64,000 nucleotides of DNA from an uncultured Elusimicrobia bacterium (GTDB lineage Bacteria > Elusimicrobiota > Elusimicrobia > 2-01-FULL-59-12). Made by a program: the position numbers and the translations under genes. The notes below the pieces were generated by a model. It made no database searches. It had not been told where the DNA came from and saw only the letters and a list, made by a program, of their open reading frames with translations. The stretch lies in contig OY969767.1 in NCBI GenBank assembly GCA_963702895.1, forward strand, positions 2,400,001-2,464,000. Direction: 5' to 3'. Positions within the stretch are counted from its first letter, which is position 1. Each line of letters opens with the position of its first letter. Of the stretch, positions 1 to 64,000 are shown piece after piece.

Positions 1-3000
1 GGCCCTGTCTTCATTGAGCCCGCCCCGCTTTTCATTGGCCAAAGTATAAACAGGGAGATCGCGGCGACTGTCCGACTCCTGACTCGCCGGAGTGTGACCC
101 AACGTCGCGTTCGTTGGCGATGCGGTGTCGGGCTCCGTTGTGTCAGGCACCGATGGTCGTTGTAAGATTCTAAGCCGCACGAGAAGGGAAGTGACCAGGG
201 CGCCAAGCCCCCCAACCATGCTTTGGCTAACCTCCGCTGAACGAATCCCATGAAGCGGAAGCGATGGATCGGCCAGGTTGAGGTACGCACCGGCCCCATA
301 GAGGAGGCCCGCGGCGACCGCCGCTATGAGAATGACCGGGAGCGCGCGACCCAGGCTCCCAAGGAGGGATCCCGGCTCCTTTGCGCCTGGGGTGTCTGGC
401 ACAGCAGGTGCCCTACGTTGCTCCGTTGTGTCAGGCACCGATGCTTTTGCTGTTTTGTCAGACACCGATGCATTTGCTTGAGAAGGAACTCCGATAAGTG
501 AAATGTCCAGACCCTCAGTGAGATCAGTTAGAGTCAGGCGGCTTTGTGCTTTTAGATATTCCATTCTCGCTGGCGTGGGCATATGCGGATCCCGCGGCCC
601 TGAATTAAAACGCTTCTTGCCGCGATATAGTACCTGCAGGTCTGGCAACTGACTCCTTGGTGCGGATGCAGCTTGTGGAGGTCGGCTTTCAATGTAACGC
701 TCCCACACATCGGGCAGATGTTCCAAATCCTGCATGCTGAATCCCGGCTGCATCACGCGAACCATCAAGAGCCCAAATTGATCGGCATATTTTTCGTCTT
801 GAGCGCGTTCGAAATAGTCGGTCCATTCATGCACGTACGCGAATTGGCGGGGATCGGTTCTCCGAGCAAAAACTTCCGGGGCCTCAAACACATGCCCCAT
901 TTCATGCGCAAGACTCCAGATCAACTGAGCCGGAGAAAGAGTGTGGGCGAGAGTCGGGTCGATGAGAATAATCCCGGTCTTATCGGTCGTCAGGGCAAGG
1001 CCTGAGCCTCCCGAAGGGTGTACTAGGAACGCGGCTTTCCGGATGGCGTGCCGTTGCGCTGGGCCCATCTCGACATGACGCAGGATCGTCTTCTTTAAAT
1101 CGTGGAACGTCTTGTATTCCCGTCGATAAAGGATGCGTTGATCGTAAAAAGAGTGTCCGGCCGCCGCGCACAAGGTGACCAGCGTGTCGAGGAGGAGCTT
1201 GATCGGTTGAGACAGCAGCGGGGAAATGAAAACGGGAAGGCTGTACGCGGTGAGAACGGCCAATTGCTTGACGAAAGCCAGCGGGGTGAGTTCGGCAACG
1301 CGTTCCCCGGGCGGGGCCCGGAGCTGACGGATGAGCACAATGCCCATCGGTACCCAATGCACCAGGCCGAAGAGGACCGGGATCCAGCCAAGGACAGGCA
1401 TCAGGACCCCGGCCAGCAGTCCCGTTGCGCCCAGGACGACGCGCTCGGCTTTATACCCGATCCAGCGGTTTTGCGCCCAGCGCAAAGCCACGGCCCGATC
1501 CTTTCCCATAGCCAGTGCCATCCAATACGCCAGGGAAGCCGGAGCCCCTTTCGACGGAGTGCCATCCGACACCGATCCACCGGTGCCTGGCATTGAAAAT
1601 GCACCAGGTTGCTGCGTTGTGACAGGCACCGGCGTATTTTGCTCGCCCGTCTCGAGCAAGTGGAGGACCCTTTTTGCCGCTGCAATCTCGCCCGCACTAG
1701 CCGAGGATGGCTTCCCCGGGGACGAAAAGCGGCGCTCCAGCGCGGCGCCCAGCCGGGGATCGATGGTCCGTCCGCGCGCGATCAGCGATAACAATTCGTC
1801 TTCCGATACACCAGTTCCCAAATAGAGCCCATCGGCTAATTTGCGGCCAAACAAGCCTTGATCACTACGGATGAAGGGCTTGGTAATGCGAACCAGCTCC
1901 TCTTCCACATCGGGCGGCAATTCTTCAAAAAGGTAGATGGTGACGGGATCGTGCCGATCCATCCAATTGTCGAACCTCGCAGGATATTTCACCGTGACTT
2001 CGATAGAAGCTTCCACAAGATAATGATCGAGCGCTGCCACCAACTCTGGCGAAGCGTGAGCATTGATGGATATCGTGGCGATCGGCCTTTTGCCCGCAAG
2101 ACTCTTTGTTGTCAACAGCCATTCTGGAATATGGGCATGCCAATGGGGAAGCATGCCGTCGTGGAAGACCATCCCCTCGGCCGATTGAGCGGTTCGTTCC
2201 ACGACAGAGGCATCATCCTCAGTCGTTGGGGTATAAGCGCCACGCCGTATTTCTTGATAGGTGCCTTCGATCAGAGTCGTATACGGGTTATCAGAATCGA
2301 TGCGTCCTGATTCTGTGAGGTTCTGCTCTCCGACAACCCCGCGCAAACGGCGAACCTCACGGTCAACACGGTCTTGAAGAAGCTCTGCGGCCGGCGGGGC
2401 CTGGGCGTCATCCATAGCGGCAGGTGACTCGCCACTGGGGGAAGCGCCTATCTTGGCGGCCGCCTCGTTGAGCGATTGATCAATCTGAGCCAAGATCCGT
2501 GCCGCCTCTGCGGACCGGTCACCCGACCTGGCGCTCAGGTATTTTGCAAATTCATCGCGAAGCGTTCTTGCGGCGCGGAGGTCTTCCCCTGCTTTTTCGC
2601 GTTTTCCATCCGCCGTCTTCCGTTTCATTTCATCCTTCAGGGCCGCGAAAGCTTCCTGGATATTGCTCTCGAACAACCGGACGATGTTTAGCTCTTTCTT
2701 TCTCACGTAAAAGGTGTCTTCCTCCGTGGCGACATTCAGGGCGATCAAGGAATACCGTATTCTGGATAGGTTCAGTATCCAAGGCTTGAAATAACACAAG
2801 AGCTGAGCCAACTCATTTCGAAGCTCATCCAGCCGCAGTGCGTCTATCTGTGCCTCTGGTACACCGCTCTTTACCTGAACGAATTCATCATATTGGCCTC
2901 TCCAGCGCTGCAATTCGTCATCGAGGTCTTTGATCTTAGCCGCTATCTCCTGGGGTGTTAACGAATCCCTATCAACATTCACCGGACCCAGATCGCCGGC

Positions 3001-6000
3001 TTCGCGTGCCGCTTGTAATAGAACCTCTATGCTTTGATGGGCCTTGCCCAGGGCTTCATGCTGATGTTGAGCCGTGTCAGGGGTCGAAGCCGCAGAGGCA
3101 GGGGTCGGCCGGGCCGCAGGTTGAACGGAGCGGGGAGCTGGCGGAACGATTGGGGAAGAGGGGCGTTGAGTTCCCGGCGGAAGCGCAGGGACGGGCGCCG
3201 GCACGGCGACGGGCGGACTCGCGGCGGCTGCGGCCATAGCGCCTTCGACCAATTCGGCGGTAGGTCCAGCCAATCCTCCCTCCGCGGCCATGACCGCCTC
3301 TTCCACCACCTTCTTGGCGGCGGCAGCCGGTTCAGCGGTGGGCACGGCGGCGATGGGCGCAACCGATGGGGCCGCGGCTGGCGTCGCCGCCGGAGGCACT
3401 ACCGGGATTGGTGTTGCGGTAGGAGCCGGTGTCGGTTCAGGCGCCATCCGGCCAATGACCGTGTGATTCTCTCTTAGAACGAGTGACATCCGAGGAGTGG
3501 TGGTAATCAATCTGTACTGGTTGGCTTGAATGACATTGTTCGCCGTAGAAAGCGACTGGTCGACACCGAGAATGTTGTCCGTCATGAAGAATTGAAAAGA
3601 CTCACCGGCAGGGAGAGGAACAGAGAAACGATAGCCCCGTGTTCCTCCGGCTAAGAAATGGTACTCGCTCTCAACCGGTTTGGCATCCTTCGTGTCCCAG
3701 CGGGCTTCAGGTTTGATTTCCTCAATCGTCCTGTCTTGACGAACGATGTAGAAGTGATACGCGCTGGACGTCGGCGCAGGCGCATTGATGTAGAAGGACA
3801 CCGGCTTCGGTGTGGGGGTCTGAGATGGTGCCGCTGGAGCAACTGGCACCGGAGCCGTTCCAGCCTTTGCGTCAGGCGGCCTTCCAGTAGGTTCTTGTGC
3901 GAAAGCCTCGAGAGGGTCGTCTTCTGTCGGCTCTTCTCTCGCAGGGCGGGCCGAGGCGGCACCGTCGGCAAGCGTTATTGTCGCCGCCGGCTTTTCAGGC
4001 ACAGCTCCCGGCGCGAATTGCTCGAGAGGATTTGTCATCTCTCTCTCACGGCCGGCAGCGGCGTCAGCTACGGCAGGCGCGGTGGCCAGGGGAGGGGTGG
4101 CTGTTTCTCCTTCCGCTGTCGATGCCCTGGCCGCGCGCCGTGACCAGAGGCGATACCCCACATAGACCGTGATCAGCGCCAGCCCAACGAGGACAGCTCC
4201 GGCGAGGTAGGGATGATTGAAGATAGACAAGAGCATCTCCTGCCATAGAGAGATGTCGACCGCGGGCGGAGCGGGGATCGCTCCGGGCTGAACCACGCCC
4301 GAGAGTTCGGGGAGTGTCGGCAGGGCCGCCGTCATGGCATCGGGATGAAGCTTGAGAAATTCGGCCTGGACGGCCGCCGGCAGGCTGCTCAGGTCGATGA
4401 CGCTTCCCGCCTGGAGGCTGCCGGGAGCGACCTGCTCGTAGGCCTTTTGGATCGCAGACCAATCCATTTCCCCCTGAAACAGGCCAGCCTGCTTCATCGA
4501 CTTCAGGATTTCGAGGCCAATCTGCCCGGGGGTGTTCTGCGCCGGGTTGGCGGCGCTCCATGTTCCGACGTTGTAAAAAAGACGAGACGCTGTTCCGGCC
4601 ACCTGGACGACATGGGGAGCGACATAAGGCGCGGGCGCCGCCCCAGCGGGTCCCGCAAAGAACAAACCTAGCCCCGCGATCACCGCACTGGCGCTACCCC
4701 AACGGAGTATTCGGCTAATGGTCTGTGGACTTCTGTCTCTACCGATGGCCGAGGCGACTGCCACAGCAGATGTGTCTGGTTGCTTCGTTGTGTCAGACAC
4801 CGATGCTTTGGACACCGATGCTTTGGATAAAACGTCTTCCGCCAAGGCTTTGACTTGCTCTCTTCGGAAGGATGGAACATAGTTAAGTCTTTGGAGAATG
4901 TCCTCACGGGAAAGGCCCTGCCGGTGCCATCTCCGAACAACAAATTGGATGAAGCTCTTCGGCGCGATCCCAAATCCGACGGCCAGAGCCGTGCTCTCGT
5001 GCTTGAAGAAGTGGAGCCCCGCCAGCCAGGTCTTGAGCCGGGAGTCTTCGCCGCCGAGCTGGTCGGCTGCTTCAGCGATCTCCTGCGTCGTGAGCGCCTG
5101 GCCGTTTAAACGCTTGATATAGAGCGCGTGGTCGGCTTCGGTGAGCCGGTCGACCGCGGGCGTGATGACCACATAGCTCACGTTTTTCTCGCGCAGCATT
5201 TGCGTGATGGGAGAGGTGTGGAAGCCGCCGGTCACCAACACAGCAGTATCGGGGTATCGGAGTAACGGGGTATCGGGGTATCGGGGTATCGGAGTAACGG
5301 GGTTACGACTCTGACGTGACTCCGGCACTCCGGTACTCCGATACTCCGATACGGACGGAGACCCGAGCAACGCGAGGGTATGGTCCACCATCGGCCGGTT
5401 GCGCACCATCGCCATGGCATAGTAGTCGATGCTGCTTGATATGAGCTCGCGCAGTTGAGAGTTCCTGGTTTCTAGTTCCTTGTTCCTGGTTTGTGAAGGC
5501 GGGCCCGAACCAGAAACCAGGAACCCGGAACCAGGAACTGGCTTTAGCAGCGCGTCTGCTAAAGCCACAAACTGATTGAGGCGCGGCCCGAAGGTCCGGA
5601 CTTCCTTCTCAGTGGCGCGCAGGTCGGCGACTTTCACCAGCAGCTGCAGATCGTGTTCGACTTGGACTAAGTCAGAGACGAGCGATGAGGGACGAGGGAC
5701 GAGTGAAGAGGGACGGCTGGATGACGCGGCGACAGGGGCAACGGCTGACGCGGCAACGCGGGGACGCGGGGACGCGGGGGACGGCTGACGCGGCGACGCG
5801 GCGACAGGGGCAACGGCTGACGCGGCGACGCGGGGACGCGGTGAACCGTTCTCCGTGTCTGCGCGTCTGCGCGTCTGCGCGTCGGCCTCTTTGCGGGCGA
5901 TTTCCATCTTGATCATGTACGCGACGGAGGCGATATTGTCATAGAGCGCGTCGCTCTTCGACTTGCGCAGGCCGCTGATGTCGAGGTCGAGGTCCTTGGC

Positions 6001-6897
6001 CTCGCTTTCCAGCACGGACAGAATCCGGGCCATGCTCAGGCGCCCCTTCTCAAACTGCTCAAGCCGCCGCTCGAAGATCTTCAGGCGCCGGGAATAGGTC
6101 TTGCGCTTGAGTTCCGTTAAATCGCTTTGCATCCCCCGCAAGAGGCTCACATACCGATCGCGCTCGGCCCAAGTCTTCCGGAAGAGTTCCCGGTGAAGCT
6201 CGTAGTACGTTCCGTCTTCCACCCCCATGAGGGCGTCCGGCAGGCCGCGCATCACGGCAAAATATTCGGCGCCGGTCAGTTCCCCCTGCTTCATCAGGTA
6301 ATCCGCGGCGGCCTGCTTGATTTTCTTGTCCGGGAAAAGGGCCATGACGGAGGAGTCGATGGGACCTTGCGCTCCCTCTACCGCTAACGCGAACGGGAGC
6401 GCTGAAGTATCGGGGTATCGGGGTGTCGGGGTAACGGCAGTATCGGAGTATCGGTGTATCGGTGTATCGGTGTAACGACCTGTGTGCGACTTCGTTACTC
6501 CGTTACTCCGATACTCCGATACTCCGGTACTGATTTTTGGCAGCTTTTCCGCCAAAAATCCAAGGATTCCCGCAATATTTTTTTGCACACCGTAATGAGC
6601 GTGGAGGTCCTGGATGAGGATGACCAGGGGCCGTATCGGGGTGTCGGGGTAACGGGGTGTCGGGGTAACATCTTGCCGTGACGCCGATACACCGTTACTC
6701 CGATACTCCGTTACTGGCGCTACCCAATGGTCGACCAAGTACCCAAGCTTTGCCGGAGGCGCAAGCCGCACGCCGAGCGGCCGCTCCGGGAGCCCCGAAG
6801 CGATCTCGGCGGTGGCGCTGGAAGTCGCGACAAGAGCCAGGCATAAAGCGGTCGCCAGGCTCTGCCGAAAGAATCGCAAGAGAGTTAATGTTTTCAT
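1..6897 (-). CDS. Giant secreted/membrane multi-module protein, >=2299 aa, truncated by the left window edge
   Basis: ATG at 6897 begins MKTLTLLRFFRQSLATALCLALVATSSATA (signal peptide). The track lists no ORF in this minus frame, as expected if it has no stop before position 1, and the stretches I translated had no stop. N-terminal domain motifs: VILIQDLH, ALAVEGA, GELTGAEY, MGVED, VRNRPM, VTGGFHT..SYVVITP. Later parts include TM segments, Pro/Ala linkers and AHEMGHV (889-909). Confidence 0.88.
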   Translation of the reverse strand, partial: MKTLTLLRFFRQSLATALCLALVATSSATAEIASGLPERPLGVRLAPPAKLGYLVDHWVAPVTEYRSNGVSASRQDVTPTPRYPDTPIRPLVILIQDLHAHYGVQKNIAGILGFLAEKLPKISTGVSEYRSNGVTKSHTGRYTDTPIHRYSDTAVTPTPRYPDTSALPFALAVEGAQGPIDSSVMALFPDKKIKQAAADYLMKQGELTGAEYFAVMRGLPDALMGVEDGTYYELHRELFRKTWAERDRYVSLLRGMQSDLTELKRKTYSRRLKIFERRLEQFEKGRLSMARILSVLESEAKDLDLDISGLRKSKSDALYDNIASVAYMIKMEIARKEADAQTRRRADTENGSPRPRVAASAVAPVAASPRQPSPASPRPRVAASAVAPVAASSSRPSSLVPRPSSLVSDLVQVEHDLQLLVKVADLRATEKEVRTFGPRLNQFVALADALLKPVPGSGFLVSGSGPPSQTRNKELETRNSQLRELISSSIDYYAMAMVRNRPMVDHTLALLGSPSVSEYRSTGVPESRQSRNPVTPIPRYPDTPLLRYPDTAVLVTGGFHTSPITQMLREKNVSYVVITPAVDRLTEADHALYIKRLNGQALTTQEIAEAADQLGGEDSRLKTWLAGLHFFKHESTALAVGFGIAPKSFIQFVVRRWHRQGLSREDILQRLNYVPSFRREQVKALAEDVLSKASVSKASVSDTTKQPDTSAVAVASAIGRDRSPQTISRILRWGSASAVIAGLGLFFAGPAGAAPAPYVAPHVVQVAGTASRLFYNVGTWSAANPAQNTPGQIGLEILKSMKQAGLFQGEMDWSAIQKAYEQVAPGSLQAGSVIDLSSLPAAVQAEFLKLHPDAMTAALPTLPELSGVVQPGAIPAPPAVDISLWQEMLLSIFNHPYLAGAVLVGLALITVYVGYRLWSRRAARASTAEGETATPPLATAPAVADAAAGREREMTNPLEQFAPGAVPEKPAATITLADGAASARPAREEPTEDDPLEAFAQEPTGRPPDAKAGTAPVPVAPAAPSQTPTPKPVSFYINAPAPTSSAYHFYIVRQDRTIEEIKPEARWDTKDAKPVESEYHFLAGGTRGYRFSVPLPAGESFQFFMTDNILGVDQSLSTANNVIQANQYRLITTTPRMSLVLRENHTVIGRMAPEPTPAPTATPIPVVPPAATPAAAPSVAPIAAVPTAEPAAAAKKVVEEAVMAAEGGLAGPTAELVEGAMAAAAASPPVAVPAPVPALPPGTQRPSSPIVPPAPRSVQPAARPTPASAASTPDTAQHQHEALGKAHQSIEVLLQAAREAGDLGPVNVDRDSLTPQEIAAKIKDLDDELQRWRGQYDEFVQVKSGVPEAQIDALRLDELRNELAQLLCYFKPWILNLSRIRYSLIALNVATEEDTFYVRKKELNIVRLFESNIQEAFAALKDEMKRKTADGKREKAGEDLRAARTLRDEFAKYLSARSGDRSAEAARILAQIDQSLNEAAAKIGASPSGESPAAMDDAQAPPAAELLQDRVDREVRRLRGVVGEQNLTESGRIDSDNPYTTLIEGTYQEIRRGAYTPTTEDDASVVERTAQSAEGMVFHDGMLPHWHAHIPEWLLTTKSLAGKRPIATISINAHASPELVAALDHYLVEASIEVTVKYPARFDNWMDRHDPVTIYLFEELPPDVEEELVRITKPFIRSDQGLFGRKLADGLYLGTGVSEDELLSLIARGRTIDPRLGAALERRFSSPGKPSSASAGEIAAAKRVLHLLETGEQNTPVPVTTQQPGAFSMPGTGGSVSDGTPSKGAPASLAYWMALAMGKDRAVALRWAQNRWIGYKAERVVLGATGLLAGVLMPVLGWIPVLFGLVHWVPMGIVLIRQLRAPPGERVAELTPLAFVKQLAVLTAYSLPVFISPLLSQPIKLLLDTLVTLCAAAGHSFYDQRILYRREYKTFHDLKKTILRHVEMGPAQRHAIRKAAFLVHPSGGSGLALTTDKTGIILIDPTLAHTLSPAQLIWSLAHEMGHVFEAPEVFARRTDPRQFAYVHEWTDYFERAQDEKYADQFGLLMVRVMQPGFSMQDLEHLPDVWERYIESRPPQAASAPRSQLPDLQVLYRGKKRFNSGPRDPHMPTPARMEYLKAQSRLTLTDLTEGLDISLIGVPSQANASVSDKTAKASVPDTTEQRRAPAVPDTPGAKEPGSLLGSLGRALPVILIAAVAAGLLYGAGAYLNLADPSLPLHGIRSAEVSQSMVGGLGALVTSLLVRLRILQRPSVPDTTEPDTASPTNATLGHTPASQESDSRRDLPVYTLANEKRGGLNEDRA
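5246..5352. repeat. In-frame fold-back octamer repeat (GG(G/A)GTATC-type units, then the reverse complement)
   Basis: gtatcggggtatcggagtaacggggtatc... followed by ...actccggtactccgatactccgatac. Confidence 0.9.
5460..5539. repeat. In-frame fold-back heptamer repeat (GTTCCTG units / CAGGAAC units)
   Basis: agttcctggtttctagttccttgttcctgg ... ccagaaaccaggaacccggaaccaggaact. Confidence 0.85.
5675..5884. repeat. In-frame GAGGGAC heptamer run, then a GACGCGG(C/G) octamer fold-back repeat
   Basis: gagggacgagggacgag... (5675-5715); gacgcggcgacgcggggacgcgg ... tctgcgcgtctgcgcgtc (5722-5884). Confidence 0.85.
6407..6530. repeat. In-frame fold-back octamer repeat
   Basis: gtatcggggtatcggggtgtcgg...gtatcggtgtaacg / cgttactccgttactccgatactccgatactccggtac. 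Confidence 0.9.
6633..6714. repeat. In-frame fold-back octamer repeat
   Basis: gtatcggggtgtcggggtaacggggtgtcggggtaac / gatacaccgttactccgatactccgttac. Confidence 0.9.
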
Positions 6898-7227
6898 CGG
6901 AAAACTGGGAAGGATTCCCTCCCTATTTCACGCTGGAATAAGTCTACGGGATGGGCATTACGGGCAAGTTACCGAATTGTTAATTTTGTGTAAAGATTCG
7001 ACCTATTTTTTCGCGCCAAAAGGGTAGTGTTGGGGGGCCGCTTGGGTCCAGATTTGTGGGCCTGTCATCGAAATGTTCCGCGCGTTATTTCACAGAAGCT
7101 AAGCGCCACGAGATGTCCTGTCTTTCCGCGAGTTTCATTCATCCATCGGTGCATTTTCTCTCCAGATCAATCCAAAATCGCATATTGCATATATTTTGTA
7201 TATTAAATTAGATGTGTTATTAATAGC

Positions 7228-7256
7228 TTGATATATAGAGTTACTGATTCTATAAT
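7228..7256 (+). promoter_or_regulatory. Sigma70-type promoter, probably giving a leaderless mRNA
   Basis: TTGATA-N17-TATAAT in an AT-rich patch; ATG follows 7 nt after the -10. Confidence 0.7.
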
Positions 7257-7263
7257 ACGACCA

Positions 7264-8439
7264 ATGCTGAAAAGAGATTGTTTGAATGAATTCAAGAGGA
7301 AGCTGGAAGGCTTTCCGATCGTGACCGTCTTGGGCCCCCGCCAATGCGGGAAGACGACTTTCGTGCGTTCTGCTCTGCCGGATTGGACCTATCTTGATTT
7401 AGAAAAGACTTCCGATGTGACGCCTTTCTTAGCGGACCCCGAACACCACCTCAAGCGCGTTGGAAAGCGCGTGATCCTGGATGAGGCGCAGCAGGTCCCC
7501 GCGCTCTTTCCCCTCTTGCGCAGCCTGGTCGACACGAGCCGCTCAGAAAACGGACAGTTTATTCTCCTGGGGTCTGCCTCGCCCTCTTTGATCCGGCGGA
7601 TCTCCGAAAGCCTGGCGGGCCGAAGCGCGTTTGTGGAGATGACACCTTTTCATTGGTCAGAGGTTCAGCCTCAGACGCCTTCCGTGACCCTTGAGGACTT
7701 GTGGTTTCGCGGGGGATTCCCCGACGCGTTCCTGAGCGCAAGCGACCTCCAGCGTTTAGACTGGATGGAAGCTTACACCAAGACCTACATTGAAAGAGAC
7801 CTGGCGGCCATCGGCATCGATGTCTCCGCGGCACTCATGCGAAAATTCTGGACGCTTTTGGCGCACCATCACAAGGGCCTCTGGAACGCTTCGGAGCTTG
7901 CCGGAGCTTTGGGCATTAATTATCACACCGCGAACCGCTATGCCGACATTCTGGAGCAGACCTTTTTGATACGTAAACTTCCTCCCTACTATGCCAACAT
8001 CGGCAAACGTCTGGTGAAGAGGCCCAAGGTCTATTTCCGGGACACGGGTCTTCTGCATTATTTCCTGGGAATACGGCACAAGGAGGTCCTGGAGACCCAC
8101 CCGGCGCAGGGCGCCAGCTGGGAAGGTTTCATTGTGGAGCAACTCCTCACAGCCTACGCCCGGCAAACGCCGGGCAGCCAAGCCTATTTCTGGAGAACCG
8201 CCGCCGGGGCGGAAGTCGATCTCCTGATGGAAGTCTCCGGACGTCTTATTCCCTACGAGATCAAGCGGCACTCCTCTCCGCAGCGGCATGATGTGCGCGG
8301 CCTGGTGGCATGCCTCCAAGACTTGAAACTTCCACGAGGCTATGTGGTCTACCCGGGGAGCAAAACGTACTCCATGGGAATGGGGCTTTCCGCCGTGCCG
8401 GCCGAAAGCCTCTTGAGAGGCGAGCTGCCGCTTGAGTGA
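7264..8439 (+). CDS. AAA+ ATPase, AAA_14/DUF4143 family
   Basis: GPRQCGKT Walker A, ILDEAQ Walker B, GSA, ESLAGR, RGGFP, PKVYFRDTGL, EVDL..EIK C-terminal motif; start placed at MLKRD. Confidence 0.9.
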   Translation: MLKRDCLNEFKRKLEGFPIVTVLGPRQCGKTTFVRSALPDWTYLDLEKTSDVTPFLADPEHHLKRVGKRVILDEAQQVPALFPLLRSLVDTSRSENGQFILLGSASPSLIRRISESLAGRSAFVEMTPFHWSEVQPQTPSVTLEDLWFRGGFPDAFLSASDLQRLDWMEAYTKTYIERDLAAIGIDVSAALMRKFWTLLAHHHKGLWNASELAGALGINYHTANRYADILEQTFLIRKLPPYYANIGKRLVKRPKVYFRDTGLLHYFLGIRHKEVLETHPAQGASWEGFIVEQLLTAYARQTPGSQAYFWRTAAGAEVDLLMEVSGRLIPYEIKRHSSPQRHDVRGLVACLQDLKLPRGYVVYPGSKTYSMGMGLSAVPAESLLRGELPLE

Positions 8440-8496
8440 ACGATCGAGGGCGGCGACAGAGCATTATCGAGCATCGGCCATGCCGGCCAATGTTAG

Positions 8497-8642
8497 CCCG
8501 AAATCTTCCATTGACCAGGTCCTGCCGTCTGAACCTGCCGCACTTTTTTGTGCCGTCACCCCGGCGAAAGCCGGGGTCCAGTTCAACGACGATGGACTGG
8601 ATCCCGGTTTTCACCGGGATGACGACAACTGCAGATTCCCGG
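8497..8642. mobile_element. 146-bp MITE (ends CCCGAAA...TTCCCGG) with TTAG target duplication, enclosing a cloverleaf palindrome
   Basis: TTAG at 8493-8496 and 8643-8646; internal GTCACCCCGGC...GGGATGAC at 8555-8623; aligns in reverse orientation with the 27251 element. Confidence 0.75.
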
Positions 8643-9203
8643 TTAGCGTGTTTTCTCGAATATCACTTCGCCGGCGAAGGCCGGGATTTTCTTCAAGTGA
8701 TAGGGCTGGATGGCAAACGGTGGGGTAAAGACACCCTGCATTTTTTTGATTTCCTTGTAGCGTACCACAAGCACCCTTTCTCCCCCCTCGCGCTCTTCTG
8801 TACGAATCTTTCGGATTTCGATTTCGAAGTTGGGGGTCCCCTTTTCGCCTAAGAAAACGCCCACCACCATCTCTCGATCGAAGTCGACCTGCGGCACGCG
8901 CGCAAGTTTGGGGGAATAAGGAGTCATCGCCTGCTGCCAGAAAGACGCCCATTTGTCTTGATGGCGAAAGGCGGCCAAGCGCGGCTCTTGGACAGCGCAC
9001 CGGAGGCCGCGCCACTCTCCGTCCTTGACAACCGGCTCCGGCAGGCGCAGGCCCGCCGGCGGCTCCGGCGGCAGAACGAGCTTCGGCAGAGGAAGATCGG
9101 TGAGCTCGGGGTCGCCGTCGGCAGCCAAGACGAGGGGTGAGGGGCGAAGGGCGAAGAGCGAAAAGAGAGCCGCGAAGAAAAATTTTCGAAGATCAGACTT
9201 CAA
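8643..9203 (-). CDS. Exported PrcB C-terminal domain protein
   Basis: Signal peptide; PQVDFDREMVVGVFLGEKGT...QPYHLKKIP pattern. Confidence 0.7.
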   Translation of the reverse strand: MKSDLRKFFFAALFSLFALRPSPLVLAADGDPELTDLPLPKLVLPPEPPAGLRLPEPVVKDGEWRGLRCAVQEPRLAAFRHQDKWASFWQQAMTPYSPKLARVPQVDFDREMVVGVFLGEKGTPNFEIEIRKIRTEEREGGERVLVVRYKEIKKMQGVFTPPFAIQPYHLKKIPAFAGEVIFEKTR

Positions 9204-9243
9204 AGAATGTTTCCCCCTTCTCTTTTCGCCCCTCGCTCTTCGA

Positions 9244-10926
9244 TCATTTGATCTTCCGAAGGAGGATCAGTTTTCCCTCCCGCATGACCAGCTCCAGCGA
9301 CCGGCCGGGACCCGCTTGCGTAAGCTGTTTCTGGACGACGTCGCTCGTGACGACCCAGGTTCCCTGGGGCATCCGCGCAAGCGCCGCGGCCGATTCGGGC
9401 TGAGGGAAAATCCACTCCGCCGCCTCTGGCGCCTTGTCCGCGCCCATCGCGAGCTCGCCCGGATCGCCGAAGATCGCGACGCGCCGTTTTAAATAAAAAG
9501 GGAGGGTCTGCGCGACGTTTTCAAAAGAGATTCCATACGTGAGCGTGCGGTCGAGGGGCTTGGAGCGGAGCCCGATCTGCCGCGCGATCGCCTTGTTGGA
9601 AAGAAAAGGGTCCACTGGGTTGGCCAAGGATGGAAGCGACCCGAAGAAAAGCACTTGGGCCATGACCAGGCCGACAAGAGCGGCCATCGTCTGCCGCATG
9701 CCCCAGACACCCACGAGAACCGTCACGATCACGCTGAGCATGAAAGAAAGCAGACCCGCGTGGGCGCGAAGGGCCTCGGCGGCCGGATCTTGAAAGAGGA
9801 CGGCGGCCTGAGGAAGCTTCAGCACGGCCACGGCGCAGGAAAAAATCACGACCAGCCCCAGGACCCCTTTTTGCACCCAGCCAGGCGCGCGGGGTTCTTC
9901 CAGGGCCTCCTCCAAAGCGTCACCGCAAAGAAGCGCCAGCGCCGGAAGCACCGGCAGAATGGAGGCGACGAGCTTGGTCTGTGAACAGGAATAAAAGAGG
10001 GTGATGATGACGCTCCACATGAAGAGCAGGGCCTTGACCGGATCTCTATTCATCTCGGCGGCGCGGTGTCTAAAAAGATGTGTGAGGACATAGGGCAGAA
10101 AGACACTCCAAGGCAAAAAGGCCGCTGCCAGGACGGGAAGATAGAAATACAGGGGGGCTTCCCGAGGATGCGCGGCCGCAAAAAAGCTCTGCAGAGGCTC
10201 CCTAACGAAAAAGGAAGATAGAAAATCCGGATGTTTGAGCGCCATCATCACATACCAGGGAGCCGACAGAAGCCCGACGCACAGAAAGATCTCCTGCCAG
10301 GGAATTTTGGACATTTGCGTCCAGAACCTGGTGTAGGCGATCACCAGTAGCAATGCCGCTATGGGAAAAGCGACCGCCACAAGCCCCTTGGTCAGCACGC
10401 CTCCGACCACCGCCAGGATGAGGAGCGAGGACCATCGGCGCACCCGTCCCGGCAGGCGCTCGGTGAGCATGCCCGCAGAGGCGTAGAGGGAAAGAACGAG
10501 CCAGAAGGTCAAGGCCATGTCCAGGACCAGGAACTGTGTCAGGGCGAAAAAAAGAACGCTCGTCGCCAAAACCACACCGGAAAGAAGCCCGACTCGCTCC
10601 CCTTTCCACCTCCGTCCCAGGAGATAAACCAAGAGGACCGTCAGCAGTCCGAAGGTCGCACACCAGAAGCGCGCAGCGAATTCCGTCTCGCCAAAAACGG
10701 CAAGGCTTGCCGCCGTCAACACGTACAAGAGGGGGGGGTGATCCCAAGAGACGACGTAGTTGAGGTGAGGGACCAGCCAGTCGCCGCGCTCAAGCATCTC
10801 CCGCGCGATTTCCGCGATGCGCCCTTCAGCAGAGTTCCAGAGGGCCCGTGATCCCAGGGGCAGATAAAAGAGGGAAGCGCAGGCCAGCAACATCACCCAA
10901 TGCAATCGCTTGGACAACCAATTCAC
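9244..10926 (-). CDS. ArnT/PMT-family (GT-C) glycosyltransferase
   Basis: EGRIAEIAREML..GDWLVPHLN, HPPL, LTKG, multiple TM helices; GTG start after GAGGTGG. Confidence 0.85.
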   Translation of the reverse strand: MNWLSKRLHWVMLLACASLFYLPLGSRALWNSAEGRIAEIAREMLERGDWLVPHLNYVVSWDHPPLLYVLTAASLAVFGETEFAARFWCATFGLLTVLLVYLLGRRWKGERVGLLSGVVLATSVLFFALTQFLVLDMALTFWLVLSLYASAGMLTERLPGRVRRWSSLLILAVVGGVLTKGLVAVAFPIAALLLVIAYTRFWTQMSKIPWQEIFLCVGLLSAPWYVMMALKHPDFLSSFFVREPLQSFFAAAHPREAPLYFYLPVLAAAFLPWSVFLPYVLTHLFRHRAAEMNRDPVKALLFMWSVIITLFYSCSQTKLVASILPVLPALALLCGDALEEALEEPRAPGWVQKGVLGLVVIFSCAVAVLKLPQAAVLFQDPAAEALRAHAGLLSFMLSVIVTVLVGVWGMRQTMAALVGLVMAQVLFFGSLPSLANPVDPFLSNKAIARQIGLRSKPLDRTLTYGISFENVAQTLPFYLKRRVAIFGDPGELAMGADKAPEAAEWIFPQPESAAALARMPQGTWVVTSDVVQKQLTQAGPGRSLELVMREGKLILLRKIK

Positions 10927-11031
10927 CCCACCACCTCTTTTCGTCTCTTTGCGGCGACAGGACCGCCGCAAAGGCCAGCCAGCCAACTGGCTGGCGTTCG
11001 CGGTAGCGAACAGGCGAAAAGAGGTGGTGGG
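10927..11031. repeat. Four-way-junction palindrome between recN and the arnT-like gene
   Basis: 20-bp outer stem with one G-T pair, plus contiguous 10-, 9- and 6-bp hairpins. Confidence 0.85.
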
Positions 11032-11032
11032 A

Positions 11033-12691
11033 TCATTGATTTTGAGCGAGAAGTTCTTTCGCGTGCTGGACGCTCGTGGGAGTGATCTGGCTGCCCAAAA
11101 GGCGTGCGAGCTCTTCGATACGGGTCCCTGACTCCAGGCGCTCCACCATCGCGAAGGTCCGGGACTTCGACACGCGCTTGGACACCTGGAAATGAGCGCT
11201 CGCGCAGGAAGCGATTTGGGGAAGGTGGCTCACACAAAGGATCTGGTGGTGCTGGGCCAGGTTTTTAAGCTTTTTCCCCACCGTGAGGGCCGTTTGCCCG
11301 CCCACGCCTGCGTCGATTTCATCAAAGATCAGCGTGGGCACATCATCCGCCTGAGCCAAGACCGTTTTGAGGGCGAGCATCAAGCGCGACATCTCGCCGC
11401 CCGAGGCGATCTCTTTGAGAAGCGCCGCGCGTTCGCCGGGGTTGGGCGCCCACTCAAAAGCGGCTTGGTCGATTCCTGAGGGGCCCGGCTCGGCCAGCGG
11501 ATCCAGCCGGCAACGAAAGACGGCCTCTTTGAGCCCAAGACTCGCCAGCTCCGCTTGGACGGCGGCTCCAAGCTCTTTGGCGGCACGCTTCCGCTTTAAA
11601 GAGAGATCCTCACAAGCGCTGCGAAGCTGCGCGTCGCCGAGGCGCAGTTTTTCTTGGAGTTCTTCGCGGAACCGATCGGCGTTTTCCATTCGCGAGAGCT
11701 CCCCTCGCAGGGTTTCGGCATGATGAAGGATGGCTTCGACCGTCCCGCCATATTTCTTTTTGAGTCGGCTGATGAGCTCGAGGCGGGAAAGACAATGTTC
11801 CAGCGCCTCCGGATCTGCTTCCCAGCGCTCCGTCATCTCGTGCAGGCTCCGGGCGGCGTCCTCCAAACGCGTCTTGGCTTCGCCCACTTCGTGGCTCAAG
11901 GGGTGGACGTTCGGCGCGAGCTCGGCCAGGCCTTCAAAAGCCTTGCTGGCCTGGCCGAGCCGCTCAAGAGCGCTTCCTTCTTCTTCGTAGAGGGCCCCAT
12001 AGGCTGTTCGCGCAAGCATCTGAAGCTTTTCGGCGTTCTTCAGTTCCGGCAGCCGGGCCTGAAGGGTTTCTTCCTCGCCTGGAGCCAGGGCGGCTTTTTC
12101 AATCTCCGCGAGCTGGAAACGATACACATCGATCTTTTGTAAGCGCTCCTCTTCGGAAAGCGTCTGGGCGTTTTGCTGTTCTTGCAAGTCTTTCCATGCC
12201 TGGTAGAACAAACCGATGGACTCACGTCTCGGCTCAAAGCCGCCCAAGCGGTCCAAAAGTTGAAGCTGAACGGAAGGTTTCAAAACCTGCTGATGTTCGT
12301 TTTGCCCGTGAACGTCGACGAGAAACCCTCCGAGCTCCTGGAGCGTCGCTAAGGTGACCGGTTGATCATTCAAGAAGGCTTTCGAACGGCCATCGGGGTA
12401 GCCCTCACGGCGGATTAAAAGCGTGTCCTCTTTGTCAAAGCCGCGCTCCTTCCACCACGCCAGAAAGGCCCTGTCTTTCGGAGCGCTGAAGGTCCCGTCG
12501 ATCGTGGCGCGTTGTGCCCCTTGCCGGACTTGCTCCACCTTGAAGCGGTCTCCCAGAAGAAGTCCCAAGGCATCCAACACAATGGACTTGCCCGCGCCCG
12601 TCTCCCCGGTCAGAACATTGAGCCCTGGGTCTAACTCCAGCCGCAGGTCTTCGATCAATACAAAGTTTTTAATTCCGAGTTCTTCCAACAT
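11033..12691 (-). CDS. recN: DNA repair protein RecN
   Basis: LTGETGAGKS, VHGQNEHQ, ASGGEMSR, IFDEIDAGVGG, SHLPQIAS. Confidence 0.97.
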   Translation of the reverse strand: MLEELGIKNFVLIEDLRLELDPGLNVLTGETGAGKSIVLDALGLLLGDRFKVEQVRQGAQRATIDGTFSAPKDRAFLAWWKERGFDKEDTLLIRREGYPDGRSKAFLNDQPVTLATLQELGGFLVDVHGQNEHQQVLKPSVQLQLLDRLGGFEPRRESIGLFYQAWKDLQEQQNAQTLSEEERLQKIDVYRFQLAEIEKAALAPGEEETLQARLPELKNAEKLQMLARTAYGALYEEEGSALERLGQASKAFEGLAELAPNVHPLSHEVGEAKTRLEDAARSLHEMTERWEADPEALEHCLSRLELISRLKKKYGGTVEAILHHAETLRGELSRMENADRFREELQEKLRLGDAQLRSACEDLSLKRKRAAKELGAAVQAELASLGLKEAVFRCRLDPLAEPGPSGIDQAAFEWAPNPGERAALLKEIASGGEMSRLMLALKTVLAQADDVPTLIFDEIDAGVGGQTALTVGKKLKNLAQHHQILCVSHLPQIASCASAHFQVSKRVSKSRTFAMVERLESGTRIEELARLLGSQITPTSVQHAKELLAQNQ

Positions 12692-12720
12692 TATGAATGT
12701 ACTCCGGGCTTGCCTTTGAC

Positions 12721-12803
12721 GTCATCCCGGCATGTTGTTAGCCGGGATCCATCATGATCTTTACGTTCATGATAGACCCCGGCTAACGATCCGCCGGGGT
12801 GAC
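12721..12803. repeat. Cloverleaf palindromic repeat (GTCAYCCC...GGGRTGAC family)
   Basis: gtcatcccggc..gccgggatccatcatg..catgatagaccccggc..gccggggtgac; sister copies at 8555, 27270, 50477, 56161. Confidence 0.85.
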
Positions 12804-12840
12804 GACAAGGGGTTCTTGTTGTGGAAAAAAGCATATCCTT

Positions 12841-13659
12841 TTAGGCGCCGCCCCATTTCAACTTCGATTGGAGGACCTGATAAAACGTTTTCTCGGCGTC
12901 CATGAGGAGCTTGACCTGGTGTTCAGAGCGCTGGAGTGCGACCTTGTCGCCGGGATGAAGGGTCCTCACCACATGACCGTCCACGCACAAGAGTGCGTCC
13001 GGACTGGGATTGAACATTTCGACTTCCACGACCTCGAAGGCGGGCATGACGAGAGGCCTCTGCATGAGCGAATGCGGGCAAATCGGGGACAAGAGCAGAA
13101 CATCCAGGTCGGGATAGACGATCGGCCCCGAGGCGGCGAGGTTATAAGCCGTGGAGCCCGTCGGCGTGGACAAAATCAGGCCATCGCCGATGTAGCTGGC
13201 GAGCGCCCGGCCGCGCACCGAGGCCACGAGGTGCAGGATTCGCCCCGAAGAACCCGAGCGGATGACAATGTCGTTGAGCCCTGTATAGGGCCCAAACTTT
13301 TTCTGGCTGGCTCGGCCACTCACCGAAATCATCGTCCGGGTCTCGATCCGGCTTTGGCCAGACAAAACGCGCGAAAGCATCCGAAAGGCGGCGCCTGCTT
13401 CAGTCGCCGCCAAAAAGCCCAGCCGGCCGACATTGACCCCGAGCACCGGCATCTCCCATGGGGCGACTTCGCGTGCGACCGAGAGCACGGTCCCATCCCC
13501 ACCCACTGCGACAATGAAATCGGAGCCCTTCATCGCCGGCGTGACGTGGGAAGAGGCCACCACGGTCAGTTTATGCTGGACCAGCCACCGCTTCAGGCGC
13601 TGCCATTCATGGCGGGCCTGGGGTTTATCGGCGTTGTAAATGAGGGCGACTTTTTTCAT
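12841..13659 (-). CDS. nadK: NAD kinase
   Basis: GGDGT, GVNVGRLGFL, LND, GDGLILSTPTGSTAYNLAASGP; start at MKKVAL. Confidence 0.96.
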   Translation of the reverse strand: MKKVALIYNADKPQARHEWQRLKRWLVQHKLTVVASSHVTPAMKGSDFIVAVGGDGTVLSVAREVAPWEMPVLGVNVGRLGFLAATEAGAAFRMLSRVLSGQSRIETRTMISVSGRASQKKFGPYTGLNDIVIRSGSSGRILHLVASVRGRALASYIGDGLILSTPTGSTAYNLAASGPIVYPDLDVLLLSPICPHSLMQRPLVMPAFEVVEVEMFNPSPDALLCVDGHVVRTLHPGDKVALQRSEHQVKLLMDAEKTFYQVLQSKLKWGGA

Positions 13660-15019
13660 TTTTTTTCCGTCTATGGGCAAGAAAAAGGATACCAAATAAG
13701 CCCCCGTAATACAGCCCAAGCACCCAGGGAGGTGGGAGGTCCAGCGAACGCACCACCCAGGACCATCCGGCCATGCGCTCAATGAGGGTCAGCATCCATT
13801 CCACCCCTTGGCGCATGAGCCACACCAGGATCGCCGGTACGGAATGAGGGGCACAGACACCCCAGGTCCCGATCACAAGCCCCAAAACCATCAGGATCCC
13901 AGAAAGAGGAAAGAGGGTCCAGTTGGCGCAGACTCCGGCAAAGGACAGCCTGTGAAAGTAGGCGACTAAGAGCGGCCAAATCCCCATGTAGACAAACAAG
14001 CCCAGAAGCGCGGATTCCACGAGCCACCCGATCATGCGCGGCCACCACCCTTGTGGTTTGTTGTGAAAGGGATGGATCGCGTAAATACTGAGGGTCGCAG
14101 CGAAAGAGAGCTGGAAACTTGCCCCCAGAAGCGCTTCCGGCTCCCGAATGAGGATCCATGCCGCGGCCATGCATAAAGGGTAATAGGAAGGGATATCTCT
14201 GCCGAGCGCTGAGACGAGCAGCCCAACCAGCGCTGAGATGGCGGCGCGCACAACCGGCGGGTCTGAGCCCACGGCGACCGTGTAAAAAATGACGAGCGGC
14301 AAACAGATCCAAAAGGCATGGCGCCGGGGGACGGCCAGCGCCAGCAAGAGCACCAGCCCGAGGTTCACGATGAGCGACATGTTCTGGCCGGAGACCACCA
14401 TGATGTGATAGACACCCGCGCGGATACAGGCTTCTTTGAGGTCGGCTGGAAGGATCCCCCGACCACCCACCGTGACCCCCACGAGGAGCGCGGCGTGTCT
14501 TTCTGGCAAGCGCTCTTCCCAAAACGCGCGGTAGCGCCTCTGGAAGCGCCAGGCCGCGCGCGCAAGACTCCAGCGTGAGGAGCGCCGAAGGACGGTGAAA
14601 CTCTCGGCATACCAAACTTTCAGGAACGAATACACCCGACGACTCGCCCAGTAGTCGCGCGCGCGTTCCGTGGGCCTGGATAGATGGCCGCGCGCCGTGA
14701 CGCGGTCCCCGGGAGCAAGCGTGGCGTCCAACCATGGAAGCGTGACCACCACCCTTCCACCAAAAGCCTCCAGGGGGCGCGCGTGGGCCTCCATCAAAAA
14801 TCGGGTCTGCCCCCAGCGCAAGAGCGGGCTGTCCAGCACCTTTCCTTCGATCAGGACCACGGAGGCGCCTCGCAGCCTCGACAGATCATAAAGCCCCGCT
14901 CTTGGGAAGAGGCCCAGCGCGCACAGCAAGAAAATCCCCCCCATATAAAGGAGCAAAGAGCAGACCAGCGCATATCGGGATAGGGCACGGAGCATGGGTC
15001 GCCTATCCCTTAGATGCAA
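13625..15019 (-). CDS. comEC: ComEC/Rec2 competence membrane protein (no C-terminal metallo-beta-lactamase domain)
   Basis: AGVYHIMVVSGQN, PPVVRAA, SFQLSFAAT; start may be 14995. Confidence 0.88.
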   Translation of the reverse strand: MHLRDRRPMLRALSRYALVCSLLLYMGGIFLLCALGLFPRAGLYDLSRLRGASVVLIEGKVLDSPLLRWGQTRFLMEAHARPLEAFGGRVVVTLPWLDATLAPGDRVTARGHLSRPTERARDYWASRRVYSFLKVWYAESFTVLRRSSRWSLARAAWRFQRRYRAFWEERLPERHAALLVGVTVGGRGILPADLKEACIRAGVYHIMVVSGQNMSLIVNLGLVLLLALAVPRRHAFWICLPLVIFYTVAVGSDPPVVRAAISALVGLLVSALGRDIPSYYPLCMAAAWILIREPEALLGASFQLSFAATLSIYAIHPFHNKPQGWWPRMIGWLVESALLGLFVYMGIWPLLVAYFHRLSFAGVCANWTLFPLSGILMVLGLVIGTWGVCAPHSVPAILVWLMRQGVEWMLTLIERMAGWSWVVRSLDLPPPWVLGLYYGGLFGILFLAHRRKKNEKSRPHLQRR

Positions 15020-15037
15020 AAAGGGGGCCTTTATTCG

Positions 15038-15448
15038 CTATGAGTGAAGATTATTTTTGAGCCGTTCGAGAAGGTCCGACGGCAAACGGGCAGGACGCCA
15101 GCGCAGGTTGACCACGGCGAGCTTCACCCGCCCCTTGGCGATGAGCTTGCCCGCTTCGTCGTAGATTTCCGAGCCGAAGGTGAGATGAGCATGGCCCAGA
15201 TCGGAAAGAAAGGTGCGGACGGTTATGAGATCGTCATAGCGCGCGGCCGCCAGGTACTGGACATGCGATTCCATCGCCGGCATGAAGATCTTCCGCTTCT
15301 CTTCGAGGTCCCGGTAGCGCATCCCGATGGACCGGAGCCATTCGGTGCGGCCGCGCTCGAACAAGACAAGATAGTTGGCGTAATACATCACCCCCATCCG
15401 GTCGGTATCGGCATAAGAGATTCTGACTTCAAAATCAAAGTGTTTCAT
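15038..15448 (-). CDS. Acyl-CoA thioesterase (YbgC/4HBT family)
   Basis: RISYADTDRMGVMYYANYLVLFERGRTE. Confidence 0.9.
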   Translation of the reverse strand: MKHFDFEVRISYADTDRMGVMYYANYLVLFERGRTEWLRSIGMRYRDLEEKRKIFMPAMESHVQYLAAARYDDLITVRTFLSDLGHAHLTFGSEIYDEAGKLIAKGRVKLAVVNLRWRPARLPSDLLERLKNNLHS

Positions 15449-15514
15449 TCCCTGTTCCTTTGCCGGATACCGCATCCCTTTCGGGTGCGGAGGAGGCGCC
15501 GTCATACGACCGCG

Positions 15515-15589
15515 CCCTCACCCTCGGCTTTCGCTACGCTCGGCCTCTCCCTCTCCCGCGTGCACGCGGGAGAGGGTGGGGGTGAGGGC
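15515..15589. repeat. CCCTCACCC...CTCTCCC/GGGAGAG...GGGTGAGGG palindromic element
   Basis: Nested inverted repeats in an intergenic gap. Confidence 0.7.
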
Positions 15590-15847
15590 AGAGATACCGC
15601 AGGCCTTGTGCCTGCGGAGTTTCACTCGAGATAATTCACAAACGTCATTGATTGTAGAAAGATTCCGGGTGCTTTTGTGTTGACGTTCCTTGCGGTGCGA
15701 GCTCTGGCTTCAGGGAGCACCTGCGATGGTTTGGCTGATGCGGTAGAGGAGTTCAATCGATTTTTTTTGGCGCTGAAGGAAAGCCTTCGGGCTTGTCGGG
15801 GCATGAAAGGGCGACCGGCGGAAGAGCGCGGCAGAAAGGAGGTCCTG

Positions 15848-15979
15848 CTACTCCATGTAGGTTTCCCATATTTTCCAGCCCCGGTAATAGCCCACGATCA
15901 AGGCGATCAAGATGATGATCGGAACGGCGACGGAGGCAAACTGCAGGGCGAAGAAAAGTTCCTCGATGGGTAGGTTCAT
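15848..15979 (-). CDS. Small single-pass membrane protein, 43 aa
   Basis: AGGAG RBS then MNLPIEELFFALQFASVAVPIIILIALIVGYYRGWKIWETYME*; below the ORF-track cutoff. Confidence 0.6.
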   Translation of the reverse strand: MNLPIEELFFALQFASVAVPIIILIALIVGYYRGWKIWETYME

Positions 15980-16085
15980 TTTTTTCTCCTGACATCTCCC
16001 TTGTATTCACTTTCTTTTTAACATAGAACTATTACGACCATGTTAAATCTGGATAACGAAATACGCTCCGGAAAATGCATCTAAA

Positions 16086-17243
16086 ATGAACTGCCCCGTC
16101 TGCAAATATTCCAATCCCGCCGGTGCCACCCATTGCGGCATGTGCTATGAAGTTTTTAACAGGTCCGCCGCGCAGGCCTATTTGCAAGCCATTCGTCGAG
16201 AGCGTGGCCAGGCCAACCCGGAAGAGGAAGAGCCGCGGGTCACCATCATATCCCAGCGTGTCGTGGGGAGTTCCCCTTCCTTCTGGGAGCGAGTCGACTG
16301 GAAGGGCCTGCGCGAACAGGGTCTGGCCACCCTGAAACAGTACTGGAAATGGCCTGCCCTCGGGGCGCTCGTCATGGGCGCATGGATGCTGATCAGCGCG
16401 CTCTTGAGCGCCAACCTCTGGTATCACCTTTTAGGGACGAAGCTCCGGTCGGCCTATCTTGAAAAACGCCCTCTCACTTATTTGGTCGGCATGAAGCAAA
16501 ACATCAAGGTCTGGTCGGAGCGTTCCGGGCGGCTGGACACGCCGATGGAAAGACGATCCACCGATGAAATGGGCACGGTGATCATCAAGAAACTTCCAGG
16601 CAAAAGAAATTACACCGCCAAAGTGATCGTGCGAGAATGGATCCAAATCCTCAATGATGATGCCGGCTCCTCCAGTCGCACGATCCCGAAAGATCATCCG
16701 TCGCTGGCAAGCGGAAGAATCGTGCTCGACCCACGCGGCGGCATCCTGGAGCGACGCGCTGGTAATTCTCCCCGCCTTGGCAAGGCGCTGACTTTTATGG
16801 CCGCAAAATTCCCCACCCGCTCCCTTCGCTTAGGCGACACCTGGAAAGAGTATGTGGAATGGGTGGATGACTATGAGGGCTGGCAGATCGTCTGGAGAGG
16901 CTCTTTGCAATGGACGCTGGGGGAACTCGTGCCCTGCGAAAACGCGCACTGCGCGCAGTTGAGTTCGATCGCTGAGCTTCAACCCACCCTGCGCCGCGTG
17001 CCGTCCTGGGCGCGCGGCCTCACGCAGCGCGTCACAGGCAAAGCCACCGCGCAAGGCCGCGCGCAATTTGGCACCTCACAGAAGCGGCTCAGCGCGAACC
17101 ACCTTGCCTACCAGGGCCTTCTCCGCATTCCCATCTCAAAACTCGAGCGCATCCCCATGGAATTGCGCGTTGGCCGGCGCGTCAAAGGCGCGGGCGAGAT
17201 CCTGATTTACCTCGACAATAAAGTGGACACCCGAATTCATTAG
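16086..17243 (+). CDS. Zinc-ribbon membrane protein of unknown function
   Basis: N-terminal CPVC..CGMC, one TM helix, then a large soluble domain. Confidence 0.75.
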   Translation: MNCPVCKYSNPAGATHCGMCYEVFNRSAAQAYLQAIRRERGQANPEEEEPRVTIISQRVVGSSPSFWERVDWKGLREQGLATLKQYWKWPALGALVMGAWMLISALLSANLWYHLLGTKLRSAYLEKRPLTYLVGMKQNIKVWSERSGRLDTPMERRSTDEMGTVIIKKLPGKRNYTAKVIVREWIQILNDDAGSSSRTIPKDHPSLASGRIVLDPRGGILERRAGNSPRLGKALTFMAAKFPTRSLRLGDTWKEYVEWVDDYEGWQIVWRGSLQWTLGELVPCENAHCAQLSSIAELQPTLRRVPSWARGLTQRVTGKATAQGRAQFGTSQKRLSANHLAYQGLLRIPISKLERIPMELRVGRRVKGAGEILIYLDNKVDTRIH

Positions 17244-17433
17244 CACACCCGTCTCTTTCCTATCGTCACAGATTTGACACGTTCGGCAGGCGCTTTTATA
17301 TGCTTGCTTCACTTCCTTCGTTAAGCACGATGGGATGGGAAAGCCTTATTTCAAGGAGAAGCTTAACGGGGAAGACGAGGTGCCGACACGGTGTTGGAAA
17401 CGATTTTTCGTATCCCCGTCGCATACTTGACAC

Positions 17434-17480
17434 ATACTAGATATAGATGTTTGATAGCACCTGGACACCATATCTGGTAT
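17434..17480 (+). promoter_or_regulatory. Tandem NrdR boxes upstream of nrdJ
   Basis: atactagatatagatg (17434-17449) and acaccatatctggtat (17465-17480), 31 bp apart; TTGACA at 17427. Confidence 0.8.
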
Positions 17481-17529
17481 CTGCAACCCAAAAATCAAAA
17501 GATGGTCATCGGTCCGGAGGGGCTTTATC

Positions 17530-20500
17530 ATGAGTGAGAATCAAAAGGGATTGTCTGTCCGGAATACGTTTTCCTCACAGGGTTGCGGGGCCCTCGAAGG
17601 CCTCCCATGGGAGGAGCGGTCTTCCGTCATTCGCAACCCGGACGGATCGGTCGTCTTTGAGATGACGCGCCTGCGCGTTCCCAAAGGCTGGTCTCAAGTC
17701 GCGACGGATATCCTCGCGCAAAAATATTTTCGCAAGGCAGGCGTTCCCGCCAAGACGAAAAAAGTGCCCGAGACAGGCATCCCGGAGTGGCTGCAAAAAT
17801 CCATCGCCGACACAGAGGCGCTCGGCGCTCTCCCCGAAGAAAAACGCTGGGGCCCGGAAACAGACGCCCAGCAGGTCTTTCACCGCCTCGCTGGTTGCTG
17901 GACCTATTGGGGATGGAAATACGGTTATTTCAAGACCGAATCCGATGCCAAGAACTATTACAACGAAATGCTTTTTATCCTCGCCAGCCAAATGGGCGCG
18001 CCGAATTCGCCGCAATGGTTTAACACCGGTCTCTATTGGGCCTACGGCATCGAAGGCCCCGCGCAGGGGCATTTCTTCGTCGATCCCGGAACCGGGGAGA
18101 TGAAGCAATCGACGAATGCCTACGAGCATCCTCAGCCGCATGCCTGCTTTATTCAATCGGTGACCGATGATCTTGTGAACCCGGGCGGCATCATGGACCT
18201 CTGGGTCCGAGAAGCACGTATCTTTAAGTATGGATCAGGGACAGGCTCCAATTTCTCCAGCATCCGTGGATCCAGTGAACCCTTATCAGGCGGCGGTAAA
18301 TCTTCAGGGCTGATGTCCTTTCTTAAAATTGGCGACCGGGCCGCGGGCGCCATCAAGTCGGGCGGCACCACTCGGCGGGCCGCCAAAATGGTGTCCCTTG
18401 ACCTCGATCACCCGGACATCGAAGACTACATCAACTGGAAGGTCAAAGAAGAGCAAAAGGTGGCGGCTTTGGTCGCTGGGTCCAAGCTCTGCAAAAAGCA
18501 TCTGAACGAAATCATCAAAGCCGTTCACGCCTGGCCGGAAACCTCCGAGAAGCTTGACCGTAAAAAGAACACGCGCCTGGCCGCCGCCATCCGGGCCGCC
18601 AGCGTCTCCATGGTCCCTCTGAATTACGTGGAGCGCGTCCTGGAGCTGGCCGCCCAAGGCGTCATCGAGATTGATTTTGACGAGTACAACACAGACTGGA
18701 CCTCGGAAGCTTACATCACGGTCTCAGGCCAAAACTCGAACAACTCGGTTCGCATCCCGAACGCCTTTATGGAAGCTCTGCTCGCGGATGGCGATTGGCC
18801 GCTCTTCTGGCGCACAGAAAAGGAAAAAGCGGCCAAGGAAAAGCGTGATCCGAAGCCCTACCGGTCCGTCAAGGCAAAAGAACTCTGGGATCAGATCTGC
18901 TACGCCGCATGGGCGTGCGCGGACCCTGGCCTGCAATTTGACACGATCATCAACGACTGGCACACCTGCCCCTCGGACGGCCGTATCAACGCTTCCAACC
19001 CCTGCGTGACAGGAGACACCCTCGTTTCCACCACGCAAGGCTATCGCAAAATCATTGATCTTGTGGGTCAGGAAGTTGAAATTGTGGCAGGCGATGGATC
19101 CTCGAAATGGATCAGCCAGGTTTTTCCCACCGGCCATCAGCCTATCTATGAATTAAAAACCGTCTCGGGCTATACCCTCCGTCTCACGGCGGACCATCGT
19201 GTTCTGACTGCCAACCGAGGGGATGTGCGAGCCTGTGAGCTGAGCCAAGACGATTGCGTGGTGTTAGGTCATGTGGGTTTTGGACCCGAATCGCTCCCCA
19301 GCGCCGTGGCGGAGGTCATTGGTCTGGCCATCGGCGACGGATGCATTAATTCCGATGGCTATCTCATGATCAACATGGACCGCCTTCAGGAACAGAGGGT
19401 TCTGGAGGCCGCCTCGCGCACCATCAACGCTCTCAAACCAAACAAATTTGGAACGGTTCACTCTGGCGGCACGACCGCGCGGGTCGCGACCTGCGCCCCT
19501 GAGATTGTGCAAGTGGCGGACCACTACGCGGTGTTGGACCAGGGATCTGCCAAGAAGCAATTTTCGGACGCCGTTTGGTCTCTCAATAAAACCAGCCAGG
19601 CCGCTCTTCTCCGAGGTTTGTTCACGTCCGACGGAACGGTGGCCCATTATGGGGAGAAGAGCCACTATGTTGCGCTGGACAGCACTTCTCTTCTCCTTCT
19701 CCAGCAAGTTCAACAGCTCCTGCTTGGCTTCGGCATCAAGGCAAAGATTTACGAAAATCGTCGTGTTGCCGGCAATACCGTTTCTCTGCTTCCGGATGGC
19801 AAAGGAGGCATCAAGCCTTACGCGGTTCAACAGATCCATTCCCTAAGAATCTCACGATCCTCTCGCCTCCTCTTTCAAAAGGAGATTGGATTCTTGCCGG
19901 ATTCCCCAAAAACGGAAAAGCTGGCCGAACTGAATCGATCGATCAGCGTGTACGCGGATGTGATGGTCGATGAAGTGGCATCGCTTGTCCCTTGCGGTTC
20001 CGCTGATGTCTTTGATCTGACAGAACCCCAAACGCATCACTTTGTTGCCAATGGACTGGTGGTTCACAACTGCTCGGAGTACATGTTTCTGGACGACACG
20101 GCCTGCAATCTGGCCTCCATCAACCTGATGAAGTTCTACGACACCACCACGGCGCGCCTGGACATTGAAGCCTATCGCCATGCCGTGCGCCTGTGGACGA
20201 TCACCCTGGAAATCTCGGTGACCATGGCCCAATTTCCTTCCTACCCCATCGCGGAAAAATCTTACCTCTATCGGACGCTCGGTCTGGGGTACGCCAACCT
20301 GGGGGCGCTCCTCATGGTTCAAGGGATCCCTTATGACTCCGACCGAGGGCGCGCGATCGCTGCGGCGCTGAGCGCCATCATGCACATGGGCGCCTATGCG
20401 ACGTCGGCCGAAATGGCTTCCGCGATCGGACCGTTCCCGCGCTTCGAGGCCAACCGAGACGCGATGTTGCGCGTGGTTCGGAACCATCGGCGCGCGGCCT

Positions 20501-22302
20501 ACCCGACGAAGCGCGAAGACTACGAAGCCTTGACGGTCACGCCGCAGCACATCCGTCCTGAACACTGTCCGGAAGATCTGCTCAAGGGTGCACGCGAGGA
20601 TGCGGACCGGGCCCTGGTGATGGGCGAACAGTTTGGGTACCGCAACGCACAGGTCACCGTCATTGCTCCGACGGGAACGATCGGCCTTTCCATGGATTGC
20701 GACACGACGGGCATCGAGCCGGATTTCGCCCTGGTGAAATTTAAGAAACTGGCTGGCGGCGGCTATCTCAAGATCATCAATCAGACGGTTCCTCCGGCCC
20801 TGAAGACGCTGGGCTACACCACCCTGCAGGTCGACGATATCGTGCGCTATTGCAAAGGAGCCGGCACCCTCAAGGGCTGTCCCCATATCAACCCGGACGC
20901 ACTCAAGACAAAGGGCTTTACCGATGAGGTGATCGCCAAAGTCGAATCCGCGCTGCCCCAAGCCTTTGAAATCGGCTTCGCGTTTAACCAGTGGACCCTG
21001 GGAGAACCCTTCTGCAAAGAAACACTGAAAATCACGGAGGAGCAACTCCATGACTGGAGGTTCTCGATCCTCAAGCACATGGGTTTTTCGCAAGACGAGA
21101 TTGCCATCGCGAACGAATACGTCTGCGGCACGATGACCCTGGAAGGAGCTCCACACCTCAAAGCCGAGCACATGCCGGTCTTTGACTGCGCCAATCGATG
21201 CGGCGCCAAAGGCAAACGCTATATCGCGCCGCTCGCCCACCTGAAGATGATGGCCGCCGCTCAACCCTTCATCTCGGGCGCCATCTCCAAGACCATCAAC
21301 CTCCCGCACGAAGCGACGCTTCGGGACATCAACGAAGCCTATGTGGAGTCCTGGCAGTTGATGCTCAAGGCGGTCGCGCTCTACCGCGATGGGTCGAAAC
21401 TCTCTCAACCGCTGAACACCACCTCGGATTCCAGCGGCGACTCCACGATCACGATGGCGGACCTCCAGGAAGGGCCGCTCAAGATATCGGAGAAGATTAT
21501 TCACCGCTATATCGCGCGGCGCCGCCGGCTTCCTTATCGACGCTCCGGCTACACCCAAAAAGCCAAGATTGGGGGCCATACCATTTACCTTCGCACGGGG
21601 GAATACGAAGACAATGCCCTCGGCGAAATCTTCATCGACATGCATAAGGAAGGCGCGGCCTTCCGGAGCCTCATGAACTGCTTTTCCATCGCGATCTCAT
21701 TGGGGCTTCAGCACGGTGTGCCGCTCGAAGAATTCGTGGAAGCCTTTGTTTTTACGCGTTTTGAGCCCAACGGGATGGTCCAGGGCAACCCGCAGATTAA
21801 GATGACAACCTCCATCATCGACTACATCTTCCGGGAGCTCGCCATTTCCTATCTCAACCGGCAAGATTTGGCCCAGGTGACCACGGAGGACCTGCGTGCT
21901 TCTTCCGTCGGCGATCCGGGCGTACAACAGCCGGACTTCTCCGAAGAAGAAGTGGTGAGCGAACGCGTGGTGGACCCCAAGGACATGGCCCAGGTCTCGC
22001 CGACGCATGTGCCCAAGTCGACCCACCTCTCGAACGTGCAGCCCACTCCTCCGGGGCAAGGCACACACGCCATACCCATCAAGAACCAGGCGTCGGCGGG
22101 GGCCTCTTCTGCCGCGTCTTCGGCCGTTTCCCCTGCCATTGGATTCCGACCCCAAATGTCCGCCTTGGCAGACAAGGCCCGCGAGGCCAAGCTCAAAGGG
22201 TATGAAGGGGATCCCTGCCGAGAATGCGGCCAATTCACAATGGTCCGCAATGGCACCTGCCTGAAATGCGATACGTGCGGCACAACATCAGGATGTTCTT
22301 AA
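17530..22302 (+). CDS. nrdJ: Vitamin B12-dependent (class II) ribonucleotide reductase with an intein
   Basis: [54 protein letters not shown]-like C-terminus, terminal CxxC..CxxC. Confidence 0.96.
19003..20070 (+). mobile_element. 356-aa intein with LAGLIDADG homing endonuclease in NrdJ
   Basis: CVTGDTLV...TADHRV...[13 protein letters not shown]; endonuclease motifs IGLAIGDG and LRGLFTSDG. Confidence 0.95.
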
Positions 22303-22303
22303 G

Positions 22304-22627
22304 GTGTGCCGCACGCGGCACGACATGCGGTGTCCCAATGCCCCGCCGGAGCCCCTTTTTGTGAATCGATTTCTTAGGCCTCTTGGTGCTCACCGAAGAA
22401 GTTCCGTTGTTCTGGCCATCGCTGGCGTAACATTCTGTCTCGGGTGCCAGCGAAGGACCCCCGACTCTGTGGCACAGGCTCCCCAGGAACCACAGGTCCA
22501 GAACGCTTTCACCGATTACGTCGACCGTGGCGTCCATACGATGGAGAAAGCCGAGAAAGCAGCGGAGACTGCCAACGCTCGCAACGCCGAGTTGCAGCGT
22601 CAGAGTGAGTCTATCCAGGAGCCCTAA
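22304..22627 (+). CDS. Hypothetical lipoprotein
   Basis: Hydrophobic stretch ending in LGC; stop overlaps the next ATG (TAATG); true start uncertain. Confidence 0.6.
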   Translation: MCRTRHDMRCPNAPPEPLFVNRFLRPLGAHRRSSVVLAIAGVTFCLGCQRRTPDSVAQAPQEPQVQNAFTDYVDRGVHTMEKAEKAAETANARNAELQRQSESIQEP

Positions 22628-22995
22628 TGGCACGGATCCTGATCATTGATGATGATGTCGACGTGATTGAAATCATCCGGTACACCATCGCCCAGGAAGG
22701 GCATGAACTTTTCGAGGCAAAAAATGGAAAAGAGGGCCTCGATATGTCCATACGAGAGCGCCCTGATATCATTGTGCTCGACATCATGATGCCCGTCATG
22801 GACGGGTTGACCTTGAACTCTCACCTGAGCGCTTTGCCCGCCACCAAAGACATCCCTGTCATTGTGCTCACAGCGAAAGGACGCATGAAAGATACGTTTG
22901 ACAAAGCTCCGAATGTCCGGTGCTATATGGAAAAGCCGTTCGAGCCTGTCGTGCTGCAGGAGAAGATCCGGGAGATTCTGTCCAAGAAACAATAG
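22627..22995 (+). CDS. Single-domain response regulator
   Basis: ILIIDDD, VLDIMMPVMDG, LTA, KPF. Confidence 0.93.
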   Translation: MARILIIDDDVDVIEIIRYTIAQEGHELFEAKNGKEGLDMSIRERPDIIVLDIMMPVMDGLTLNSHLSALPATKDIPVIVLTAKGRMKDTFDKAPNVRCYMEKPFEPVVLQEKIREILSKKQ

Positions 22996-23091
22996 CCAAG
23001 ATTTCGGAGTCCTCTCACCCCCGGTCGTAGGGACCCGCCTCCGACGAAATAAGCCTTGCACATTCGTGAGGCCTGCTTAGACTTACCCTAA

Positions 23092-23360
23092 GTACTGACT
23101 TTCATAGGAGCGCAGCGGGTTTGCGGGAACGATTTTGATGGCGAGACAAGGAACGAGGAGCGAGCATACCTGGAAGGTATGTAAGCGACGAGAGACGCGG
23201 TCGCAGCCCAAAAGCGTCCCGCCCTGCGGGGACGCCGATCTCGGGCGGATGCGTTGTTGCTTCTCACTCACAGACCGCTTCGGGTATGCTCGTTCGTCGC
23301 GCCTAGCCTCCGCCACGAGCTCGGCGTCCAAACCCGCTGCGATCCTATGAAAGGCAGTAC
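23092..23360. mobile_element. 269-bp MITE with ~32-bp terminal inverted repeats and TAA (or CTAAG) duplication
   Basis: gtactgactttcataggagcgcagcgggtttg ... caaacccgctgcgatcctatgaaaggcagtac (2 mismatches); TAA on both flanks. Confidence 0.8.
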
Positions 23361-23366
23361 TAAGCT

Positions 23367-25577
23367 ATGATGAGCGCTTCTCACTCTCGGGCGGTCCGCC
23401 TTGCCTTTGGTGTGACCGTTGGAGTCCTTGCCTCCATGAGCGCGGCGGCTTCCTGGAGCGCCTACGCGCTCTTCGGGTCCTTCCGGCAAGTGACGCAAGC
23501 CCAACAGGCCCTCGCCAGATTCCATCATATCGAAGCCCTCATGGAATCAGCGTTTTCTGGCGTGAGCGGCTATGCCCTCTCCGGGGAAGTGGACCGGCTG
23601 AACGCGTTTCACTACGCGAAAATAATTATTCCGCGCGAACTCGATGAGATGGTACGGCTTTCCCCCGTCCGTCGGGAAGACCTGTGGATCTCACTCCAGA
23701 ACCAGCTCAACACGCGCCTGGCGCTCATGGCGCGTGCGATCCGACTGAAAGACACGCGAGGGCAGGCGGCCAGCGCGCAGCTGTTAATCTCAGAATCCGG
23801 TTCCTCCCGGGATCAAAGGGAGCGCCTTCTCTCGGAATGCCAGCAGGCCTATCTGCAGCAGATCCAGACAAAGCACGAGGCTTTGAACAGAAGTGCCGCG
23901 CAGACCCAGGGATGGTTGGCGCTCGCGACACTCGTCAGTTTCGCTCTGGTCGGATGGACCTCCTTTCTTCTTCGTAAAGAGACTTGGCAAAGGGCACAAG
24001 CGGAAACGATCAAAGACCAGACAGAAGCGATGCTGCAATCCGTCATTGAGCGAATTCCTTACATGATTTCCGTCAAAGAGGGCCAGCACCTTCGCGTGAC
24101 CCTGGTCAATCGTGCCGCCACGGAATGGATGGGCATGCCCGCTCAAAACATCCTTGGATCTCTGGAGAGTGATCTCCGAGACCCGGAAGAAGCCGCGGCG
24201 TCCATGCAAGCGGATCGAACGGCCCTGGGGGAGGCAAGGACTCTGGAGCTCCATGAGCGCTTGTCGCGCCCAGGCCGAGAGGCGCTCCTGCTCTTCACCC
24301 AAAAGATCCCGCTCGTCGATGCCAAGGGGCGGCCCACGCATGTTCTGAGCATTTCAGAAAATATCACCCAGCGCAAACAGGCGGAACAGATGCTGGAGCT
24401 CTCCCGGGACGCCGCCGTCGAGGCGGCGCGCCTCAGGTCCGAATTCATCCGGAACATGAGCCACGAATTTCGAACACCCTTAAGCATCGTGATGGGCATG
24501 ACTTCCCTGCTGATGGACACCTCTCTGACGGACGAGCAGCGCTCCTTTGCACAGAGGATCCGGCGCTCCGCAGAAGGGCTTTCGGGGCTCACGAAGAACA
24601 TCCTCGACTTCTCAAAAATCGAAAACGGCTCTTTCACCCTCGAGAACCGTGAGATGAATGTCCTTGAGATTGCTGAAGACGTCCGTGCCATGCTGGCGGA
24701 GCAAGCCAGGGTGAAGGGTCTAGCGCTCGTGACGCTGGCTTCCCCCGCTGTTCCTCCGATCGTCCGGGGCGATGCGACGAGACTTCGCCAAGTCCTGACG
24801 CAGCTCGTGGCCAACGCCGTCAAGTTCACGGACCGAGGGCAGATCAGCATACGCTTGAGCGTCGAGAAACAAACCGATTCCCAGCTCTGGTTGCGCTATC
24901 AGGTGACCGATACCGGCATCGGGATATCGGACGATGTACAAAAATATCTTTTTGAACCCTTCCGGCAAGGCGATGGGTCATGGACCAGACGCTATGGCGG
25001 CACGGGTCTGGGCCTGGCCATGGCTAAGCGGATGGTCCAGCTCATGGGGGGACAGATGGGCTTCGAAAGCGCACTCGGCATGGGGTCCACGTTCTGGTTC
25101 ACACTGCCGGTCCACAAGCGGCACGTCCAAGGCCCGGTCGTCCAGATTTCATCCCTTCCCTGGACTCGCGCGCGCGTGATGATCGTCAGCGAAAATGAAG
25201 TGGTGCGTAAGATGATTCAGCAGCAGCTCCACGATTGTGCGGTCGCCTGCGAAATGGTTTCGAGCGGTCAAGCGGCGATGGAAATTCTTCGGCGCGAACA
25301 GAAAGCCGGCAAGAGTTTCCCTATCGTCCTTCTGGGCATGCATTTAACAGACATGGATGCCGTTCATTTCGCCAAGCTGCTTAAACAGGACCATGACTTA
25401 AAAGCGACCAAGCTGGCCTTGCTCATGCCTGAAACGGATGTGCTGGATAGCTTGACCGCCACGACGCTTGGGTTCGTCGGGGGGGTCCGTCTTCCGTGCC
25501 AGGCCCAGGAACTCTATGACCGCCTGGCCGGCTGGATCGACGCCGCCGAAATGAAGCATCCGCAAAGGGCCGCCTAA
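23367..25577 (+). CDS. Hybrid sensor histidine kinase (CHASE3-like, PAS, HisKA, HATPase, degenerate receiver)
   Basis: NMSHEFRTPL, NAVKFT, DTGIG, GGTGLGL, GSTFWF. Confidence 0.92.
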   Translation: MMSASHSRAVRLAFGVTVGVLASMSAAASWSAYALFGSFRQVTQAQQALARFHHIEALMESAFSGVSGYALSGEVDRLNAFHYAKIIIPRELDEMVRLSPVRREDLWISLQNQLNTRLALMARAIRLKDTRGQAASAQLLISESGSSRDQRERLLSECQQAYLQQIQTKHEALNRSAAQTQGWLALATLVSFALVGWTSFLLRKETWQRAQAETIKDQTEAMLQSVIERIPYMISVKEGQHLRVTLVNRAATEWMGMPAQNILGSLESDLRDPEEAAASMQADRTALGEARTLELHERLSRPGREALLLFTQKIPLVDAKGRPTHVLSISENITQRKQAEQMLELSRDAAVEAARLRSEFIRNMSHEFRTPLSIVMGMTSLLMDTSLTDEQRSFAQRIRRSAEGLSGLTKNILDFSKIENGSFTLENREMNVLEIAEDVRAMLAEQARVKGLALVTLASPAVPPIVRGDATRLRQVLTQLVANAVKFTDRGQISIRLSVEKQTDSQLWLRYQVTDTGIGISDDVQKYLFEPFRQGDGSWTRRYGGTGLGLAMAKRMVQLMGGQMGFESALGMGSTFWFTLPVHKRHVQGPVVQISSLPWTRARVMIVSENEVVRKMIQQQLHDCAVACEMVSSGQAAMEILRREQKAGKSFPIVLLGMHLTDMDAVHFAKLLKQDHDLKATKLALLMPETDVLDSLTATTLGFVGGVRLPCQAQELYDRLAGWIDAAEMKHPQRAA

Positions 25578-25601
25578 AAGCCGGCGAAGGGAGGTAGGAC
25601 C

Positions 25602-25907
25602 ATGGAGCCAAGAGAAATGAGACGTTCACCAAGAGCCAAACACGATTCCGTGGTGGAGATTTTCGACGCGGAGGGACATCTCATTATCGGCATTGGACGA
25701 ATGATCAATTTTTCCAACGTCGGCATTTGCTTTTCGAGCACCCAAGTTCTTAAAAAGGGTCAGAGATTGCATGCTCGCATTCGTCTTTTAAGGGAGGGAG
25801 CGCTGGAGACATCGGCCCATATCGTTTGGGTGAAAAAGCGCCCTGCGTTTATGCTCTATGGAATCGCTTTTGATACCATACAAAAGATCCAGACCTCGGT
25901 GATTTGA
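25602..25907 (+). CDS. PilZ-domain protein
   Basis: RRSPR and NFSNVG c-di-GMP motifs; GGAGG RBS. Confidence 0.85.
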   Translation: MEPREMRRSPRAKHDSVVEIFDAEGHLIIGIGRMINFSNVGICFSSTQVLKKGQRLHARIRLLREGALETSAHIVWVKKRPAFMLYGIAFDTIQKIQTSVI

Positions 25908-26117
25908 CTGCTCCCTGGACACTTGAAGGGGTCTGGCATCGCAGCGCAAAGACGAATATAATCGGCCGCGATGAAAGCCATCCAAGCCGGTGTTATTGAA
26001 CCTAATCGAGGATCCCATACCAAAAGCGACGAAGAATGGCTGCACAGCAGCTCCTCGTCTATCCATTCTTAGGCGAGCGATCATGCCTCCCTCGCCAGGG
26101 AACACCTGGAGAGTTTC

Positions 26118-27200
26118 GTGATCTTCAGCTCTCATGGCCTACGGAAGGCCTTCTTCGCCCTCCCTTTGATCGTCTTGAGCTCCCTCGATGCGTCCGATTC
26201 CTCCGGCAAGCGTCTTTGTGAAAAAGATTTTTCCTCCTATAAGAATCAACTCGCGAAGAACCCCTCCGATGATCTGACGTGGACAGAATTCAGGGTCTGC
26301 GCATCGGAACTTAAGAAGTGGGATGAAGCCATTCAGGTCGCGCTCCAGGCCAGACAGAAAAACAAAAACCTGCCCCAGCCTTATCTCATCCTCGGACTCG
26401 CCCAAATGCACCAGAAGAATTTTGAGAGAGCCATTGAGCATTTCGACCAAAGCATTGCCCTCAACTCCATGCAGCCCCTCGCCTACTTTCAAATGGGGAT
26501 GGCCTACCTTTTTCTCAATGAGCCGACCAAGGCGGCCCAAGCAGCAGAGCGAGCCATTGAACTCGACCCCACGAACTCCGCCTACCACAGGCAGCTGGCT
26601 TACACACGGCTCTTGCTGGACGATCTGTCGGGAGCAGAATTGTCGGCCAAGCGAGCCATCCAGTTGGACAAGGAGGACCTCGCGGCCCACAAGATCTTGG
26701 CGAAGATTTATACCAAGGCCGGCAACACCACAGGCGCGGCCTCTGAGCTCGCTTGGATCAAGTCGGCGGAGAGCGCCGCGGGGATTTCCCCGTCGGCACT
26801 TCCCACCCAAACAGAACCCTCTTCCATGAAAGCCAAGGATGACGGCGAGGACGAGGAGGAAAAGACAGGCAAACAAGAGGATTATCAGGTGATTGGGCAA
26901 TGCATCGGGCAGTGGACCCGGATGAAGAGCGCCGTTCTCCGTGGAAATTTGAACGAGTCACTGACCTATTATTCTGATTATCTCGATACGCGGGACCAAT
27001 ACCGCTCCTCTTTTGAGGCCATGGGGATGGAACGACTCAAGTCCATTTTCGGAAATTTCGGGGATCTTTACGATTGCGAAGTGGTGTTTGCCTCAGCCCA
27101 TTGCAAGGCGATGGTCCATGGTCCATCGGGCGCCGTCGTCGTCACAAAGATTCGATTTGAGAAAAATCCCGATAAAGTTTGGAGAATTCGATCTTTTTAA
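26118..27200 (+). CDS. Exported TPR-repeat protein
   Basis: Signal peptide, several TPR helix pairs, small C-terminal domain. Confidence 0.8.
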   Translation: MIFSSHGLRKAFFALPLIVLSSLDASDSSGKRLCEKDFSSYKNQLAKNPSDDLTWTEFRVCASELKKWDEAIQVALQARQKNKNLPQPYLILGLAQMHQKNFERAIEHFDQSIALNSMQPLAYFQMGMAYLFLNEPTKAAQAAERAIELDPTNSAYHRQLAYTRLLLDDLSGAELSAKRAIQLDKEDLAAHKILAKIYTKAGNTTGAASELAWIKSAESAAGISPSALPTQTEPSSMKAKDDGEDEEEKTGKQEDYQVIGQCIGQWTRMKSAVLRGNLNESLTYYSDYLDTRDQYRSSFEAMGMERLKSIFGNFGDLYDCEVVFASAHCKAMVHGPSGAVVVTKIRFEKNPDKVWRIRSF

Positions 27201-27483
27201 AGCCGCGTCGGTCGTGCCGATACCGCGCGGCTCACCCCGTATCTGATTAACCGGGAAACTGCAGTTGCCGTCACCCCGGCGGCCGCCAGCCGGGGTCTAT
27301 CAGACGTACAAAACCTGATGGATCCCCTGCTTACTACCGCAGGGGATGACGGCACTAAAAAGTGCACTGGGTTCAGACGGAGAGAATTGGCCAACTGCAG
27401 CGTAATATGAAAGCGGGCCTCAAGAGAGTTATAAACAAGGCTGTCGGTAAAGACACCTTAATAACCCCAGGAGGCCCAAAATC

Positions 27484-28527
27484 ATGATATCCATCGGCAT
27501 TGATCATCACAAGAAGTATTGTCAGGTTGTGGCTATGAGGGAGTCTGGCGAGATTGTATGGGAAGGTCAAGTCCCCACACGGCGAGAAGGTCTTGCACAA
27601 GTTAAAGAGGCGATTCCTCCAGGAGAACCGGTGCAAAGTGTATTGGAATCTGGACGGAGCTGGGGCATTGCCTATGACATTCTGGAAGATCTCGGGATGA
27701 ATCCGGTGTTGGCCAATCCTTATAGATCACGATTGATCGCCGACTCGTTTATCAAAACAGACAAAATCGATGCAACGGCACATGCCCTGCTGCTACGTTT
27801 GGGGGTGACCCCAACAATCCACGTGCCGAGTCGAGATCGGCGGGAACAGAAAGCGCTATTGCGGCACCGACTATGGCTAGTGAAGGGACAAACGGTGATC
27901 AAGAATCGAGTTCATGATTTACTCGACCGACTTCATGTTGACGTTCCCGAACGAAGCGACTTGTTTGGAGCGCATGGCCGGGCGTGGCTGAAGGCTTTGG
28001 AGCTTCCGGAGATGCACCAGCATTTATTGAGATCCCACATGGCATTGCTCGATGAGATTCGCGTCCAAATTCGAGCGACAGAAGAATGGATTGATCGGGT
28101 TTTAAGGGATCACCCTTTGCGCGAGCTTGTCGATTCATTTCCTGGGGTCGGCAAGATCTTAAGTGCTCTGATGGCCTTGGAAATTGACACCATTGAACGG
28201 TTTCCGACGGCTGCGCGGTTTGCATCGTACTGTGGCGTGGTGTGTAGTACCTACAGTTCAGGGGGTAAGACGTATCACGGAGGATTGATCCCGTCTTGTA
28301 ACCGCTATTTACGCTACGCATTAATCGAGGCCTGTTGGACGGCTGTATCTGTATCACCGTACTTTAAAGCCTTTTATCAGCAACGAAGAATTCGAAAGCT
28401 GTCATCGGTCGCTATTGTGGCAGTGGCCAGAAAGATGGCAGAGATCATGTGGGTATGCCTGAAGAACAAGAGGAAGTATAAGGAAAAGATGTATCGATTT
28501 GGTCGAGTCGCCTTGGCGAAATCTTAA
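27484..28527 (+). CDS. IS110-family recombinase/transposase
   Basis: DEDD motifs GIDHHK, VLES, KTDKIDA; PGVG; YCGV..YSSGG catalytic-Ser region; AVARK. Confidence 0.96.
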   Translation: MISIGIDHHKKYCQVVAMRESGEIVWEGQVPTRREGLAQVKEAIPPGEPVQSVLESGRSWGIAYDILEDLGMNPVLANPYRSRLIADSFIKTDKIDATAHALLLRLGVTPTIHVPSRDRREQKALLRHRLWLVKGQTVIKNRVHDLLDRLHVDVPERSDLFGAHGRAWLKALELPEMHQHLLRSHMALLDEIRVQIRATEEWIDRVLRDHPLRELVDSFPGVGKILSALMALEIDTIERFPTAARFASYCGVVCSTYSSGGKTYHGGLIPSCNRYLRYALIEACWTAVSVSPYFKAFYQQRRIRKLSSVAIVAVARKMAEIMWVCLKNKRKYKEKMYRFGRVALAKS

Positions 28528-28727
28528 CGGAAGCCGCGTTTAACTGCAGCGTAAGGGACCCGGCCTCGAACCATTACAGTGTCCAGACGTCGTGGACGAA
28601 GAAAAGTGTGAGTACAGCTTAAGCATCAAGACGAGGCGACGGTAAGAAAAACGCTCAAATAGCTAGTCGCACCACGGCCTACTTCAAAGGCAAGGAGAGA
28701 CCTTTTGTCATTAAAGAATTTACTTGC
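28528..28727 (+). ncRNA. Candidate bridge/seek RNA region of the IS1111-type element
   Basis: Position typical of IS1111; contains aactgcag (left target+core), agaaaag (left donor+core) and acgct (reverse complement of core+right donor). Confidence 0.6.
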
Positions 28728-28788
28728 GCCCGCTTTCAGAAAAGTTTTCGGGTTAACAGACCGCAAGGGTGCTTTTTTCAGGAGACGT

Positions 28789-29994
28789 CTAGCTGGAACC
28801 CCTCGGCCGAATGGCCAGAACGAGCGCGTTGGCCACGGGCCTGCCACCTTCGAAGTAACGCTCATCCGCGGGGGCTTCTCCTTGCTGCGCGAAGATCGCA
28901 CGCGACCTCCCCCCATCGAGCGCGATCGCCTCTTGAACGTTCATCTTGGAGAGCACGTAAGCCAATTGTTCATAGGACAAATTGCCGTTTGAATTTTTAT
29001 GGGCCCAAAGCAAGACGATATCACCGTTCGCTTTCTCTGCCAGGGCAACACGGTCGCGACTTTTGAGCGTATGCAAACGCTCTTGTTGCGCCGTCACTTG
29101 AATCTGGCCACGTTCGATCAGGCGCGGCCCAGCCAGAAGACCATGCACGATCTCTTGGGATGACCAGGCGGCTGGCAGCGACCAGGTGGCACGAACGAGA
29201 GCGCCACTCCTCAGGAGACTGGCACTGGCCCGCGCATCGCCGTGCAAAGCGACCACCAGGCCGTCCGGTGGGATCCGAAGGGGCCCCTGCCGAAAGTGGT
29301 CCTGGATTCGGTAGATCCCAGGCCGTGCGGGCTCGCTCTGTGCCGTGAGATAAATTGCATCACGAGGAATTCTGAGAAGTTTCCCATAGAGGGGCGTGAA
29401 AAGCGTCAGCGCGTTTTTTCCCCCAGGAATGTTGATATGGTGGACGGCGATTTTGGCCGCGCGGAAAGGCTTCCCCTTCCCTACGGCGAAGGTCTCCATC
29501 CAGACCTTCGGCATCTGACGAGGCGAGGCGATGTGGAGGCGGGCCCGCGTAAGTCCGCCCTTCGAATCGCTAAATCCGACCATGCTTCGGGTAAAGCCCT
29601 GGGGCATGTTAAAGAATTCCATTTTCCGATCACGCATGAGAAACCCGATCGGGAGCCCTGTGGCCGTATCAAAAAATCCCCCGTTAATAGCCGCAATCAC
29701 GGTCCACCGGGTCTGCGCGCTAAAACGCCGGGCGATTTCACGGATGGACTCCGTCCCCGGGCCCTGGTCCCGGTAGAAGGGCACAGGGATAAGTTCCAGG
29801 CTCTCGGATCGCGCGCTGGCTGTGACATACTTGAGCGTGAGGTCCCCTTGCCTCTTGATAATAAAGCGTCCCGTACCGTTTGAGACGAGCCCATTCTGCC
29901 AGAACGTCGGAACGGAACGCTCCGGCTGGTCGACCAAGAGGGCCGAGACCAGAGCACAACAACCCAGGAGAAGGCGTTCCTTAGAGATGTTCAT
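28789..29994 (-). CDS. Phosphodiester glycosidase (NAGPA-like) family protein
   Basis: AAINGGFFD, AGPRLI, ALDGGRS, RPVANAL. Confidence 0.85.
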   Translation of the reverse strand: MNISKERLLLGCCALVSALLVDQPERSVPTFWQNGLVSNGTGRFIIKRQGDLTLKYVTASARSESLELIPVPFYRDQGPGTESIREIARRFSAQTRWTVIAAINGGFFDTATGLPIGFLMRDRKMEFFNMPQGFTRSMVGFSDSKGGLTRARLHIASPRQMPKVWMETFAVGKGKPFRAAKIAVHHINIPGGKNALTLFTPLYGKLLRIPRDAIYLTAQSEPARPGIYRIQDHFRQGPLRIPPDGLVVALHGDARASASLLRSGALVRATWSLPAAWSSQEIVHGLLAGPRLIERGQIQVTAQQERLHTLKSRDRVALAEKANGDIVLLWAHKNSNGNLSYEQLAYVLSKMNVQEAIALDGGRSRAIFAQQGEAPADERYFEGGRPVANALVLAIRPRGSS

Positions 29995-30046
29995 TCAGCC
30001 AAGCGTATCCGCAGAAAGCGATAAATTCAACCGATGGTTTTAGGCC

Positions 30047-31933
30047 CTAATGGAGCAATCTGATTTGTTTCTGAATATCACCCAAACGCTGGCTCAGCTC
30101 TTTGACCCGTGCAGGGTTTTCGTGGGTCTCAAGACGCGCCATTTCACTCAGCAAGAGTGACTCTGTGTCCTGGAGCTGCCGCAGCACCTCCTGCTTCCGT
30201 TTTTGTTCCTCTTCCAGCCGATATTTCGCCTGGCGCTGTTCCGCTTCAAGCCGCTTTTGATCTTTGGTTTTTCGTTGGGAGCCTTGCGCCTGGCGGGGCT
30301 GAGCGGGTCCCCGGGCTGGGTGAGCGTGGGGAACCAGAAACGGCTGGCGGTGGTGGGCCTGCTCAATGCGCTCTTCAGAACGGAAAAGCTCCGCTTCTTC
30401 CCCTTCTTCCTGGGCTTTTTTATGAAGAAAATAGTCATAGTCGCCGGGGTACCAGGTGACTTTGCCTTTTTGGACATGGATGACGTGATCCGCGAGCTGC
30501 CGGATGAAATAGACGTCATGGCTGATAAAGCAGAGGGTCCCTTCGAAGCTCTTCAAGGCTTCGAGGAGAACATCGACGCTCGCCATGTCTAAATGGGTGG
30601 TGGGTTCATCCAGAAGCATCAGATTGGGAGGGTCCAATAAGAGTTTCGCAAGCCCCAGCCGGCTTTTTTCACCACCGCTGAGCACCTCAATCTTTTTGAA
30701 GACGGCGTCCCCCCGAAAAAGAAAGGACCCGAGCAAGGTGCGAATGGTTTGTTCCGTGTGATGGCGCTTGGTGTGGAGCGCTTCTTCGAGGACCGTTTTG
30801 TCCGGGCGGAACATCTCTGCCCGATGCTGTGAGTAATAGCCCACCTCCACGTTATGCCCCAGTTTTGTTTCACCTCCTTGATAAGGGACGACCCCTGCCA
30901 GAAGCTTGATTAAGGTGGATTTGCCGGCACCGTTCGGCCCGACCAGCGCGATTTTTTGGCCGCGCTCCAGCGTCAAGTCGAGGCCCTCATAGACCCATGT
31001 TTTCCCGTCGTAAGACTGCCGGATGTTTTTGAGCGCCATCACATTCTGGCCGCTTCGGGCAGGTTGCGGAAAGGAAAATCCAACCGTTTTGAGCTCCTCG
31101 GGCAGTTCGATGCGCTCCATCTTTTCGAGATACTTGATTTTGGCCTGGGCCCGCGAGGCCGTGGACGCCTTCGCGCGGAATTTGTTGATGAAATCTTCCA
31201 GTTCCTTAATCTCTTTCTGCTGCCGCGTGTACGCCGCGATGAGATTTTTTTCTTCCTGCTTCTTCTGTGCCAGGTAGTCCTCAAAAGTGCCGGTGTAGAT
31301 GTTGAGCTTCTGTCCGCGGACTTCGACAATCCGATCGACCACGCTGTTGATAAATTCCCGATCATGGGAGATGAGAAAAATCGCGCCCCTGTAGTTCTGC
31401 AGGTAGTCCTGAAACCAAAGCAGAGATTCCAAATCCAAGTGGTTGGTGGGTTCGTCCAACATCAAAAGATCCGGCTCATCCAGAAGGAGCCGGGCGATTG
31501 CCACGCGCATCTGCCACCCGCCCGAGAGCTCCGAGATCGGGCGGTCGAATTCGCTCTGCCGAAATCCCAACCCCGCTAAAATCCTCTTCGCCCTCGGGAC
31601 CCGGGTCGAGTCGGCCGACTCCTGCCCCACCAACTCGTCGAGCACCCGATGGTGCGAAAACTCCGCGGTCTCTTGAGGCAGGTAGCCAAAGCTCACGCCG
31701 GTTCTGTGTTGGATGGAGCCTTCATCGGTCTCCAGGCGCCCCATGATGAGCTTGAAGAGGGTCGATTTGCCCGCACCGTTGGGCCCCACCAGAGCAAAAC
31801 GGTCCCTTTCATTGATCTGGAGGGAGGCGGACTCGAAGAGCGTCTGATCTCCGAAAGCTTTCGATATGTTTTTCAGTGTAATCATGCTCGAGATTGCTTC
31901 GCCCATAATGGTTCCAGCGAAGTCCAAGGACAC
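30047..31933 (-). CDS. ABC-F family ATPase
   Basis: Two ABC domains (GPNGAGKST x2, LSGGW, LSGGE, LDEPT), no TM; start 31933 or 31885. Confidence 0.95.
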   Translation of the reverse strand: MSLDFAGTIMGEAISSMITLKNISKAFGDQTLFESASLQINERDRFALVGPNGAGKSTLFKLIMGRLETDEGSIQHRTGVSFGYLPQETAEFSHHRVLDELVGQESADSTRVPRAKRILAGLGFRQSEFDRPISELSGGWQMRVAIARLLLDEPDLLMLDEPTNHLDLESLLWFQDYLQNYRGAIFLISHDREFINSVVDRIVEVRGQKLNIYTGTFEDYLAQKKQEEKNLIAAYTRQQKEIKELEDFINKFRAKASTASRAQAKIKYLEKMERIELPEELKTVGFSFPQPARSGQNVMALKNIRQSYDGKTWVYEGLDLTLERGQKIALVGPNGAGKSTLIKLLAGVVPYQGGETKLGHNVEVGYYSQHRAEMFRPDKTVLEEALHTKRHHTEQTIRTLLGSFLFRGDAVFKKIEVLSGGEKSRLGLAKLLLDPPNLMLLDEPTTHLDMASVDVLLEALKSFEGTLCFISHDVYFIRQLADHVIHVQKGKVTWYPGDYDYFLHKKAQEEGEEAELFRSEERIEQAHHRQPFLVPHAHPARGPAQPRQAQGSQRKTKDQKRLEAEQRQAKYRLEEEQKRKQEVLRQLQDTESLLLSEMARLETHENPARVKELSQRLGDIQKQIRLLH

Positions 31934-31986
31934 AAGCGCGGATTATACCTGACCCGTGTCAGGCAGATATACTATCCTTATAAATT

Positions 31987-33420
31987 ATGGGACGCGGTAA
32001 AAGATGGCCCATCGTGCTACTGTTGCTGCTGCTTCTTTTGGGATTTCTGTGGTGGCGCTTCTCTCGTCTTCAAAAGCCGGAGACTCTCCCGCCACCCCCC
32101 GTCATGCCATCGAGCGTGACCACCGTGACGCCGCTTCCGGAGCCGCCCAAACCAACACCGGCCGTCCGCCCGAAACCGGCCCCGACCACGAGCACCGGGG
32201 CCCCTGTGGCTCCAAAAGTCAAGCTCCACAAGGAACTGATCCCTAAGAATATCGAAATTGTGCGCTGCTATTATGCCGCTGAGGTGATCCCTCCGGGAGC
32301 CACGCTTGGCTTTGATATCAATGGATCGGGCTTCACCAGTGAATTTGAGAAAATGATCCGGGTGGATGCGGGACATGAACATGTCTCCGTCAAGAATCTG
32401 TTGCTGGTCACCGCCAATCAGATTCATGGAGAGATCGTCGCAGGCGAGCGCGCGAAAACAGGTTTTGTCTTTCCTCGCGTCCTTATTAAAGGGCTACCCG
32501 TGTTTAGCGCTCCTGAGCCTTTCGCCATTGTGCGAAAAGGCGAGGTCCTGACTGTGTTTTTCACCAGCATGCAAGAGAATGGGCGCGGTGGGAAATTTCG
32601 CGTGATTACCCATCTTGATGAGAAGATGGCCAAGACCTTTCGCATTGAACCCAGCACGCCCGGCATCGTTGTTTCCGAGATTGAGCCAGAACTTCCTTAT
32701 TTAGTGCATGGTTCCATGCAGATCACGCCCGGTGTCCCTCCGGGCGATCATGGTCTGACCATGTCGATTCATGGGAAGGAGGTCTTCAAACGTATGGGGA
32801 TGATCCGCATTGTGCGACCCAACGTTGGGCAGCTGGGCTTTATTCAGAATTTGTCGGCGGAGGAACGGTATCATCGCCCTGGTGACATGATTCAAATCTA
32901 CGTTCAGGGAACTGGCCTCTCCGCGGAAGATGCGCCCAAACTCAGGGCCAAAGTCGAAGAATTTAATCTGGGCCAGGGCTCCTTCACTTATCTTTCCCCT
33001 TTTCAGATCAGGCTTGCTCTCCAAAGCCTGACCACGATGCCCCTGAAGTCCTACAGCGTGAAAATTCAGAATGAGTCCGGGACGGAGCTCTTTGAGAAAA
33101 AGAACCTGTTTGAACTTGTCCCTCCAAACTGGGTCAAGGGAGTGCAGGTATCCCCGCCTCTGAAAGCAGGAGGGAAAAGTCTCCTCAGAGTTATAGGGCG
33201 CGATTTGACCGAAGACTTTGCGACCGCGTTTCGCATCGAAGTCGATGAGTCTGGGATTACGCTGGGGCCCATCCAGCGCGAGAGCGCCACCACCCTTTCC
33301 GCCGACATTATGGCATCGGACGGGGTGGCGCCGGGCGACTATTGGCTGCATCTTTCAGCGCACCATGCCAAGATCAGTCCACCTTTTGGCAGTATCATTA
33401 AAGTCGAAGCGTCCCACTAA
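31987..33420 (+). CDS. Membrane-anchored hypothetical protein with Pro-rich linker and beta-rich repeats
   Basis: N-terminal TM, PPP linker, repeated I.G.G/PG.Y patterns. Confidence 0.7.
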   Translation: MGRGKRWPIVLLLLLLLLGFLWWRFSRLQKPETLPPPPVMPSSVTTVTPLPEPPKPTPAVRPKPAPTTSTGAPVAPKVKLHKELIPKNIEIVRCYYAAEVIPPGATLGFDINGSGFTSEFEKMIRVDAGHEHVSVKNLLLVTANQIHGEIVAGERAKTGFVFPRVLIKGLPVFSAPEPFAIVRKGEVLTVFFTSMQENGRGGKFRVITHLDEKMAKTFRIEPSTPGIVVSEIEPELPYLVHGSMQITPGVPPGDHGLTMSIHGKEVFKRMGMIRIVRPNVGQLGFIQNLSAEERYHRPGDMIQIYVQGTGLSAEDAPKLRAKVEEFNLGQGSFTYLSPFQIRLALQSLTTMPLKSYSVKIQNESGTELFEKKNLFELVPPNWVKGVQVSPPLKAGGKSLLRVIGRDLTEDFATAFRIEVDESGITLGPIQRESATTLSADIMASDGVAPGDYWLHLSAHHAKISPPFGSIIKVEASH

Positions 33421-33438
33421 CATTCCAGGGAGGTCTTT

Positions 33439-34035
33439 ATGTCACATCTTCGTATCGGGTTGGTTGCATCGCTGCTGTCGCTCTTCCTCATCCCTCAAGC
33501 CCCCGGTTGGTCAGCAGAATTCGAGATTGATCCAACCCACTCGAGTGTCGGATTCGTGGTCAAACATATCGTCTCCAAGGTCAAGGGGCAATTTAACGAA
33601 TTTACCGGGTCCTTCCGTTATGACCCCAAGGCCCCCGAGAAGTCTTCCGTCGAAGCCGTCCTCCAGGCCCACAGTATCAACACGAATATGGCCAAGCGTG
33701 ATGATCATCTGCGCTCACCGGACTTCTTTGACACCGCCAAGTATCCCACAGCGACCTTTAAGAGCACTTCCGCAAAGAGCGCAGGCGACCATCGGTTGGA
33801 AGTGCCCGGCGTTTTGACGCTGCATGGGGTCTCGAAGCCTGTTGTCCTGAGCGTCCAAGGAGGCGAGATGGCCAAGGATCCCTGGGGAGGGACCCGCACC
33901 GGCTTTACGGCAACGACCACCATCAACCGCAAAGACTTTGGCATCTCGTGGAATAAGACGCTCGATAACGGCGGGCTGCTGATTGGGGACGAAGTTCGGA
34001 TTGAGATTGAAATTGAGGGCGTACAGAAGAAGTAG
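33439..34035 (+). CDS. YceI family protein
   Basis: IDPTHSSVGF, RDDHLRSPDFFD, LTLHGVSK, INRKDFGI. Confidence 0.93.
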   Translation: MSHLRIGLVASLLSLFLIPQAPGWSAEFEIDPTHSSVGFVVKHIVSKVKGQFNEFTGSFRYDPKAPEKSSVEAVLQAHSINTNMAKRDDHLRSPDFFDTAKYPTATFKSTSAKSAGDHRLEVPGVLTLHGVSKPVVLSVQGGEMAKDPWGGTRTGFTATTTINRKDFGISWNKTLDNGGLLIGDEVRIEIEIEGVQKK

Positions 34036-34110
34036 AACCGGATAGGCGCCCTGGCCCGGCACTCGTTCAAAGAGAGAGGGGGGCTTGTTCAGGCCGCAGG
34101 GCCTGTCTCC

Positions 34111-34518
34111 TCACCAATCCTCAGCGGAGATCTTTCGTAAGCCCTTCTTTTCGGCCTGGTGGTGCTTGGCGGCGAGCATCTTTTCTTTGGAGCGCCTGGA
34201 CCGTCGCCTTTTCTGGCGGCGGATCTTTTCGATTCGCCGCTGTTCCTCTGACTTTTTCCCGAGCCTCATCGCCTCGTAGCGTTCCAGCAGGCGCCGTCGA
34301 GCCAGGAACCGATTGACCGCCTGGGAACGGTCTTCTTGACATTTCACCAGGATCCCCGTTGGCCGATGGAAGATCTGCACGCAGGTGGAGGTTTTGTTGA
34401 CGTGTTGACCACCGGCGCCGCTGGAGCGGACAAAACTCTCTTCGATATCCTTCTCCTGAAGGCCAAGAGCGCGCATTTTGTCCCGAAGCGATTGCTCTTT
34501 TTGCGGGCTGATGCTCAC
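34111..34518 (-). CDS. arfB: ArfB-like peptidyl-tRNA hydrolase / release-factor-like protein
   Basis: [23 protein letters not shown], basic C-terminal tail. Confidence 0.8.
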
Positions 34519-34561
34519 GAGGGGCGAAGGGCGAGGGGCGAGGGGCGAAGAGGCATCGTGA

Positions 34562-37057
34562 TCACTCTTCTCTCTTCGTTTTCCGCCCTGGGGTCGCGGC
34601 GGGAAATTCTTGTTCCATTCCTTTGCGGATCTTCCGGACCGTCTCTTCCGCGGCGCGCTTCATGCGCCCGTCATAATCACCCGTCGTGTATTTCATAAGA
34701 GCGTCGGTTGCGCGCTCATCGGCAAACGTCCCCAGCGCCCGGACCGCGGTCAGTTGAACAAGGAGGTGCTTGTCTTCCAGCAGCCCTACCAAATGGTTCT
34801 GGACGTCCTCGCGCCCGCCTCGCCCCAACGAGGCAAGCCTTCGGATCGCCGTCATGCGCACATGGGGATGGTACCCCGAGCGGCTGTATTGCTTAAGAAT
34901 CGCGCGAGATTCCGCTAACTGGAGTGAGCCGATGGCATCGAGGGCTGCGCACCGGAAAGTGTCATTCCAAGATTCTTTCTTCAAGTACTCCTTGAAGAGG
35001 CTGAGGAGGGAGGGATCTTTCATGCGGCCCAGAGAGCGGAGCGCTTCGCTTTGCGCAAAGTAGCTTTTTTCATGGGGCAGCCCAGAACGGATTTCTGCCT
35101 CCACTTTGGGAGTGGGGTAGGACCCGAGCGCTTCATAAATGGCCCGTCGCACTTTGGGATGCTGGATCTGGCGCAAAGCCTCGAGCAGCGCCTCCGCGGC
35201 CCCCGCCATGCCCGCATGGCCTAAAGCGCGGGCGATGTTCACCTGAACACCCCAAAATTGTTCCTTGAGAAGCGCCTGGCGAAGCGCCTGGACCGCGGAG
35301 GGGCTCGCAAGACGCCCCAGGGCGGCGGCCGCGTCCACCCTTCCCAGAAGATGAGGGTCCTCGGTGAGCTGGACAGCCCACATCTCTTCGGACTTGGCGA
35401 AATCAACTCGCTTGAGCAAACCATGATCGGGATCAAAGAGGATGAGCCGAGGCGGCGCGGACAACGTGTAGCAAAAGAGCTGGTCCTTCTTGTCGAGGGT
35501 TCCCTTAAATCGTCGAGAGACCCCCCCCACATCGACAGCCCATTCCACGGGGAGCGTGTAAAGCGGCGTTTCATCATTGACCGTCTGGGTTTGCAGGACC
35601 CTCAAGTTCAGCTTTCTTGATTTCGCGTCCCACCAGGACCGGATCTTGATCTCGGGATGGCCTCCCTTGTAGACCCATTGGTCAAAGAACGACCGCATGT
35701 TCCTGCCGGTGGCTTCCTGAATGGACTCAATGAGGTCGATCGTTTCCACGCCTTGAGCTTTGTGGCGCGCGAGGTAGGTATGAATAGAGCGCCACCAGTC
35801 CCGGTCCCCTAACAGGCGCCGGATCATGTGCAAAATGCATGCCCCCTTCTCGTAAAGGTGACGGTCAAAGAGATCGTTCGTGTTTTTATACAGTTTGGTC
35901 GAAAGCGGCCGACGGTAGCGGTCTTTGTCCTCGTCAAAATAGGTCTCGGCATTCGTGCGCATCTCGTACATAAACTCATCATGGCCGAGATCATGCTCAC
36001 GGAAAAGGGCCTCAAAATAGGTGGCAAAGCTTTCATTGAGCCAAGCATGCGACCAGTCCTTGCAAGTGACCAGATCGCCAAACCACTGATGGGCAAGCTC
36101 ATGCGCCACCAGAGGGTCGCTTGTGAAATCGAGATGGGCCCGCTCATCATGCAGGGTCAGCGCCGTTTGGGTGGTGCAGGAGGTGTTCTCCATTCCTCCA
36201 TAGATAAAATCGATTGCCGCGACCTGCGCGTATTTCGCGTAAGGGTAAGGAACTCCCAGTTTTTTGGAAAAGAAATCGATCATTCTGGGGGTGTTGCCAA
36301 AAGCGCGCTTGGCGTCTTCTTCCCGGCCCGCAGGACAGTAATAGAGCACAGGGACCCTGCCCCAACGGTCTTTGATTTCGCTGAACTCTCCCACGGCCAG
36401 CGAGACCAAATAAGGGGAATGGGGTACATTCTGTTTCCAGTGGAAGGTCCGGGTGGCACCCTTACGCTGGACGCCCAGCAAGGCCCCGTTGGAGATGGCC
36501 GTGAATCGGGAGGGCACGCTCACGATCATTTCTGTGGTCGTTTTCTCCTGCGGGGCATCATGGCAAGGAAACCAGTAACGGTTGTATTCGTCTTCGCCTT
36601 GGGTCCAGGCCTGAAGGGGCTTCTGGGGATAGTGCCGATCGGGACCGATGAAGTGGAGCCCGAGCTTAGGCCGAACGACCCGATAGTCAATCGTGACTTC
36701 CAGGGAAGCTCCGCGGCGCACTGGCGTCGGCCACTTGATCTTGAGCTCGCGGCCGGAATAGGTGAATGGAAGTCTCTTGCCCTTGGCGCTGACGCGTACC
36801 TCGATGAAGTTGACCGCGTCGAAGAGGATGTCGGTCGCACCATCCGCGATGGCCACCAAAGATGAGGTGCAGCGTCCACGCAGCGATTGCTTTGAGAAAT
36901 CGAGCGCTAACTCGAGCCGAATATGGCGGGTGTCAAAAAGACGGTCCGGGGCGTAATGCGGCGTGGCCCCCGGATAGGCAAAGCGGCCATCCGCTGCCCA
37001 GGCACCTGTATAGGCACGACATCGCATTTCTTCATTCACCTTCGTGTTCCTTTTCAA
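34562..37057 (-). CDS. M1 family aminopeptidase with C-terminal HEAT repeats
   Basis: [25 protein letters not shown]. Confidence 0.93.
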
Positions 37058-37189
37058 TCATGGTCGCAAGGCCATGGGCAAGGCGGTGCGCTATTCCATA
37101 ACACCGAGCCGATGGCAGGCGGTCATTTTATCAATTTCTCGCTTTTTCAAACCTCTTGCAAAAACAATATGAATCAGCTACATAAAACT

Positions 37190-37948
37190 ATGCGTCCAGG
37201 GCCACGAAAGCATAAGAGCTGTGTCTTCATCTCCGTTCTGTGTCTCTTGCTTCAAACCACCCTGCTCCAATGTGCGGAAACGCCCTTCACGCGTGTCTAC
37301 GCGTTAAAGAATATTGAGGCTCCTATTGTTATCCAACTTCTCAATTTTTCCGTAGTGGATGCTTCAAAAAAACGAATCCTCTCCGGCCAGGGAAAGAGAT
37401 TGGTTGTGACAGACACTGAGGCAAATCAAAATGCCATCGCCGAACTCTTGCCGATCATTGACCAACCCACGACGGAATCAGAACCACGGAAAATACTCAT
37501 GGAAGCAGGTGTGCGGCTGACCAATTATCTCAACAGTCGTGCGAAGGAAAGAGAAGGATATGCTCCATCAGGGGCCTCTGCGATGACTGCCTTATCACCC
37601 TCAGGACCAGCTCAAACCTATGATGACAGGAAGAGAACAGTTGCCTACAAGAGCGTCTACTCCAATGAGGACGAAATACTAAATAAGAAGACTCGTGTGA
37701 TCACCAACGATCCGCCCCTTCCTTCAGTCGCCAATCTTACTCTCCAAGGAATATTTTTCATCAATCCTCGAACACCGATCGCACTTCTTTCCTTTCAGGG
37801 CACAAATTTTACAGCTCGCAACGGCGGTCTTTATTACAACAACAAGTCTCCCTTGAAGGGCATTTCCACGAAGGTTCTGAAAGACCGCGTTATTGTCACA
37901 GGTCCCGATAGAATTCCTAGAGAAATCACTTTCAAGACCAGCCTATGA
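37190..37948 (+). CDS. Exported protein with a secretin N-domain-like region
   Basis: Signal peptide; TRVYALKNIEA...LVVTDTEANQNAIAELLPIIDQP; start uncertain. Confidence 0.6.
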   Translation: MRPGPRKHKSCVFISVLCLLLQTTLLQCAETPFTRVYALKNIEAPIVIQLLNFSVVDASKKRILSGQGKRLVVTDTEANQNAIAELLPIIDQPTTESEPRKILMEAGVRLTNYLNSRAKEREGYAPSGASAMTALSPSGPAQTYDDRKRTVAYKSVYSNEDEILNKKTRVITNDPPLPSVANLTLQGIFFINPRTPIALLSFQGTNFTARNGGLYYNNKSPLKGISTKVLKDRVIVTGPDRIPREITFKTSL

Positions 37949-38442
37949 GAGTCCGGCAAACCATGAGACAGGGTCGTGGTGGGTGGATGCTGACCGAGCT
38001 ACTCATTCTCCTTGTTATCGTGAGCATCATCTATTGCATTTTTCTAGCTTCCTACGATGCTTTACAGGCCAGACTCCGCTTTAACGTGGTCAAAGCCAAT
38101 ATGGACGCGATAAGCAAAGCTGCCTTTGTGGATTTCACTTCCAGCAAGGACCACGTATGGGCTCCTATGGTGGCTCCAGGCTCAGCTCCGAGTTTCACAG
38201 CATCGCACCTCTCCAAATGGCCGGAACCACCCTGCCCTGGGTGGATGTATGGTTGGGATAATTATTACGGGGTGGCGACGGTCAAGGCCGTGCGCGTCAC
38301 TGTTTATCAACGTAACGGGCATGCCCTTTGGAGCATTTGTTTAGAAAACTATGGCGGCGATTGTGAGGGAGCCGATATGTTTGGCGACAGCCCGACAGAA
38401 CTGTCCAAAGTGACCGATCGCTACGTCTATTGCAACGAGTAA
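37945..38442 (+). CDS. Type IV pilin/pseudopilin-like protein
   Basis: RGG|WMLTELLILLVIVSII prepilin-like motif with Glu5; Cys-rich C-terminus. Confidence 0.7.
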   Translation: MRVRQTMRQGRGGWMLTELLILLVIVSIIYCIFLASYDALQARLRFNVVKANMDAISKAAFVDFTSSKDHVWAPMVAPGSAPSFTASHLSKWPEPPCPGWMYGWDNYYGVATVKAVRVTVYQRNGHALWSICLENYGGDCEGADMFGDSPTELSKVTDRYVYCNE

Positions 38443-38473
38443 TAGCCTTCCTTTCCTTTTGTAGAATGCGGCG

Positions 38474-39553
38474 GTGTCCATACCGCCATTAAAAATCCCT
38501 TCCTTTCCCTCCAGCGCTTCCCAGGCTCTCGAACAATCTCCTTTCATGAGGGCCTGTCGCAAGGAAACCGTGCCGTATACGCCCATTTGGCTCATGCGCC
38601 AAGCGGGGCGCTACATGAAGGAATACCGCACGCTCCGGGAAAAACATGGATTTGTCGAGCTCTGCAAGAATTCGGATCTGGCCTGCGAAGTCACCGTGTA
38701 CGCGGCAGAGCGTCTCAAGGTCGATGCGGCCATCATCTTTTCTGATCTGCTCCTGATTCTCGAGCCTATGGGGATTCAGCTGGAATATTCCAAGGGGGAG
38801 GGTCCTGTCATTGGAAATCCCATTCGCTCCTCCAGCGACATCGAACGGCTGCGCGCTTTTTCCGATCCTGCCTCGCTTTCTTTTGTTTTCGACGGCCTCC
38901 GTAAGACACGTCAAGCGCTTCCCTCTGAAATTCCTCTGATCGGGTTTGCAGGCGCACCGTTTACGCTGGCGTCCTACATGATCGAAGGCGGCGGCTCGGA
39001 TCATTATCTCCACACGAAAACGCTCATGCGCGGCTCCCCCCGGGACTGGAACGCTCTGATGGTGAAACTGTCCCAGTCTCTGGTCGGCTATCTCAATGGC
39101 CAAATCGCGGCGGGGACTCAATGCGTCCAGCTCTTTGACAGCTGGGTGGGGTGCCTGAGTCCCGCGGATTACAAAACCTACGTTCTCCCCCACGCCCAAT
39201 ACGTCATTCGCCACATCACTCCAGGGGTCCCCGTCATCCATTTCGGGACGGGTACAGCGGCGCTCTTAGAACTCATGAAAGAGGCAGGAGGAGACGTGAT
39301 CGGCCTGGACTGGCGTGTGGAACTGGGGGAGGCTTGGAACCGGCTGGGATCCGTCGCCGTCCAGGGAAATATGGATCCTGTTTTTCTCTTAAATGATGTG
39401 GCCGCGATCCGGCGAGAAGCCAAGCGCATCCTCGATCAGGCCGCCGGCCGTCCGGGCCACATCTTTAACCTTGGGCATGGCGTTGTGCCGCAAACGCCCG
39501 TCGATCACGCCAAGGCCCTCGTCGACGCGGTCCATGAAATGAGCCAGAGGTGA
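38474..39553 (+). CDS. hemE: Uroporphyrinogen decarboxylase
   Basis: PIWLMRQAGRY, IIFSDLL, IGFAGAPFTLASY, IFNLGHG. Confidence 0.97.
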   Translation: MSIPPLKIPSFPSSASQALEQSPFMRACRKETVPYTPIWLMRQAGRYMKEYRTLREKHGFVELCKNSDLACEVTVYAAERLKVDAAIIFSDLLLILEPMGIQLEYSKGEGPVIGNPIRSSSDIERLRAFSDPASLSFVFDGLRKTRQALPSEIPLIGFAGAPFTLASYMIEGGGSDHYLHTKTLMRGSPRDWNALMVKLSQSLVGYLNGQIAAGTQCVQLFDSWVGCLSPADYKTYVLPHAQYVIRHITPGVPVIHFGTGTAALLELMKEAGGDVIGLDWRVELGEAWNRLGSVAVQGNMDPVFLLNDVAAIRREAKRILDQAAGRPGHIFNLGHGVVPQTPVDHAKALVDAVHEMSQR

Positions 39554-39556
39554 TCC

Positions 39557-40696
39557 GTGCCGACGTATGACGCCGTTCTCTTTATCGGATTTGGCGGGCC
39601 CGAAAAACGGGAGGATATCCGCCCCTTTCTGGAGATCGTAACGAGAGGCCGCCCGATTCCTCCCGAGCGGATCGAGGAAGTCGCGCATCACTATGAGGCC
39701 ATCGGCGGCTCCTCTCCCATCAACGCCATCACCATAAGCCAAGCTGAAGGCCTGCGTAAGCTTCTGAACAGTCCCGAGTCCCGAGTCTCGAGTCTTGCGT
39801 CGAAAAGAGGAACGCGGGACAACATTCCCGTCTATGTCGGAAACCGGAACTGGCACCCCTTTATCGAAGATGCCCTCCGCCAGATGCAGTCGGGCGGCGT
39901 GAAGCGCGCCATCGGGTTTTACACCGCGGCACACCGCTCCGAAGCCAGTCTTGAACGATACCTGAATGCCGTGGAAAGCGCGAGAACGCGCATCGGGCCG
40001 GAAGCGCCGGTCGTGGATCTGGTCGGCCCCTGGTTCGACCATCCCCTCTTCATCGAGGCCATTACGCTCAGAGCGCAAGAGGCCCTACAGGCTGTTCCAG
40101 GCGAAGAACGTTCCTCTATCCCTTTGATCTTTACAGCCCACAGTATTCCTTGTGCCATGGCGAAGGATTCGACCTATGTTCTGGAGCTGCAAAAAACAGC
40201 GGAACTCATCGCTCACAAACTCGGGCGTAAAGAATGGAAGCTCGCCTACTCCAGCCGAAGCGGGAATCCCCGCGACCCGTGGCTCGAGCCGGACATTGGC
40301 GATGAGATCCGGACAAGAGCCCGACACGGCCAGAAGCAGCTTCTCATGATTCCGATCGGGTTCATCGCCGATCATGTGGAAATCCTTTTTGATCTGGATG
40401 TGGAAGCCCAACAAGTTGCTCGGGAGGTGGGGGTTACGATTTACCGCGCCAAAACCGTAGGCGATCACCCCGTCTTTTGCCGCATGATCGCGGACGTTGT
40501 GCAAAAGCGTGCCGCCCAGGAGGCGCTGCCCGAGATGATGTCTTCCCAGACCACGCGCGACCAAAGCGGCCAAATCTTCACGGCCCCCGGGCGCTCGTCC
40601 AAAGTCTGCTACTGCCAGCCCGTCTCGGCGAGCCCCCCTTGCCTGCAGACGCTGCCCACGGCGGGGTCGCCTGCGATGCACGCGCGCCGAAGTTAA
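39557..40696 (+). CDS. hemH: Ferrochelatase (probably coproporphyrin type)
   Basis: YEAIGGSSP, RNWHPFIED, FTAHSIP, WLEPD, GFIADHVEILFDLD. Confidence 0.93.
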   Translation: MPTYDAVLFIGFGGPEKREDIRPFLEIVTRGRPIPPERIEEVAHHYEAIGGSSPINAITISQAEGLRKLLNSPESRVSSLASKRGTRDNIPVYVGNRNWHPFIEDALRQMQSGGVKRAIGFYTAAHRSEASLERYLNAVESARTRIGPEAPVVDLVGPWFDHPLFIEAITLRAQEALQAVPGEERSSIPLIFTAHSIPCAMAKDSTYVLELQKTAELIAHKLGRKEWKLAYSSRSGNPRDPWLEPDIGDEIRTRARHGQKQLLMIPIGFIADHVEILFDLDVEAQQVAREVGVTIYRAKTVGDHPVFCRMIADVVQKRAAQEALPEMMSSQTTRDQSGQIFTAPGRSSKVCYCQPVSASPPCLQTLPTAGSPAMHARRS

Positions 40697-40711
40697 TTGA
40701 GGGTTGCCCAG

Positions 40712-42205
40712 ATGAAATCGACAGGAAAGAAAGTCACGGTTATTGGCGGAGGGATCACGGGCCTTGCCGCGGCTCTCCGGTTGACCCGGCGCGCCAAAGA
40801 AGAGGGCCGGGATCTCGAGGTCGAGCTTCTGGAAAGCTCTTCCCGTCTTGGGGGAAGCCTGCACTCCACCCGGCGTGATGGGTTTCTGCTGGAAGGTGGT
40901 CCCGACTGCTTCATTTCGAACAAAGCGCGGGGTGTGAAGCTCTGCGAAGAGCTTGGGCTTTTCGATCAATTGATCAATACGCGGCCCGAGTTTCGCCGCA
41001 GCTTTATCGTGAAAAATGGAAAGCTTCACCCGGTGCCGGAGGGTTTTTATCTTCTGGCCCCGGCCAAACTCCACCCTTTTCTCATGAGCCCGCTTCTTTC
41101 CTGGCCGGGGAAACTGCGGACGCTGCTGGAGCCCCTTGTGCCGGCCAAGCCTCAGGACGAGGAATCGCTCGCTTCTTTTGTCCGGCGCAGGCTCGGCCGT
41201 GAAGTGTTGGACTGGCTTGCGCAGCCGCTGGTGGCGGGGATCTACGCGGCCGACCCGGAAACGTTAAGCCTTCGGTCCACTTTTCCGCTCTTTATTGAAA
41301 TGGAAAAGAAATACGGAAGCATTTTGCTGGGACTCGCCAAGCGCGACAGCGCCGTTCAGAGCGCCAGCGGCGCGCGCTACAGCCTATTCGTCAGCTTCCG
41401 TAATGGAATGGAAACGTTCGTATCCAGGATTGCGGCGCTGCTCCCCCAAGAGTCGGTTCGACGGAACACGCCGGTCCAGCACATTCAGCGGAGCGAGCAA
41501 GGCTGGGACATTCATCTCAAAAATGGCGAGCGGTCCCACAGCGATGCGATTTGCTTGTGCACAGGCGCTCCTCAATCGGCGAGGCTCCTTGAGCTTCAGA
41601 ACCGCGCGCTCTCGGCGGAGCTCTCGAGCATCCCGTACACGCACTCCATGACGGTCAACCTGGCCTTTGATGCCGGCCTCATACGGCATCCCATGGACGG
41701 CGTCGGGTTTGTGACGCCGGAGCTCGAAGCGCATCGCCATTCCTTCGAAATGGAGGAAGAGACAGCCCCCCGTCGGGATGGCGGACGGCCGGCCATCGCC
41801 TGCACCTTTGTCCACCGGAAATTTGCCGGCCGCGCGCCGGAAGGGACCGCGCTTCTTCGCGCTTTTCTGGGCGGAGCGCATCAGGCCGATCTTCTTGCCA
41901 AGGACGACCAGGCACTCACGAACATTGTTCTTGATCAAGTGGGGCGGCTCTTGGGTATTTCCGGGCCTCCGAAGTTCACCTCGGTCGAGCGCTGGCCGGA
42001 CGCCATGCCGCAATACACGCTGGGACATCTTCCAAGAATGCTCAAGATCGAAGAAGCGGCGTTCGGTCTCCCCGGGCTGGCGCTCGCGGGAAACTGGCAA
42101 TACGGAGCGGGGGTACCGGACTGCATCGAAAGCGGCGAGCGCGCAGCGGATGCGCTCGTCGATCGTTTCTTAAGGCTTGAGCCGGCTGCCCACTCTCCGC
42201 GCTAG
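40712..42205 (+). CDS. hemY: HemY-type (copro/proto)porphyrinogen oxidase
   Basis: IGGGITGL, EGGPDCF, GIYAAD, AMPQY, GVPDCI. Confidence 0.93.
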   Translation: MKSTGKKVTVIGGGITGLAAALRLTRRAKEEGRDLEVELLESSSRLGGSLHSTRRDGFLLEGGPDCFISNKARGVKLCEELGLFDQLINTRPEFRRSFIVKNGKLHPVPEGFYLLAPAKLHPFLMSPLLSWPGKLRTLLEPLVPAKPQDEESLASFVRRRLGREVLDWLAQPLVAGIYAADPETLSLRSTFPLFIEMEKKYGSILLGLAKRDSAVQSASGARYSLFVSFRNGMETFVSRIAALLPQESVRRNTPVQHIQRSEQGWDIHLKNGERSHSDAICLCTGAPQSARLLELQNRALSAELSSIPYTHSMTVNLAFDAGLIRHPMDGVGFVTPELEAHRHSFEMEEETAPRRDGGRPAIACTFVHRKFAGRAPEGTALLRAFLGGAHQADLLAKDDQALTNIVLDQVGRLLGISGPPKFTSVERWPDAMPQYTLGHLPRMLKIEEAAFGLPGLALAGNWQYGAGVPDCIESGERAADALVDRFLRLEPAAHSPR

Positions 42206-42421
42206 GCCACTCCGTGCGGCGGGGAGGGAGGGTTGCTGACAAAAAAGATGTTTCTTCATCGCATCATGACTTGGTTTTTAAGGAGGAAGAATACCACCTA
42301 TGTTTTGGATGGGACTAAGCGGAAACCTCTGGGTCAAGGCTTCGCACTCGAGATAGCATGCCATTGGCTTCGACCCCATCGAGTTCCTCTGAAGCCTCCC
42401 AACAAGGCATAATATTGTCCG

Positions 42422-43762
42422 ATGCACCGCTATAAGACCCACCTGCATGAGACCGAGATGCCAACACGCTGGTACAACGTGGTGGCTGATCTTCCTTTCG
42501 CGCTGCCGCCGCCGCTCCATCCCGGGACCCGGCAGCCGCTCGACCCCAAAGAACTCGAAGCCATTTTCCCCAAGTCGTTGATCGAGCAGGAAGGCTCGCG
42601 CGAGCGCTGGATCGACATTCCCCAGGAAGTGCGCGATGTCCTGCGTCTGTGGCGGCCGACTCCCTTGCGGCGCGCCCATCGGCTCGAGCACGTTCTCAAG
42701 ACTTCATCCCGCATCTATTACAAGGATGAAAGCGTCTCACCCACGGGCAGCCACAAGACCAACACGGCTGTCGCGCAAGCTTTTTACAACAAGCAGGCCG
42801 GGATCAAGCGTCTCACCACGGAGACCGGCGCGGGTCAGTGGGGCTGCGCCCTCTCCTTTTCCTGCAACGTGTTCGGCCTCGCGTGCCGGGTTTACATGGT
42901 GAAAGTGACCTACAACCAGAAACCGATGCGCCAGTCGCTCATGCATCTCTGGGGCGGCGAGGTGATCGCTTCGCCTTCTGATCGGACGGAAGCCGGCCGA
43001 AAGATTCTGCAGGCCGATCCGCACTGTCCCGGCAGCCTCGGTATTGCCATCTCGGAGGCAGTGGAGGACGCCGCGGGCGACCCACAGGCCAACTACTCTT
43101 TAGGGAGCGTGCTCAATCATGTCCTTCTGCACCAGACTGTGATCGGCTTGGAGGCCAAGGAGCAATTGTCGCAGCTCGGTGAAACTCCGGATGCCGTGAT
43201 CGCCTGCGTTGGCGGCGGCAGCAACTTCGGCGGCATCGCCTTTCCCTTTGTCCCTGACAAGCTCACAAAGCACAAGGCCATGCGCATCATCGCCGTGGAA
43301 CCGACGTCCTGCCCGTCGCTCACACGCGGAAGCTACGCCTACGATTTCGGCGACACGGTGGGCCTTACGCCCCTTTTAAAAATGTTTACGCTCGGCCATA
43401 CCTTTATCCCCCCCAGCATTCATGCCGGCGGCTTGCGCTACCACGGGGCCTCGCCGATCGTGAGCGCCCTGGTCGATCAGAAGATTGTCGAGCCCATGGC
43501 CTACGAGCAGACCACCGTCTTTGAAGCCGCGGTTGCTTTTGCGCGCGCCGAAGGGATCGTGCCCGCACCGGAAACTTCCCATGCGGTCAAAGCCGCCATG
43601 GACCTGGCCACCCTGCCCGATCCGCCCAAGGTGATCCTTTTCAATCTAAGCGGTCACGGGTTCCTTGACCTGGCGTCTTATGACAAGTATTTGGCGGGTG
43701 AGCTCAAGGACTTCGCCGACCCCGCTCACGGGATCCAAAAAGCCCTCAAAGAACTGCCGTAA
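42422..43762 (+). CDS. trpB2: Type 2 tryptophan synthase beta chain (TrpB2)
   Basis: [50 protein letters not shown]. Confidence 0.94.
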
Positions 43763-43774
43763 CTGAATTTTCTT

Positions 43775-44188
43775 TTGTTCATGAAACTCTCTCGTCACTC
43801 CTGGACCTTCTTTTTTCTTCTCCTCTGCTGCATCGTGAATTTTGTATTCCTCTTGCCGAATGGTTGGAAGGCCGCGCAGGCTTTCCGTGACGCCTCTGGC
43901 CTTTCGAACCCCGAACGCCGAATTCTGCAAGGCGGGCATTGGCATCGCGTGGTCACGCAGGTCGCCAGCCAAATTCCTCTCGAAGCTTCGGTCCGATTGG
44001 TCTCTGCTGCACCACCCTGGTATCTCTCTTATTATTTATATCCGCGGCTTCTGAAAAATGGTTCACGGGTCCTGAGTGAACGGGACGAAGTCCGAAAGAG
44101 GTACCCTTCCGCCTGGGTCTTGGTCTACGTGCTCCCCCCTCACGCGGAATTGACGGCTTATCCCCCGCTCGTTCCAATCCATGAGTGA
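43775..44188 (+). CDS. Hypothetical membrane protein
   Basis: N-terminal TM, YYLYPR motif, overlaps the next gene. Confidence 0.6.
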   Translation: MFMKLSRHSWTFFFLLLCCIVNFVFLLPNGWKAAQAFRDASGLSNPERRILQGGHWHRVVTQVASQIPLEASVRLVSAAPPWYLSYYLYPRLLKNGSRVLSERDEVRKRYPSAWVLVYVLPPHAELTAYPPLVPIHE

Positions 44189-45560
44189 ACTTGTCGTGCT
44201 TCTGTATTTAGCGTATGTGACCCTCTTGGGTCTGGCCTGGATGCGCTTATTGAAGAAAACCATCGGGTGGGAAGACCTGGCTTGGGGTTTTGGTGTTGGA
44301 ACGATCGTTTGGGCATACGCGCAGTTCTTGCTCAATGTTTTCCATATTCAGACGCGCGGTGCCCTGTTTTATGTATGGCAGGCGGGGTTGGTGGCGGTGC
44401 CCCTTCTCTTCTATCGGAGGCCCCAAGCCAGCATCTCTGATTTGAATGGCCGTCAGATTTCGGACTTCAGACTTTGGAAGCCACATTATTGGCTTTGCAT
44501 TCCTGTCGCGATCGCTCTCCTCACCTCCCTGCTTCAGGCCCTCACCTTCCCCATGCATATGTGGGACAGCATCGTAATTTATGGGTATAAGGCTAAAATA
44601 CTGTTTTACAAAGAGACGTTTAGAACGGAAGCTTTTCTCGATCCTTCTGTTCTGCATATCAACGCCGATTATCCGTTGCTCATCCCCTATCTGGAAGCGG
44701 GCTTCTACCGATGGCTGGGACACCCGGATGACCGGGCGGTCCGGCTCTTGTTTGTTGGGCACTGGACCGCGTGGCTCGGGATGATCTATGCCGCACTCTC
44801 TCGGAGAATCCACAAAGAGTATGCTTTGGTCGTTTGCGGGGTTGTCGCGACGCTCCCTCTTTTTTCTAGTACGTTTATGGGGCAGGCTGCTTCTGGATTT
44901 GCCGACATCCCCTTCGGATTTTATTGGACGGGTTTTTTGCTTTGTCTCGTCAAGACGTCTGGAGTCCGAGGCTCAAAGTCGGGGAGCTTGGGTGAGCCTG
45001 CTATGACCGCCTTGTTCGCTTTGGGGTGTGTCTTTACCAAAAATGAAGGTATTCCAGCCGTCATCATCGGACTCGTTTTATGTGCTTTTTCATTACGTCC
45101 TCGTTTCCAGGACTTTGGACTTCGGACGGTATTACCCACGGCGCTTCTGCTTGTTCCCTGGATATGGACAAGGTATTTCCTGCCGCATAACTCCGTCCAT
45201 ACAGTGCGGCTTCTGGCGCTTCCTTGGGACGAGGCATGGCAGCGAATGTATATCACAGCCTATGCTTTGGGTCGTGAGCTGTTCCATGTGCGGAACTGGG
45301 GCCTCTACTGGATTTTGGTGGCGGCGGGATTGCTGTGGCCAGCGACAAAGCGGCCCTTTCCAAGGGAATCCAAAATGCTCTTCGCGGCCGCGGGGCTGCA
45401 GATGTGTGCCTATGTCTACGCGTACTTAACGTACTCGCAGGATTTTGACTTTGTTTTGCCCATCACGCTCCTTCGGCTGATGGTTCACCTCATTGGCCCC
45501 CTCACGCTGGCGATCGGCTGGCGCCTTGCCGATGATGACCGAGCGGGTGGACCGCGGTAG
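44181..45560 (+). CDS. Multi-pass membrane protein, GT-C glycosyltransferase-like
   Basis: WDS..IYGYKAK, DYPLL, GFADIP, TKNEG. Confidence 0.7.
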   Translation: MSELVVLLYLAYVTLLGLAWMRLLKKTIGWEDLAWGFGVGTIVWAYAQFLLNVFHIQTRGALFYVWQAGLVAVPLLFYRRPQASISDLNGRQISDFRLWKPHYWLCIPVAIALLTSLLQALTFPMHMWDSIVIYGYKAKILFYKETFRTEAFLDPSVLHINADYPLLIPYLEAGFYRWLGHPDDRAVRLLFVGHWTAWLGMIYAALSRRIHKEYALVVCGVVATLPLFSSTFMGQAASGFADIPFGFYWTGFLLCLVKTSGVRGSKSGSLGEPAMTALFALGCVFTKNEGIPAVIIGLVLCAFSLRPRFQDFGLRTVLPTALLLVPWIWTRYFLPHNSVHTVRLLALPWDEAWQRMYITAYALGRELFHVRNWGLYWILVAAGLLWPATKRPFPRESKMLFAAAGLQMCAYVYAYLTYSQDFDFVLPITLLRLMVHLIGPLTLAIGWRLADDDRAGGPR

Positions 45561-45623
45561 GGAAAAGCGAAGAGATCTCTTTGCGGTGGATTGTTGATTC
45601 CGAGCCTCGAGAGGTGCAACCGC

Positions 45624-45815
45624 TCAGCGGCGAACCAACAACCATCCCAATAACGCTCCGTAGAGCGTGCTGATATAGGGATTCGCGGTGATCGGGCAAA
45701 CACCGCTACGACATCCGACGATGCGATGATAAGCATAGCCGGCTAAAGCGCCGAGTCCAATTCCTAAAGTGATTCGCAGCACGGACGTTCTCCTTTCAGA
45801 AGATGCTTTTGACAA
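45624..45815 (-). CDS. Small membrane protein, DUF6132-like
   Basis: GYAYHRIVGCRSGVCPITANPYISTLYGALLG. Confidence 0.75.
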   Translation of the reverse strand: MSKASSERRTSVLRITLGIGLGALAGYAYHRIVGCRSGVCPITANPYISTLYGALLGWLLVRR

Positions 45816-46152
45816 AGGTGCTTGGATTTTGGGGCCTCCCTCGATCGCTCAAACCTCCGCCGCTTGAGGTTCGAAGGGTCGCTTTGGGGGAGCGCGTGTA
45901 AGACGATTGGGCGATCGGTAGCTGAGCGGAATGAGATGGCCCTCTTCGTCCGCAGCTTGGTCGCGCGCAGAATCATTCGTGTATTCATGGAATTCGGATT
46001 TCATTTGATCATAACAAGTCCAAAACCTGTAATTCCCAGAAAACAAAACGGCGGGTGCCGGGACCTCTGTCTTTCTCAAAGACCAGCAGGCTCCGAGGTC
46101 ACGAGCCCGTCAGCGGTTCGGGTTGTGACACCCAGATGGCTATAATCGGTTT

Positions 46153-47337
46153 ATGGTTCTTGAAGCAGGTGCGTTGAACGACAGCCAGAACGCTCAAAGT
46201 CTGGCCCCGATCAAGATTCTCCTGGTCACGGAGAGCTCTGGTTGGAGCGGCGGCGCGGCACAGACCCTCTTGCTCGCCCGCGGCCTGGCAGCACGAAAGC
46301 ATGGGGTCTGGATTGCCTGTCAGCGAGGAAGCGAGATTGCCCGTCGCGCGGAGTCTTTCGGCATACCGCTTTTGCTCACCAGGATCCGCGGTGATCTCGA
46401 TGTATTGGCCATCTGGGCCCTCCTTCGCTTCGTCCGGAAAAAAGGGATCCAGATTCTTCATGCCCAGCATCCCAAAGCTCACGGCGTGGGGCTCTTCGCC
46501 ACGGCGTTGGCTTCGCATTCCTGCTCGTTTCTCGTCACCCGCCGGGTTTCCTTCCCCGTTGGAGAACACCGCTTCAGTCGGTTGAAATACACCTCTTCTT
46601 ATGTGGATCGTTATCTCGCCGTCTCCGATGGGGTTAAACAGGTGTTGATTCAAGGGGGTCTTGAGCCCTCCCGCGTCCAAGTGGTCTATAGCGGCGTGGA
46701 AACGGAGGACTTCCGTCCCTCGTCGCCCCAGCAGGTGGAGTCTTTGCGCCACGCCTTGCAGTTGCATCCGAAGGTTCCAACGTTTATCAAAGTGGCCAAT
46801 TACTCCCAATGGAAAGGGCAAGAAGTGTTTCTCCGGGCGATCCAACGATACCTATCCTGGGGCCACCCCGGACAATTCATTTTTGCCGGCCGGGCAACAG
46901 ACGGACCTGAAATGACGGGCCTGGTCGATTCTTTGGGCATTCGATCCTCCGTGCGGCGGCTCGGGTTCCGAACGGATGTCGCGGATCTTCTGGCTGCCAG
47001 CGACGCGAGCGTCAATTCCGCCATTGCCGGCGAGGGTTTGTCGGGGGCACTGCGGGAATCTTTATTGCTCGGAATCCCCGTGGTGGCCAGCGACGTGGCC
47101 GGCAACCGGGAACTCGTGCAAGAAGGCGTCACGGGAAAACTCGTTCCCGTGGGGGACTCCGAATCTCTGGCGAAGGCGCTCGTCTGGATGATCCAGAACC
47201 GAGACGAGGCCCGGCGCCTGGCCGAGCAGGGCCGCCAGCGCGTTCTGACCGAGTTTTCAGCGGACCAAATGGTGCATAAAACCGAGCAAGCCTACCGTGA
47301 ACTCCTCACGCAAAAGGAGGGTTCCTCGAAGAGATGA
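46153..47337 (+). CDS. Glycosyltransferase family 4
   Basis: WSGGA, KGQ, GFRTDV, EGLSGALRESLLLGIPVVASDVAGNRE. Confidence 0.92.
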   Translation: MVLEAGALNDSQNAQSLAPIKILLVTESSGWSGGAAQTLLLARGLAARKHGVWIACQRGSEIARRAESFGIPLLLTRIRGDLDVLAIWALLRFVRKKGIQILHAQHPKAHGVGLFATALASHSCSFLVTRRVSFPVGEHRFSRLKYTSSYVDRYLAVSDGVKQVLIQGGLEPSRVQVVYSGVETEDFRPSSPQQVESLRHALQLHPKVPTFIKVANYSQWKGQEVFLRAIQRYLSWGHPGQFIFAGRATDGPEMTGLVDSLGIRSSVRRLGFRTDVADLLAASDASVNSAIAGEGLSGALRESLLLGIPVVASDVAGNRELVQEGVTGKLVPVGDSESLAKALVWMIQNRDEARRLAEQGRQRVLTEFSADQMVHKTEQAYRELLTQKEGSSKR

Positions 47338-48491
47338 TATCGGCTGAACGCCTCTCAAGAGTACGCAATGCGATTGCTCTGCTTCTCACACCTTCCGGAC
47401 CCGCAAAGAAGCTAACACCAGCGGAAGTGCGCCGCCACATGGAGTCAGGGACGATTCGCAAAATCCTGTTTATCCGGCCACAACAGGGCATCGGCGACAT
47501 GCTCTTGACCACGCCTCTTTTTCGCTCACTGAAGGAGAGCTATTCTTCTTTGCGCCTTGATCTGTTGGCAAGCCGACACAACGCCACCGCCATCCGGGGG
47601 AACTCTCGGCTCACGAAGGTGTGGGTTTGGGATAAGAAGGCCATGTGGAACCCTCTCTGGATCTTTCGCTTTTTGAGTGGTTTGCGAAAAGAACAATACG
47701 ATCTGGTGATCGCTGTCTATAGCCACTCTCCTTCTTTGACGAATCTCCTTCTGGCGAAATGTTTAGGCGTCAAGATCATCTGGTGTTTAGACAGCGCTGC
47801 TTTAACATTAGGACTGAATTGGAGCCAGCGCCTGGCTCAGGTGGAGGTCCAACCCGCACCTGCTTCCGAGCCCGAGTGGAACCGTTACGCGCAGTTGATC
47901 CGTCCTCTCGTTGATCACGTAGCACCGGAACCCGAGTTTTTCCCAAGTGCCGAGGACCATGCTTGGGCGGAAAGATGGTGGAGCGAAATCCACTGGAACT
48001 CTAAACTACCGAAGGTGGGACTATTTTTGGCAGGGAACCCGACACGTCCCGACCGATTATGGCCTGTCGTTTCGTGGGTGAAATTAGCAGAACGTTTCTT
48101 GCAGAATCAAAACGCAGAGCTGATCGCCATCAATCCTCCGCCAGGTCATCGGACGGGAACGGGCAAGGTGGAGACAGGCATGTATGCCCCGTTCTGCGCC
48201 GCGCTCGGCCGAGAGATCCCTCTGTACAAAGAACGAGGTCTCGGGACTGTCGCGGCACTCTTCCAACGCCTCCAGCTCTTCCTCTGCCCCGACGGCGGCA
48301 TTTTTCATGTTGCGGTCGCTTGCCGCGTCCCCACACTGGGGCTTTTTTTCCAGACCGATCCCAAGCGGTGGTGTCCTTCCGTCCCCTGGGCCAACGCCAT
48401 CAAAATACCCGCGGGCGAGGCAACAGAGGAGACCCTCATGACGGTTTATCAAAAGGTGGAACATCTGCTGCGCCATCAAGATCGTTGTTAA
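47334..48491 (+). CDS. Glycosyltransferase family 9 (heptosyltransferase-like)
   Basis: GIGDMLLTTP, RLWP, DGGIFHVAVA..VPTLGLF. Confidence 0.88.
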   Translation: MISAERLSRVRNAIALLLTPSGPAKKLTPAEVRRHMESGTIRKILFIRPQQGIGDMLLTTPLFRSLKESYSSLRLDLLASRHNATAIRGNSRLTKVWVWDKKAMWNPLWIFRFLSGLRKEQYDLVIAVYSHSPSLTNLLLAKCLGVKIIWCLDSAALTLGLNWSQRLAQVEVQPAPASEPEWNRYAQLIRPLVDHVAPEPEFFPSAEDHAWAERWWSEIHWNSKLPKVGLFLAGNPTRPDRLWPVVSWVKLAERFLQNQNAELIAINPPPGHRTGTGKVETGMYAPFCAALGREIPLYKERGLGTVAALFQRLQLFLCPDGGIFHVAVACRVPTLGLFFQTDPKRWCPSVPWANAIKIPAGEATEETLMTVYQKVEHLLRHQDRC

Positions 48492-48571
48492 GAGTCCTCC
48501 TCTGCGCTGGGGCAAGGCCACCCCGCATAGAAATTCAGATCTAAAAAAACTACATTCTGTCGCGTATAGCT

Positions 48572-50464
48572 ATGGATAAGCCTCTTTCACCGCCGCGTTT
48601 TCGAATCATTCTGCCTTTACTCGTTGCCGTGTTGACGTTCGTGGCCTTTTCCCCAGCGCTCAAGAATGGCTTCCTGGCCTGGGATGACCTGGACAATTAC
48701 GTCAAGAATCCCCACTTTAGAGGTTTTGGCCTGGAGCACCTCCGGTGGATGTTCACCACCTACCACATGGGGCCGTACCAGCCTTTGAGTTGGCTCACGA
48801 GCGCCTTGGATTACAAAATATGGGCGTTGGACCCAAAGGGTTATCACCTCACGAACCTTCTGATTCAGAGTCTCAATGGTGTTGTGTTCTTTTATTTCGT
48901 ACGGCGGGTCCTTCTGTTCGCTTGGGATCGACCGGATACACAGAGGAATATTCTAGGGGCATCGTTTCTTGCCGCTTTGTTTTTTTCCATCCATCCTCTC
49001 CGTGTGGAGTCGGTGGTCTGGGCGACGGAACGCCGCGACGTTCTTTCAGGGCTCTTCTTTCTGTTGGCAGGCTGGGCGTATCTGAAGCGCTGGCCAACCC
49101 TGACCGGAGGGCCGGAAGAAACGCGGTGGTACCCATGGTCCCTGGTGCTCTTTCTTCTCGGTCTCTTATCCAAAGCAACCACGGTTGGGCTCCTCTGGGT
49201 CTTGATAGCGCTGGATGTTTTCCCTCTGCGCCGCCTGGCGACGGATCCCCGCCGGTGGTTCAGGCGGGAGAGCTGGCCGATTTGGCGCGAGAAGATTCCG
49301 TTCTTCGTCCTGGGAGCTGCCGCCGTGATCAACGGCGCCCTGGGCCTCACCCAAGCGATGAGTCCTTACAGTCTTACGGAGCGCCTGTCGTTCTTCTTCT
49401 ATGGGACCATCTTCTACCTTCAAAAAACGATTTGGCCTGGCGAGTTGTCGCCTCTGTATGAAGTGCCGTACGTCTTTCAAAGCATGGCAGGCTCGTTTGC
49501 TGCCTGCGCCATTCTTTCGCTTGTGCTGACGGCCATCTTCCTTGGCCTCTATCGCCGTTCTCCGGCCTTCCTCCTCGCCTGGGGATGCTACCTCCTCATC
49601 TTCGCGCCGGTCTCGGGGCTCGCCCAAAACGGCCCGCAGCTGGTCGCCGCGCGCTACAGCTATTTATCCTGCATTCCGTGGCCTTTTCTCCTGGCGGGAT
49701 TTCTCCTCAAGCGCCGTTCCGCGTGGCTGCCGATGGCCGCGCTCTTGGGGGTGCTGGGATGGCAGACATGGGCGCAAACTCACCATTGGCGGGATGATCT
49801 GTCCCTGTGGGGACATGCCCTGGAGATGGATCCCAAGAACAGCCGGGCCCATAACAATTACGGCGCGGCGCTGATGAAGAAGGGCCGCCTGGAAGAAGCC
49901 GCGGCCCACTATGAACAATCCCTGGAGCTGAACCCGACCCTGGCGGAAGCTTACCGGGACATGGGGCTTGTGCTCATGGAACAAAAGAAGCCGCAAGAGG
50001 CCCTCGCCTATTACAAGAATGCTGAAGCGCTTCGCGCTTCAGTTCCTGAGCTGGCCGTCAACATGGCAGCGGCTTACTACGCGCTTGGCAAGATCGATGA
50101 AGCGATTACGTACTACCAAAAAGCGCTTGATCTGCACACGCCCCATGAGGCGGAAGTGTTCAGCAACCTGGCCCTGTCTTATATGCTCAAGGGCAACACC
50201 GAAATGGCGATCGCCTATTATGAGAAAGCAAGAAACCTCAGGCCCGATCTTCCGCAGGTCCGGCTGAACCTCGCGACGGCCTACGCGAAGCTCGGCCGAC
50301 GGGAAGAAGCCATCAAGGAAGCGCAAGCGGCGCTGGATATAAAACCGGACTATGCCAAGGCCCACTATCTGTTGGGGAAGCTTTTGACTGAATCCGGGAG
50401 AGCTGAGGAAGGCGCGGAACATCTTCGTCAAGCCGAACGCTTGGGCCTTCCTACGAAGAAGTAA
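48572..50464 (+). CDS. TMTC-like membrane glycosyltransferase with C-terminal TPR repeats
   Basis: WDD, YQPL, YHLTN, HPLRVESVVWATERRD, LSK, ARYSY, TPR tail. Confidence 0.85.
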   Translation: MDKPLSPPRFRIILPLLVAVLTFVAFSPALKNGFLAWDDLDNYVKNPHFRGFGLEHLRWMFTTYHMGPYQPLSWLTSALDYKIWALDPKGYHLTNLLIQSLNGVVFFYFVRRVLLFAWDRPDTQRNILGASFLAALFFSIHPLRVESVVWATERRDVLSGLFFLLAGWAYLKRWPTLTGGPEETRWYPWSLVLFLLGLLSKATTVGLLWVLIALDVFPLRRLATDPRRWFRRESWPIWREKIPFFVLGAAAVINGALGLTQAMSPYSLTERLSFFFYGTIFYLQKTIWPGELSPLYEVPYVFQSMAGSFAACAILSLVLTAIFLGLYRRSPAFLLAWGCYLLIFAPVSGLAQNGPQLVAARYSYLSCIPWPFLLAGFLLKRRSAWLPMAALLGVLGWQTWAQTHHWRDDLSLWGHALEMDPKNSRAHNNYGAALMKKGRLEEAAAHYEQSLELNPTLAEAYRDMGLVLMEQKKPQEALAYYKNAEALRASVPELAVNMAAAYYALGKIDEAITYYQKALDLHTPHEAEVFSNLALSYMLKGNTEMAIAYYEKARNLRPDLPQVRLNLATAYAKLGRREEAIKEAQAALDIKPDYAKAHYLLGKLLTESGRAEEGAEHLRQAERLGLPTKK

Positions 50465-50465
50465 A

Positions 50466-50660
50466 CCCAAATGTTCGTCACCCCGGCGGATTGTTAGCCG
50501 GCCCTCCAGACGCCCGGCGGGCCGTCCGCCCTGCCGTGTGGCGGACGGAGTCTATCATCGACGAAAAAGACATGATGGATCCCGGCTTTCGCCGGGATGA
50601 CGGCATAGTAGAGTTTGCTTATTACGGACGATAACACCGTTTCATTCGACAATTTTCGGG
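50466..50660. mobile_element. Degenerate third MITE copy with cloverleaf palindrome and a nested hairpin insert
   Basis: Right end TTTTCGGG|TTAA; palindrome 50477-50601 with ~47 extra bp (about 50502-50548); left end degenerate. Confidence 0.55.
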
Positions 50661-50697
50661 TTAATACGTCTATTAGGTTAGAGAGGCAAAGGAACGA

Positions 50698-51744
50698 TCA
50701 AGAGGTTTTCGCGGCGGGCTCGTAAGCGCAATAGGGTTCTTCCGACTGGACGTTCCCCGTCGCGTAATACCCTCGGGCACGACACCCGCCACAGACATCC
50801 TTAAAGTCGCACACCCCGCAGCGACCTTCCAACAGGTCTGAGTTTCGCAGCGAACGAAAGAGCGTGGCGCTCTCCCAAATCTTCTGGAAGGGCTCTTGGC
50901 GAATGTTGCCAGCCGCCTGGGGCAAGTAGCCGCAAGGGAACACGTCACCCTTGTGCGAGATAAAGCACATGTGAATGCCGGCCAGGCACCCTTTGCGGTC
51001 GCTCGAGATGGGGTTGGCCTGTGGTGCTTCAAGACTTTCATGCTCTATACGGTAGATGTGCGGCGCGCAAATGGCTTTGAGCGGAAGGGACCCTGGCTTG
51101 TCGTGCTCGCAAACCCACTTGAGCCATTCTTCCACTTCGGAGCTGCTCAGCATCTGGGAGTCGGCGATCTGGACCCCGCAACCCACGGGCACAAGGAGAA
51201 AGAGGTAGAGCGCCGCTGCCTTGGACTCTTTGGCGAGCGCATAGACCTGCTCGATCTGGTCCTTGTTTTGACGCGTGACGGTGAAATTGATCTGGACCTT
51301 CAAGCCAGCCTCACGCAGAAGACTCATGCCCTGGAGTGTTTTTTCAAAAGTGCCGGGGCCTCTAAATTTGTCATGGGTCTCCGCTGTTGCACCATCCAGG
51401 GAAACCGAGGCGTAATAAATCCCGACTTGCCGAATCTTTTCAGCCATGGGCTTGTCGACAAGGGTTCCGTTCGTCGAAAGCGCTATGGGCAGGCCGCAAT
51501 TCTTGGCGTAGGCCGCGAGCTCAAATAAGTCCTTACGGTATAAGGGTTCTCCGCCAGAAAAGATGAGCACAGGCCTTCCCATGGACTGCAGGTCCTTGAT
51601 GAGTGCCATGCCCTCTTCCGTCGTGAGTTCGTCCTTGGCGGGCTGATCCAAAATATCCAAGCGACGGCAATGGATGCAACGCAAGTTGCAGCCTGCGGTC
51701 GTTTCCCAATACACCCTTCGTAAGTGAGGATTCCAAACGGTCAT
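50698..51744 (-). CDS. Radical SAM/SPASM protein, AhbD/NirJ-like
   Basis: WETTAGCNLRCIHCR, SGGEPL, GCLAG..GDVFPCGYL, CGVCDFKDVCGGCRAR. Confidence 0.85.
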   Translation of the reverse strand: MTVWNPHLRRVYWETTAGCNLRCIHCRRLDILDQPAKDELTTEEGMALIKDLQSMGRPVLIFSGGEPLYRKDLFELAAYAKNCGLPIALSTNGTLVDKPMAEKIRQVGIYYASVSLDGATAETHDKFRGPGTFEKTLQGMSLLREAGLKVQINFTVTRQNKDQIEQVYALAKESKAAALYLFLLVPVGCGVQIADSQMLSSSEVEEWLKWVCEHDKPGSLPLKAICAPHIYRIEHESLEAPQANPISSDRKGCLAGIHMCFISHKGDVFPCGYLPQAAGNIRQEPFQKIWESATLFRSLRNSDLLEGRCGVCDFKDVCGGCRARGYYATGNVQSEEPYCAYEPAAKTS

Positions 51745-51798
51745 TCGATTTACGCCTGCATTATACCAAGGCGGCTTCCAAGCCCTTAAGATTTCCGA

Positions 51799-53466
51799 TC
51801 AGAGCGCCCGAAGCGCCTCCAGAACCTGAGAGACGGTGAGAAACTCTGAAAGGAGGATGGGTTCTCCGCCGGGGCGGTACAAGGCGTAAAAAGGGATGCC
51901 GGCGCGGCCGTACTTCATCAGATAGCGGCCGATGGCAGGATCACGGTTAGTCCAGTCCGCTTTCATGAGGACCACGCGACGTTTCGCAAACTCTGACATG
52001 ACCCGCGCATCCGCCAGAACAAAGCGCTCGTTGTATTTGCAGGTCACACACCAGTCCGCTGTGACATCAACCAAGACAGGTCTTCCTTCGTTCAAATAGC
52101 GTGGAATGGCCGGTTCATCAAAGGCACCCCAAGTGGAACTGGCTTGGGCTTGCGCCGGGCGCTCCTTCTGCTGTTGATAGAGGACCCAGCCCAGCCAGGC
52201 CGCTGTGGCAAAAAGCAAGATGGCGAACCCTTTCTTGAGCGTGACCATCCAGGCCCCTGGCTTAGGGAGCCAACGGATGCTCTGGGGAAAGGCGGCAAGC
52301 GCGAGATACGGAAGTGCCATTCCCACCCCGACCGCCGTGAAGGTCATCAAGATGACGGAAGACGGCTGGGAAAGCGCGAAGCCCATAGCCGTTCCCAGGT
52401 AGGGAGCTGAGCAGGGTGTGGCGAGGAGCGTTGCCAAGAGTCCCGAAACAAAATGAGCGGGAAGCGTCTCGTGATAGCCATAGGACGTCGCGAAATGACC
52501 GAGGAAACGTGGCATTTGAATTTCAAAGACCCCCCACAGGTTCAACGCAAAAAAGAGAACGACCGCCATGAGAAAGGCGACAAAGACGGGGTTCTGGAAC
52601 TGGATTCCCCACCCAATCGCGTGTCCCGCCCGGCGGGCGAGGATCGCGACAAGGGCCAGGACCTCAAAGGAAACCAGGATCCCGGCAAAAGACGCCAGGG
52701 AACTTTTCACCACATCAGAGGAAGATTGCCCGGAGTGTTGGAGAAGTCCCGCGAGCTTGATGGAGAGCACGGGCAGCACGCAAGGCATCACATTGAGAAG
52801 CACGCCCCCCAAAAAAGCGAGGAGCAAGATGACGAGGAGCGATCCTTTCCTGTCCGTCCCTGGCTCCATGCCGACCCCTGGAAACTTCTCGAGGGTTGGC
52901 GCCCGCTTCATGATTTCCTCATCCGTCATGCTGCCGGCGGGGACTTTCCTGAGCGCTTCCTGGATCAGACGATCTGCTTCGGCGTCCGGGTGGGCGACGG
53001 GTCCCGCGGGCAAATCAAGGGTGAAGGTGTAGTCGTAGGCCACGCAAGAGGTATAACAGGTGAGATAGGACAGGTCCACGACGATGCGGACGCTGCCGCC
53101 AGTCAGTTTGGCCTTGATGGGATAGACCGTCTCGCCGTCGTAGCCAAATTCTTCGATGGGGCCTGGGAGGAGGATGCGCGTCGGGGCGGGCCAAAGAAGC
53201 CGGGCGTCGCGAAAGCCTCGGGACTCTTTCCACCGGAGGCGGGGAGGGTAACCGCTTTCTCCCGGCACCTTCCAGTAGAGATACCAGTCCGGGGCCGGCT
53301 TGAAATGCAGCCCCAGGAGGATCTCCCCAGAAGCCGGCACGGTATTCCAAGCGGAGACGAGCCTGACCGCTCCATGAGGATTGGATTGCCACTTTGTGGA
53401 AACAGCCTCGACGGTCCGAATGGCGGAGAGGGAGCACAGAAGAGCGAAGACGTAGCGTTTCGTCAC
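51799..53466 (-). CDS. DsbD/ScsB-type thiol:disulfide interchange protein
   Basis: YWKVPGESG, NVMPCVLP, ATPCSAP, TADWCVTC. Confidence 0.9.
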   Translation of the reverse strand: MTKRYVFALLCSLSAIRTVEAVSTKWQSNPHGAVRLVSAWNTVPASGEILLGLHFKPAPDWYLYWKVPGESGYPPRLRWKESRGFRDARLLWPAPTRILLPGPIEEFGYDGETVYPIKAKLTGGSVRIVVDLSYLTCYTSCVAYDYTFTLDLPAGPVAHPDAEADRLIQEALRKVPAGSMTDEEIMKRAPTLEKFPGVGMEPGTDRKGSLLVILLLAFLGGVLLNVMPCVLPVLSIKLAGLLQHSGQSSSDVVKSSLASFAGILVSFEVLALVAILARRAGHAIGWGIQFQNPVFVAFLMAVVLFFALNLWGVFEIQMPRFLGHFATSYGYHETLPAHFVSGLLATLLATPCSAPYLGTAMGFALSQPSSVILMTFTAVGVGMALPYLALAAFPQSIRWLPKPGAWMVTLKKGFAILLFATAAWLGWVLYQQQKERPAQAQASSTWGAFDEPAIPRYLNEGRPVLVDVTADWCVTCKYNERFVLADARVMSEFAKRRVVLMKADWTNRDPAIGRYLMKYGRAGIPFYALYRPGGEPILLSEFLTVSQVLEALRAL

Positions 53467-53810
53467 TGAAACAGGTGGTCTAATTTCTCTGGGGGGCGGG
53501 CGATGACGGCCCGATCCCCCAACACCACGACGGGGCGCTCGATCAGGATTGGGTTTTCATGGAGAACTTTGATCCACTCGGCACGTGAAAGGTCTTTATC
53601 CGCGAATTTCTCTTGGTAGAGCGGCTCTTTCTTCCTCAGAAGCATCTGAGGCTCAAGCTTGAGTTTCTTCAAGAGCGCGTCGAGTTCAGCAAGAGAAGGC
53701 GGCGTTTTGAGGTACTCAATGGCTGTGATGTCGGCGCCCTTCTTCTTGAGCGCCTTCATCACTTTCTGGCAGGTGCCGCATGTCGGCTTATGGTAGAGCG
53801 TGATTTTCAT
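53463..53810 (-). CDS. ArsC/Spx family protein
   Basis: YHKPTCGTC, EYLKTPP, PILIERP, ARP. Confidence 0.88.
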   Translation of the reverse strand: MKITLYHKPTCGTCQKVMKALKKKGADITAIEYLKTPPSLAELDALLKKLKLEPQMLLRKKEPLYQEKFADKDLSRAEWIKVLHENPILIERPVVVLGDRAVIARPPEKLDHLFQ

Positions 53811-53849
53811 GGGTCTTATTGTGACAAATTTTATTGTAGGATCAACTCT

Positions 53850-54029
53850 GTGATTCATCGAATTCTGGCAACGACGGCGGTCTGGAGTATCGCCTCGGTT
53901 GTGACGATGCGGCTGCGCCACCCGATGGTGGGGCTCACGCTGGGAGCGCTGGCTGCTTATCTAACCTTCCTCATCTGGACCCCGCGGCATCCGAAATTAC
54001 CCTACGACTCCAATGGAGGATCAAACTAA
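53850..54029 (+). CDS. Small membrane protein, about 59 aa
   Basis: GTG start, two hydrophobic stretches, stop overlaps the next ATG. Confidence 0.45.
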   Translation: MIHRILATTAVWSIASVVTMRLRHPMVGLTLGALAAYLTFLIWTPRHPKLPYDSNGGSN

Positions 54030-54946
54030 TGTGGTTTACGCTGGCTGTCATTTTCGTTGTCATCATGATGGCGCTCGGATACAAGACTTGGTTTTCTCCA
54101 CGAGAACAACTCTTTCACACGGATGTTTTCATTCGCAGCCTCGCCAAATACTTCGCCATCGGGCTTTCGGTGGCTCTCTTGGCGACCTTCATCACAGATT
54201 CTGTTGTGATCGTCCCAGCCGGCAATCGAGGGGTGGTCTTTGACCGATTTAAAGGGGTGCGGCCCGTTTCGCTCAATGAAGGCCTCAATATGATCCTGCC
54301 TATTGTTCAAGATGCGACGCTTTTTGAGGTGCGTGTCCAAAAGGTGGAGTTTGACGCAACAGCCGCCTCCAAAGACCTCCAAAGCGTGCGCACCAAAATC
54401 GCGCTCAACTTCCACCCGATCCCGGAGCAGGTCCCGGAAATCTATCGTGCCTACGGGCTTGGCTACACAGAAAAGATTGTGCATCCCGCTGTTCAGGAAG
54501 CCGTGAAATCCGTCACCGCCCGCTACACCGCCGAGGAACTGATCACGCGGCGCGAAGAGGTCAAGGGCCATATTCACGACCAGCTGGTCAGGCATGTGGG
54601 GGCGGCGAACTTAAAACTCGTGGAAACCTACATTACGGATTTTGAATTCTCATCGGAATTCGCGCACGCGATTGAGGCCAAGCAAGTGGCCGAGCAGCAG
54701 GCCTTCAAGGCCAGGCGCGACTTAGACAGAATTAAGATTGAGGCGGAGCAGCGTATCGCCCAAGCACGCGCTGAGGCGGAGGGTCTCAAGATGCAACGGG
54801 AAGCGATCACCCCGCAGCTGATTGAACTTCGGAAAATCGACGCCCAGAAACTCGCCATTGAGAAGTGGGATGGCCGCATGCCCCAAGTCATCATGGGACA
54901 GGGTTCTACCCCCTTCATCGACGTTAATCGTTTTATCCAAAAATAG
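54029..54946 (+). CDS. Prohibitin/SPFH family protein
   Basis: VPAGNRGVVF, ASKDLQ, YTAEELITRR, AIEAKQVAEQ. Confidence 0.92.
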   Translation: MWFTLAVIFVVIMMALGYKTWFSPREQLFHTDVFIRSLAKYFAIGLSVALLATFITDSVVIVPAGNRGVVFDRFKGVRPVSLNEGLNMILPIVQDATLFEVRVQKVEFDATAASKDLQSVRTKIALNFHPIPEQVPEIYRAYGLGYTEKIVHPAVQEAVKSVTARYTAEELITRREEVKGHIHDQLVRHVGAANLKLVETYITDFEFSSEFAHAIEAKQVAEQQAFKARRDLDRIKIEAEQRIAQARAEAEGLKMQREAITPQLIELRKIDAQKLAIEKWDGRMPQVIMGQGSTPFIDVNRFIQK

Positions 54947-54986
54947 CGAAAACTTCGTTCACGAAACGGCCGTGGAAGGCGCTGAG

Positions 54987-55472
54987 CTCCCGGACCTGGG
55001 CGCCGCACGACCGGCGCTCGCCCGACTATAGTGTGTCGGGTGAACCTAGACGAAGTGCAAAACTCCCGGACTAGGATTCGAGCGCCACACTTCGGGCGCT
55101 CGCCCGACTGTTGTGTGTCGGGTGAACCTAGACGAAGTGCAAAACTCCCGGACTAGGATTCGAGCGCCACACTTCGGGCGCTCGCCCGACTGTTGTGTGT
55201 CGGGTGAACCTAGACGAAGTGCAAAACTCCCGGACTAGGATTCGAGCGCCACACTTCGGGCGCTCGCCCGACTGTTGTGTGTCGGGCGAACCTAGACGAA
55301 GTGCAAAACTCCCGGACTAGGATTCGAGCGCCACACTTCGGGCGCTCGCCCGACTGTTGTGTGTCGGGCGAACCTAGACGAAGTGCAAAACTCCCGGACT
55401 AGGATTCGAGCGCCACACTTCGGGCGCTCGCCCGACTGTTGTGTGTCGGGCGAACCTAGACGAAGTGCAAAA
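54987..55472 (-). repeat. 82-bp tandem array of tRNA-Gln 3'-end-derived units (5 full, 1 degenerate)
   Basis: gaagtgcaaaactcccgg recurs at 55052, 55134, 55216, 55298, 55380 and 55462; the last copy runs into the tRNA. Confidence 0.97.
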
Positions 55473-55543
55473 CTCCCGGACTAGGATTCGAACCTAGACT
55501 AAGGGATTCAGAGTCCCTCGTGCTACCGTTACACAATCCGGGA
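55473..55543 (-). tRNA. tRNA-Gln (CTG)
   Basis: TCCCGGA acceptor, AGGGA-CTCTGAA-TCCCT anticodon arm, CTAGG-TTCGAAT-CCTAG T arm; U1-A72; CCA not encoded. Confidence 0.97.
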
Positions 55544-55727
55544 GTTTTGCACTCCATATGCCAGAGTCCCTCGTGCTACCTAACCTTTATCCTTCGACTC
55601 CGCACGCCCTGAGCGCAATCGAAGGACTCGTTCCGCTTAGGATGGTTCGGCTCGTATCACTGATGGTGAGCGAGGTCGCCAAACATCTGGCGACCGAGTC
55701 GAACCAGACCCTCCGAAAGCATGACTC

Positions 55728-56144
55728 TTATGGTTTGATGATTTCCGGTCCTTTGCTCACGCCGGGCGGGATGATTATATCAGGGCCTTTTTTCTCCGTC
55801 GCCTTTTCGGCGGACGCCTCGGACTTGCGGACTTCGTCAGCAAAGTTGAGCTCCAGGTCGGACACCAGGTTGTCGAGCATCTCCTGTTCTTTGACGCTCA
55901 AGTTTCCTTCCGTCTTTTCCTGAAGCATGCGCAAGAACTCAATCGAGATGCGGGCCTGATCGATGTCCTTTTCGATCTTCTGGGTCACCGGATGGGGCAC
56001 TTTCCCCAGCTGCGCCCAGGCGGCAGACCCCAAGGACATCACCAGCGTCAAAAACCGGTAATCGTCCACAACGCTATCAGGCGGACGAGCGCCTGTTGTG
56101 TGGCGCTCGGCTTCTCCTGGCATTTCAATTTTTTCTTCTGACAC
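55728..56144 (-). CDS. DUF1844 family protein
   Basis: LGKVPHP...ARISIEFLRMLQEKTEGNL...L.LNF; GTG after AGGAGG. Confidence 0.85.
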   Translation of the reverse strand: MSEEKIEMPGEAERHTTGARPPDSVVDDYRFLTLVMSLGSAAWAQLGKVPHPVTQKIEKDIDQARISIEFLRMLQEKTEGNLSVKEQEMLDNLVSDLELNFADEVRKSEASAEKATEKKGPDIIIPPGVSKGPEIIKP

Positions 56145-56160
56145 AACCACCCTCCTTGCC

Positions 56161-56244
56161 GTCACCCCAGCGGATTGTGAGCCGGGGTCCATCGTTATTG
56201 GCGTAGGCATGATGGATCCCCCACTTACAGCCGTGGGGGATGAC
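56161..56244. repeat. Cloverleaf palindromic repeat (GTCAYCCC family)
   Basis: gtcaccccagc..gccggggtccatc..gatggatcccc..gggggatgac. Confidence 0.85.
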
Positions 56245-56246
56245 AC

Positions 56247-57731
56247 CTAGATTACTTTTGCCTGCAAAAGTTGTTGGGCCTTCTTAATACGCTCGAGCGT
56301 GCGTTTCTTTCCTAAAAATTCCACCATGTGCCAAAGGCTTGGCCCTTCCGTCCGCCCGGACACGCAAACGCGCAAGGGATGAAACACGGCACCGTTCTTG
56401 ACCCCTTTATCTTTGGCCAAGGTCTTGCATAGGTTCTCAATGCCCGGCACGTCAAAGGGCTCAAGCGCCGCCAGGCGCTTGACAAGTTCTTCGATGATCC
56501 CCGCAGCACCCTCGGCGCGAAGCACTTTGCCCACCGCCTCCTCTCGATACTCGTAATCATCCCAGAGAAGAAAATCCGTGAGCTTCGGAACATCCGAGAG
56601 CAGCTTGACTTTTTCGAGCTCGAGGGCGACCGCTGCCTCATAAGTGGACGCAGGCACAGCGGATATGTCTTTGCCCTTGTAGAAGGGTTCCGCCAGGGCA
56701 GCCAGTTCCCGAGCGGACGTTTTGCGGATGTATTCGCCGTTCATCCACAAAAGCTTCGTGGGATCAAAGGTCGCGGCGCTTTTGCCGCAGCGTTCAATCT
56801 GAAATTTTTCCACCATCTCTTGCTGCGTGAACAGCTGCTGGCTGTCTTCGGTCCCCCAGCCAAGAAGAGCGAGATAATTCAGCAGCGCGTTCGGGAGATA
56901 CCCCGCGTCCCGGTACTCCGTGACAGAGGTCGCGCCATGCCGCTTGGAGAGCCGGGCGCCATCGGAACCCAGGATCATCGCCAGATGCGCAAATTGTGGC
57001 ACCTGCCAGCCCAGCGCCTCGTAAACGAGCATCTGCCGCGGCGTGTTGGAGAGGTGGTCATCGCCGCGGATCACATGGCTGATCTTCATGAGATGGTCGT
57101 CCACCACGCAAGCGAAGTTGTAGGTCGGCACCCCCGTCGACTTGAGGACCACGAAATCTTCCATGAGAGCATTCTCAAAAACTTTGACGCCATGGATGAG
57201 ATCCGTAAAGCGCGTCTCGCCCACATGCGGGGTCTTAAAACGGATGGATTTCTTCCGCCCCTGGGCTTCCTTGGCTTTTCGCTCATCAGCGCTCAGGTTG
57301 CGGCACCTGCCGTCATACTTGGGAGGCCTTTTGGCAAGGAGCGCGAGCTCCCGCATTTTCTCCACTTCTTCTGGAGTGCAGTAACAGGGATAGGCAAACC
57401 CCTTCTTCAGCAGCTCGTCGCACGCGGCCCAATAGCCTGCCAGGCGTTGCATCTGATAGTAGGGACCATAGTCGCCCTTCACTCCTCTGCCATCGGCGGT
57501 TGGCCCTTCGTCCCAATCGAGGCCCAGCCACTTCATGGACTCGAGGATCCCGTTGACAGACTCATCTGTGGAGCGCACTTCATCGGTATCTTCAATCCGA
57601 AGAATGAACGTCCCCTGATGGTGACGGGCAAAGAGCCAGTTAAACAGGGCTGTACGCGCCCCGCCGATATGGAGGAAACCCGTGGGCGAAGGCGCAAACC
57701 GGACGCGGATAGACGGTTTATCCATAGACAT
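56247..57731 (-). CDS. gltX: Glutamate--tRNA ligase
   Basis: RFAPSPTGFLHIGG, RIEDTD, HVIRGDDH, LSKR. Confidence 0.97.
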   Translation of the reverse strand: MSMDKPSIRVRFAPSPTGFLHIGGARTALFNWLFARHHQGTFILRIEDTDEVRSTDESVNGILESMKWLGLDWDEGPTADGRGVKGDYGPYYQMQRLAGYWAACDELLKKGFAYPCYCTPEEVEKMRELALLAKRPPKYDGRCRNLSADERKAKEAQGRKKSIRFKTPHVGETRFTDLIHGVKVFENALMEDFVVLKSTGVPTYNFACVVDDHLMKISHVIRGDDHLSNTPRQMLVYEALGWQVPQFAHLAMILGSDGARLSKRHGATSVTEYRDAGYLPNALLNYLALLGWGTEDSQQLFTQQEMVEKFQIERCGKSAATFDPTKLLWMNGEYIRKTSARELAALAEPFYKGKDISAVPASTYEAAVALELEKVKLLSDVPKLTDFLLWDDYEYREEAVGKVLRAEGAAGIIEELVKRLAALEPFDVPGIENLCKTLAKDKGVKNGAVFHPLRVCVSGRTEGPSLWHMVEFLGKKRTLERIKKAQQLLQAKVI

Positions 57732-57829
57732 AGGCGCTATTTTAACACACCCGCTAACTCGCCGGCGAAAGCGCGTTAGCTTGAACCTCTCTGACGCTTA
57801 ACATACGATATCGCATCCTGAGGAGCATC

Positions 57830-60217
57830 ATGACCATCACACCGCATTTTCGCCACTACCTGAGCCTCTTTTTGATGGCGATGAGCATCATTGTCTGGGA
57901 AATTTTGCTCACGCGCATCTACAGTGTGGTACTGTTCTACCATTTTGCGTTTATGGCTGTTTCGATTGCGATGTTTGGGCTCTCTATGGGCGCCGCTTGC
58001 GTCGCCCTGCAAAAAGTGGATCGTTCTTCAGAGTCTCCCCTGTCCGACCGTATGCTGGCAGCGCTCGGCCTGCTCACAGGGGTTCTCATGGTGCTGGCGA
58101 TCACGTTGCAGTTAAGCTTGCCCATCCCGCCCACACGCAATCCGTGGCAGCTCTTTGGGGTACTTTTCCGAACGTACGTGCTTTCATCGCTTCCGTTTTT
58201 CCCGGCAGGGGCTTTTATATGTCTATTGCTTACGCGCTCCAAGCAAGTGGGACGGCTCTATGCTGTGGATTTGATCGCCGCAGGGCTTGGATGCGCGCTG
58301 ATCCCCGTTCTTCTTTCAGTCTTCGGAGGCCCTGGGGCCACCCTGGTGGCAGCAGCGCTGGCCGGCGGTTCTGCTCTTTGTTTTCTCCCAAGGAAATCAC
58401 GCGCGTCCAGGGTGGCATGGCTTTTGGTCGTAGGGCTCTTGCTGGGGGCCTTGATCAACCGATCAGCCCAAGTCCTGCGCGTGCGTTGGCGGCACAACGG
58501 CCCGGTTCCTATCCCTTTATTTGAAAAATGGAACTCCTTTTCGCGCATTATGATCCAGCCGGGCGGGTCCAGCAATCTGAATTGGGGAGTTGAAGAGACC
58601 TGGAGACGTCAACTGACGCCGGCTCCTCAACTTCAGCTTGAAATTGACTCCGGGGCCGGGACCGCCATCACGCATTTTGACGGGAGACTGGAACCTCTTC
58701 GTTTTTTACAGTACGACATCACGTCGTTTGCTCATTACTTGCGGCCCCAATCCAAAGTGCTCATCATCGGGCCGGGCGGCGGCCGCGATGTGTTGGCGGC
58801 CTTAAGCTTCAAACAGGTCTCCGTGCATGCCGTTGAAGTCAACCCCTCTATTCTATACGCCGTCAATGACGTCTTCGGTGATTTCACGGGCCGCTTGAAC
58901 AAACGCCCCGACGTTCACTTCGTGGTTGATGAAGGCCGGAGCTACTTACATCACGAACAACAACCCTTTGACATCATCCAAGCCTCCCTTGTGGATACGG
59001 TGGCGGCCACGGCCTCTGGCGCCTATTCCTTTGTCGAAAACGGCCTCTACACCGTTGAAGCATGGCGGCTTTTTCTCCATCGGCTCACGCCGCGGGGCCT
59101 TCTGTCCTTTTCACGTTGGTATTTTGGGTCCACGACTTGGCCCGTGGAAGTGTGCCGCACGGTAGCGCTCGCCGCTGAAGCCCTCCGCCAGGAAAGCAAA
59201 AGACCTCAAGACCACATTCTGGTCATCCGCAACAGCAATTTGCGGCCGCCGAAAGAAGGCATCGCGACGGTCCTGGTCTCACGTGAACCCTTTTCATCTT
59301 CGGACTGGGCCAAAGCTTTTGAAACATGCCGGCGGCTCCATTGCGAAATCGCTCTGGCCAAGGGACAAGGGGAACCTCTGCTCGCGTCCATCGTCGGGAC
59401 CACCAACCCGCGCGCGCTGTACGCCGAACTTCCCTTGGACATCTCACCGCCCTCGGACAACAAACCTTATTTCTTTTTCCATGCAAGACTGCGGGATATT
59501 CTTCGGTTTCGTCAGAGCCCGCAATTCGGGGCCTCAGGCTTCAACTTGCCCGCCGTCCGCATTCTGGTCGAGTTAAGTTTGATTACGCTTGCTCTGTCCG
59601 CCCTCATGGTGGTTTGGCCCTACCGCATCCTAAGTCGCAGAACGTCTTGGGCGCCCGTGCCTGCTCGACGGTCTGTTGGGATGCCTTTCTATTTTGGACT
59701 GATCGGTCTTGCTTTTATGTTCCTTGAAATTGGGTGGATGCAGCGCTTCAGCCTTTTCCTTGGTCACCCAACCTATGGGTTCACTGTGATATTGCTGGGA
59801 CTTCTCGTCATGAGCGGTCTCGGGAGTTGGTGGGTCACTTCTACGAAGCTTTTGAGCGACCAATCGCGTCGGTGGATTCCATTGCTCCTCATTCCACTTC
59901 TGCTCATCTCCAATAGGGTGGTCCAGATATTTTTGCCACAGTGGATGGGATCTCCCCTGGAGGTCCGCATTCTAATTACGCTGCTTTCGATCAGTCCTCC
60001 GGCGATCGTGATGGGCATGTTTTTCCCCCTGGCCATGGCGCCTGCTCAGCGCTGGATGGCGGACCGGGTAGGATGGCTATGGGCCATCAACGGCGCCCTG
60101 TCGGTGACAGGCTCCGTGCTCGCGATGGTTTGTTCGTTGGCGTTCGGCATCAGCGGGACTCTAATGCTGGGAACGGGCGCTTATTTCTTGGCTGCGATCC
60201 TGCTTTTACTCCTCTAA
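57830..60217 (+). CDS. Membrane protein with spermidine synthase-like SAM-binding domain
   Basis: Many TMs flanking LIIGPGGGRD, VEVNP, DEGR, LYTVE, DNKPYFF; WAING tail. Confidence 0.82.
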   Translation: MTITPHFRHYLSLFLMAMSIIVWEILLTRIYSVVLFYHFAFMAVSIAMFGLSMGAACVALQKVDRSSESPLSDRMLAALGLLTGVLMVLAITLQLSLPIPPTRNPWQLFGVLFRTYVLSSLPFFPAGAFICLLLTRSKQVGRLYAVDLIAAGLGCALIPVLLSVFGGPGATLVAAALAGGSALCFLPRKSRASRVAWLLVVGLLLGALINRSAQVLRVRWRHNGPVPIPLFEKWNSFSRIMIQPGGSSNLNWGVEETWRRQLTPAPQLQLEIDSGAGTAITHFDGRLEPLRFLQYDITSFAHYLRPQSKVLIIGPGGGRDVLAALSFKQVSVHAVEVNPSILYAVNDVFGDFTGRLNKRPDVHFVVDEGRSYLHHEQQPFDIIQASLVDTVAATASGAYSFVENGLYTVEAWRLFLHRLTPRGLLSFSRWYFGSTTWPVEVCRTVALAAEALRQESKRPQDHILVIRNSNLRPPKEGIATVLVSREPFSSSDWAKAFETCRRLHCEIALAKGQGEPLLASIVGTTNPRALYAELPLDISPPSDNKPYFFFHARLRDILRFRQSPQFGASGFNLPAVRILVELSLITLALSALMVVWPYRILSRRTSWAPVPARRSVGMPFYFGLIGLAFMFLEIGWMQRFSLFLGHPTYGFTVILLGLLVMSGLGSWWVTSTKLLSDQSRRWIPLLLIPLLLISNRVVQIFLPQWMGSPLEVRILITLLSISPPAIVMGMFFPLAMAPAQRWMADRVGWLWAINGALSVTGSVLAMVCSLAFGISGTLMLGTGAYFLAAILLLLL

Positions 60218-62544
60218 GCCAATAATCCCCACGTGTGAAGGAGGTCCCCTTCATGCCGCCACCGGAACCCGATGTCGGTGCGGTAGAACATGTTGGGGAT
60301 GATGATGGTTTTGACGCGGGAGTAGGCCTCGCGGTGGGCTTCTTCCATGGTGGACCCGGAACCGGTGATCACGAGCGCATACCCGTCGCGTCCCGTGATC
60401 TTCCAGTCGCCGTCTTCGAGTTTGACGTCGCCAAGATGGATCCCGTCCATCCCAGGCTTGGTGAATATCACGACCGCGTCCTCGGAAAACTTGCGGAACG
60501 TATCCAAGTCGGCAAAGGGCCAAGGAGGAAGCGCGATGACCACCCCCACCTGAAATCCTTTTTGTGTTTTGAGGTTATAGGGCTTTTTGTTAGCAAGCGC
60601 GTAGAGAAATTCTCCCCACGGGCTCTGGATGCCCTCCATTTGGATGCTGACCGTCGGGTAGCCAAAACGTGGGGTGATCTCCAAGGGGTAGACGTTGCGG
60701 GCCGTGGCGATGCAATTGATATCAAAATAACCCACGTAGCCTGCTTCTTTGAGGCGCGGCACCATTTTCTCGATCGTTTCGCGGTAGAGCCGGCTGGGTC
60801 CCGTCCAAAACATCGAGGTATTTCCACACCACAAAGGCTTTCCATTTCTCCTAACATAGAGCGTGTGATAAGGAACTGTGACACAGTAGACACGCCCTTT
60901 GTAATCAACCACGGTCGTATCTCTGCGGTCAAGCCACGCGTTTGTCTTTTGGATCCTTTCGATCACTTCGTAGCAGGGATGGACCTTTTGAAAGACTCTC
61001 GTTCCGATCTTGCCTCCACGACGTAAGCGCCGTTTGACGATTCCGACACGACCCATCTTGAGAAGCAGTTCTTGGACGTCGTCCGCTAATCGAGGAGAAG
61101 AGGTGTAGTAAATTCGAAAACCGGTGCGCTGTTTATTCCCGTCCCCTAAACACATATGGTCGAAGAGAATCGCTAATTGGCGAGGGGATTGCTCCTTGTA
61201 TTCCGAGGGAATATATTTCGTGAGCGCGTGACCGAAAGGCTTAAGATACGCCCACAAGCGCTTGTCGTAGCATTTCCAGCCTCCTTTCACCTTTCTAAAA
61301 CGGAATGGCAACCTTTCAATCGTCTCTTGAACGGCACGCGCCTTCCGGGCATTCACTTGAGAGATGCCGACCTGATAAGATTTCTCGGAAGTCCAGCCTT
61401 CCGCGAGCCAGAGCCCAAGGAATGCCAGCCAATGGTCCATCGCCATGAGCAAGGGCTGGAACTTGTCCCTGCTTAGGCCATGCCCAGAACGTCCTCTTAA
61501 TGCAGGCAACGAAAACACGGCTTCTTCCTTGCCTTTCCAACAACCCGAGCGCGGCACCACAAATTGGTGGGGAAGATTTTTCGCTTTCACAAAGGTCCAC
61601 TGTTTTTTCTTGCGATATCGCGTGGCTTCCTGGCCGAACATCTGGTGGTCGAGCGTCACAAGCAGATCGGTTGCTCGATTGCGAATACGGACCATTTTCT
61701 TGTGATGATCGAACTGAACAACAGCGGATGGTCTATGATATTCGATCTCATCGGACTCGGGGTTCACACTGGCAAAGCGATCCTCCAGAGAAACATCCCG
61801 AAATCTTTTCCAACCGCCCTGCGTAAGCACTTCCGTCTCCTCGTCATAACAGCCCATCTCTCCTGTAGAGGGGCCGATTTCACCGGCAAAGAGTTTCTTG
61901 TGCTCGAAGTTGATGCAGACGGGCATGATGAACTCTTGTCCATTGAAGAAACCACCGACCGCAACTTCAATACCTGAGACAAACTTTTGGATTTGCAGAC
62001 GGCGCACTTTGGATCCCCAGCCGACTTTGTACCGGTCTAAAATCGCGACGACGTCTTTCCCGTCTTCTTCATGACCCACGAAAGAAAGGACTTTGTCGTT
62101 TTGCGCTTTGCCGGAGGGTTTCACCACGTAGCGGGCAGGATTTTTTATAACAAACTTGGTCGCTTCATCGAAGGAATCGAATTCCCAGGAGTCCGGGATC
62201 GTGAGGCCCACGGCCTTCATCTCCTGAGCTCCGAAGTCGCGGTCAAGCTCCAAGCGATCTGAATAAGAAGATCCTCCGACCACGGGCTTGCCTTCTTTGC
62301 GCAGACGGTCCGCGATCGTCCCGAACGCGGCATCATCGATGATGATGAGGTCCGCCCAGTCTTTATGCGATTCCCATTCGTCCACTTTATCGAGAAATCC
62401 ATCATAGAGCACACGGTCGGCTTTGGACTGCACGAACCATTTGACGTTGTAGCCTTCGAGTTTGAGACGGTAAGCGAGGTCGCCCGCACAGGCCTCAAAG
62501 GAGAGGAAGAGAATATTTTTCGGTTTTCCGTTGCCGTTTGCCAT
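60214..62544 (-). CDS. PurD-like (GAR synthetase family) ATP-grasp protein with an intein
   Basis: LELDR, YVVKP, EHKKL, GPSTGEMG|T, EITPRFGYP, YRTDIG; lacks the canonical GSGGREHA N-terminal motif. Confidence 0.85.
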   Translation of the reverse strand: MANGNGKPKNILFLSFEACAGDLAYRLKLEGYNVKWFVQSKADRVLYDGFLDKVDEWESHKDWADLIIIDDAAFGTIADRLRKEGKPVVGGSSYSDRLELDRDFGAQEMKAVGLTIPDSWEFDSFDEATKFVIKNPARYVVKPSGKAQNDKVLSFVGHEEDGKDVVAILDRYKVGWGSKVRRLQIQKFVSGIEVAVGGFFNGQEFIMPVCINFEHKKLFAGEIGPSTGEMGCYDEETEVLTQGGWKRFRDVSLEDRFASVNPESDEIEYHRPSAVVQFDHHKKMVRIRNRATDLLVTLDHQMFGQEATRYRKKKQWTFVKAKNLPHQFVVPRSGCWKGKEEAVFSLPALRGRSGHGLSRDKFQPLLMAMDHWLAFLGLWLAEGWTSEKSYQVGISQVNARKARAVQETIERLPFRFRKVKGGWKCYDKRLWAYLKPFGHALTKYIPSEYKEQSPRQLAILFDHMCLGDGNKQRTGFRIYYTSSPRLADDVQELLLKMGRVGIVKRRLRRGGKIGTRVFQKVHPCYEVIERIQKTNAWLDRRDTTVVDYKGRVYCVTVPYHTLYVRRNGKPLWCGNTSMFWTGPSRLYRETIEKMVPRLKEAGYVGYFDINCIATARNVYPLEITPRFGYPTVSIQMEGIQSPWGEFLYALANKKPYNLKTQKGFQVGVVIALPPWPFADLDTFRKFSEDAVVIFTKPGMDGIHLGDVKLEDGDWKITGRDGYALVITGSGSTMEEAHREAYSRVKTIIIPNMFYRTDIGFRWRHEGDLLHTWGLLA
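60820..61851 (-). mobile_element. 344-aa intein with LAGLIDADG-like endonuclease in the PurD-like gene
   Basis: CYDEETEVLT..GWK, VTLDH, FLGLWLAEG, MCLGDG, VYCVTVPYHTLYVRRNGKPLWCGN|T. Confidence 0.92.
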
Positions 62545-62781
62545 GTTCCTCTATATGTATGGAATAAAACTTAAGAAATTGCCACTTATTTTTCTGTCCG
62601 GAGTCCTTTTTCATAAGACACTCGAAGCGTGTCTCAAGGAACATGAGGCGCAGCGCGTCTTTCATCGGTGATGCATCGTGATCGATCTGACCGTTTTTTT
62701 AAGAATGATCCGTCGTGCTTGCTCGGCACCCAGACGAGACGTGGACATTATTCTATTCGATAGGATGCTAAAATACTGAAT

Positions 62782-63603
62782 ATGAGACGGCGAGCTTGGC
62801 TTTCCTTGCTTCTTTTGGGGTTCTGTGTGTTCAATTTGGCTCCGGGGTCAGAGGCCCGCGTGAAGATTTCGAAGCTTGCTGAGAAATTGGTTTACGGCGA
62901 CCAGCCCACGAGGCTCGCCGGGATTGAAGAGTTCAACAAGCTGCCCGCGGAAGCCCAGCAAAAACTGGTACCTGATTTTATGGTCGCCATGAGCGATGAA
63001 GATCCAGAGGCCCGCAAAATCGCCTCTCGCATCTTGAAAGCGATGGGTGTCCAAGCGGAAGCCCAGGTCCCAGACGCGAAAAAGGAGATCGCCTCAGAGA
63101 AGTCCAAGACCAAGCCCATCGACAAGTGGGAAGAAGAGAAACGCTTAAAACAGGAGGCGAGTCAGGATAAGTGGGCTGATTTAAGAAGCATGCGCTCGGA
63201 AGAGCAGGGGGGCTACGCCTCCATGAAGCAACAACTCGAAAGCGAAAAGAAGGGCCAGGTGTGGATCGATCCCTCCCAGCTCACCACCGAGGCCTTGGAC
63301 AAGACCTCGCCTCTCGGTTCTGTGACCGAGGCTTTGCGTGACTCGGATCCGTGGGTGAGAGCACAGGCCGCGCGGCGCCTCGGCACGATCCGGCCCGCGC
63401 CCGTGGAAGCCATCCCCGACCTCATCGCGATGCTGGGTGAGAACATCCCGGAGTCGCGCCGCGCGGCGGCCGCTGCGCTCGGTTCCTTTGGGCCCCTGGC
63501 GGAAAAAGCGCTTCCTGCCCTCACAACGGCCCTCTCCGACCCTGACCCCGCCACGCGGCAGATCGCGCAAGAGGCGATTAAGCAGATTCAAATGCACCCG
63601 TGA
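62782..63603 (+). CDS. Exported HEAT-repeat protein
   Basis: Signal peptide; L.D.DP.VR..AA..LG repeats. Confidence 0.82.
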   Translation: MRRRAWLSLLLLGFCVFNLAPGSEARVKISKLAEKLVYGDQPTRLAGIEEFNKLPAEAQQKLVPDFMVAMSDEDPEARKIASRILKAMGVQAEAQVPDAKKEIASEKSKTKPIDKWEEEKRLKQEASQDKWADLRSMRSEEQGGYASMKQQLESEKKGQVWIDPSQLTTEALDKTSPLGSVTEALRDSDPWVRAQAARRLGTIRPAPVEAIPDLIAMLGENIPESRRAAAAALGSFGPLAEKALPALTTALSDPDPATRQIAQEAIKQIQMHP

Positions 63604-64000
63604 CCCGAGACGATTTCAACAAACTCCTTCGCGAACAGGTTCTCGTCTTCGACGGGGCTACAGGCACCAACCTTCAGCTCCACAATCCCACCCTGGACGA
63701 CTATGCCGGCATGGAAGGCTGCACCGAAATTCTTCTTGAAACACATCCGGAATGGATCGAGGAGCTTCACGCCTCCTTCTTTAAAGCGGGATGCCAGGTC
63801 GTGGAGACCAATTCTTTTGGGGCGAATCGTATCGTTTTCACCGAATACGGTCTTGAGGACCGGGTTCATGAGTTTAATGTCAAAGCGGCCCAGCTTGCTC
63901 GGAAAGTCGCCCATGCCTTCAGCGCCCAAGACAAACCCCGTTTTGTCGCGGGCTCCATGGGTCCTGGCACGAAGCTTCCTTCTCTTGGACACACCACTTT
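63600..64000 (+). CDS. metH: B12-dependent methionine synthase (5' part, runs off the window)
   Basis: GTG overlapping the upstream TGA; VLVFDGATGT, AGCQVVETNSFG, FVAGSMGPGTKLPSLGH. Confidence 0.92.
   Translation, partial: MTRDDFNKLLREQVLVFDGATGTNLQLHNPTLDDYAGMEGCTEILLETHPEWIEELHASFFKAGCQVVETNSFGANRIVFTEYGLEDRVHEFNVKAAQLARKVAHAFSAQDKPRFVAGSMGPGTKLPSLGHTT

Follow-up and report, generated by a model that had tools for sequence, protein, structure and literature searches.

RNA-guided targeting by insertion sequences of the IS110/IS1111 family was published in 2024 (PMC11187229; PMC11208160). In IS1111 elements, as described there, the RNA is encoded at the right end, and the part of the seekRNA that matches the top strand lies 5' of the part that matches the bottom strand (PMC11187229). 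The group is recognised by subterminal inverted repeats of 7–17 bp (PMC11208160) and by a recombinase of 330–350 aa carrying the motif GL-P----S(t)G (PMC11187229). Among the described targets are repeats, namely REP sequences for ISPa11 and IS621 (PMC11187229; PMC11208160), and a promoter created at the circle junction is known for the family (PMC11187229, PMC13626964). IS1111-type bridge recombinases are far less studied than IS621. Two of them, IS4321 and IS5075, reportedly target the terminal repeats of Tn21-family transposons.

Here we describe an element of this kind in the window, a stretch of 64,000 nucleotides from the genome of an uncultured Elusimicrobia bacterium. Our main reading, to which we give a probability of about 85%, is that positions 27401–28744 are an intact, recently active IS1111-group insertion sequence with its own two-loop bridge RNA (seekRNA), aimed at the ends of a MITE-like repeat. 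Like IS4321 and IS5075 by their description, it is an IS1111-group element that targets the terminal repeat of another mobile element in one orientation; in contrast to theirs, its target is a non-autonomous repeat of about 150–200 bp present in many copies, and not a Tn3-family transposon.

The element resembles ISEc11, ISPa11 and ISKpn4, as these are presented in PMC11187229, in its DEDD recombinase of about 340 aa, its subterminal inverted repeats and the placement of its guide in a long non-coding region downstream of tnp. It also follows the IS1111 seekRNAs of that account in having the top-strand match 5' of the bottom-strand match, with an overlap at the insertion point, and it resembles ISPa11, with its REP target, in lying in repeated, foldable DNA (PMC11187229). 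It differs from the three elements in that a target loop and a donor loop are both backed by covariation, and in that the target is a MITE-like terminal repeat. With IS621, as described in PMC11208160 and PMC11208158, it shares two internal loops in which the left guide reads as the top strand and the right guide is complementary to it, guides that include the 2-nt core, a putative circle-junction promoter and a serine nucleophile (S259, corresponding to S241). However, the element encodes its RNA at the right end and not at the left, each loop has its guides in the opposite order (right guide 5', left guide 3'), AG replaces CT as the core, and the subterminal repeat is 11 bp long, versus 2–3 bp in IS621 (PMC11208160, PMC11208158).

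The element, its copies and the repeat it occupies

The source genome consists of one contig of 2.72 Mb, in which the element is present three times (A1, in the window, A2 and A3). The copies are 100% identical over 1344 bp and their recombinase frames are all open. A sister element, B, is found in the same genome as two identical copies (B1 and B2) that match A at 83% over the first 1222 nt. A search of a collection of genome contigs with the single protein returned one distant locus only, which was left out of the analysis. Two DNA sequencing runs yielded short contigs, among them one with the right flank of A3, but no joints.

A1 is flanked as ggccAACTGCAG-IS-TTTTCGGGTTAA, and excision of 27401–28744 joins these two flanks, as had been claimed in the preliminary description. 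The joined site was said there to match the opposite end of the same repeat and a second copy near position 8497. Both matches were found: the reverse complement of 27247–27268 is ggcaACTGCAGTTTCCCGGTTAA, and the second repeat, which spans about 8494–8646, ends at 8626–8646 with acAACTGCAGATTCCCGGTTAG. The flanks of further copies had been proposed as a check on this reading, and they agree with it, A2 being inserted as gacaACTGCAG-IS-ATTCCCGGTTAG and A3 as gactACTGCAG-IS-ATTCCCGGTTAA. The consensus site is thus xACTGCAG/WTTYCSGGTTA, with the same AG, the same type of repeat end and the same orientation in 3/3 copies; all five elements, A and B together, are oriented towards the repeat terminus.

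The only sequence common to both junctions is AG (left, ...CTGCAG/CGTAAT; right, ...GAAAAG/ATTCC or /TTTTC), so that the 2-nt AG core put forward earlier is consistent with the data. AG also occupies the core position of the guide in 69/69 aligned sequences. The tips of the element, CGTAATA and GAAAAG, form no inverted repeat, and there is no target duplication beyond the short shared AG. The non-coding region measures 217 nt downstream of the gene (28528–28744) versus 83 nt upstream (27401–27483). Coordinates of all features are collected in Table 1.

Table 1. Positions, in the window, of the element, its RNA and the surrounding repeat
Feature	Position	Strand	Remarks
MITE-like element including the insertion	27247–28756		IS inside its terminal repeat
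MITE-like repeat before the insertion point: left terminal repeat TTAACCGGGAAACTGCAGTTGCC plus body	27247–27400		nhmmer match 27248–27399
AG core, left junction	27399–27400	+	same dinucleotide ends the element at 28743–28744
IS1111-type insertion sequence, 1344 bp	27401–28744	+	counted with one AG core copy at the right end; from three 100% identical copies and their flanks
TAATAT, putative -10	27403–27408	+	promoter would exist only in the circle of joined ends
Left subterminal inverted repeat TGAAAGCGGGC	27408–27418	+	11 nt, 100% complementary to 28728–28738; 7 nt from left tip
Recombinase gene, 347 aa	27484–28527	+	DEDD/RuvC-like N-terminal and Transposase_20 C-terminal domains; Pfam, NCBIfam, structure alignment
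Helix P1, 5' strand	28502–28514 (28502–28509 and 28511–28514)	+	within last recombinase codons; 12 pairs, 10 changed on both sides, 97% of cells paired
Right-target guide CGAAATCT	28517–28524	+	loop 1, 5' side; reverse complement of AG+ATTTCG; family-wide match to right flanks
Helix P2, small hairpin closing loop 1	28526–28540 (28526–28530 with 28536–28540)	+	5 pairs, all changed on both sides
Left-target guide AACTGCAG (AACTGC + core AG)	28542–28549	+	loop 1, 3' side; left-flank matching
Helix P1, 3' strand	28553–28564	+	pairs with 28502–28509 and 28511–28514
Helix P3	28565–28569 with 28608–28612	+	5 pairs, 3 changed on both sides, 80% of cells paired
Right-donor guide ATTAC	28573–28577	+	loop 2, 5' side; reverse complement of GTAAT at 27402–27406
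Helix P4, hairpin closing loop 2 (GTCCA...TGGAC)	28581–28597 (28581–28585 with 28593–28597)	+	covariance-model alignment
Left-donor guide AGAAAAG	28600–28606	+	loop 2; identical to the element's last 7 nt (28738–28744)
Variable spacer, conserved RNA to right end	28613–28723	+	outside conserved model; A and B unalignable at 28622–28687
TTGCGC, putative -35 of circle-junction promoter	28724–28729	+	
Right subterminal inverted repeat GCCCGCTTTCA	28728–28738	+	partner of 27408–27418; 6 nt from right tip
MITE-like repeat, outermost 12 nt of right terminal repeat (TTTTCGGGTTAA)	28745–28756		junction reading

The interrupted repeat is non-coding and multi-copy, about 150–215 bp long when complete (152–215 measured), with inverted termini TARCCGGRAATCT.... 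With one copy as query, nhmmer gave 148 first-round matches in the genome, and a profile built from these gave 47 second-round matches covering nearly the whole model. Within the window, further copies lie at about 8494–8646, 12702–12810, 50475–50660 and 56128–56249. The copies are flanked on both sides by TA, which may be a TA duplication or part of the repeat, and pieces of the family were also found in related genomes of the same taxonomic family. Uninterrupted sites with the joined-flank sequence are present in the genome 57 times in the form N8-AG-WTTYCSGGYTA and 21 times in the form ACTGCAG-WTTYC; they are ends of this repeat.

The open reading frame, preceded by GGAGG 9 nt upstream of its start, is by its matches an intact IS110-family DEDD recombinase. 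It matches Pfam PF01548 (DEDD_Tnp_IS110, 6.8e-19) and PF02371 (Transposase_20, 2.6e-22), and it scores 229 bits with NCBIfam NF033542 ('IS110 family RNA-guided transposase'), for which the cut-off is 140. Residues 171–328 align with the solved structures of ISCro4 and IS621, S259 being aligned with the catalytic S241 of the latter. E55, D93 and D96 do not vary among 42 relatives, and D7 shows a conservation of at least 90%; these four residues probably correspond to the DEDD tetrad. The region of the IS1111 motif reads GVVCSTYSSG, where SG is present and C replaces P. All anatomical traits of the IS1111 group that were tested are found in the element, and membership would follow by anatomy, the closest match among 72,556 plasmid records being only 36% identical and the plasmid matches being annotated just as 'IS110 family'.

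Structure and proposed expression of the RNA

We gathered 534 protein relatives, of which the best non-self match was 86% identical, and fetched 80 metagenomic loci whose protein shares 39–71% identity with the recombinase of the window. A profile, and then a covariance model, of 28498–28628 located the RNA region in 77 of these 80 loci, downstream of the stop codon or overlapping it; the other three are contigs that end at or just past the stop codon. In its own genome the covariance model matched only the five copies that lie inside elements. ISPpu9 of Pseudomonas putida is likewise an IS110-family element that sits in repetitive extragenic sequences, and its transposase gene is followed by a gene for a small RNA; extra orphan copies of that small-RNA gene are described for it, unlike what is seen here (PMC12288879).

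In a plain MAFFT alignment the hairpins were misaligned, so that RNAalifold found P1 and no other helix there. For this reason a four-helix structure was drawn by hand from the alignment and supplied to the covariance model, and pairs were counted on the alignment made by the model. In this structure, P1 and P2 frame loop 1, P3 and P4 frame loop 2, and both are simple internal loops. Standard pairs made up 88.8% of cells, versus 76.0% in shuffles, none of 500 of which reached the observed value (80 sequences, 73 distinct), and 23 of 27 helix pairs were changed on both sides, on an alignment of 80 sequences that was fitted to the hand-drawn structure and hence favours it. When partners were slid by 1–3 columns, pairing fell to at most 52%. 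These slid controls, together with the number of pair types, argue that the four helices would be real despite the fitted alignment. A scan of 26500–29500 against Rfam, with E up to 1, gave no match, and the fold of the single sequence was no more stable than shuffles (z = 0.49).

A scan of the integrated copy for sigma-70 promoters and terminators found nothing on the + strand. Joining of the ends in a circle would create TTGCGC-17-TAATAT, which scores 7/12. The same construct in relatives has the form TTGACx-17-TAnnAT, with at least 9/12 in 30 of 41. This agrees with the junction promoter known for the family. The RNA would be made, probably from the promoter of joined ends; it may then bind the recombinase and direct recombination.

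The A copies could be truly RNA-guided and nevertheless crippled by now, with a weakened P1 and a weak junction promoter, and no longer mobile. P1 of the A type carries an A.C mismatch and a G.U pair at a place where B and L032, a relative with 71% identity, pair perfectly; the -35 box is TTGCGC versus TTGACx in the family; and A is found in just three out of 24 or more suitable repeat ends. Against this stand three copies, identical over their whole length at three sites and with intact frames, so that transposition took place after the changes in P1 and the promoter had arisen, unless gene conversion spread them. We therefore regard loss of mobility as unlikely, though it is the strongest of the rival explanations, and keep the reading of a recently active element.

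Guide segments and the sequences they match

Segments of both loops were compared with the flanks and ends of 45 loci for which both ends could be set (the window, B2 and 43 relatives, out of 69 aligned sequences); sequences left out had no flank or no recognisable end. Ends of relatives were set partly with a family motif. As a control, each loop side was compared with the flanks of other loci. The left end of one locus, L063, was wrongly assigned; it was kept in the flank counts and dropped from later ones.

For the target guides, the 3' side of loop 1 shared a string of 7.56 nt on average with its own left flank, versus 4.11 nt in mismatched pairs, and the string was at least 7 nt long for 35/45 own flanks, versus 44/1968 mismatched pairs. 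Read as its reverse complement, the 5' side of loop 1 shared on average 6.67 nt with its own right flank, versus 3.94 nt, with at least 7 nt for 20/45 own flanks and 75/1932 mismatched pairs. Neither mean, left or right, was reached in any of 10,000 permutations, a count that overstates independence because the relatives are kin. In the window, the T at 28525, next after the right-target guide, complements the final A ahead of the core at the right end of the element. On the other side, the left-target guide is directly followed by CGT (28550–28552), the 3 nt with which the element begins. AACTGCAGCGTAA stands at the left junction (27393–27405) and again, as an exact direct repeat of 13 nt, at 28542–28554.

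For the donor guides, 43/45 loci have, in the 7 nt of loop 2 ahead of its closing helix, an exact copy of the final 7 nt of the element, in four sequence variants. On its 5' side, loop 2 carries the left-end tetramer in reverse complement, the tetramers including TAAT, TAGT, TAAC, TAGG, TGGT, TAGC and others; the mean shared string was 4.18 nt versus 3.10 nt, again reached in 0/10,000 permutations (44 loci), a count affected by the same kinship of the relatives. Across relatives, then, the 3' non-coding region appears to hold a structured RNA whose loops covary with flanks and ends.

The same comparisons decided between the four guide candidates of the preliminary description, two of which are right in that they track flanks and element ends over the 45 loci: aactgcag at 28542–28549, named as left-target guide, follows the left flank, and agaaaag at 28600–28606, named as left-donor guide, follows the right end. 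The other two, acgct (28651–28655) for the right donor and, more hesitantly, gaaaa (28646) for the right target, lie outside the conserved RNA, in the segment 28622–28687 where A and B are unalignable, and give way to 28573–28577 and 28517–28524, respectively.

Whether loop 2 has a function of its own bears on the main reading. If only loop 1 worked, as a short seekRNA, the protein would read the element ends through the subterminal inverted repeats, and the matches of loop 2 would be by-products of conserved ends. A short seekRNA of 82 nt is described as sufficient for movement of ISEc11 (Siddiquee et al., PMC11187229), the right-donor match is just 4–5 nt long, and the right end TTTCAGAAAAG is highly conserved, so that 33 of the 45 left-donor matches carry no covariation. 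However, the minority variants of the right end, AGAGAAG (5 loci), AGAAGAG (3) and ATAAAAG (2), each have an exact counterpart in loop 2, the left-end tetramers are mirrored by its 5' side, and P3 and P4, which frame it, covary. A function limited to loop 1 thus seems quite improbable. Insertion by a site-specific protein alone, with the 13-nt copy as a rearrangement fossil or a chance repeat, seems very improbable: one genome cannot separate these readings and the repeat could in principle be a duplicated junction, but the same loop position matches its own left flank over at least 7 nt in most loci, with unrelated flanks, the copy is framed by covarying helices, and element B changes the segment and the flanks together.

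Under the preferred reading of a two-loop RNA, a bridge RNA of about 110 nt would start inside the last recombinase codons and fold into two hairpins, each with an internal loop. Loop 1 would recognise the target, CGAAATCT, on its 5' side, pairing with the top strand on the right of the AG core, and AACTGCAG, on its 3' side, with the bottom strand on the left. Loop 2 would recognise the joined ends of the circle, ATTAC pairing with GTAAT of the left end and AGAAAAG with the right end; the expected circle junction is ...TTTCAGAAA-AG-CGTAATATG.... The preferred target would be about AACTGC-AG-ATTYCS (candidate target sequences for A are AACTGCAGATTCCCGG and AACTGCAGTTTTCGGG), that is, the inner part of the terminal repeat, hence the landing of elements in those ends in one orientation. 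The earlier proposal of an intact RNA-guided recombinase programmed against a resident MITE family is supported, RNA guidance being what we infer from the covariation.

Target choice, the sister element and the crossover position

The ideal 14-nt site derived from both target guides has no perfect occurrence in the genome. With one mismatch, it is found at one free repeat end; with two, it occurs 31 times, where a uniform model expects 16.6, and 14 of these are followed by the repeat terminus. Occupied sites deviate from the ideal by 1 (A1), 2 (A2) and 3 (A3) mismatches; recognition must therefore be tolerant.

The main difference between A and B in the conserved RNA is the left-target guide, whose region reads TAACTGCAG in A and TAAACTGAG in B. 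Where A has its guide, B has AAACTGAG, and B was inserted after CAACAGAG and GAACCGAG; the left flanks of B1 and B2 are GTCAACAGAG and AGAACCGAG, each followed on the other side of the element by ATTCC. This change of guide, together with the use of different repeat ends, reads as a natural retargeting, parallel to that of the ISEc11/ISXne4 pair as described in PMC11187229.

Both B sites are one A short of the usual free ends (ACAGAAG/ATT and ACCGAAG/ATT, at least 14 such ends). The shortened form of the site was found at no free repeat end in the genome, and two matches to AACNGAGATTYC are not repeat ends. The right end of B has one A more than that of A, without any change in the left-donor guide of B. 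This is explained most simply by a crossover of B one nucleotide to the left, at AA, so that the left junction would keep AG and the right one AA. Alternatively, rare shortened sites may have been chosen and the extra A gained by slippage. A search for empty orthologous B sites in 10 genomes of the same family matched only pieces of the repeat, and no orthologous flank. In the relative L032 the two junctions differ in the same manner, the left one having AG and the right one GG, and the right-target guide of L032 encodes GG.

After its core, the left-target guide continues with two nucleotides that agree with the first two of the element at 57/86 positions and with those of the right flank at 29/86. 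They thus match the left end of the donor more often than the target, whereas the handshake guides described for IS621 come after the right guides (PMC11208158). It is conceivable, though doubtful, that IS1111-type recombinases cross over differently from IS621, either at the 5' edge of the 'core' or with the bottom strand first and a handshake guide on the side of the left guide. This idea is based on the left-target guide being always followed by AG and 2–3 nt of the element's own left end, and on two informative lineages, B and L032, with AG on the left versus AA or GG on the right. If it were so, AG would belong to the donor and would not be a shared core.

The element is a clean new example of the mechanism described in 2024, not a new mechanism, and its biology is that expected for the family. 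It is a well-resolved natural case, combining a compact recombinase of 347 aa, a guide RNA of about 110 nt and an AG core in an uncultivated host lineage. One genome displays natural retargeting between two sister elements, and the MITE family serves as a landing pad for several IS110-family lineages. The 40-odd natural relatives allow guides, targets and ends to be compared directly and offer a basis for the programming rules of IS1111-type elements.

Mosaic structure and junctions of the A and B elements

Over their first ~350 nt (window 27401-27750 versus positions 1501-1850 of locus L005), a span comprising the left end and the initial ~85 codons, the IS1111-type element A and its sister element B are identical, whereas beyond this point they are ~80% alike. 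From this comparison of sequences, A and B are mosaics, probably because the two lineages have recombined within this genome.

The dinucleotides at the left and right junctions were unequal in both B copies and in L032, a 71% relative. For B1 and B2, the left junction is AG and the right one apparently AA (L005, ~1495-1505 and ~2835-2850; L004). For L032, the left one is again AG and the right one GG (near 223-230 and 1480-1495), and GG is also encoded by its right-target guide.

A match to A was found in freshwater-sediment DNA (sequencing run X2), where a short contig matches the right end of the element (window 28708-28756 compared). Past the end of the element, this contig carries the sequence that flanks copy A3 on the right; run X2 therefore contains the same strain or a very close one.

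Guide RNA and the recombinase C-terminus

The last nine codons of the A recombinase (...GRVALAKS*) contain the 5' strand of helix P1 of the predicted guide RNA, as well as the entire right-target guide (window 28502-28527). Changing this guide for a new target thus alters the C-terminal tail of the protein. The B recombinase ends in ...ALSKS*, and in some relatives the RNA region lies entirely 3' of the stop codon.

Helix P1 of the A-type RNA includes an A.C mismatch and a G.U pair (28506 with 28561 and 28503 with 28562); Watson-Crick pairs occupy these two positions in B and L032. It is possible that GGTCGAG pairs instead with CTCGAACC (28565-28572) in the A-type RNA.

MITE-like repeats as insertion sites

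Further copies or fragments of the MITE-like superfamily are present in the window, and the one at 8494-8646 carries an unoccupied A-type target, acAACTGCAGATTCCCGGTTAG. Two more, unrelated IS110-family groups were found in the same genome.

MITE-like repeats in the window and additional IS110-family groups on its contig (G000:C1)
Feature	Copies	Length	Location	Loci
MITE-like superfamily, further copies or fragments			window 8494-8646, 12702-12810, 50475-50660, 56128-56249	
IS110-family group	5	~1270 bp	G000:C1 near 91016, 153019, 445427, 504732, 1715949	L026-L030
IS110-family group	3	~1190 bp	G000:C1 near 130930, 180053, 1126197	L023-L025

Both groups are also housed in MITE-like repeats, at insertion positions that differ from those of A and B: one splits the hairpin CCGGCTTTCGCC|GGGGTGACG, and the site of the other is the CCCTCACCC...GGGAGAGGGG repeat. 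Several RNA-guided elements therefore seem to use the MITE-like superfamily as a landing pad.

Follow-up and report, generated by a model that had tools for sequence, protein, structure and literature searches.

A Hairpin Dyad in Tandem Copies of a tRNA-Gln 3' End: A Candidate DNA-Level Scar of tRNA-Gene Overwriting in an Elusimicrobia Genome

The tRNA-Gln(CTG) Locus and Its Downstream Array

The window analyzed here is a stretch of 64,000 nt from an uncultured Elusimicrobia bacterium (GenBank assembly GCA_963702895.1, contig OY969767.1, positions 2,400,001 to 2,464,000), whose genome is assembled as one 2.72-Mb contig with 48 tRNAs and a tmRNA (ARAGORN). A single tRNA is called in the window by ARAGORN, namely tRNA-Gln(CTG) at 55472-55544 on the minus strand, and an Rfam search of 53500-57000 with E-values up to 1 returned the tRNA (62.8 bits) as the sole match. 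CCA is not encoded in this gene. Directly downstream on the tRNA strand lies a tandem array (55013-55491, period 82, 5.8 copies as assembled, 99% matches, score 923 in TRF), which is composed of five near-identical 82-nt units and one degenerate unit. The genes around the array are DsbD, an ArsC-family gene, SPFH, DUF1844 and GluRS. The features of the locus, all on the minus strand, are as follows.

55562..55580, minus: exact 19-nt copy of tRNA positions 18-36, located 18-36 nt upstream of the gene (self-copy comparison)
55545..55553, minus: leader whose pairing with the trailer extends the acceptor stem; belongs to a 17-nt inverted repeat (inverted-repeat arms; fold)
55472..55544, minus: working tRNA-Gln(CTG) gene (ARAGORN; Rfam; 100% identical over 72 nt to the gene of the same-genus genome G003)
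55390-55471, 55308-55389, 55226-55307, 55144-55225 and 55062-55143, minus: five near-identical 82-nt units (TRF; repeat family; tRNA self-copies)
55325..55373, minus: example of the two-hairpin dyad, in unit 2 (hairpin-pair scan; alignment)
55407-55455, 55243-55291, 55161-55207 and 55079-55125, minus: remaining dyads of the near-identical units (hairpin-pair scan)
54987..55061, minus: sixth, degenerate unit, altered in both loops and without the 3' half of the T-loop, CCGGGAG being retained
54978..54986, minus: nine bases past the last CCGGGAG, 8 of which match the native tRNA-Gln trailer of G003

On the tRNA strand, each unit runs from a 12-nt trailer through tRNA positions 46-56 (the 5' strand of the T stem plus TTCG) and two abutting hairpins to tRNA positions 54-73 (CGAAT, the 3' strand of the T stem and CCGGGAG). 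The two hairpins of the Gln unit, each with an 8-nt loop, make up an insert of 44 nt exactly inside GGTTCR^ANTCC, and the exact self-copies of the tRNA in the array span positions 46-56 and 54-85. The original prediction, made from the letters of this stretch, was that the tRNA-Gln is followed by a tandem array of its own 3' end with a two-hairpin insert in the T-loop, and this is confirmed by ARAGORN, TRF and the exact self-copies. The insert had been placed at TTCGA; it does lie inside the T-loop, but its exact position is ambiguous by 2 nt, with CG on both sides. The variation among units is polarized as had been noticed, the three proximal units having TTCG and the three distal ones TTCA. 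The sixth unit shows 89-91% identity with the other Gln units. Both of its loops are changed, as had also been noticed, but its stems are not fully kept, since one outer pair of hairpin 2 is mismatched, and the 3' half of the T-loop is gone as well. No ORF of at least 50 aa crosses the array, in agreement with the earlier view that it is probably non-coding.

A 17-nt inverted repeat ties the array to the gene. One arm lies at 55537-55553 and the other at 55464-55480 and in five further copies, all 100% complementary, and the repeat couples the leader and the 5' acceptor strand with all six copies of the acceptor 3' strand and trailer. We also considered the units as functional tRNA or tRNA-like genes and rejected this, as ARAGORN and Rfam find the working tRNA alone; a tRNA gene has both acceptor strands, a D arm and an anticodon arm, and the units hold tRNA positions 46-73 only.

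Dyads in the T-Loops of tRNA 3' Stubs

A BLAST search of two Gln units against the source genome gave 34 matches, 30 of them outside the array. We then scanned the genome for hairpin pairs with a 22-nt loop spacing, at least 5 paired bases being required per hairpin, and 28 such T-loop dyads were found. Twenty-seven of these lie no more than 570 nt downstream of a tRNA on the same strand, at 16 of the 48 tRNA genes; the share of the genome within this distance of a tRNA is about 1.4%. The remaining dyad is located 36 nt upstream of tRNA-Asn, within an older broken copy. For the 27 dyads downstream of tRNAs, the stub that bears the dyad is always the 3' end of that same tRNA. The dyad always sits between GGTTCR and ANTCC: hairpin 1 is immediately preceded by GTTC in 21 of 21 distinct dyad copies, and hairpin 2 is followed by the T-loop 3' half, T stem and acceptor strand of the local tRNA in 20 of 21, these being absent at the Glu(CTC) copy. 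The search for the 44-nt insert at other tRNAs that had been suggested with the original prediction is thus positive, with T-loop dyads in stubs behind 16 of 48 tRNA genes and also in relatives.

The number of dyads per tRNA ranges from 1 to 6, and tandem arrays of tRNA segments are found at Gln, Phe, Asn, Gly and Val tRNAs. Unrelated hairpin fillers occupy the same stub position at other tRNAs, including a heptamer-repeat palindrome at tRNA-Val(GAC) and further cases at Tyr and Leu. At least two T-loop-like copies have no adjoining annotated tRNA (C1:1099377 and a half copy at C1:2513352). There are further dyad classes with loop spacings of 18, 20 and 21 nt. With other spacings, the hairpin motif is also found away from tRNAs, nested inside the repeats of two other palindromic families.

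Across the 21 distinct copies, the 14 base pairs of the dyad are paired in 294 of 294 cells, a figure that arises partly by construction because the copies were chosen by a scan requiring at least 5 pairs per hairpin. Changes on both sides of a pair are seen at 7 pairs (53 cells). None of 500 shuffles reached this, and pairing in slid controls does not exceed 44% of cells. In the loops, the invariant positions are A, A, C and C for hairpin 1 and, as a mirror image, G, G, T and T for hairpin 2. Model R1, which gives the five Gln units 72-79 bits each, scores both strands of the Gln units (78.8 and 65.4 bits), and the DNA fold of one unit is equally good on either strand (-18.9 and -19.6 kcal/mol). 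This two-fold symmetry in the loops, the R1 scores and the DNA folds points to a DNA-level element.

The dinucleotides at the outer edges and the center of the dyad follow the target. Sixteen of the 21 aligned copies are in TTCG T-loops and have CG, CG and CG as outer, central and outer dinucleotides, and the five in TTCA T-loops have CA, TG and CA. The same rule holds in genome G007 at Pro, Leu(CAG), Leu(CAA) and Glu(CTC). On each strand of the dyad, the native dinucleotide is followed by a hairpin and then by its complement, the central pair being common to both hairpins. Such a pattern would be expected if both 3' ends of a break with a 2-nt stagger gained a hairpin and were then joined via the 2 nt. 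Alternatively, the dyad may have been copied between T-loops by break repair, with the T-loop serving as homology. The target-matched dinucleotides offer a concrete, testable clue to the mechanism of dyad insertion.

Distribution among Related Genomes

To describe the distribution of the dyad, we searched 100 other sampled genomes of the class with model R1. The dyad was detected in 13 of them, which fall into two families. The window's family has it in 10 of 10 genomes and another family in 3 of 12, with no hit among the remaining 78. In G001, G005 and G007, a same-strand tRNA ends 3-213 nt upstream of 13 dyads, which lie in 12 of the 21 loci scanned, and the tRNA's own 3' end again follows each of these 13 dyads. 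It is also evident that dyads at the same tRNAs in different genera often have common stem variants, which could reflect selection for function rather than neutral persistence. Neither an array nor a dyad was found at tRNA-Gln(CTG) in 13 loci of 12 related genomes, including the same-genus G003 and G002. The absence from these 13 orthologous or related loci suggests that the Gln array is recent. Plain tRNA-Gln 3'-end copies with another filler lie downstream of the tRNA in G022 and G029, which belong to other families.

Probable Displacement of Native 3' Ends by Incoming tRNA Copies

Oriented self-fragments are frequent at tRNA genes of the source genome. Within 700 nt downstream, 26 of 48 tRNAs have an exact copy of at least 10 nt of their own 3' part, and a copy of the own 5' part lies upstream of 24 of 48. 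At the Gln locus, the leader and trailer of the working gene are complementary to each other and both differ from those of the same-genus G003, and the G003 trailer is found (8/9) at the distal stub, so that a rebuilt gene stands apart from a displaced native flank with sequence differences between them. The neighborhood has changed too: an ArsC-family gene lies about 22 nt past tRNA-Gln in G003, and the array plus the SPFH gene (about 1.55 kb in all) lie between tRNA-Gln and the ArsC-family gene in the source genome. Similarly, the distal stub at Gly(CCC) ends like the working allele of G003, CCA included, and the working Gly(CCC) gene of the source genome has a different T stem and no CCA. 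The working T stem of Arg(CCG) in G007 differs from that of the stub, and the stub version is the functional one in the source genome. The stubs and trailers at Gln, Gly(CCC) and Arg(CCG) lead us to read the stubs as native 3' ends displaced by an incoming, overwriting copy, and the sixth Gln unit is accordingly read as the putative displaced ancestral 3' end.

A donor of the new tRNA-plus-trailer junction was sought with a 21-nt pattern, which had 0 matches in genome contigs. One match in metagenome contigs has no tRNA and an unrelated context, and it was rejected as a donor and taken as a chance hit.

Small GIY-YIG Nuclease Genes at tRNAs

GIY-YIG genes were sought with PF01541. Besides UvrC, the source genome has 8 small GIY-YIG ORFs and one further remnant, and six of these nine small genes or remnants are within 350 nt of tRNAs. 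These six tRNA-linked sites are at Gln(TTG), at Ala(GGC), where the ORF has 79 aa, in the rRNA operon's Ile/Ala spacer, where a TGA interrupts the frame, at Arg/Lys and at Asn (two copies). Downstream of tRNA-Asn there are two units of 312-316 nt, each with an 86-aa GIY-YIG ORF and each running from the trailer through the ORF, tRNA positions 43-57 and the dyad to positions 56-74 plus trailer. The last codons of the ORF traverse the stub and hairpin 1, and the stop lies in the hairpin-2 loop. Identity is only about 60% between the two ORF bodies and 97-100% over the last ~100 nt; divergent bodies with near-identical ends suggest two separate arrivals whose ends were homogenized. In the same-genus G001, the 3' end of Gly(CCC) is separated from the dyad-bearing stub by a 72-aa GIY-YIG ORF. 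Gly(CCC) is followed by two gene-less 82-nt units in the source genome and is a plain tRNA in G003, G004 and G009. The Gln array and its surroundings have no GIY-YIG gene or remnant, and the closest significant match by tblastn is far outside the window.

Of the 31 small GIY-YIG matches with a retrieved locus in the window's family, 11 have a same-strand tRNA within 600 nt. A cross-phylum search for relatives of the Ala(GGC)-type nuclease, using a 3-sequence alignment, gave 27 loci from several phyla, and in 19 of these a tRNA lies within 300 nt, mostly at 2-18 nt. These loci have tRNA positions 1-25 copied before the ORF or positions 44-74 after it. Because several of the nuclease-linked stubs have an intact T-loop, the dyad appears to be a secondary settler rather than a part of the cassette. 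The small nucleases are 78-100 aa long and consist of the catalytic domain only, with no evident DNA-binding domain, so their specificity for T-loops is an assumption. Their N-termini match an NCBIfam model of a group I intron endonuclease weakly (19-22 bits, cut-off 56), and assignment to a named NCBIfam family was rejected on these below-cut-off scores. A literature search outside subscription journals found nothing on T-loop-specific repeats or on chromosomal small GIY-YIG genes linked to tRNAs; within the same literature, the earlier statement that a structured T-loop insert has no precedent also holds.

Folding and Transcription

Folded as RNA, the tRNA and the first unit together give a strong structure (-85.1 kcal/mol, z -7.55), with the unit as a three-way junction and the acceptor helix extended by leader-trailer pairing. 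The complementarity between a hairpin loop and the inter-unit spacer, from which a pseudoknot had been thought possible, is present over 7 nt and is used by the minimum-energy DNA fold of the tRNA strand. At this single locus, and given that the loop motif always includes GTG, the odds of such a match by chance are estimated at about 1-2%. A promoter scan at the Gln array found nothing. Five terminator-like sites on the plus strand were rejected as terminators, as they reflect, in each unit, an alternative way of pairing where the two hairpins meet; no terminator-like site was found between units on the tRNA strand. None of the RNA runs had more than 0.06 of the sampled words. In the one run examined, coverage is on the tRNA body alone and the contigs continue into unlike sequence; they therefore come from other organisms, and the run is uninformative on transcription.

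Origin of the Array

These results are best explained, with a probability of roughly 55%, by a scar at the DNA level in which a tRNA gene was overwritten, a dyad settled in the resulting stub and unequal recombination amplified the product, the units not being tRNA-like genes. In the first step, which is partly documented, the resident tRNA-Gln would have been overwritten by an incoming copy with its own leader and trailer. Its remnants would be the copy of positions 18-36 upstream of the gene and, distally in the array, the 3' stub that still has the old trailer. In the second step, for which the pattern is observed and the mechanism conjectural, a lineage-specific, strand-symmetric, REP-like dyad of 44 nt would have occupied the T-loop of the discarded stub. 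Unequal homologous recombination between direct repeats of 20-32 nt (the 3' end of the tRNA with its trailer and the identical bases of the stub) may then have multiplied the 82-nt segment, giving five homogenized units and an edge unit left to decay. To judge from other loci, a likely driver would be double-strand breaks by small GIY-YIG nucleases coded at the same junction; for the Gln array itself, such a trigger is plausible, if less likely than not. More speculatively, and with odds clearly against it, selfish cassettes may circulate in Elusimicrobiota, CPR groups and others, in which a tiny GIY-YIG nuclease breaks tRNA genes and the cassette heals the break with a replacement tRNA part. 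The dyad would then act as a plug that destroys GGTTCRANTCC and renders the stub immune, it would spread from stub to stub by break repair over the 11-nt T-loop homology, and the Gln array would be a frozen nuclease-triggered amplification. One of the two readings in the original prediction was the footprint of a tiny element with tRNA T-loops as its target and with subsequent amplification. This largely stands, except that the dyad is in discarded 3' stubs and never in working genes, and that the stubs seem to come from a separate process, tRNA-gene overwriting, in which small GIY-YIG nuclease genes take part at other loci; the earlier interpretation as a whole is partly supported.

The other reading offered was a co-transcribed array, in which the units would be functional RNAs, each a three-way junction with a free acceptor 3' strand that could serve as a tRNA-mimic, as a processing or stability signal or as a decoy for T-arm enzymes. 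The sharing of stem variants by the same tRNAs across genera is the main point in favor, along with the strong fold of the tRNA and first unit, the retention of both hairpins in 21 copies with compensatory changes, and the position of the units on the tRNA strand, directly downstream with no terminator-like site between. However, a dyad that is alike on both strands fits a DNA-level feature, the array is absent from same-genus genomes, the copy number varies from 1 to 6 between tRNAs, and unrelated hairpin fillers occur at the same place (Val(GAC), Tyr, Leu). Moreover, template switching can give compensatory changes in DNA palindromes without selection. On balance we regard a functional RNA as quite unlikely. 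Plain local slippage has a small chance of being right. Here, a 38-nt duplication of the 3' end would have arisen by slippage at a 2-nt microhomology, a REP-like dyad would have transposed in (moved in trans by a RAYT-type enzyme), and the array would have grown by slippage, with neither nuclease nor overwriting. Such a history would account for the 2-nt microhomology at the unit junction. The relatives have 0-6 Y1_Tnp genes, and REP dimers inserted in palindromes are known (PMC3733652). It sits poorly with the flanks: the distal stub and the working gene have different trailers, that of the stub matching the native one of the congener; the working gene and its counterpart in the congener differ in their leaders as well, and a 5' fragment lies upstream of the gene. 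Nor would it predict oriented fragments at half of the tRNAs (26/48 downstream, 24/48 upstream), and no adjacency of REP and RAYT was found.

It is also conceivable that small integrative elements with an att site in the T-loop left attR-like copies of the 3' end, the hairpins being the ends of the element. A displaced native 3' end behind a rebuilt tRNA is the classic signature of tyrosine integrases, at several tRNAs the repeated block starts at the T-loop and ends about 12 nt beyond the 3' end, and the genome has 4 tyrosine recombinase genes. Nevertheless, no integrase adjoins the Gln array or occurs in the window, the nearest PF00589 match being about 61 kb away; the units are only 82 nt, those units that bear a gene hold a GIY-YIG nuclease and not an integrase, and the stubs keep the 5' strand of the T stem, which a crossover at a T-loop att would not duplicate. 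Integrase scars are thus very unlikely. An assembly artifact, whether a chimera or a repeat that was collapsed or expanded, is scarcely credible as the source of the array. The short-read contigs of a public DNA run, possibly from the source sample itself, do end within the array, and another DNA run yielded nothing. However, the same run has an exact 112-nt contig covering more than one unit and an exact 251-nt contig over the distal array junction, the genome is one 2.72-Mb contig, and similar arrays are present at Phe, Asn, Gly and Val tRNAs.

Under the preferred reading of overwriting, dyad insertion and amplification, the observations matter beyond this locus. tRNA genes are among the most conserved DNA in cells, and here about half of them are flanked by oriented self-fragments, and a small repeat has specialized on T-loops in the discarded pieces. 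Annotation of tRNAs and small RNAs can be misled by such stubs and dyads, short-read assemblies can break at tRNA loci because of them, and they can be confused with the att scars of integrases.

Comparison with Known Systems

In Escherichia coli, tyrT is followed by tandem 178-bp units that start with the tRNA 3' end. The Gln array is like tyrT in being a tandem array directly 3' of a tRNA gene, each unit with the 3' terminal bases of the tRNA; the tyrT repeats differ in having a longer unit and are not known to have a T arm with a structured insert or a dispersed family at other tRNAs. Islands of tyrosine integrases can use a T-loop att sublocation, leave a rebuilt tRNA with the native 3' end displaced downstream, and accrete in tandem at one tRNA. 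The rebuilt tRNA gene, the displaced native 3' end and the tandem accretion are shared with the loci described here, whereas the integrase is missing, the units are only 82-316 nt and the 5' strand of the T stem is duplicated too.

The dyads show many similarities with REP, BIME and REPIN sequences as described in PMC3733652: short GC-rich hairpins in inverted pairs 0-2 nt apart with compensatory stem variation, tens of copies per genome, lineage specificity, and some families nested in palindromes, where REP dimers, which are hairpin pairs, can also be found. As expected for REP or REPIN, many hairpin repeats occur as inverted pairs (the 28 T-loop dyads plus the other classes, with mirrored loop motifs). 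Unlike REP, the T-loop subclass is found in discarded tRNA 3' stubs alone and its outer and central dinucleotides follow the target. The terminal GTAG/CGTC tag is lacking, the first four stem bases being CGCC, CGAG, CGTC, CGGG, CGGT or CATC, and no RAYT gene is flanked by the repeats. No dyad lies beside any of 12 Y1_Tnp loci of the family, one of which has a single hairpin 1.4 kb away. The Y1 transposase of the source genome is an 84-aa remnant only, and TnpB (PF07282) has no match there. A RAYT or IS200/IS605 element was rejected as the mover of the dyad on these grounds, namely the Y1 remnant, the lack of repeats beside the Y1_Tnp genes of relatives and the lack of TnpB. PATE, which derive from IS200/IS605 and have parallel hairpins with cognate TnpA/TnpB, also differ from the dyad, whose hairpins are mirror images.

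A parallel to the putative nuclease-driven part is found in phage. SegB of T4 and T6 is a GIY-YIG homing endonuclease encoded among tRNA genes that recognizes GGTTCRANTCC, the T-loop motif, and leaves 2-nt 3' overhangs (PMC2330249). For T6, PMC13096335 describes recombination-dependent tandem amplification of tRNA-containing segments by SegB and gives the motif RAWTSGAAC, which on reverse-complementing is the T-loop. Likewise, the dyad splits exactly GGTTCRANTCC with a 2-nt repeat at its flanks, and GIY-YIG genes near tRNAs (at other loci) and tandem arrays of tRNA segments are present. The differences are that the loci here are chromosomal and not phage-borne, that the nucleases are of 78-100 aa with the catalytic domain only, and that a dead stub rather than a working tRNA is amplified. 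In a free-standing GIY-YIG cassette the nuclease ORF would be in or beside the unit, as is seen at Asn and at Gly(CCC) of G001 and not in the Gln array. The rebuilt gene with a displaced, divergent native flank that also marks such a cassette is seen at Gln. The resemblance to SegB would be functional by analogy only. If the nuclease link is true, these loci would be a chromosomal counterpart of phage SegB, which would explain the overwriting of tRNA genes, the turnover of their leaders and trailers and the tandem arrays beside them.

Hairpin repeats at tRNA 3' flanks

A second tandem array in the genome that carries the window (G000, contig C1) lies downstream of another tRNA gene.

G000:C1:1170936-1171695, array 3' of tRNA-Val(GAC), five 120-nt units and a degenerate sixth

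Each unit comprises tRNA positions 58-86 and a heptamer-repeat palindrome, and the palindrome stands in the place that the dyad occupies at tRNA-Gln. The same T-loop break is therefore also filled by other hairpin repeats. Pseudo-tRNA copies were also observed in G000 3' of tRNA-Ala(TGC), Thr(GGT) and Arg(GCG); among the stubs that begin in the D loop, several have a single hairpin of the dyad motif in the place of the anticodon arm.

The hairpin motif also occurs outside the T-loop dyads, with a loop spacing of 18 or 21 nt, embedded in two further palindromic repeat families and in tandem 8-mer hairpin repeats of the same contig, frequently at a GGA^TCC centre. In this genome, repeats lie nested one within another.

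G000:C1:500731-500770, 15447-15489 and 897019-897057, examples of the nested hairpin motif

Flanks of the tRNA genes

In G003, a relative of the same genus, tRNA-Gln is followed after about 22 nt by an ArsC-family gene (locus L013), whereas in the window the two are separated by an opposite-strand SPFH/Band 7 gene and the array (53922-55471). The downstream flank of tRNA-Gln is therefore a variable spot. On the upstream side, the short string GCATATG stands where a 5' tRNA fragment meets a new leader at two different tRNAs, and it may be a junction signature.

Window 55553-55561, GCATATG
G000:C1, upstream of tRNA-Ala(CGC) at 817351, GCATATG

Leader and trailer are complementary at many of the 48 tRNA genes examined in G000, which lengthens the acceptor stem. 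At least 6 contiguous pairs are found at 14 of the 48, compared with a mean of 1.8 and a maximum of 6 when leaders were reassigned among other tRNAs. At tRNA-Gln, relatives with differing leader and trailer sequences still pair.

Window 55545-55553 with 55464-55471, tRNA-Gln leader-trailer pairing

Transposase and nuclease genes

The sole IS200-like Y1 transposase sequence in G000 is a remnant; relatives have from 0 to 6 longer genes. A small GIY-YIG ORF lies in an rRNA operon spacer, starting 22 nt past tRNA-Ile(GAT), and its frame terminates within tRNA-Ala(TGC).

G000:C1:390674-390928 (L011:1456-1710), IS200-like Y1 transposase remnant, 84 aa, 25.6 bits, HxH motif
G000:C1:580617-580811 (locus L129), small GIY-YIG ORF interrupted by an in-frame TGA, rRNA operon spacer, tRNA-Ile(GAT)/tRNA-Ala(TGC)

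In other phyla, breakpoints beside nuclease genes are concentrated at tRNA positions 25/26 and 43/44, the borders of the anticodon arm.
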